The position numbers and the translations under genes were made by a program. The notes beneath the pieces are model-generated. The model saw only the letters and a program-made list of their open reading frames with translations, made no database searches and was not told where the DNA came from. Below are positions 1-13,306 of a DNA stretch of 13,306 nt, in pieces. Source of the DNA: a virus. Within the stretch, counting starts at the first letter, position 1, and every line of letters starts with the position of its first letter. The stretch is taken from the IMG/VR virus record IMGVR_UViG_3300045988_153975, one strand, 5' to 3'.

Positions 1-207
1 GTGGTAGTACTTTAGCACATTAAAGTGGTAACGCATTAACGCTTCACCACACTAAAGTTCCCACATGCACTTGTCTATGCACTAGAATTGTTAACAGCAC
101 AAGTTTTAGTTAATATAAAATAGTTGTTGACAAAGAATAACTAGTGTGCTATAATCTTTTTAGAAACAAGATAACAGTTTTAAATGAAAGGAGAAACATA
201 TGTATAC
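1..207. repeat. Left inverted terminal repeat (ITR-L), 207 bp
   Basis: I reverse-complemented 13100..13306 by hand and it matches 1..207 at every base. Identity ends at position 208 (a, against t in the mirror). A terminal location next to a protein-primed polymerase fits a phi29/Cp-1-type replication origin. Confidence 0.97.
127..155 (+). promoter_or_regulatory. Consensus sigma-70/sigma-A promoter inside ITR-L (early, left arm)
   Basis: TTGACA (127-132), a 17-nt spacer, then TGcTATAAT with the -10 at 150-155 and the extended TG at 147-148. It lies about 45 nt upstream of the ATG at 200. Confidence 0.85.
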
Positions 208-394
208 ACTTAAGGAAGTTTTAGAATTAGTAAATGCAGGAGAAGATATTTATTGTGAATTATATCGAGGAGGAAGTTATATTTGTGAGGGTTGGCTTCA
301 GGGATCAACTCTGAAACCTGATACAAAGATTGAGTCATACAGACTCGATTATGATTCGGTCGTTGAAGATTACCTGGTACTGCATCTTGCGTAA
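200..394 (+). CDS. Small terminal early protein, paralog family member A (64 aa), function unknown
   Basis: An AAAGGAG RBS sits 7 nt upstream of the ATG. The first 8 nt of the ORF lie inside the ITR. It aligns along its full length with the 64-aa ORF at 12913..13107 (MYTL..VLEL...YRG..YI.EG...Y.L.....DYL.LH.A). It is acidic. Confidence 0.8.
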   Translation: MYTLKEVLELVNAGEDIYCELYRGGSYICEGWLQGSTLKPDTKIESYRLDYDSVVEDYLVLHLA

Positions 395-407
395 AGGAGT
401 GATCTAT

Positions 408-608
408 ATGACATTAAGAGATGTGTTACTAGCTTGTGGTAACCTAAAAAACCGTTCCCTGGTCATTATAACTGATGAACACGGAGAAGTCTATTCCAAC
501 ACGGTTGAGGGTTGTTTCGAACAGAACCCGACTTACATGAAAATGGAAGTAGATTTTTTCAAAATTTTTCATTGTAAGAACGGCGACAAAATCATCTGTC
601 TGATATAA
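408..608 (+). CDS. Small early protein, distant paralog B (66 aa), function unknown
   Basis: AAAGGAGTG lies 6 nt before the ATG at 408. The ATG at 330 in the ORF track has no RBS and overlaps the previous gene. The N-terminus MTLRDVLL resembles MYTLKEVLEL of the neighbouring gene. A terminator follows directly. Confidence 0.7.
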   Translation: MTLRDVLLACGNLKNRSLVIITDEHGEVYSNTVEGCFEQNPTYMKMEVDFFKIFHCKNGDKIICLI

Positions 609-610
609 GA

Positions 611-640
611 AAAGAGGGCTATAAGCCCTCTTTCTTTTAT
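611..640. terminator. Bidirectional intrinsic terminator between convergent genes
   Basis: The stem pairs 611-619 (AAAGAGGGC) with 625-633 (GCCCTCTTT) around a short loop. CTTTTAT follows on the + strand. The hairpin sits between the stop at 608 (+) and the stop at 637 (-). Confidence 0.8.
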
Positions 641-1992
641 AAGTTAACCGGCATCCAAGTCCAGTCCGCGGGAACTTTATCATTGTAGTAAATCGAATCA
701 CCATTTTCAAGAATGATGCAATTAGCGGCCTGTGCTGATAAAAGTTGATCTCCGTGGTTCACAAAGGTCGCGCCTTGCCCCCGCTGATAAACGATCACGG
801 TTGAACCTGTGTCATTTACAACCGCATGTTCTGCATCAGCGGCGGTCGGTATAGTTTTACTGATTAACCGGATAGCAGGCTGTGAGAACTGTGATAATTG
901 CCCTTTGATGTCGACGTTGCAAGTTTTATCAAGTGCAAGAACATCATGTGTTTTCGTGTTATTTTTGAGAAGCACAGAGAAATCATTTCTCAGCCCTTTG
1001 CACTCCAGAGCAGTGGCGTTGTTGAACAGAAAACAGTCATTGATATAGTTATCAGATGAGAGCATTTTCAGCGCAACGCCAACGGTGTTTGAAAAGATAA
1101 AACAATTCACAACTCTACTACCACCAAAGGTGAGATTTAAAGCACATACATCAACGCCGTTCGGATTGTTGAAACCCGTGCTTTCAATCTGCGTATTAAA
1201 CAGGTAACATCCCGCATTATCCGTGCAAGCTGTCTTGCTGTTTGCATAAAAATGCGAATTGTTAATGATACTAGCGGTCGCGGTGTATTTTTCACTCTTT
1301 TCAAGTGATAAAGCGTCTCCGTTAAGATAAAACCAGCAATCATGAAAAATGCTGTCATGCGGGCCTTTCCAGATCACACCGATCGTATTATTGTAAAAGC
1401 GACACTTTTCAACGATCGTTTCCATGAATCCAACGTTACCCTCATCCGTTTCCGTCACGCCGCCCAGATACGTTGCCCATTCCGATACTAAGCCCTGTTC
1501 ACAATTATGGATATACACATGTGACAGTAAATTGCGGTAACCGTACATCCTCAGACCGCCGTGGGTAATTGACAGATTGCACAGGATTGCATCATGGACA
1601 CCGCCGGGAATATTACTGTTAACAAGATCTTCATAGCCAGCTGTTTTTACCAACCCCTCTATAACACTAGAATCGCTGTTTTCGCCGATTATTGTACAAT
1701 CATTACTGATATAAAGACTGTCAACTTTGTACGTTCCTGCAGGGATGAAAATAGATTTATATTTATCCAGGGCGTTCTGGATTACCGCCGTATCGTTTGT
1801 AACACCATCACCTTTAGCGCCCAGAAGTTTGACGTTAACAAAGTTTGTAATTTTAAAGTTCACAAGCAGTTTTTCAATAATCTCGTCTGGAAGATTATTA
1901 AAATCTTCTCTCAATTTTTTCATTTCCTCAATTATCCAGTCAAGGTTGAGTTCATGAAAATTTGTGTACGGAAACTGGTCGAATAATCCCAT
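637..1992 (-). CDS. Tail appendage / tailspike (receptor-binding) protein with pectate-lyase-like beta-helix, phi29 gp12-like by position
   Basis: It contains the motif LLGAKGDGVTNDTAVIQNALD...IFIPAGTYKV, typical of pectate_lyase_3 / right-handed beta-helix depolymerases. It is the last gene of the structural operon, after the collar genes. RBS AAAGGGGGA. Confidence 0.75.
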   Translation of the reverse strand: MGLFDQFPYTNFHELNLDWIIEEMKKLREDFNNLPDEIIEKLLVNFKITNFVNVKLLGAKGDGVTNDTAVIQNALDKYKSIFIPAGTYKVDSLYISNDCTIIGENSDSSVIEGLVKTAGYEDLVNSNIPGGVHDAILCNLSITHGGLRMYGYRNLLSHVYIHNCEQGLVSEWATYLGGVTETDEGNVGFMETIVEKCRFYNNTIGVIWKGPHDSIFHDCWFYLNGDALSLEKSEKYTATASIINNSHFYANSKTACTDNAGCYLFNTQIESTGFNNPNGVDVCALNLTFGGSRVVNCFIFSNTVGVALKMLSSDNYINDCFLFNNATALECKGLRNDFSVLLKNNTKTHDVLALDKTCNVDIKGQLSQFSQPAIRLISKTIPTAADAEHAVVNDTGSTVIVYQRGQGATFVNHGDQLLSAQAANCIILENGDSIYYNDKVPADWTWMPVNL

Positions 1993-2005
1993 TTCACATC
2001 CCCCT

Positions 2006-2845
2006 TTAATAAATTCTTAAACAAAACCGTTTTTTGAAATCATTGATAATGAAATCAATGATATTAAACACTGCAATTTCACGTTCGGCGGTAATCATCC
2101 GTTGCGTCATGGTCACACCGATGTTTCCGGTTTCCACCTGTTCATGAGTCGTTTCACCCGTGTTATTATCAGACGTTTCACGTGAAACATCATTTGTTTC
2201 ACCGCCCATGTTCGCAATTGTTTTTGTGCCCTTATTTGTTACTTTTCCGCTTCCTGTGAAATCCTCTGTGCTTTCTGTGCTGTTGTTCTCGCTTGCCGTG
2301 CTGTTTGTTTTCTCCCGGTTCTGAAAATCGGTGCTGTCATAAGCACTGACTTTCCCGGTTCTTTCATCCTGCTCTGTGCGGGTGTTTGTGCCCGTTCCGG
2401 TTGTTTTATTTTGCGTGTCGCTAGTTGATGTAAATTCATCAGTAGTTGTCCCGTTAGCGTTCGTGGTTTTTGTTCCTTTTTCCGTTTCCGTTCTTGTGCC
2501 GCTTCCGGTCTGCCGTTCCGTCCAAGTGCTTTTTCCGTCTTTGTTCCAGATCGGATTGTACTTATAACAGATCGTGTTATACATTTTTTGCCACACTAGT
2601 TTTTCTTTCGCAGACCAAATTTTGATGATTCGCTTTAATGCGTTAAAGTCTGCATGAAGAATCTCAAATTCTGCACACTCAATCAGAAGATTTTCTACTA
2701 CGCTCTGAGGATTGATGGCAACATCAGTGTAATAGGAATCCGCATAACCGGACGGTATCCCGTCCTTGTTCGGAAGATTTTCAATCAGACCATCCAGAAG
2801 TGATTCATCAAAATTATACAGTCCTAACAGGCTCATCGTTGCCAT
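2006..2845 (-). CDS. Putative lower collar / tail tube protein (phi29 gp11 position)
   Basis: It lies immediately downstream of the connector gene, as gene 11 does in phi29. I place the start at the ATG at 2845, with AAGGGGG 8 nt upstream. The ORF-track start at 2854 is a GTG with no spacing to the RBS. The central ~125 aa form a T/N/G/E/S-rich low-complexity tract. Confidence 0.45.
   Translation of the reverse strand: MATMSLLGLYNFDESLLDGLIENLPNKDGIPSGYADSYYTDVAINPQSVVENLLIECAEFEILHADFNALKRIIKIWSAKEKLVWQKMYNTICYKYNPIWNKDGKSTWTERQTGSGTRTETEKGTKTTNANGTTTDEFTSTSDTQNKTTGTGTNTRTEQDERTGKVSAYDSTDFQNREKTNSTASENNSTESTEDFTGSGKVTNKGTKTIANMGGETNDVSRETSDNNTGETTHEQVETGNIGVTMTQRMITAEREIAVFNIIDFIINDFKKRFCLRIY
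2185..2198. promoter_or_regulatory. Copy 1 of the palindrome GTTTCACGTGAAAC (intragenic)
   Basis: This is an exact 14-bp palindrome inside the lower-collar ORF, encoding ..DVSRET... Its flanks (ac...at) are the same as those of the 6391 copy. Confidence 0.5.
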
Positions 2846-3728
2846 CTTCCGCACCCCCTTTATATCTCCAATTCACATCCAGTTTGATACCGAACATCTC
2901 CCGCACTTTTTCGCAGGATTCTTTCAGCTCTTCCAGCCAAAGGTCACATTTCGACCGGGTTTCCACCTTATTCGCGTTCACCTCATCGGTAATCAACCGC
3001 TCCTTTTTGTCCGTGTTGGCGTTCGGGATTCCAACGTCTGTGCAGAACATAGCTTCGATTTTACGCATGTCCGAAAGCACCTGATCTGCGATATAGTTTT
3101 GTCCGACATTCTGGTTGAACATCTGCCAGTTGGCCTTACCGTCGTCCCGGAAAAGCTCTTTGTCGATCACAGCGGCTACGTTTCCAGCGGCGATCTGATC
3201 ATAGAGCTTTTTGAATGTTTCCGCCGTGGCTTTATTCTCGGCGGCGAACACATAAGCAAGTTTGCTGTTCACCAGATTCATTCCCACCGATTCCGCACAC
3301 AACGCTAACATATCCGCATAGTAGGTAACAATATCCATAATCCCGCCGTAATCGGGCTGTAGTCTAACCAGTTCACACTGTAAGCCAATGCGAGGTTCTA
3401 GTGTGCCAGACAGGAGCGGGTTCGTGATGATAGCGTTCGTCGGCTGGTAGAACACATCATACCCACGCAAACCGCAAGCCTGTGGGATCACTCCGTATCG
3501 ATCTGTATTGACTACTGCGAAAAAGCCCCAACAGTACAGTGTGTAAAGAGTATAGTTTTTTGACCATTCAGCGGGCATCTCCCATTTAAAGACGCTCATT
3601 GCTTTCTGTAAAAGATACCTCTGAAAATAAAGAGATAAGCTGGTATTCCGGCAATGGACGGTACTCGGCGAAATCACCGAGTTCGCCGCATTGATATAGT
3701 CTGCTGAAAAGGGTATCCCATTATACAT
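2814..3728 (-). CDS. Head-tail connector / portal (upper collar) protein, phi29 gp10 family
   Basis: The C-terminal block GIPNANTDKKERLITDEVNANKVETRSKCDLWLEELKESCEKVREMFGIKLDVNWRY closely parallels recalled phi29 gp10 ([21 protein letters not shown]...[22 protein letters not shown]). Size is similar (304 aa against about 309 aa). Confidence 0.88.
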   Translation of the reverse strand: MYNGIPFSADYINAANSVISPSTVHCRNTSLSLYFQRYLLQKAMSVFKWEMPAEWSKNYTLYTLYCWGFFAVVNTDRYGVIPQACGLRGYDVFYQPTNAIITNPLLSGTLEPRIGLQCELVRLQPDYGGIMDIVTYYADMLALCAESVGMNLVNSKLAYVFAAENKATAETFKKLYDQIAAGNVAAVIDKELFRDDGKANWQMFNQNVGQNYIADQVLSDMRKIEAMFCTDVGIPNANTDKKERLITDEVNANKVETRSKCDLWLEELKESCEKVREMFGIKLDVNWRYKGGAEDGNDEPVRTV

Positions 3729-4803
3729 TCCTTCTATCCCTCCGCTTCTTTTTACTGAGAATAGCGATCAGAAACGTCGTTCCCGATCCGGGTAATGCCC
3801 CGGTACTGAGGAAGCGATAAATTAACACTGCATTGTTATAACGCTCTGCTTCGCTGAGGTATCGGTTTCCTTTCGCCCATGTTGTGATAGTCATGTCATT
3901 TGCATGGGAAACGATATAGTCATAACAGTTCCGCGCATACTGCACACGCGCGTCCCACGAACTGTCATGGATTCCTTCCCAGCCGATATTCCATGCATGA
4001 GTTAATGCTTCAATGTCTGTGCTGTCACTGGTCAAAAATTCAGTCAGATTATTGTAAGCCGATGCTTCCCCGGTGCTGTACCAGACATTTTCGTGGATCA
4101 GATAGTTCAGCTGACCAACTCCATCATCATCCACATAGCCGTTGTTCATTAACCATTCATTTAACTTGTACAGTCTCCCATGCGTATCCCCTTCTGTGTT
4201 CGTCCACTGACCAAGACCGAACCCGACAAGCAGATCAGTAAACGTGGATTCATTCAGATCCTGCCAGATTCCGGGATTGATGCCGGACTCCTGCCAGAAG
4301 TTTCCACAGATAGCGGCTACCACATAAGCACTGCTTCCTTTCGCTCCGCTTGCTCCACTGCCAAAGCGGTGGCAAGTGTCCCAGGTAGCAGGATTGCTGT
4401 CACCCGTGTTAATGGAAACCTGCTCTCCGAGAGGATAAGTGGAACTGTGCGCACCCATGGTTCTGCGCCCGTCATAGACCATTTCTGTGTGATTCCCGTA
4501 ATTGTTGTTCCGCACAAGAATATCACCGGGTTTCCATGCATCAGCAACCGGGACACGGTTAAAGCCGAGGGCATCCAGTACACCGCCCATGTCATAAGTG
4601 GTGAATGGCCATGACTGGCCTCCATGCGCGGGAACCACATCAAAGCCGGATGCCAGAAGAGCATACCAGATAAAGGAACTACAGTCATAATAAGTAATTC
4701 CGTTAACTGTCTGCTGATTCCGGTACGTCTGTGAGTAGCCGACATTCTTTTTGTTACAGGTATCAATAGCCCATTGATATGATACCTGTATATTGCCCGC
4801 CAT
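3721..4803 (-). CDS. Two-domain peptidoglycan hydrolase: N-terminal NlpC/P60-type endopeptidase plus lysozyme/transglycosylase-like domain
   Basis: The NlpC/P60 signature is YYDCSSFIWYAL (Cys) ... PGDILVR...GNHTEMVY (His). The second domain has AAICGNFWQESGINPG...GFGLGQWT, a phage tail-lysozyme-like motif with a Glu. Its start overlaps the upstream stop (TAATG). The C-terminus is hydrophobic then basic. Confidence 0.85.
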   Translation of the reverse strand: MAGNIQVSYQWAIDTCNKKNVGYSQTYRNQQTVNGITYYDCSSFIWYALLASGFDVVPAHGGQSWPFTTYDMGGVLDALGFNRVPVADAWKPGDILVRNNNYGNHTEMVYDGRRTMGAHSSTYPLGEQVSINTGDSNPATWDTCHRFGSGASGAKGSSAYVVAAICGNFWQESGINPGIWQDLNESTFTDLLVGFGLGQWTNTEGDTHGRLYKLNEWLMNNGYVDDDGVGQLNYLIHENVWYSTGEASAYNNLTEFLTSDSTDIEALTHAWNIGWEGIHDSSWDARVQYARNCYDYIVSHANDMTITTWAKGNRYLSEAERYNNAVLIYRFLSTGALPGSGTTFLIAILSKKKRRDRRNV

Positions 4804-4982
4804 TAACGGTACCTCTTGATGATCGGGAGAAGTTCATTTACGCATTTCTGCACACTGACAGGATCAAAGCCGTCCGCTTTTAACCGTTTGATGCGGTCAC
4901 TTCCGTTTCCATAGTTCCCGCCAATTACCAATATAGCTACTGCAACAGTAGTCGGCAGTGAATACATTTTAATCTCACTCAT
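4803..4982 (-). CDS. Small ORF absent from the ORF track (59 aa): hydrophobic N-terminus plus a single CW_7-like (Cpl-7 type) peptidoglycan-binding repeat
   Basis: My translation is MSEIKMYSLPTTVAVAILVIGGNYGNGSDRIKRLKADGFDPVSVQKCVNELLPIIKRYR. RBS GAAGGGGGA lies 7 nt upstream. It overlaps the upstream gene by 8 nt and the downstream gene through TAATG. G.YGNG..R...L...G.D...VQ..VNELL matches the CW_7 repeat consensus as I recall it. Confidence 0.7.
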   Translation of the reverse strand: MSEIKMYSLPTTVAVAILVIGGNYGNGSDRIKRLKADGFDPVSVQKCVNELLPIIKRYR

Positions 4983-6372
4983 AATAAAATCCCCCTTCTA
5001 AAAATTCTTTTACCATTTTCTTTTCCGGTTCGGTTGCGGAAAAATTGATCGCACCATTTTCCACTTTCACATACCCGGTACAATCAGAAATCTTCCGGTG
5101 CTGACAGAGCGGTGAGCCGTTATCAGCTTTGTCATACGCGACTTGCGAAAAATAGTTCGCTTTCAGCGCAACAAAGTGACCAAGACCAATTGCCGCCATA
5201 CCGCTGTTAGTCCCGGTTGTATTCAAAATGCTGTTGCTCGCTTCCATGGATGAAGCGATACCAGACCCAGAAAAAGCGCCAGCAAGACCAGACACCAGTC
5301 CGTTCCACGCCGTTGATAATGCACCAGATAAGCCTGAATATTGTTTTTCGTAGTTGAACGCGACATTGGAAAGCTGTATGGTCACACCAACTTGCGCCTG
5401 GCCTTCATAGAGAAGTCTGTAGTTCTGAGTATCCTCACCAACCCTTGATTCGATTCGCAGGATTCCCTTACCAGTCACAAAGTCAAATGTCGCCGTGAAA
5501 AGAACATCATCAACAATTTTGTTACCGTCCAAGGGGATCACGCCCCACGGATCGGCTACCGCGTAATACTCAGCAAAGGGCGGATATCTCAGATAAACCA
5601 GATCCTCATTATGCGGGCGTTTCGGTCTTTTCAATGTCAACGTCTGCGAGGATGTAGTAGAAATCAGCTTGTGCCCTGTCAGTGTCGGAGTAGACCAGAA
5701 CCCGAACCCAAGCGGTGTTGCTCCTTCTTCTGCAGGAACTGGAACAGGGAACCACAAGCAAGAAACCACATATTGAAAGGGGTCAATGAATGCTTTCGCT
5801 ACATCTCCTGCGAAATCGGTAATCTGATCCCAAGACTGAATAGAACCGAGCATGTAGGCGCGAAAAGCCGCCATTTCTGCGCCTGTCAGTGCATAGTACG
5901 CGACACCGCCTGCGACCGTATCATTGTTGTTTACCAGACCCACCACATAAGTTCCTTTATCCAGATCTGGGTTTACCCAGTCCCAAGAACCCACGTTTGA
6001 TGCGTTTTCCACGCCGACGACGGTAGGATATAAGCTATCAATGATTGTCGGGTCTTGGAACGTAGCGCATCTCAGAATATAAGCGGTGGTGTCACCAATC
6101 ACTGTTTTATACGTTGCAAGAACATCCTCAGACAGAACGACGCGCCAGATACCTTTTTCCCAAATCACATCCTGCACAAAGTAATACCGTGAGAAAGCGG
6201 GGATATAGGCATAGTTGTAAGTAGTCACATTTTCAACCACTTCCAGTTCCGGTCTGATGATAGAGGTGTTATCTTTTAAAACGGCTTGTATAGTCAATCC
6301 CCCCGCTGAGGGGGGATTTTTTGTACTGTTGAGCCGTTTAGAAAAGGTGTAAAGAGTAACTGATAATGCCAT
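4975..6372 (-). CDS. Tail knob / distal tail protein (phi29 gp9-like)
   Basis: It follows the capsid gene. The N-terminal pattern ...YAYIPAFSRYYFV....SEDVLATYK is comparable to phi29 gp9 (...WFYAFV...EIDVLQTW). A Gly/Ala/Ser-rich hydrophobic segment (GLSGALSTAWNGLVSGLAGAFSGSGIASS) and a C-terminal block resemble the gp9 membrane-active loop and C-terminus. Confidence 0.6.
   Translation of the reverse strand: MALSVTLYTFSKRLNSTKNPPSAGGLTIQAVLKDNTSIIRPELEVVENVTTYNYAYIPAFSRYYFVQDVIWEKGIWRVVLSEDVLATYKTVIGDTTAYILRCATFQDPTIIDSLYPTVVGVENASNVGSWDWVNPDLDKGTYVVGLVNNNDTVAGGVAYYALTGAEMAAFRAYMLGSIQSWDQITDFAGDVAKAFIDPFQYVVSCLWFPVPVPAEEGATPLGFGFWSTPTLTGHKLISTTSSQTLTLKRPKRPHNEDLVYLRYPPFAEYYAVADPWGVIPLDGNKIVDDVLFTATFDFVTGKGILRIESRVGEDTQNYRLLYEGQAQVGVTIQLSNVAFNYEKQYSGLSGALSTAWNGLVSGLAGAFSGSGIASSMEASNSILNTTGTNSGMAAIGLGHFVALKANYFSQVAYDKADNGSPLCQHRKISDCTGYVKVENGAINFSATEPEKKMVKEFLEGGFYYE
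6296..6322 (+). other. Strong GC hairpin plus T-run embedded in the tail knob coding sequence (terminator-like on the antisense + strand)
   Basis: AATCCCCCC (6296-6304), loop GCTGA, GGGGGGATT (6310-6318), then TTTT to 6322. On the - strand the same bases encode KNPPSAGGL. Confidence 0.4.
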
Positions 6373-6390
6373 GTTAACTCCTTTCTTTAC

Positions 6391-6404
6391 GTTTCATGTG
6401 AAAC
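6391..6404. promoter_or_regulatory. Copy 2 (variant) of the palindrome: GTTTCATGTGAAAC
   Basis: It differs from the other copies by one central substitution (CG to TG). It sits in the 33-nt gap between the capsid stop (6406) and the tail knob start (6372), 6 nt upstream of the RBS AGAAAGGAG. Confidence 0.5.
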
Positions 6405-6405
6405 A

Positions 6406-7629
6406 TTATGAAGCGGTTGGATCGGCAACATAAAAGACGATAGCATTTTCCGTAAAATCATTCCAGTAACGATCTGTGAAGTGCCAGAACTGATTGTAGT
6501 AGCCACCTCTAGCATTGAACGGACTTGGCTGTGACCACTCGTTTACGGTTGTGTATCCTGCCGCTTCTTCATCAAAAAGAACGCCGAATACATTATTGAT
6601 AGCTATGTTGTCACTCGTGTTCAGAGTGCCATCTTTGTTCAGCATCACCGGTGTGTTCTGAATCTGAGAAGGATTTAAAGCCGACTGCCAGAAGTTCACT
6701 CTTTCAAAGTCAACGAGTTTGAGAAAGTCGGGATTGAAAACACTAGAATAAATCTCGCTGTTGATTTTATTAACCAAATCAGTATACAGATAGAACTTCA
6801 TTCTGTCTTTCGGAGTATGCCGAACAACCGTATAGTTCGTCAGCTGTGAAGAGAACAGTGTGTTCCTGTCTGTCATTAAATCCGCAAGCGTATTGATTGT
6901 TGAAAATGCGAATTTCACAAAGCTTTCAAAATTCTCCGCTTTGAAAATATCGTTGACCCCTAACGCCCTGCCGTTTGTCTCATTATACAACGACAGAAGA
7001 TCGATTGCACGTTTGCCGCCGTTTGATTTTGCCATGGTATTTGCCGTACCGGCTGTTGTCTCAGCCGCATAAATACCAGAAATCAGATTATTGATTGTAG
7101 CTCTTGCGGTTTCCTCATGCGCCTGCTCAATCATATCCGAAGCGTTCTGCATGACCATCGAAATGAAGGACGCGAACTCATCGGGGGAAGAGAAAGCGCA
7201 ATCAAGCTGATCTTTGTAGATCGTCACCGACTTCTGATACTGATTCGCACCGTAAAAGTTTGTCTGTAAAACTTTCGGTTTGTTAACCTTATACTGATCA
7301 ATAGACTCCCCGTCAACCAGCTTCAAACGATCATCATCCTCGAACGGTTTGTCGATCGTCAGAAGTTTACGAACATGATTTCCATACCGCTGATTGGATA
7401 CGTTCAGCCCTCTAAATTTCCGTGTGTACGGTCTGACAGAGAAAATTGTCCGTGACAGAACCTGTGAAATTGCAGTAGTCAACGGGTCGTAACCAGTTTT
7501 CAACGCCATCTGTGCAACAGACACAAAGGAAGCAGTATCAACCGGTGCAATATTATTCACTCCAGTAGCCTGATTTGTAATCGCTGTCAGCACGGTTGAC
7601 AGCTGATCAAAGCTTAAATCATTTGCCAT
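6406..7629 (-). CDS. Major capsid protein (phi29 gp8 family)
   Basis: It follows the scaffold gene with a TAATG overlap. Blocks AENFESFVKFAFSTINTLA and NARGGYYNQFWHFTDRYW parallel recalled phi29 gp8 segments WGNFESFVSSIINAIYNS and NPRGLYWNYYYHVWQ. Confidence 0.82.
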   Translation of the reverse strand: MANDLSFDQLSTVLTAITNQATGVNNIAPVDTASFVSVAQMALKTGYDPLTTAISQVLSRTIFSVRPYTRKFRGLNVSNQRYGNHVRKLLTIDKPFEDDDRLKLVDGESIDQYKVNKPKVLQTNFYGANQYQKSVTIYKDQLDCAFSSPDEFASFISMVMQNASDMIEQAHEETARATINNLISGIYAAETTAGTANTMAKSNGGKRAIDLLSLYNETNGRALGVNDIFKAENFESFVKFAFSTINTLADLMTDRNTLFSSQLTNYTVVRHTPKDRMKFYLYTDLVNKINSEIYSSVFNPDFLKLVDFERVNFWQSALNPSQIQNTPVMLNKDGTLNTSDNIAINNVFGVLFDEEAAGYTTVNEWSQPSPFNARGGYYNQFWHFTDRYWNDFTENAIVFYVADPTAS

Positions 7630-7991
7630 TATTTTTTTTCTCCTTTCGGGTTGATGATGGATGCTAAAATATCATCGGTGGTTTCCCTCTGTGTGACGGG
7701 CTGAGATGAGAAAAGCAATGCCTGCTTTTTCATGTCCTCCCGAAGTCCTAACAGAGCATCCAGAACGGGATCACCGGATGTTTCCGTCTGCTGAACCTGG
7801 GCTGTCTGCTGAACCGGAGCTGTCTGCTGAACCTGGGCTGTCTGCTGAACCGGAGCTGTCTGCTGAACCGGGGCTGTCTGCTGAACCGGGGCTGTCTGCT
7901 GAACCGGGGCTGTCTGTAAACCAGCAAGAGCCACAATCTGATCTCGGGTGAACCCGGCTTTTGCTAACACTAAAATGTCTTCCTGTTTCAT
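7629..7991 (-). CDS. Putative scaffolding protein containing a (TAPVQQ)n repeat
   Basis: It is a small (120 aa) gene directly upstream of, and translationally coupled to, the capsid gene, as phi29 gene 7 is. It has charged termini and a good RBS (GAAAGGAGAA). Confidence 0.55.
   Translation of the reverse strand: MKQEDILVLAKAGFTRDQIVALAGLQTAPVQQTAPVQQTAPVQQTAPVQQTAQVQQTAPVQQTAQVQQTETSGDPVLDALLGLREDMKKQALLFSSQPVTQRETTDDILASIINPKGEKK
7786..7917. repeat. Tandem 18-bp repeat, 7 full units plus a partial unit
   Basis: The unit is GTCTGCTGAACC(T/G)G(G/A)GCT. Units 1-4 form two 36-bp super-units. Units 5-7 are identical. In frame it encodes TAPVQQ / TAQVQQ within the scaffold ORF. Confidence 0.95.
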
Positions 7992-8185
7992 TTTTCTTTT
8001 TCTCCTTTCAATGATTCTTCCAGTCGGATAAGTGCCTGTGTGTTGTTGTTTAATGCATCTGTGATTTTTTCCATTTCCGCTTTATGGCTGTCGCTCTCTT
8101 TCATCATTCGCCAAAAGAGCGCGCCGCAACAGACGATTGGAAATCCCAACGTCTGCACCATGGTCATGATGACATTCGCGTCCAT
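7988..8185 (-). CDS. Small single-pass membrane protein (65 aa), YvrJ-like; holin candidate
   Basis: I prefer the ATG at 8185, with AAAGAGG 5 nt upstream. The ORF-track start at 8191 is a GTG lying inside the RBS. One hydrophobic helix (LGFPIVCCGALFW) is followed by a charged coiled-coil-like tail. The GFPI-hydrophobic-R pattern resembles the YvrJ family as I recall it. It overlaps the scaffold gene through ATGA. Confidence 0.6.
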   Translation of the reverse strand: MDANVIMTMVQTLGFPIVCCGALFWRMMKESDSHKAEMEKITDALNNNTQALIRLEESLKGEKEK

Positions 8186-8209
8186 ATCCACCTCTTTCTA
8201 TCCCGGTTT

Positions 8210-8237
8210 AATAAAACAGGCGGTGTAATACCGCCTG
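8210..8237 (-). terminator. Intrinsic terminator immediately upstream of the first late gene
   Basis: On the - strand: CAGGCGGT, loop ATTAC, ACCGCCTG (a perfect 8-bp GC-rich stem), then TTTTATT. The U-tract ends about 10 nt before the RBS of the 7988..8185 gene. Confidence 0.75.
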
Positions 8238-8310
8238 CCGAAAAGGATTCCTGTTCCGAAACATAGAACATGTGCATCCTTCCGGGATTGTTTCTAGCAC
8301 TTCCTTTTCA
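8210..8310 (-). ncRNA. About 100-nt structured leader or candidate small RNA, from the late promoter to the terminator
   Basis: The predicted start is about 7 nt below the -10. A long helix pairs CCGGAAGGAT with ATCC(T)TTTCGG (8238-8285 on + coordinates), with an inner TGTTC/GAACA stem, and abuts the terminator hairpin. An alternative 8-bp pairing is GAAAAGGA (5' end) with TCCTTTTC. I found no convincing ORF. Confidence 0.35.
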
Positions 8311-8316
8311 CCTATG

Positions 8317-8345
8317 ATTATAACATGGAACCATCTTTTTAGCAA
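8317..8345 (-). promoter_or_regulatory. Candidate late promoter (TTGCTA, 17 nt, TGTTATAAT)
   Basis: On the - strand: TTGCTA (8345-8340), a 17-nt spacer, extended -10 TGT, TATAAT (8322-8317). It lies wholly within the ATPase/late-gene intergenic region, one base from the 18-bp palindrome. Confidence 0.65.
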
Positions 8346-8346
8346 G

Positions 8347-8364
8347 ATGTTTCACGTGAAACAT
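8347..8364. promoter_or_regulatory. Copy 3 of the palindrome, the longest form: ATGTTTCACGTGAAACAT (18-bp perfect)
   Basis: It is a perfect 18-bp palindrome. It overlaps the ATPase stop codon (8352-8354) and ends 1 nt from the -35 of the candidate late promoter. Confidence 0.6.
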
Positions 8365-9392
8365 TTTGTAAAAAGAACTTGAATGATATAGTTTTCAAGA
8401 TAAAGGGAGCGTGATAGGAACGCAATCCAGAGGTAACGATATTTCAAACGGAATCGCACCTTATCATTTTCACTCATGCTATAATTTTCTTTGAACACAC
8501 CAGACTTGAATGATGTGACGTAGTACTCCTGCCGTGACTTGTGACGATAGATATACATTTCCCCTACGTGAACCAACGGTTTGAACTCTTTGATGTTTCT
8601 ACTTCCTATATTGTCCGCCCTGTCTTTCGTGAACACATTTTTCAGTGCCATCTGGTAAAAGTCAGAATCCCTTGACACCAGATTGTACAATGCTGTCTTT
8701 TCTTTCGCTTCCGAAATCGGGCTGTCTTGACAGATGATCAGCGCCAGACCCCTTTCTTTATCAATCCAGATAGATGTGCCATTTTGATACATCTTCTCGG
8801 CTCTTAGCACAAGTCCTAGTGATATGAACAATTCATTTGCCATGTTATTACTATTAGCGGCGCAGATCACTTTGACGGGTGGAATCCCTTTCAATTCACG
8901 GTTTCGGTTAATTGTTTCATAGCAGTTAAAGAAAGCTTCCGCTTCGTTTTTCAATGGTCGCTCATGGGCTTCTGCAATGAACTCATCGTAGAAGATGAGA
9001 GAGATATCACTCGCATCAAAACCCCTCATATTCGAAATGGTTGACAGTGCAAGGGAATAACAGAACGGTTCTGGTGAAATAATCGTTCCTTCCATATCCG
9101 TTTCATAAAACGCACTGCTCTGCTTTGTTAGTGATACCGCCTTAAACAAGCGATTCATATCTCCCAGTACTGGTTTGAGCGGTGAAAATTCCGGTTTGGA
9201 TATGAGATCAGCTTGTGTCTGCGTCCTTCTCATCAGAGCAAACTTGATCTTCTTCTCAATGGCAAACTTACATACACCGTACGTTTTCCCTGTTCCCCGG
9301 CCGCCGACAATAAAGATAAACGGCACATCTATATTGTATATTGCTGGTATGTTGATAAAACCGTTGCGGTCATATATATTCTTCTCTTTCAT
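8352..9392 (-). CDS. DNA packaging (encapsidation) ATPase, phi29 gp16 family
   Basis: Walker A VGGRGTGKTY compares with phi29 GARGIGKSY. Walker B-like LIFYDEFI compares with IVFDEFI, and RNRE is shared. I prefer the ATG at 9392, with GAGGTG 6 nt upstream, over the GTG at 9401. Confidence 0.9.
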   Translation of the reverse strand: MKEKNIYDRNGFINIPAIYNIDVPFIFIVGGRGTGKTYGVCKFAIEKKIKFALMRRTQTQADLISKPEFSPLKPVLGDMNRLFKAVSLTKQSSAFYETDMEGTIISPEPFCYSLALSTISNMRGFDASDISLIFYDEFIAEAHERPLKNEAEAFFNCYETINRNRELKGIPPVKVICAANSNNMANELFISLGLVLRAEKMYQNGTSIWIDKERGLALIICQDSPISEAKEKTALYNLVSRDSDFYQMALKNVFTKDRADNIGSRNIKEFKPLVHVGEMYIYRHKSRQEYYVTSFKSGVFKENYSMSENDKVRFRLKYRYLWIAFLSRSLYLENYIIQVLFTKCFT

Positions 9393-9409
9393 ATGATACA
9401 CCTCTATGG

Positions 9410-9433
9410 AAAAACCCCGTTAACGGAACGGGG
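9410..9433 (-). terminator. Intrinsic terminator ending the small early unit, directly upstream of the ATPase RBS
   Basis: On the - strand: CCCCGTT, loop CCGTT, AACGGGG (7-bp stem), then TTTTT. The GAGGTG RBS of the ATPase gene follows within about 5 nt. Confidence 0.7.
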
Positions 9434-9484
9434 CTTTACTTGAAATACACAAATGAGATAAAGTTTTTATAATTTGTTAACTAG

Positions 9485-9832
9485 TTACTCGGCATAGGCA
9501 CAAGTGATAAAGTGCCGTCCCGCTTTTGACTGACCAGCGATTACTTTTACGGCTGTGATCTCTTCTCCGTTGTCTGTGAACATGTCACACAGAACTGAAA
9601 AAGAATCTATGAATGTTTTACTGTTAGTCGCATATGCGACATTGTCCTCTGTCAGGATAGACAGAATAGTCTGTACATTTCCGTCCTTATCCAGATCAGA
9701 ATAGAGCATCCAGTTTTTTACCGGAATAACCATTCCCTCTGCATCTCGCATTCTCCGGATCTGCGGGTTAATGCTCATTAAATACTGTTCTTTTACAGAA
9801 ATTGTTTCATTTTTGCTTTTAATCACTTTCAT
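9485..9832 (-). CDS. Early protein of unknown function (115 aa); SSB or DNA-binding role possible from position only
   Basis: RBS AAAGGTGA. It is the second gene of a compact unit made of a consensus promoter, two genes and a terminator, next to the polymerase. I recognise no motif. Confidence 0.6.
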   Translation of the reverse strand: MKVIKSKNETISVKEQYLMSINPQIRRMRDAEGMVIPVKNWMLYSDLDKDGNVQTILSILTEDNVAYATNSKTFIDSFSVLCDMFTDNGEEITAVKVIAGQSKAGRHFITCAYAE

Positions 9833-9834
9833 AG

Positions 9835-10086
9835 TTATTTCACCTTTCTTGTTGCGTTCTTGATAAATTCATCCGCATCCATAGAGTATACATCCTCTGT
9901 GGTTAAGATTACCTTGAAACTGAGATAGCCCTTATCCTCCATGAGGTAGCTTTCGATGCGTTCCTTGGACGGCATTCTCAGAGTCATAAATTTTTTGGTA
10001 ACAACTTCTTCTGTTTTTGTTTCCTCGTCGTAGCGTTTCACTTCTAACAGAGTGGTTACTACTGTCTTGGTAATACTTCCTTTCAT
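9835..10086 (-). CDS. Early protein of unknown function (83 aa)
   Basis: RBS AAAGGAGCA. It is the first gene after the consensus promoter at 10114-10142. It is rich in K, E and T. I recognise no motif. Confidence 0.6.
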   Translation of the reverse strand: MKGSITKTVVTTLLEVKRYDEETKTEEVVTKKFMTLRMPSKERIESYLMEDKGYLSFKVILTTEDVYSMDADEFIKNATRKVK

Positions 10087-10113
10087 GTTATTGCTCCTTT
10101 CTTTACATCACCT

Positions 10114-10142
10114 ATTATAAACCCGTTTGTAGTTTTTGTCAA
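10114..10142 (-). promoter_or_regulatory. Perfect consensus sigma-A promoter (TTGACA, 17 nt, TATAAT) overlapping the polymerase stop codon
   Basis: On the - strand: TTGACA (10142-10137, containing the TGA stop of the polymerase), a 17-nt spacer, TATAAT (10119-10114). It lies about 28 nt upstream of the ATG at 10086. Confidence 0.8.
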
Positions 10143-12172
10143 GCTAATAAATTTGTGCCTTTTAAAATTTTTACTGATTGATTATACAACAGGGCATCCT
10201 GCAATATATCCTCATATTCCTTTGTAATGCCTACAGCATAAGTAGTAGGGCGTAGAACCACATTCTTGGTTATTTCGATTATCTTGCCATCTTTATTTTT
10301 ATATTTTGTTATTTCTGGATTGTCATTATAAACAGTTTCCAATTTGCCACAATCGCTAAATACGAAACCCGGCTTTAATACATCCAGCCCGCCCTTCCTA
10401 TTTAATTCTTCTGCGCCTGCTTTTTTCGGGACACCTGCGACCGCGATCTTTAATTTTCCGTCAGATTCATATGCATACTTTTTCGCACCCCACGTGATGA
10501 AACGGTCTGCATCTGCTTCCTGTTCATAAACTTCCATGTAATGTTCTTTGCCCCTCGGATCAGTAGCCCAAGCACCGTTTTCTTTTGACAACTTTATTTT
10601 TTCGTTATTATACTTTGAAAAATCCACATCGCCTAAATACTTGATCGAATCAGTATCACAGTAAATAAACGTTCCGCCTTGGCCAGTTACGATCCTCATT
10701 CCCTGTTCCAACTCATACCGCGCCCAAGCGGTACACCATACGCCCCATGTGTACGGTATGAACGCTCTTTTCATGAAATCTTCCAATAATTCTTTTTTGC
10801 TTTTCGAACTGTCAATAATAAACTCATCATCCTCATATAAAATCGACTCTTTGACGGGATCTTGTGCTGTCATTCCATAGATAGAATTTAATTTATTCTT
10901 TGATTTCATGTAAAGATACTCTTGACCATCTACATCTTTCAATTCTGTTTTCTTCCTATAGTATTCACAGATCGTGTCTACCATGACAGACGGTAATTTC
11001 CCGTATCGTGCACTGTAGACCTCGATTGGCACGATCTCATCAATGTGATACTCTTCTACGATGATTCGCAAATCAACATCTGTGATGGATGTTTCCAAAT
11101 AATCAGCGCTCAATATACGACCGTTATCGAAAACTCCATTGATAATACTCCGGCACTTATCTTTTGCCAGATAGGGACAACCCCAAGAATAGTCATTCAG
11201 TGAAACGCCACGAAATGATACCCTCATAAGGATTGCTTTTTCTCTTCTTTTCATCATGTCAATGATCTGCGATGCGTCTGGAACAGGTTTTGAAATTTTG
11301 TGAAAACGAGTGACTGGATACGCACAATTGCACTGTACTCCTGGGTAACTTGATGATCTGTCTGCCGAATGTACACCTTCCAATATCCAACCTGCATAAA
11401 ACCTGTTTGCATGGGTGTTTCCGCCCCTGAACGCTTCTCTTTCTAGTTGATATGTTTCAAAATCGGGCTGAATGCCCATGATCCATCTGTTCCCTGTCAG
11501 TGCGTTTTTTACGTCACGGCGAACATAACCGGTTGACGTCAAGGGGATCGTGTAGAGCGTGTCACCATCGTTTTTCATCTCAGTTTTGATGGCTTCTACT
11601 AGACCCAGCACATCGTTGATGCAGTATGCCAGTTCGGTTTCTGATAATTCAGTGTAACTGAAACGCTGAACGTTATAATCCAGATCGCCGGATAATTTCT
11701 TATGCTTTACATTCATTTTTTCTGTGAACACTTCCAAGGACATGTTCGTTTGAATATATGAGCATCGAAACTCGAAATGATCGTACATTTCACACTTGCA
11801 GACCTTTCTTTTATCCAGAGCAAATACCTCTTCTTTCGAAAACGGATAGATGCCGGAAAGAAACTGAAATTCAAAGGAAAGGTTATGGACATATACTACA
11901 ATGTATTCCATGTCTTCCAAACGTCCGGTTATTTCTTGCATGAAATATCTAAACTCCTCCCATGTTCTTCCTATCACTGTGCAGTTTTCGTCTACTTGAA
12001 ACTGCCAGATGTACATGACAGATTGCTCTATTTCTTTTATTCTTGTAGTTTCAATGTCAAAAGCGCAAACTAAATTATTGTAGTTTTTCTTGTTGCGAGA
12101 TCCTTTTTTCCTTTTAACTTTTCCTGCTTTTTTAAAAATCGAGTAATCAAAATCATATACATCTGTTATCAT
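10139..12172 (-). CDS. Protein-primed family B DNA polymerase (phi29 gp2-like)
   Basis: The motifs found are ExoI AFDIETT, ExoII YCINDVLGLV, YxGG-like FRGGN, motif A DRSSSYPG, motif B KNKLNSIYG, TAWARY, motif C YCDTDS and KKYAY. It sits next to a putative terminal protein gene, in a genome bounded by ITRs. Confidence 0.95.
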   Translation of the reverse strand: MITDVYDFDYSIFKKAGKVKRKKGSRNKKNYNNLVCAFDIETTRIKEIEQSVMYIWQFQVDENCTVIGRTWEEFRYFMQEITGRLEDMEYIVVYVHNLSFEFQFLSGIYPFSKEEVFALDKRKVCKCEMYDHFEFRCSYIQTNMSLEVFTEKMNVKHKKLSGDLDYNVQRFSYTELSETELAYCINDVLGLVEAIKTEMKNDGDTLYTIPLTSTGYVRRDVKNALTGNRWIMGIQPDFETYQLEREAFRGGNTHANRFYAGWILEGVHSADRSSSYPGVQCNCAYPVTRFHKISKPVPDASQIIDMMKRREKAILMRVSFRGVSLNDYSWGCPYLAKDKCRSIINGVFDNGRILSADYLETSITDVDLRIIVEEYHIDEIVPIEVYSARYGKLPSVMVDTICEYYRKKTELKDVDGQEYLYMKSKNKLNSIYGMTAQDPVKESILYEDDEFIIDSSKSKKELLEDFMKRAFIPYTWGVWCTAWARYELEQGMRIVTGQGGTFIYCDTDSIKYLGDVDFSKYNNEKIKLSKENGAWATDPRGKEHYMEVYEQEADADRFITWGAKKYAYESDGKLKIAVAGVPKKAGAEELNRKGGLDVLKPGFVFSDCGKLETVYNDNPEITKYKNKDGKIIEITKNVVLRPTTYAVGITKEYEDILQDALLYNQSVKILKGTNLLA

Positions 12173-12173
12173 A

Positions 12174-12776
12174 TCATTTTTTACCTTTCTTTAACAAACT
12201 CAAAATCTCATCGGCACTCTTTGATTCGATATCCGGCAGATTACTGATTTTATCTCGATTCTTAAGCCAACTTTCGAGGTCTTTTGCTAATTCTGTCGGT
12301 GCAACCTTGTAGCGTGTTGCTTCCCATAATTTTACAAGGACCTCTGAATCGTATTGAAGATCAGTAGCCTGCTCAGATAATAACTCCATAAAATCTGTGA
12401 AATTCTGAAAATTCTCCTCTGTCACATCATAATCGTATGAGCGTAGCTTTTTTATTTTTTGCGCTCTCAACTCATACTGACCAGTAACAGTAGAAAGAGG
12501 ATTGTGTATAAAGCGTGCTAATTGTGACAACGCCAATGGCACTTGCCGTTCTGTCAGTTCTGACAGTTTTTTCGTGTTCGTTGCATTATACTTATATGCG
12601 GAGGACTTGCCGAAACCTGCTTTAGAAAGTCTGGAAAGACGTTTGACCGCTATTGCTCGAAGCCTTGAATACTCTTTTCTCACCTCAGAAGGTGTGTAGT
12701 TATTTATAAGATATTGAGGATTATAGCGCTCGAGTGATCCAAAGCCAAGTTTGGCAGAGGGTTTGAATTTTGCCAT
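12174..12776 (-). CDS. Putative terminal protein (replication primer)
   Basis: The call rests mainly on synteny: it is the gene immediately upstream of the protein-primed polymerase and nearly abuts it (TGAtATG), as gene 3 and gene 2 do in phi29. It is 200 aa, basic at the N-terminus and acidic in the C-terminal half. Sequence resemblance to phi29 TP is weak. Confidence 0.5.
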   Translation of the reverse strand: MAKFKPSAKLGFGSLERYNPQYLINNYTPSEVRKEYSRLRAIAVKRLSRLSKAGFGKSSAYKYNATNTKKLSELTERQVPLALSQLARFIHNPLSTVTGQYELRAQKIKKLRSYDYDVTEENFQNFTDFMELLSEQATDLQYDSEVLVKLWEATRYKVAPTELAKDLESWLKNRDKISNLPDIESKSADEILSLLKKGKK

Positions 12777-12795
12777 TGTGTGTTCTCCTTTCTAT

Positions 12796-12809
12796 GTTTC
12801 ACGTGAAAC
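12796..12809. promoter_or_regulatory. Copy 4 of the palindrome GTTTCACGTGAAAC, upstream of the terminal protein RBS
   Basis: This is an exact 14-mer, 5 nt upstream of RBS GAAAGGAG and 20 nt upstream of the ATG at 12776. It lies between the right ITR promoter and the replication genes. Confidence 0.55.
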
Positions 12810-12810
12810 T

Positions 12811-12900
12811 TTAAAAACCAAATAAGTAAAGTATAGGCAGTGCTATGATTGATAGCACTGCCAAAATCGATATAAATATAATCTGTACTATTTCTTTCAT
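12811..12900 (-). CDS. Possible 29-aa hydrophobic micro-protein
   Basis: AAAGGAGAG lies 4-5 nt before the ATG at 12900. My translation is MKEIVQIIFISILAVLSIIALPILYLFGF, a single transmembrane-like helix. The caveat is that it overlaps a 10-bp perfect inverted repeat, so the region may be regulatory RNA instead. Confidence 0.35.
   Translation of the reverse strand: MKEIVQIIFISILAVLSIIALPILYLFGF
12837..12863 (-). other. Perfect 10-bp stem hairpin (GGCAGTGCTA / TAGCACTGCC, 7-nt loop)
   Basis: The inverted repeat is seen directly. On the - strand it is followed by the U-rich TATACTTTACTTATTT. It could be a weak terminator or attenuator between the terminal small gene and the replication genes. 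Confidence 0.4.
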
Positions 12901-12912
12901 TTTCTCTCCTTT

Positions 12913-13107
12913 CTATGCAATATGCAATAGGAGATAATCACCGTACTCACCACTCTCCAAACTGTACCTCTCAATTCTAATTCTAGTATTTGAAGGTAAT
13001 AAATCCGACAAAATGCCTTCGGAAATATATCTATCACCCCTATAAATCACGCACCACAATCCTTTGTTAAACTTCGTCAATTCTAAAACACTCTGTAAAG
13101 TATACAT
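12913..13107 (-). CDS. Small terminal early protein, paralog family member C (64 aa)
   Basis: It is the mirror-image counterpart of 200..394. It shares the same ITR-borne promoter, RBS and first 8 nt, then diverges strongly in nucleotide sequence while keeping length and a conserved protein scaffold. Confidence 0.8.
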   Translation of the reverse strand: MYTLQSVLELTKFNKGLWCVIYRGDRYISEGILSDLLPSNTRIRIERYSLESGEYGDYLLLHIA

Positions 13108-13306
13108 ATGTTTCTCCTTTCATTTAAAACTGTTATCTTGTTTCTAAAAAGATTATAGCACACTAGTTATTCTTTGTCAACAACTATTTTATATTAACTA
13201 AAACTTGTGCTGTTAACAATTCTAGTGCATAGACAAGTGCATGTGGGAACTTTAGTGTGGTGAAGCGTTAATGCGTTACCACTTTAATGTGCTAAAGTAC
13301 TACCAC
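13100..13306. repeat. Right inverted terminal repeat (ITR-R), 207 bp
   Basis: It is the perfect reverse complement of 1..207. Confidence 0.97.
13152..13180 (-). promoter_or_regulatory. Consensus promoter inside ITR-R (early, right arm)
   Basis: This is the mirror copy of 127..155: TTGACA, 17 nt, TGcTATAAT on the - strand. It probably drives the replication operon. Confidence 0.85.

Follow-up and report, generated by a model that had tools for sequence, protein, structure and literature searches.

The question that this locus raises is why a phage should encode a peptidoglycan-binding repeat as a gene of its own, next to a peptidoglycan hydrolase without such a repeat, and whether the two products work together as one lysin. 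The window (the whole stretch of DNA that was analysed, 13,306 nucleotides) is a complete genome of 13.3 kb, that of a human-gut podovirus which is phi29-like and protein-primed. The hosts of its cultured relatives are Lachnospiraceae; these relatives are CS229P1-3 (host Clostridium symbiosum) and CH17P1 (host Hungatella). A sequence-only reading had proposed a PlyC-like two-component lysin in this region, and the features that it had placed there were all found, on the minus strand:

3721..4803, minus strand: gene of a two-domain peptidoglycan hydrolase, 360 aa, the counterpart of phi29 gp13 (Pfam, phmmer, model, Foldseek)
4366..4803, minus strand: NlpC/P60-type (Amidase_5/ELLD) cysteine endopeptidase domain of the hydrolase, residues ~1-146 (Pfam, Foldseek, invariant columns)
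3802..4344, minus strand: gp13-type lysozyme-like domain (PF18013) of the hydrolase, residues ~154-334 (Pfam, phmmer, Foldseek)
3724..3792, minus strand: hydrolase C-terminal tail (residues 338-360), in which a short linker leads into a helix of basic and hydrophobic character, TTFLIAILSKKKRRDRRNV (low-pLDDT model segment)
4803..4982, minus strand: CW_7 gene, 59 aa, one stand-alone Cpl-7-type peptidoglycan-binding repeat (Pfam, PDB profile, AF2, dN/dS)

The hydrolase has the two catalytic domains that had been read from its translation. Pfam matches to Amidase_5, ELLD and NlpC_P60 cover residues ~10-120, with Amidase_5 above its threshold (24.1 vs 21) and NLPC_P60 below it (18 vs 23 bits), and the NlpC/P60 catalytic set, which consists of C41 (YYDCSSF), H105 (HTEM) and H119, is invariant. 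The Foldseek matches of this domain are the DL-endopeptidases CwlO, LytE and MepS, and also RipA. The second domain matches the PF18013 'phage tail lysozyme' family (residues 154-296, E 2e-19), and phmmer relates it to 3CSR and 3CSQ (E 3e-5) with E172, invariant in 53 sequences, aligned with Glu45 of phi29 gp13. The best Foldseek match of this domain is again 3CSQ (rmsd 1.9 Å, 144 columns). No wall-binding domain was found in the hydrolase by Pfam or in its AlphaFold model, as the sequence-only reading had expected.

The closest known system for this enzyme is phi29 gp13 ('morphogenesis protein 1', located at the tail tip; 3CSQ and 3CSR), with which it shares the PF18013 homology and the aligned catalytic Glu. 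Both proteins combine a glycosidase-type domain with an endopeptidase, both are encoded in the late operon next to lysis genes and both are without a binding domain. They differ in the endopeptidase, which in gp13 is a C-terminal LytM/M23 domain, whereas no M23 match was found in the window hydrolase and its endopeptidase is the N-terminal NlpC/P60-type domain; one helix of the lysozyme domain is also circularly permuted between the two. Phi29 encodes a separate endolysin (gp15), whereas none was detected in the window phage, and no orphan binding protein adjoins gp13. Based on its alignments, the hydrolase is assigned as a homologue of phi29 gp13, and as a family it is read as a tail enzyme rather than a dedicated endolysin, because 52 related loci have it beside a complete endolysin.

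Another question is which gene product can open the cell wall at lysis. The late operon starts with a holin gene, the single holin detected in the genome, preceded by a promoter match:

7988..8191, minus strand: holin gene, 67 aa, GTG start, one transmembrane segment (PHROG 4898 'holin', E 7.2e-9)
8317..8345, minus strand: sigma-70-like promoter match upstream of the holin gene, from a consensus scan only (10/12 positions, extended -10)

This match is likely the late promoter, from which transcription would reach the CW_7 and hydrolase genes, and the minus strand from 8317..8345 down to 3721 is without a strong promoter or terminator match. Pfam and PHROGs searches over the window revealed no peptidoglycan hydrolase besides the 360-aa protein, a status as sole hydrolase that is based on profile searches, in which the 465-, 282-, 200- and 83-aa proteins of the window received no family assignment. 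The large ORFs of CS229P2, L036 and L065 likewise gave no further lysin. The 465-aa protein encoded upstream was considered as the gp9 tail knob and this was rejected, as it has no Pfam or PHROG match and BLAST shows no resemblance between it and a bona fide gp9 homologue; it is a positional counterpart of gp9 only.

The junctions around the 59-aa ORF are tight, and two ribosome-binding sites (RBS) were read from the sequence:

4990..4998, minus strand: RBS of the CW_7 gene, GAAGGGGGA, 7 nt before its ATG
4812..4817, minus strand: RBS of the hydrolase gene, AAGAGG, 8 nt before its ATG and within the CW_7 ORF

It had been claimed that the 59-aa ORF has a strong RBS and overlaps both of its neighbours, and this is borne out. 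The first RBS lies within the 3' end of the 465-aa gene, whose stop is overlapped by the start of the 59-aa ORF over 8 nt; at the other end the TAA of the CW_7 gene and the ATG of the hydrolase gene share one base (TAATG). The hydrolase stop in turn overlaps the connector gene by 8 nt. The TAATG junction, together with an RBS that lies inside the CW_7 ORF just ahead of the hydrolase start, indicates that the two genes would be translationally coupled.

The relation between the two genes can be followed in other phages. At least 511 loci with the hydrolase are known. We compared 87 loci, sampled through the 80 best matches to the window hydrolase, and a hydrolase gene is present in every related phage, including those with an endolysin of their own. 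The slot just upstream of the hydrolase is filled by a complete endolysin in 52/87 loci, of the types NlpC/P60 + 2 CW_7, Amidase_3 + SPOR, NlpC/P60 + SH3, Amidase_2 and GH25 + DUF5648. In this sample, where the orphan domains represent only about four independent lineages, an orphan CW_7 occupies the slot in 19 loci and an orphan PG_binding_1 in 8, so that two unrelated folds are found as orphan domains in the same place; an endolysin and an orphan domain stand there together in 0/87 loci.

The CW_7 gene keeps to its partner over considerable distances. A gene of 57-61 aa adjoins the hydrolase upstream in the window clade, including a member whose hydrolase is only 60% identical (L090), in CH17P1 and CS229P2 (hydrolases ~44% identical) and in L084. 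The pair is found at two genome positions, and the adjacency is kept at both: in some relatives it comes directly after the holin (holin homologues are found in L001 and other loci), and elsewhere the 465-aa gene and the connector flank it. In one lineage, known from contigs of two samples, the two are joined in a natural CW_7-hydrolase fusion of 404 aa (P0157), encoded directly after a Phage_holin_4_1 gene. At L071 and L079 the hydrolase comes straight after the holin and no binding domain is present at all; the binding module is therefore not obligatory.

The sister phages give a view of how the slot may have changed. Their 240-aa endolysins (NlpC/P60-type + 2 CW_7; L017-L033 and others) share with the window protein the slot and the repeat family, at 35-45% identity, but they are complete enzymes with an amphipathic, charged helix 1, and the window protein has no catalytic domain. 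Most likely, the wall-binding module would have taken the place of such a modular endolysin in the window lineage, or would be what is left of it. A 'truncated endolysin' in L068, considered as an intermediate of domain loss, turned out to be an artefact of ORF calling, the gene itself being intact.

Based on these comparisons, the CW_7 and hydrolase genes can be described as a co-translated and co-inherited two-gene module. A separate binding subunit that serves a dual-catalytic subunit is a reasonable reading because of the conserved adjacency, the movement of the pair as a unit, the fusion and the exclusion with endolysins, and the two proteins probably act together as a two-gene lysin. The fuller explanation that we favour, to which we give an even chance, is that the gp13-type enzyme would serve both at entry, carried by the virion, and at exit, as an endolysin released through the holin lesion, and that free CW_7 protein would target it to the wall in trans as a non-covalent, probably oligomeric subunit. 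We infer all three of its elements, namely the complex of the two proteins, oligomerisation through helix 1 of the CW_7 protein and the role of the hydrolase at both entry and exit. As for lysis from within, the observations come from the genes alone: a single detectable hydrolase, a slot that is exclusive with endolysins and a fusion placed after the holin.

The strongest competitor, which we consider unlikely on balance, is that the hydrolase acts in entry only, as a virion enzyme of the kind of phi29 gp13, that the CW_7 protein is separate and that there is no lysin complex. The CW_7 protein would then be a tail-tip accessory or a free factor that modulates lysis or autolysins, and lysis would be left to the holin and host autolysins. 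An entry enzyme of this kind had been named as an alternative in the sequence-only reading; the homology to gp13 was found as suggested, while a purely entry role is what we set against the two-gene lysin. The homology of the lysozyme domain in sequence and in fold fits such a role, as does the presence of the hydrolase in all related phages, even beside 52 complete endolysins, and its position in the window, where it is surrounded by structural genes, with the 465-aa gene on one side and the connector on the other. It is also consistent with this possibility that an interaction surface was not found. Residues 55-65 of the hydrolase (DVV.A.GG..W) form a loop common to the window and CH17P1 clades that differs in most endolysin-bearing loci, and they were considered as a surface that co-varies with the orphan CW_7; P0064, where the same loop stands beside a complete ELLD + CW_7 endolysin, is a counter-example and this candidate was rejected. 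The C-terminal tail, which in relatives consists of a Gly-rich linker and K..MPxW..K/R, was rejected as a docking peptide as well, its motif being present with or without an orphan domain and not tracking the slot content. Among the loci compared, we found nothing in the hydrolase that varies together with the occurrence of an orphan CW_7. Yet a CW_7 protein with a role in the virion should tolerate an endolysin, and orphan domain and endolysin never co-occur in the slot. A purely entry role also does not fit a single slot that takes orphan domains of two unrelated folds, or a CW_7-hydrolase fusion that follows a holin immediately, in the classic holin-endolysin order. Tail lysins, moreover, generally do not need a binding domain, since the virion positions the enzyme.

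The two-gene lysin also requires that the 59-aa protein is a wall-binding module. The single CW_7 repeat that had been proposed for it was confirmed by Pfam (PF08230, E 8.9e-15, score 54.6 bits, cut-off 25), residues 14-52 covering profile positions 2-40 of 40. A profile built from the protein also finds the repeats of Cpl-7 in PDB 5I8L (E 2.6e-26) and 4CVD (E 7.7e-9). The AF2 model (pLDDT 91.7) is a three-helix bundle with predicted helices at 11-20, 27-36 and 41-58. Its best Foldseek matches are again 5I8L and 4CVD, the latter with an rmsd of 0.7 Å over 41 columns (TM 0.81). In repeat R2 of Cpl-7, docking and STD-NMR assigned R271, Q286, I261, N267, V260, G266, V289 and L293 to the binding of GlcNAc-MurNAc-dipeptide, and R271, Q286 and I261 were tested by mutation (PMC5705596). 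These residues align, in the same order, with R30, Q45, I20, N26, V19, G25, V48 and L52 of the window protein, so the predicted muropeptide-contact site appears to be intact.

The window protein and Cpl-7 (4CVD, 5I8L) thus share a repeat family, a three-helix bundle and all the conserved muropeptide-binding residues, and they differ in context. Cpl-7 and ~2,500 other proteins carry the repeats as parts of a larger whole, usually 2-4 in tandem, whereas a single repeat makes up the whole window protein; its helix 1 is uncharged and its C-terminus is extended by a conserved LLPIxxxY. Two of the best-scoring 150 of 2,546 CW_7 proteins are single-repeat proteins of ~60 aa; as a census of stand-alone CW_7 in representative proteins this count is weak, because multi-repeat proteins dominate the ranking. 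The window repeat groups with other stand-alone proteins (50-65% identity).

The hydrophobic N-terminus that had been described as leading up to the repeat is in fact helix 1 of the CW_7 bundle. The helix-1 nonamer of all 18 distinct stand-alone proteins contains zero charged residues and has a mean Kyte-Doolittle value of 3.05, compared with 2.8-3.3 charged residues and a mean of 0.2-0.3 in 441 + 35 embedded repeats. Among the changed positions is the counterpart of E259, which in Cpl-7 is an inter-repeat salt-bridge residue (PMC5705596). The exposed face of helix 1 is fully uncharged in the stand-alone proteins alone, a derived feature that suggests a protein interface.

The same hydrophobicity could be explained by the membrane, with the 59-aa protein as a single-pass anchor, a signal-arrest-release-like element or a holin/antiholin accessory that carries a wall-binding module. 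The sequence-only reading had allowed for a holin or anchor, and we regard this as highly improbable. Residues 6-28 are an uncharged run of 23 residues, the maximal 19-residue Kyte-Doolittle value is borderline (1.55), one homologue (P0272) reaches a hydropathy typical of holins and in relatives the CW_7 gene follows the holin. However, the stretch is helix 1 of a confident bundle (ten residues, 11-20; 0.7 Å to Cpl-7 R2) and aligns with positions 2-10 of the CW_7 profile, and no transmembrane helix of ~18-20 residues was found in the protein, its hydrophobic helix being short and bundled. The N-terminal flank has no net positive charge and the C-terminal flank is strongly basic; the flank charges are thus reversed, and an orientation in the membrane would put the binding residues in the cytoplasm. 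A crude insertion energy of +5.3 is less favourable than the +3.2 of the phage's own holin, the orphan PG_binding_1 analogues have no hydrophobic segment and the genome already has a separate holin. A transmembrane or signal-arrest-release N-terminus is rejected mainly on the fold model, the flanking charges and the PG_binding_1 analogues, and the crude hydropathy, lower than in the phage's own holin, is not decisive.

One may also ask whether the 59-aa ORF is a decaying remnant of an endolysin, or not translated, given that it stands at the same position as the CW_7-bearing endolysin of the sister phages and is shorter than the usual gene-calling cut-offs. This is very improbable. In the window and 14 related genomes the dN/dS of the ORF is 0.043, close to that of the hydrolase (0.035), with synonymous change near saturation (dS ~1) and variable sites concentrated at third codon positions (13/7/50 at first, second and third), and a decaying remnant is rejected on these values. 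Its homologues form 721 clusters, the best 120 of which are all 58-90 aa, mostly 59-61, on contigs of 13-17.5 kb, and the length of 57-61 aa is fixed throughout lineages in which the partner hydrolases are only 44-60% identical. The strong RBS, the coupled stop-start junctions and the conservation of the predicted binding residues also speak against a remnant, and the 59-aa ORF is a real gene under strong constraint.

The least probable reading, a covalent CW_7-hydrolase polypeptide made by programmed -1 frameshifting shortly before the CW_7 ORF ends, draws on the -1 frame of the hydrolase relative to the CW_7 ORF and on the in-frame natural fusion elsewhere, but it is rejected on the absence of an X XXY YYZ slippery heptamer from the CW_7 ORF and by a hydrolase frame that is open for just 10 codons before an ATG that has its own RBS.

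How far does the comparison with PlyC hold? In PlyC of the streptococcal phage C1, as in the window, a binding subunit (PlyCB, an octamer) and a dual-domain catalytic subunit (PlyCA) have a gene each, side by side in one operon, and the source is a small phi29-like podovirus. The binding subunit of PlyC is small and oligomeric (PMC4777826, PMC7098653), and that of the window is likewise small. The folds differ, as was foreseen for the binding module: PlyCB has no sequence or fold relationship with the CW_7 three-helix bundle, and PlyCA is composed of GyH, CHAP and a docking domain, whereas the window enzyme combines NlpC/P60 with a gp13-type lysozyme domain and is, unlike PlyCA, a homologue of a tail enzyme. 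The PlyC holoenzyme has its oligomeric binding subunit in a ratio of 8:1, whereas the window pair is known from its genes and monomer models. No PlyC chain was found among the sequence matches at E <= 1, nor among the structural matches listed (the best 50 per model, of 147 and 77 at E <= 10), and homology to PlyCA or PlyCB is rejected on these searches. The proposal of a PlyC-like lysin therefore stands as far as separate binding and dual-catalytic genes tied together by comparative genomics, and it fails as to homology; the resemblance is architectural only, analogous and not homologous.

PlyC had also been called the only well-described multimeric lysin, which needs correction, since internal translation starts also give rise to multimers of Lys170, CTP1L, CD27L and LysIME-EF1 (PMC7098653, PMC4777826). 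In these lysins and in phi2638A, free copies of the binding domain stand beside the catalytic polypeptide and are required for full activity. The free domain there arises from an in-frame internal start and pairs with the identical domain of the full-length enzyme, whereas in the window it has a gene of its own and the catalytic protein lacks any binding domain with which it could associate. To our knowledge, PlyC is the only multimeric lysin that is encoded by two genes.

If the two products cooperate, the window pair would be a second kind of two-gene lysin after PlyC, with different folds in both subunits. The most general form of this proposal is that two-gene lysins are widespread in gut phi29-like phages, where oligomers of orphan CW_7 or PG_binding_1 proteins would dock onto the gp13-type entry enzyme of the virion, which would act as entry lysin and endolysin, with no dedicated endolysin; we hold it tentatively, with somewhat less than even confidence. 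The cultured relatives CS229P1-3 and CH17P1 make the hypothesis directly testable. If it is true, lysin engineering would gain a natural module of ~60 residues for targeting, in trans, walls of the Lachnospiraceae type. The two-gene design would be common, with hundreds of clusters in human-gut phages of Clostridia, and wall-binding modules would be exchangeable as free-standing genes. It would also show how very small phages can be economical, with a single wall-degrading enzyme that works at entry as well as at exit.

The ends of the window, 1-207 and 13100-13306, form an exact 207-bp inverted terminal repeat, which makes the 13,306-bp window a complete linear genome. A length of 13.3 kb is close to the lower size limit of tailed phages. 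A perfect match to a sigma-70-like promoter (TTGACA, 17 nt, TATAAT with TG) is present in both terminal repeats. The nearest database records are from human faeces; among cultured phages, Hungatella phage CH17P1 and the Clostridium symbiosum phages CS229P1-3 are the closest relatives. Every gene is encoded by the minus strand, and gene assignments are from Pfam and PHROGs.

Genes of the window (identified by Pfam/PHROGs, except the two unassigned proteins)
10139-12172, minus: DNA polymerase B of the protein-primed type
9485-9832, minus: phi29-type single-strand-binding protein
8352-9401, minus: gp16-type packaging ATPase
7988-8191, minus: holin (PHROG 4898, E 7e-9)
7629-7991, minus: scaffold-like protein, 120 aa
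6406-7629, minus: phi29-type major capsid protein
4975-6372, minus: 465-aa protein, unassigned, at the position of the gp9 tail knob in relatives
4803-4982, minus: 59-aa CW_7 ORF
3721-4803, minus: hydrolase, 360 aa
2814-3728, minus: gp10-type connector
2006-2854, minus: 282-aa protein, unassigned
637-1992, minus: pectate-lyase-like appendage

The 465-aa protein has no Pfam or PHROG match, and BLAST finds no similarity between it and a bona fide gp9 homologue (6352-7920 of the related locus L084). In the scaffold-like protein the hexapeptide QQTAPV, or its variant QQTAQV, is repeated about eight times in tandem. A very hydrophobic 29-aa ORF (MKEIVQIIFISILAVLSIIALPILYLFGF; 12811-12900), situated in the early region close to the end of the genome, may encode a small membrane peptide.

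The sequence-only reading described the 59-aa ORF as a single CW_7 repeat with a strong ribosome-binding site and overlaps with both neighbours. The site, GAAGGGGGA, lies 7 nt ahead of the ATG; the ORF overlaps the upstream gene by 8 nt and joins the hydrolase gene at TAATG, with the hydrolase's own AAGAGG site inside the CW_7 ORF. The whole Pfam CW_7 profile aligns at residues 14-52 (E 8.9e-15), and the PDB matches of the protein's profile are Cpl-7 repeats (5I8L, E 2.6e-26; 4CVD, E 7.7e-9). The AlphaFold model (pLDDT 91.7; helices 11-20, 27-36 and 41-58) superposes on 4CVD at 0.7 Å. The hydrophobic N-terminus, previously taken for a segment ahead of the repeat, is actually helix 1 of the repeat itself. 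Variable sites are distributed 13/7/50 by codon position and dN/dS is 0.043, versus 0.035 for the hydrolase (dS ~1); purifying selection on the small gene is as strong as on the hydrolase. Taken together, the ORF features, CW_7 matches, fold model and dN/dS confirm that observation.

The hydrolase was said to combine NlpC/P60 and lysozyme-like domains without a wall-binding domain, and both its profile matches and its model agree. Residues ~10-120 match Amidase_5, ELLD and NlpC/P60, with C41, H105 and H119 invariant, and residues 154-296 match PF18013 (E 2e-19); no binding domain was found by either approach. Residues 156-203 align to phi29 gp13 (3CSR; E 3e-5), placing the invariant E172 opposite Glu45. 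The best structural match of the model (pLDDT 89.6) is again gp13, with an rmsd of 1.9 Å over 144 columns, followed by NlpC/P60 DL-endopeptidases. The earlier suggestion of a gp13-like enzyme is correct for the ancestry of the hydrolase, whose homologues are annotated in GenBank as 'morphogenesis protein 1', the name of gp13. Other peptidoglycan-hydrolase domains were found neither in the window nor among the large ORFs of three genomes with orphan domains.

Two further features of the hydrolase were observed. Residues 338-360 (window 3724-3792) form a linker and a basic/hydrophobic helix of low model confidence, and in relatives a Gly-rich linker leads into a K..MPxW..K/R motif; this segment might be membrane-active or serve as a tail-docking peptide. 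In window-type hydrolases the lysozyme domain ends C-terminally in the helix GNRYLSEAERYNNAVLIYRFLS (window 3802-3870, residues ~312-334), and in those of CH17P1 and CS229P2 (L001 6500-7510, L002 7347-8366) the homologous helix NYWLSMGEMQNNALIIFRDLL immediately precedes the catalytic helix, which looks like a circular permutation inside one enzyme family.

The main new evidence came from a comparison of 80 viral-contig loci with a hydrolase homologue, together with further contigs. In nearly all loci the gene order is holin, variable slot, hydrolase, scaffold, capsid, tail knob, connector.

Content of the slot upstream of the hydrolase
52 loci: complete endolysin (NlpC/P60 + 2 CW_7; Amidase_3 + SPOR; NlpC/P60 + SH3; Amidase_2; GH25 + DUF5648)
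19 loci: orphan CW_7 protein, 57-61 aa
8 loci: orphan PG_binding_1 protein, 85 or 94 aa (Pfam above threshold)
6 loci: empty (L071, L079) or unreadable (L037, L063, L081, L082; L037 and L082 begin at a contig end)
2 loci: CW_7 fused to the hydrolase N-terminus (P0157; L087 and L088, from two samples), directly behind a Phage_holin_4_1 gene

Because most relatives encode a normal endolysin alongside the hydrolase, the hydrolase family is the gp13 counterpart. An endolysin and an orphan domain occur together in none of the loci compared, and in lineages that lack an endolysin an orphan binding domain usually fills its place. The orphan PG_binding_1 genes lie between holin and hydrolase (L034-L036, L038, L040, L042, e.g. 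L036 7380-7637; L064 and L065, e.g. L065 8404-8688); their products have a Cys-rich C-terminal extension and are found with two different holin types. In the two empty slots, which contain neither a binding domain nor a separate endolysin, the hydrolase follows the holin directly and has a hydrophilic N-terminal extension of ~40 aa (L071 1233-2411, L079 8772-9944).

In the window clade, including L090 with a hydrolase only 60% identical, the CW_7-hydrolase pair is no longer beside the holin but is flanked by the 465-aa gene and the connector, from which it follows that the two genes relocated together. Compared with the 16-17-kb relatives, this clade's structural genes have diverged far more than its hydrolase (~60% identity), which hints at horizontal transfer of the CW_7-hydrolase module. 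In L091, a 20-kb contig (scaffold_2822 of ERZ16268088), P0058, a hydrolase homologue, and its neighbouring phage genes lie beside bacterial genes for galactose utilisation (aldose epimerase, MFS transporter, galactokinase), and the 317-aa protein upstream has a weak PG_binding_1 match; the contig represents either an integrated or domesticated element or an assembly chimera. In L065 the final structural protein (15373-16626) combines a GDSL/SGNH esterase domain with a weak match to CBM_5_12; it may be a tail enzyme that modifies the receptor, in the place of the pectate-lyase-like appendage of the window phage.

The CW_7 protein has 721 homologue clusters, the best 120 of which are 58-90 aa long and lie on 13-17.5-kb contigs. 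Stand-alone members are 50-65% identical to each other and 35-45% to sister-phage endolysin repeats, and share a C-terminal LLPIxxxY extension. One member was automatically named 'Cpl-7 lysozyme C-terminal domain', and our literature search found no paper describing the stand-alone family. Its helix-1 nonamer has no charged residue in 18/18 distinct sequences, versus ~3 in repeats embedded in larger proteins. Cpl-7 has the polar residues N258 and E259, the latter making the inter-repeat salt bridge (PMC5705596); their equivalents in the window protein are I17 and L18. Every residue reported in the same study to contact the GlcNAc-MurNAc dipeptide is kept. The 59-aa repeat therefore probably still binds peptidoglycan and seems to have gained a hydrophobic protein–protein interface, which could serve a homo-oligomer, contact with the hydrolase, or both.

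The simplest account, to which we give about an even chance, is that in lineages without an endolysin the gp13-type enzyme would take over lysis and the orphan domain would supply wall targeting in trans; the complex, its stoichiometry and the dual role are what we infer. The orphan domains belong to two unrelated folds, and one lineage has the domain fused covalently to the hydrolase, behind the holin. It is less likely that the hydrolase is purely virion-borne and the CW_7 protein acts independently, as the mutual exclusion of orphan domains with endolysins and the position of the fusion behind a holin both argue against it. That the 59-aa protein is membrane-associated seems improbable: its hydropathy taken alone is borderline, but the three-helix fold model, the flanking charges and the solubility of the PG_binding_1 analogues oppose this. 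A relic or untranslated CW_7 ORF is very improbable given the dN/dS value, and a frameshift producing a CW_7-hydrolase fusion protein is hardly credible, as the CW_7 ORF lacks a slippery site and, upstream, the reading frame of the hydrolase stays open for just 10 codons.

The proposed division of labour between two genes resembles PlyC, with its separate binding and catalytic subunits. The PlyC-like lysin suggested earlier is partly supported, as an analogy of architecture; however, no homology of PlyCA or PlyCB to the hydrolase or the 59-aa protein was found. In the multimeric lysins Lys170, CTP1L, CD27L and LysIME-EF1, an internal start within a single gene yields a free binding domain that pairs with the enzyme's own binding domain (PMC7098653, PMC4777826), whereas the CW_7 protein and the hydrolase are encoded by two genes.

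The component families are already known and their function here is a proposal; the replacement of endolysins by orphan binding genes, however, is undescribed in the literature accessible to our search. This pattern is widespread, and the cultured relatives allow a direct test of it.

What the first reader, a model, noticed from the sequence alone, without database searches (positions are those of the whole stretch)
8210..8364. Late promoter followed by a ~100-nt structured leader ending in a strong terminator just before the first late gene
The only good promoter upstream of the structural genes is TTGCTA, 17 nt, TGTTATAAT at 8345-8317. It is followed by two abutting hairpins. The second is a textbook intrinsic terminator (8-bp GC stem plus UUUUAUU) that ends about 10 nt before the late RBS. 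There is no room for another promoter after it. Either late expression needs antitermination or terminator read-through, or the unit makes a discrete small RNA. The first option has the same logic as lambda PR'-6S RNA-tR' with Q loading at the promoter, and the 18-bp palindrome touching the -35 would be a natural loading or binding site. In the second option, the RNA is encoded next to the packaging ATPase in a phi29-like phage, so a pRNA-like packaging RNA is worth testing. An alternative 5' pairing (GAAAAGGA/TCCTTTTC) competes with the first helix, as in attenuators. phi29 itself uses the p4 activator, not antitermination.
Basis: partly seen in the sequence, partly recalled or inferred. Interest (0 to 1): 0.78.

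Follow-up and report, generated by a model that had tools for sequence, protein, structure and literature searches.

The report
Mini pRNA-like RNA heading late genes
Between the packaging ATPase gene and the late genes of this 13-kb phi29-like gut phage lies a conserved ~72-nt three-way-junction RNA laid out like a half-size phi29 packaging RNA, which may show that RNA-dependent DNA packaging is not confined to Bacillus phages.

Summary
The "first hairpin" is really a three-way junction (3WJ).

Covariance models find exactly one copy per genome in about 100 related 12-15-kb phage contigs (ATPase identity 30-98%). All four helices covary strongly. A 7-8-nt bulge on the 5' side of P2 is complementary to the P3 loop, with about 40 different helix sequences. 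The P2 end loop, CGGAA, is almost invariant.

This order of elements matches phi29 and Nf prohead RNA (A helix; C helix, CE bulge, E hairpin; D hairpin). The phage also encodes phi29-type connector, capsid and full-length gp16-type ATPase. Rfam has no match, and I found no report of pRNA outside Bacillus phages.

The RNA always heads the late operon, even when the ATPase gene lies elsewhere. In about 40% of the RNAs, a covarying motif next to the first late gene's ribosome-binding site can pair with the CGGAA loop. The separate terminator hairpin exists only in this clade.

Best reading: a compact pRNA-type RNA that also leads the late transcript (about 0.5). Main rival: a purely cis-regulatory leader (about 0.3). 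Lambda-like antitermination is poorly supported.

The parts
8347..8364 (.). 18-bp perfect palindrome ATGTTTCACGTGAAACAT. Probable operator of a phage regulator. It overlaps the ATPase stop codon and ends 1 nt before the -35.
   Evidence: Further copies lie at 12794-12809, 2175-2190 and (variant) 6383-6406. The same GTTTCACGTGAAAC core sits in the promoter spacer or after the RNA in distant relatives.
8317..8345 (-). Sigma-A/sigma-70-type promoter: -35 TTGCTA (8345-8340), 17-nt spacer, extended -10 TGTTATAAT (8325-8317). Predicted +1 at about 8311-8309.
   Evidence: Relatives mostly have TTGACA-17-TATAAT, with the -10 ending 4-7 nt before the first P1 nucleotide.
8240..8309 (-). Three-way-junction RNA core, 70 nt. 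P1 8309-8302/8247-8240. P2a 8300-8297/8275-8272. 5'-side bulge 8296-8289. P2b 8288-8285/8279-8276. L2 CGGAA 8284-8280. J23 A 8271. P3 8270-8265/8257-8252. L3 8264-8258. J31 GGAA 8251-8248.
   Evidence: MFE folds. Covariance-model hits score 105 and 69.6 bits. 94.8% of cells are paired and 21 of 22 pairs show double changes, against about 40% paired in slid controls.
8289..8294 (-). Bulge segment GAAACA. Pairs with the L3 segment UGUUUC (8263-8258). Equivalent to the CE-bulge/D-loop pairing of pRNA.
   Evidence: About 40 distinct helix sequences occur across the family. Own pairing reaches 4 bp or more in 88% of RNAs, against 42% for cross-pairing. The clade L012-L017 has GAAACC/GGUUUC.
8258..8263 (-). 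L3 segment UGUUUC, partner of the bulge segment.
8280..8284 (-). L2 pentaloop CGGAA, nearly invariant across the family (E-loop equivalent).
   Evidence: C 77, G 70, G 76, A 77 and A 77 of 77 unique sequences.
8210..8239 (-). Intrinsic terminator abutting P1 with 0 nt between them: stem 8239-8230/8224-8215, loop 8229-8225, U-tract to 8210. Present only in the window's clade.
   Evidence: -16.5 kcal/mol, z = -4.6. Conserved in L001-L018 with loop-length variation. Absent in other clades.
8200..8206 (-). 'Anti-L2' motif CCGGGAU. It is complementary to AUCCCGG (8288-8282: the P2b 5' strand plus the first L2 nucleotides) and lies a few nt upstream of the RBS.
   Evidence: It covaries across clades (AGCCGGA/UCCGGCU, GGACGGAA/UUCCGUCC, CCUGA/UCAGG and others). 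Extension of 3 bp or more into the stem occurs in 57% of own pairings and 14% of cross-pairings. The full-leader MFE uses this pairing.
7988..8199 (-). RBS (within AGAAAGAGG, 8199-8191) and the first late gene: a small membrane protein annotated holin-like, with probable ATG at 8185-8183.
   Evidence: phrog_4898 holin, E = 7e-9. The start is conserved in relatives.
8352..9401 (-). phi29 gp16-type DNA packaging ATPase, immediately upstream of the RNA.
   Evidence: PF05894; the family profile matches phi29 gp16 (7jqq_A) over 5-335 against 2-320.

Best explanation
The unit is a gene for a small structured non-coding RNA. I read it as the compact counterpart of phi29 prohead/packaging RNA (pRNA) in a large family of 12-15-kb phi29-like gut and rumen phages.

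Proposed mechanism:
- Host RNA polymerase starts at about 8311-8309 from a near-consensus promoter, so the first transcribed bases form P1 with the 3' end of the RNA.
- The RNA folds into a three-way junction. P1 corresponds to the pRNA A helix. P2a, the 7-8-nt 5'-side bulge and the P2b hairpin correspond to the C helix, CE bulge and E hairpin. P3 corresponds to the D hairpin.
- The bulge (GAAACA) pairs with the P3 loop (UGUUUC). As in phi29, I infer this pairing occurs between neighbouring molecules and closes an RNA ring on the connector.
- The invariant CGGAA loop is the inferred prohead or connector contact.
- P1 is extended in this clade by the coaxially abutting terminator hairpin. It is the inferred dock for the gp16-type ATPase.
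- In this clade the terminator at 8239-8210 releases a roughly 100-nt RNA.
- Polymerases that read through produce the late mRNA (holin-like protein, scaffold, capsid and so on).
- In read-through transcripts the motif CCGGGAU (8206-8200) can capture the L2/P2b strand and refold the leader. This may mask the RNA or tune translation of the first late gene.

Shown: the sequence features, the fold, the covariation, the one-per-genome distribution, the position, and the homology of the motor proteins.

Inferred: the 3' end of the RNA, read-through, intermolecular pairing, and any role in packaging.
For: Phage background:
- The window is a complete linear genome with 228-bp inverted terminal repeats.
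- It encodes phi29-type protein-primed PolB, SSB, capsid, connector and gp16 ATPase.
- The ATPase family profile aligns with full-length phi29 gp16, including its C-terminal domain. The connector matches phi29 gp10 structures.
- In phi29 the pRNA is the main link between the motor and the procapsid (PMC7672431).

The RNA:
- The 3WJ is the MFE fold. It is found once per genome in about 100 relatives.
- Every helix covaries.
- The bulge-L3 complementarity is maintained with about 40 different sequences.
- Folds of real Nf and phi29 pRNAs show the same order of elements: a 7-9-nt bulge on the 5' side only, a 4-bp E hairpin identical in both phages, a 4-6-bp D hairpin, and complementary bulge and loop.
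- As in Nf, where the A1 -10 lies 7 nt from the pRNA 5' end, the -10 here ends 4-7 nt before P1.
- A terminator or a U-rich run follows P1 in many clades.
- By the ORF list, this is the only intergenic gap outside the ITRs that could hold a 70-nt structured RNA. The 137-nt gap at 12776-12913 is taken up by a terminator and an operator.
Against: - There is no sequence or covariance-model similarity to Rfam RF00044. That model is narrow, though: it scores true Nf pRNA at only 47 bits against a gathering score of 100.
- The RNA is about 72 nt, against the 120-nt active form of phi29 pRNA. P1 is 8-13 bp without the bulged A-helix features. Junction strands are 1/1/4 nt, against 1/3/0 in phi29.
- The RNA never stands alone. 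It always heads the late operon on the same strand, in four different genome layouts.
- Many clades have no convincing terminator between it and the first late gene.
- A covarying pairing links L2/P2b to the region next to the late RBS in about 40% of the RNAs. This points to a cis role.
- The strongly conserved unpaired nucleotides resemble a ligand-, ribosome- or polymerase-binding RNA as much as a partner of a phage protein.
- Whether the bulge-L3 pairing is inter- or intramolecular cannot be told from sequence.
Confidence: 0.5

Rival explanations
1. A purely cis-acting regulatory leader of the late operon. The 3WJ, with an intramolecular bulge-L3 pseudoknot, would be a sensor or operator bound by a phage protein, a host factor or a small ligand. 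Its state would decide whether the L2/P2b strand pairs with the motif just upstream of the first late gene's RBS. In this clade it would also affect how much transcription passes the terminator. Late-protein synthesis would be timed this way.
For: - The RNA is always at +1 of the promoter that faces the late genes, on their strand, typically within about 30-100 nt of the first late start codon. This holds in four genome layouts: directly after the ATPase gene; 8.4 kb away on the other strand (L099 clade); divergent from the early operon (L154); and after ATPase-TP-Pol (L169).
- The anti-L2 motif lies next to the RBS rather than next to the RNA. It follows the terminator in the window and the operator in L062.
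- The anti-L2 motif covaries with P2b, and with L2 itself in L091.
- In the window, the full leader is predicted to prefer the alternative fold by about 5 kcal/mol.
- Unpaired nucleotides are highly conserved.
Against: - The anti-L2 motif is missing in more than half of the RNAs (41 of 99 have it), while the 3WJ is universal.
- P1 is long and G+C-rich in most clades (10-13 bp), unlike a switching helix.
- No consistent RBS-sequestering hairpin was found.
- In the window the terminator has no competing antiterminator.
- No match to any known riboswitch or leader family.
- This reading leaves the exact pRNA-like element order in a phi29-type phage as coincidence.
Confidence: 0.3
2. Promoter-proximal antitermination. 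Polymerase starting at this promoter would become terminator-resistant, either through a Q-like protein loaded at the palindrome or through the nascent 3WJ RNA acting on polymerase like HK022 put or EAR RNAs. It would then read through the terminator at 8239-8210, while transcription arriving from the early operon stops there.
For: - A strong terminator directly follows a promoter-proximal structured RNA in the window and its 18 close relatives.
- No terminator separates the ATPase gene from this promoter, so insulating early from late transcription would make sense.
- An invariant loop fits a conserved host partner such as RNA polymerase.
Against: - The discrete terminator exists only in this clade. 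Other clades have at most P1 plus a U-rich run, and several have an A-rich spacer running straight to the RBS.
- The scan found no strong internal terminator in the late operon that would need processive antitermination.
- No Q-, N- or LoaP-like protein was recognised.
- The palindrome is a four-copy operator that also occurs downstream of the RNA in other clades.
- The structure is a 3WJ, not the two stem-loops of put, and there is no Rfam match.
Confidence: 0.07
3. A generic 5' stabiliser: a stable structure at the very 5' end that protects the late mRNA from 5'-end-dependent decay in Firmicutes, with no specific partner.
For: - P1 starts at the predicted +1.
- In clades without a terminator the RNA would remain at the 5' end of the late mRNA.
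Against: A stabiliser needs only a terminal hairpin. It does not explain the fixed 3WJ dimensions, the covarying bulge-L3 pairing, the invariant CGGAA loop or the conserved junction nucleotides.
Confidence: 0.05

Closest known systems
Prohead/packaging RNA (pRNA) of Bacillus phages phi29, Nf/M2, GA-1 and DLc1 (Rfam RF00044 'Phage_pRNA')
   Same: - The encoding phage has a homologous connector (gp10), capsid, full-length gp16-type ATPase and protein-primed replication.
- The RNA starts at +1 of a sigma-A promoter, and its 5' and 3' ends form the closing helix.
- The three-way junction has the same order of elements: a stem, a 7-9-nt bulge on the 5' side only, a 4-bp hairpin with a conserved loop, then a second 4-6-bp hairpin whose loop is Watson-Crick complementary (4-6 nt) to the bulge. 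That complementarity covaries (PMC12670572 for loop covariation in known pRNAs).
   Different: - About 72 nt, against the 120-nt active form (174-nt transcript) of phi29 pRNA.
- The C-helix equivalent is 4-5 bp, against 9-10 bp.
- The A-helix equivalent is 8-13 bp and lacks bulges.
- Junction strands are 1/1/4 nt, against 1/3/0.
- No sequence or CM similarity.
- It heads the late operon instead of forming a stand-alone early unit at the genome end.
- About 40% of the RNAs carry an extra motif that can pair with the E-loop equivalent.
- Hosts are gut and rumen anaerobes, not Bacillus.
- Function is untested.
Lambda PR'-6S RNA-tR' with Q antitermination; HK022 put RNA
   Same: A strong promoter, a short structured transcript and a terminator sit in front of the late genes in the window's clade.
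   Different: - The terminator is not conserved outside this clade.
- No Q-like gene was found.
- The RNA is a covarying 3WJ with a tertiary pairing, not two simple stem-loops.
- The palindrome is a multi-copy operator.
Translational riboswitches and protein-binding leader operators (for example r-protein leaders, the T4 gene 32 leader pseudoknot)
   Same: - A structured element at the 5' end of an operon with conserved unpaired nucleotides.
- An alternative pairing reaches the translation-initiation region.
   Different: - No known family matches.
- The closing helix is long and stable.
- The alternative pairing is absent from more than half of the RNAs.
- No ligand or protein partner is known.

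Membership tests
phi29-type prohead RNA (pRNA) | Encoded by a phage with the phi29-type packaging motor: gp10 connector, gp16 ATPase with a non-nuclease C-terminal domain, and a unit-length protein-primed genome. | tested here: met
   PF05352, PF05894, PF25622, PF03175 and PF17427 all match. The ATPase profile matches phi29 gp16 7jqq_A over its full length. The connector matches 1h5w. The genome has 228-bp ITRs. Loss of nuclease activity was not tested directly.
phi29-type prohead RNA (pRNA) | A three-way junction whose closing (A) helix joins the 5' and 3' ends, with a C/E arm carrying a 5'-side bulge and a D hairpin arm. | tested here: met
   for this RNA. for Nf and phi29 pRNA folded with the same tool. 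Helix lengths and junction strands differ.
phi29-type prohead RNA (pRNA) | Complementary, covarying CE-bulge ('right-hand') and D-loop ('left-hand') sequences. | tested here: met
   About 40 distinct helix sequences. Own pairing of 4 bp or more in 88% of RNAs, against 42% for cross-pairing.
phi29-type prohead RNA (pRNA) | The loop-loop pairing is intermolecular and builds a ring on the prohead. | not testable with these tools
   Sequence cannot distinguish intra- from intermolecular pairing. Arguments from junction topology were inconclusive.
phi29-type prohead RNA (pRNA) | Recognisable by the Rfam RF00044 covariance model. | tested here: not met
   No RF00044 hit at E <= 10 in window 8100-8450, nor at E <= 1 in five relatives' loci. 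The positive control, Nf pRNA, reaches only 47 bits against a gathering score of 100, so the model is narrow.
phi29-type prohead RNA (pRNA) | An approximately 120-nt functional domain with a long bulged A helix that docks the ATPase. | tested here: not met
   The core is 67-79 nt. P1 is 8-13 bp and unbulged. In the window, only the abutting terminator hairpin could lengthen it.
phi29-type prohead RNA (pRNA) | Binds proheads and is required for DNA packaging. | not testable with these tools
   Needs experiments.
Lambda-type promoter-proximal antitermination (Q/qut, 6S-tR') | A conserved promoter-proximal terminator, plus an antiterminator protein with a loading site at the promoter. | tested here: not met
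   The terminator is confined to the window's clade. No Q-like protein was found. The palindrome is multi-copy and its position varies.
Riboswitch or cis-regulatory leader | A conserved sensor domain plus an expression platform with mutually exclusive pairings that affect a terminator or RBS. | tested here: inconclusive
   The conserved domain is present. An alternative L2/P2b:anti-L2 pairing is supported by covariation but occurs in only 41 of 99 RNAs. There is no consistent RBS sequestration. No known class matches.
Rho-independent terminator | A G+C-rich hairpin immediately followed by a U run. | tested here: met
   Window 8239-8210: -16.5 kcal/mol, z = -4.6. Not listed by the pattern scan.

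The most novel reading that the evidence does not exclude
A dual-function RNA. Terminated copies would form a half-size pRNA that assembles on the connector and docks the ATPase. In read-through late mRNAs the same sequence would be refolded by the anti-L2 motif beside the ribosome-binding site. One promoter-terminator unit would then set the ratio of packaging RNA to late mRNA. It would keep mRNA-attached copies off proheads, and it would couple translation of the holin-like first late gene to the state of the RNA. This would also mean that RNA-dependent packaging is ancestral and widespread among phi29-like phages, not a Bacillus-phage oddity.
Probability: 0.2. Interest if true: 0.9.

Novelty: new variant of a known kind. 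Interest (0 to 1): 0.8.

Why it matters
pRNA is the only known RNA that is an integral part of a viral DNA-packaging motor. Current reviews treat it as unique to phi29 and related Bacillus phages (PMC11476376, PMC5066667). The latest structure-based search added only pRNAs recovered with phi29, GA1 and DLc1 pRNA models (PMC12670572).

A 72-nt RNA with the same layout, present in every member of a very large family of uncultivated gut and rumen phages, would matter in four ways:
1. It would make the origin and necessity of pRNA testable in a second, distant lineage.
2. It would define the minimal RNA scaffold able to bridge connector and ATPase.
4. It would explain a conserved non-coding element that genome annotation currently misses.

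If the element turns out to be a cis-regulator instead, it would be a new, widespread class of phage late-gene leader RNA.

Tried and rejected
- **Rfam.** Searches at gathering and at permissive thresholds gave nothing relevant on the window or on relatives. RF00044 finds only the Nf control.
- **Coding reading.** The 45-aa ORF at 8208-8345 starts with TTG inside the -35. Relatives carry 1-nt indels on one P1 strand or the other, and compensatory changes. I rejected it.
- **L2-L3 kissing (GGAA/UUUC).** This was my first idea. I dropped it once relatives showed that L3 pairs with the P2 bulge while L2 is invariant.
- **Close DNA relatives among deposited phages.** None.
- **Cultured relatives.**
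  - Amedibacillus phage AD70P3 has a look-alike 3WJ in the same gap, but the CM misses it. Its fold is not significant (z = -1.2). Its only IMG/VR relative has an identical ATPase (100% aa), so no covariation test was attempted.
  - Clostridium innocuum phages CI130P2, CI55P1 and CI461P1 have a conserved 150-nt pol-ATPase spacer with a possible larger 3WJ. At 95% identity no covariation test is possible.
- **RBS sequestration.** A consistent RBS-sequestering hairpin involving the anti-L2 motif was not found.
- **Inter- versus intramolecular pairing.** Deciding this from junction-strand lengths was inconclusive. By analogy from my own knowledge, some 3WJ RNAs such as the SRP Alu domain pair neighbouring loops intramolecularly despite short linkers.
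- **Palindrome-binding regulator.** Pfam gave no match for the small ORFs.
Full report
**What the window is.** The 13,306-bp window is a complete linear phage genome with 228-bp inverted terminal repeats. It encodes a protein-primed family-B DNA polymerase and a phi29-type SSB. It also encodes a phi29-type major capsid protein, a gp10-type connector and a gp16-type packaging ATPase. A profile of the ATPase family aligns with phi29 gp16 over its whole length (7jqq_A, residues 2-320). The connector matches phi29 gp10 structures. All large genes are on the - strand. The finding lies between the ATPase gene (9401-8352) and the first late gene. That gene encodes a small holin-like membrane protein (ATG 8185). 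It is followed by a repeat-rich scaffold-like protein and the capsid protein.

**Checking the observation.** Reading the - strand, four of the reported features hold.
- The perfect palindrome ATGTTTCACGTGAAACAT is at 8364-8347 and contains the ATPase stop codon.
- The promoter is TTGCTA, 17 nt, TGTTATAAT at 8345-8317.
- The terminator is at 8239-8210 (-16.5 kcal/mol, z = -4.6).
- The RBS and ATG lie about 25 nt further on.

The pattern scan did not list the terminator, probably because its stem extension through G-U pairs consumes the U run. The hairpin is unambiguous.

One part of the description is wrong. The segment before the terminator is not a hairpin with a competing 5' pairing. GAAAAGGA (8309-8302) and UCCUUUUC (8247-8240) form the closing helix P1 of a three-way junction (3WJ). 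P1 encloses two arms:
- P2: GUGC, an 8-nt bulge, AUCC, the loop CGGAA, GGAU, GCAC.
- P3: UGUUCU, the loop AUGUUUC, GGAACA.

**Conservation in close relatives.** Eighteen IMG/VR contigs with 95-98% identical ATPases carry the element. The promoter spacer beside it varies freely, while the RNA is conserved. Its changes are compensatory:
- U-A to C-G in P2a;
- C-G to U-A in P2b (L018);
- U-A to C-G in P3.

One-nucleotide indels on single P1 strands rule out the overlapping 45-aa ORF.

**Conservation in distant relatives.** Contigs whose ATPases are only 45-50% identical show the same arrangement after the ATPase gene: a near-consensus TTGACA-17-TATAAT promoter, then a 67-79-nt 3WJ of the same design. 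MFE folding alone recovers it in most of them.

I built covariance models in steps:
- R1 from the window clade;
- R2 from 44 diverse hits;
- R3 from 81 hits.

These models find exactly one hit per locus in about 100 loci from IMG/VR, GenBank faecal viromes and MAG assemblies from gut and rumen. ATPase identity goes down to about 30%. No second hit appeared at E <= 0.1-1 in roughly 1.5 Mb searched.

On 45 distinct sequences, 94.8% of pair cells are standard pairs, against about 40% when partners are slid. Twenty-one of 22 pairs show changes on both sides. That alignment is model-fitted, but the signal is far beyond the controls.

**Tertiary pairing and invariant nucleotides.** The bulge on the 5' side of P2 is complementary to the P3 loop in nearly every member. 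The sequences differ widely: GAAACA/UGUUUC here, then GAAACC/GGUUUC, AACC/GGUU, GUGC/GCAC, GCACA/UGUGC, UGUCA/UGACA, GGUCA/UGACC, GUCCA/UGGAC and others. About 40 distinct helices occur. Each RNA's own bulge and loop give 4 bp or more in 88% of cases. Bulges paired with other clades' loops reach that in 42%.

The P2 end loop is CGGAA in essentially all 77 unique sequences. Three other unpaired positions are also conserved:
- the last bulge nucleotide (A);
- the P2-P3 linker (A);
- the third nucleotide of the P3-P1 strand (A).

**Comparison with real pRNAs.** I folded Nf and phi29 pRNA with the same tool. Both show this order: A helix joining the two ends; C helix; a 7-9-nt bulge on the 5' side only; a 4-bp E hairpin that is identical in the two phages; then a 4-6-bp D hairpin whose loop pairs with the bulge (UAUC/GAUA in Nf, AACC/GGUU in phi29). 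In Nf the A1 promoter's -10 lies 7 nt from the pRNA 5' end. In this family the -10 ends 4-7 nt before P1. The new RNA therefore resembles the prohead-binding domain of pRNA with shortened C and A helices.

Several things differ:
- size: 72 nt against 120 nt;
- junction strands: 1/1/4 nt against 1/3/0;
- a short, unbulged P1;
- no detectable similarity to RF00044, although that model scores true Nf pRNA at only 47 bits against a gathering score of 100.

In the literature I could search, pRNA is described as unique to phi29 and related Bacillus phages (PMC11476376; PMC5066667). A 2025 Infernal survey added only pRNAs recovered with phi29, GA1 and DLc1 models (PMC12670572). No paper links pRNA to Guelinviridae or to gut phages.

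**Evidence pointing to a cis role.** The RNA travels with the late operon, not with the ATPase gene.
- In the L099 clade it lies 8.4 kb from the ATPase gene, on the other strand, in front of the late genes.
- In L154 it starts the late operon divergently from the early operon.
- In L169 it follows ATPase-TP-Pol.

Second, in 41 of 99 RNAs a motif close to the first late gene's RBS is complementary to the P2b 5' strand plus the first L2 nucleotides. In the window this is AUCCCGG (8288-8282) with CCGGGAU (8206-8200). The motif covaries:
- AGCCGGA/UCCGGCU;
- CAGCCGG/CCGGCUG;
- GGACGGAA/UUCCGUCC, extending to 9 bp in L102 and L105;
- GCCGGAA/UUCCGGC;
- in L091, a loop change to CUGAA is matched by UCAGG.

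Extension of 3 bp or more into the stem occurs in 57% of own pairings and 14% of cross-pairings.

The motif stays beside the RBS whatever lies between it and the RNA. In the window that is the terminator, and in L062 it is the operator. For the window, the leader folded through the start codon prefers a structure that uses this pairing and dissolves P1 and P2 (-38.7 kcal/mol). The 3WJ plus terminator sum to about -33.5. So the terminated roughly 100-nt RNA and the read-through leader are predicted to fold differently. I found no consistent RBS-sequestering hairpin.

**The terminator and the palindrome.** The discrete terminator is conserved in the window's clade, with loop-length variation only. 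It is absent elsewhere. Other clades have P1 followed by a U- or pyrimidine-rich run (for example GAUUUUAUUUAU, CAAUUUUUUAU) or an A-rich spacer running straight to the RBS. That argues against a lambda-like antitermination module as the conserved function.

The palindrome occurs four times in this genome: 12794-12809 before the terminal-protein gene, 8347-8364, a variant at 6383-6406, and 2175-2190. In relatives it appears inside the promoter spacer or after the RNA. It is lost at this site in clade L012-L017. It behaves as the operator of a phage regulator, not as a promoter-specific loading site. No Q-like protein was recognised.

**Weighing the readings.** The structure, the covariation, the one-per-genome distribution and the position are shown by the analyses. 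Function is inferred.

I favour a compact pRNA-type RNA that is also the first part of the late transcription unit (about 0.5). Four things support this:
- the whole phi29 motor is present and homologous;
- the RNA reproduces the specific pRNA topology, including the covarying bulge-loop pair and an invariant E-type hairpin;
- it begins at +1 and is often followed by termination signals;
- by the ORF list, no other gap in this compact genome could hold such an RNA.

The main rival is a purely cis-acting late-operon leader (about 0.3). It is supported by the invariable linkage to the late genes and by the anti-L2 pairing. The two readings are not exclusive. Antitermination (about 0.07) and a generic 5' stabiliser (about 0.05) explain much less.

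**Verdict.** Whichever function holds, this is an undescribed, widespread structured RNA family. The antitermination idea and the 'competing helix' are not supported.

Noticed in passing
window 12794-12809, 8347-8364, 6383-6406, 2175-2190: The palindrome GTTTCACGTGAAAC (18 bp at full length) occurs four times in the genome: before the terminal-protein gene, before the RNA promoter, between the capsid gene and the next gene, and inside an ORF. It recurs in distant relatives at varying positions. It is likely the operator of an unidentified phage regulator. Pfam found no match (HTH or otherwise) for the small ORFs.
   Followed up: partly
window 1-228 and 13079-13306: The 228-bp inverted terminal repeats each carry an inward-facing perfect consensus promoter (127-155 on +, 13180-13152 on -).
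   Followed up: partly
window 12836-12862 (- strand): At the right end the order is consensus promoter, a 64-aa ORF, an 11-bp-stem hairpin (GGCAGTGCTAT/ATAGCACTGCC), the palindrome operator, then the replication genes. This has the same logic as the RNA unit: promoter, short unit, terminator, then operon.
   Followed up: no
window 7629-7991 (- strand): The scaffold-like 120-aa protein contains about eight tandem copies of the hexapeptide QQTAPV, encoded by an 18-bp DNA repeat.
   Followed up: no
window 8200-8206 with 8282-8288: The motif CCGGGAU beside the late RBS is complementary to the P2b 5' strand plus L2. It covaries in about 40% of the family's RNAs. In the window it is predicted to refold the read-through leader.
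   Followed up: yes
L109 (Amedibacillus phage AD70P3, OP172639) about 6300-6390, - strand: This cultured phage (Guelinviridae, ATPase 32% identical) has a TTGACA/TATTAT promoter in the ATPase-to-late-gene gap, followed by a look-alike 3WJ: UUGC, bulge AUAUCCAA, UAGUG-CCGAA-CACUA, GCAA, a P3 hairpin, and bulge-loop pairing UAUCC/GGAUA. The CM does not detect it and no covariation data exist. It is a possible experimental system.
   Followed up: partly
L110 9978-10126 (-), L111 4748-4897 (+), L118 9887-10035 (-): Clostridium innocuum phages CI130P2, CI55P1 and CI461P1 share a nearly invariant 150-nt spacer between the polymerase and ATPase genes. It has a promoter, a possible larger 3WJ (bulge ACCA, loop UGGU) and a U-rich tail. 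The sequences are too similar to test.
   Followed up: partly
L114 12447-12510 (- strand): A sub-threshold Hammerhead_II match (32.2 bits against a gathering score of 37, E = 0.013) in a faecal-virome relative (MT836263).
   Followed up: no
L120-L199: Many 12-15-kb contigs of this phage family are binned into MAGs labelled as unrelated taxa, including Bacteroidales, Treponema, Methanobrevibacter and Chlamydiaceae. These are probably mis-binned phage genomes, so the labels are unreliable for host assignment.
   Followed up: no
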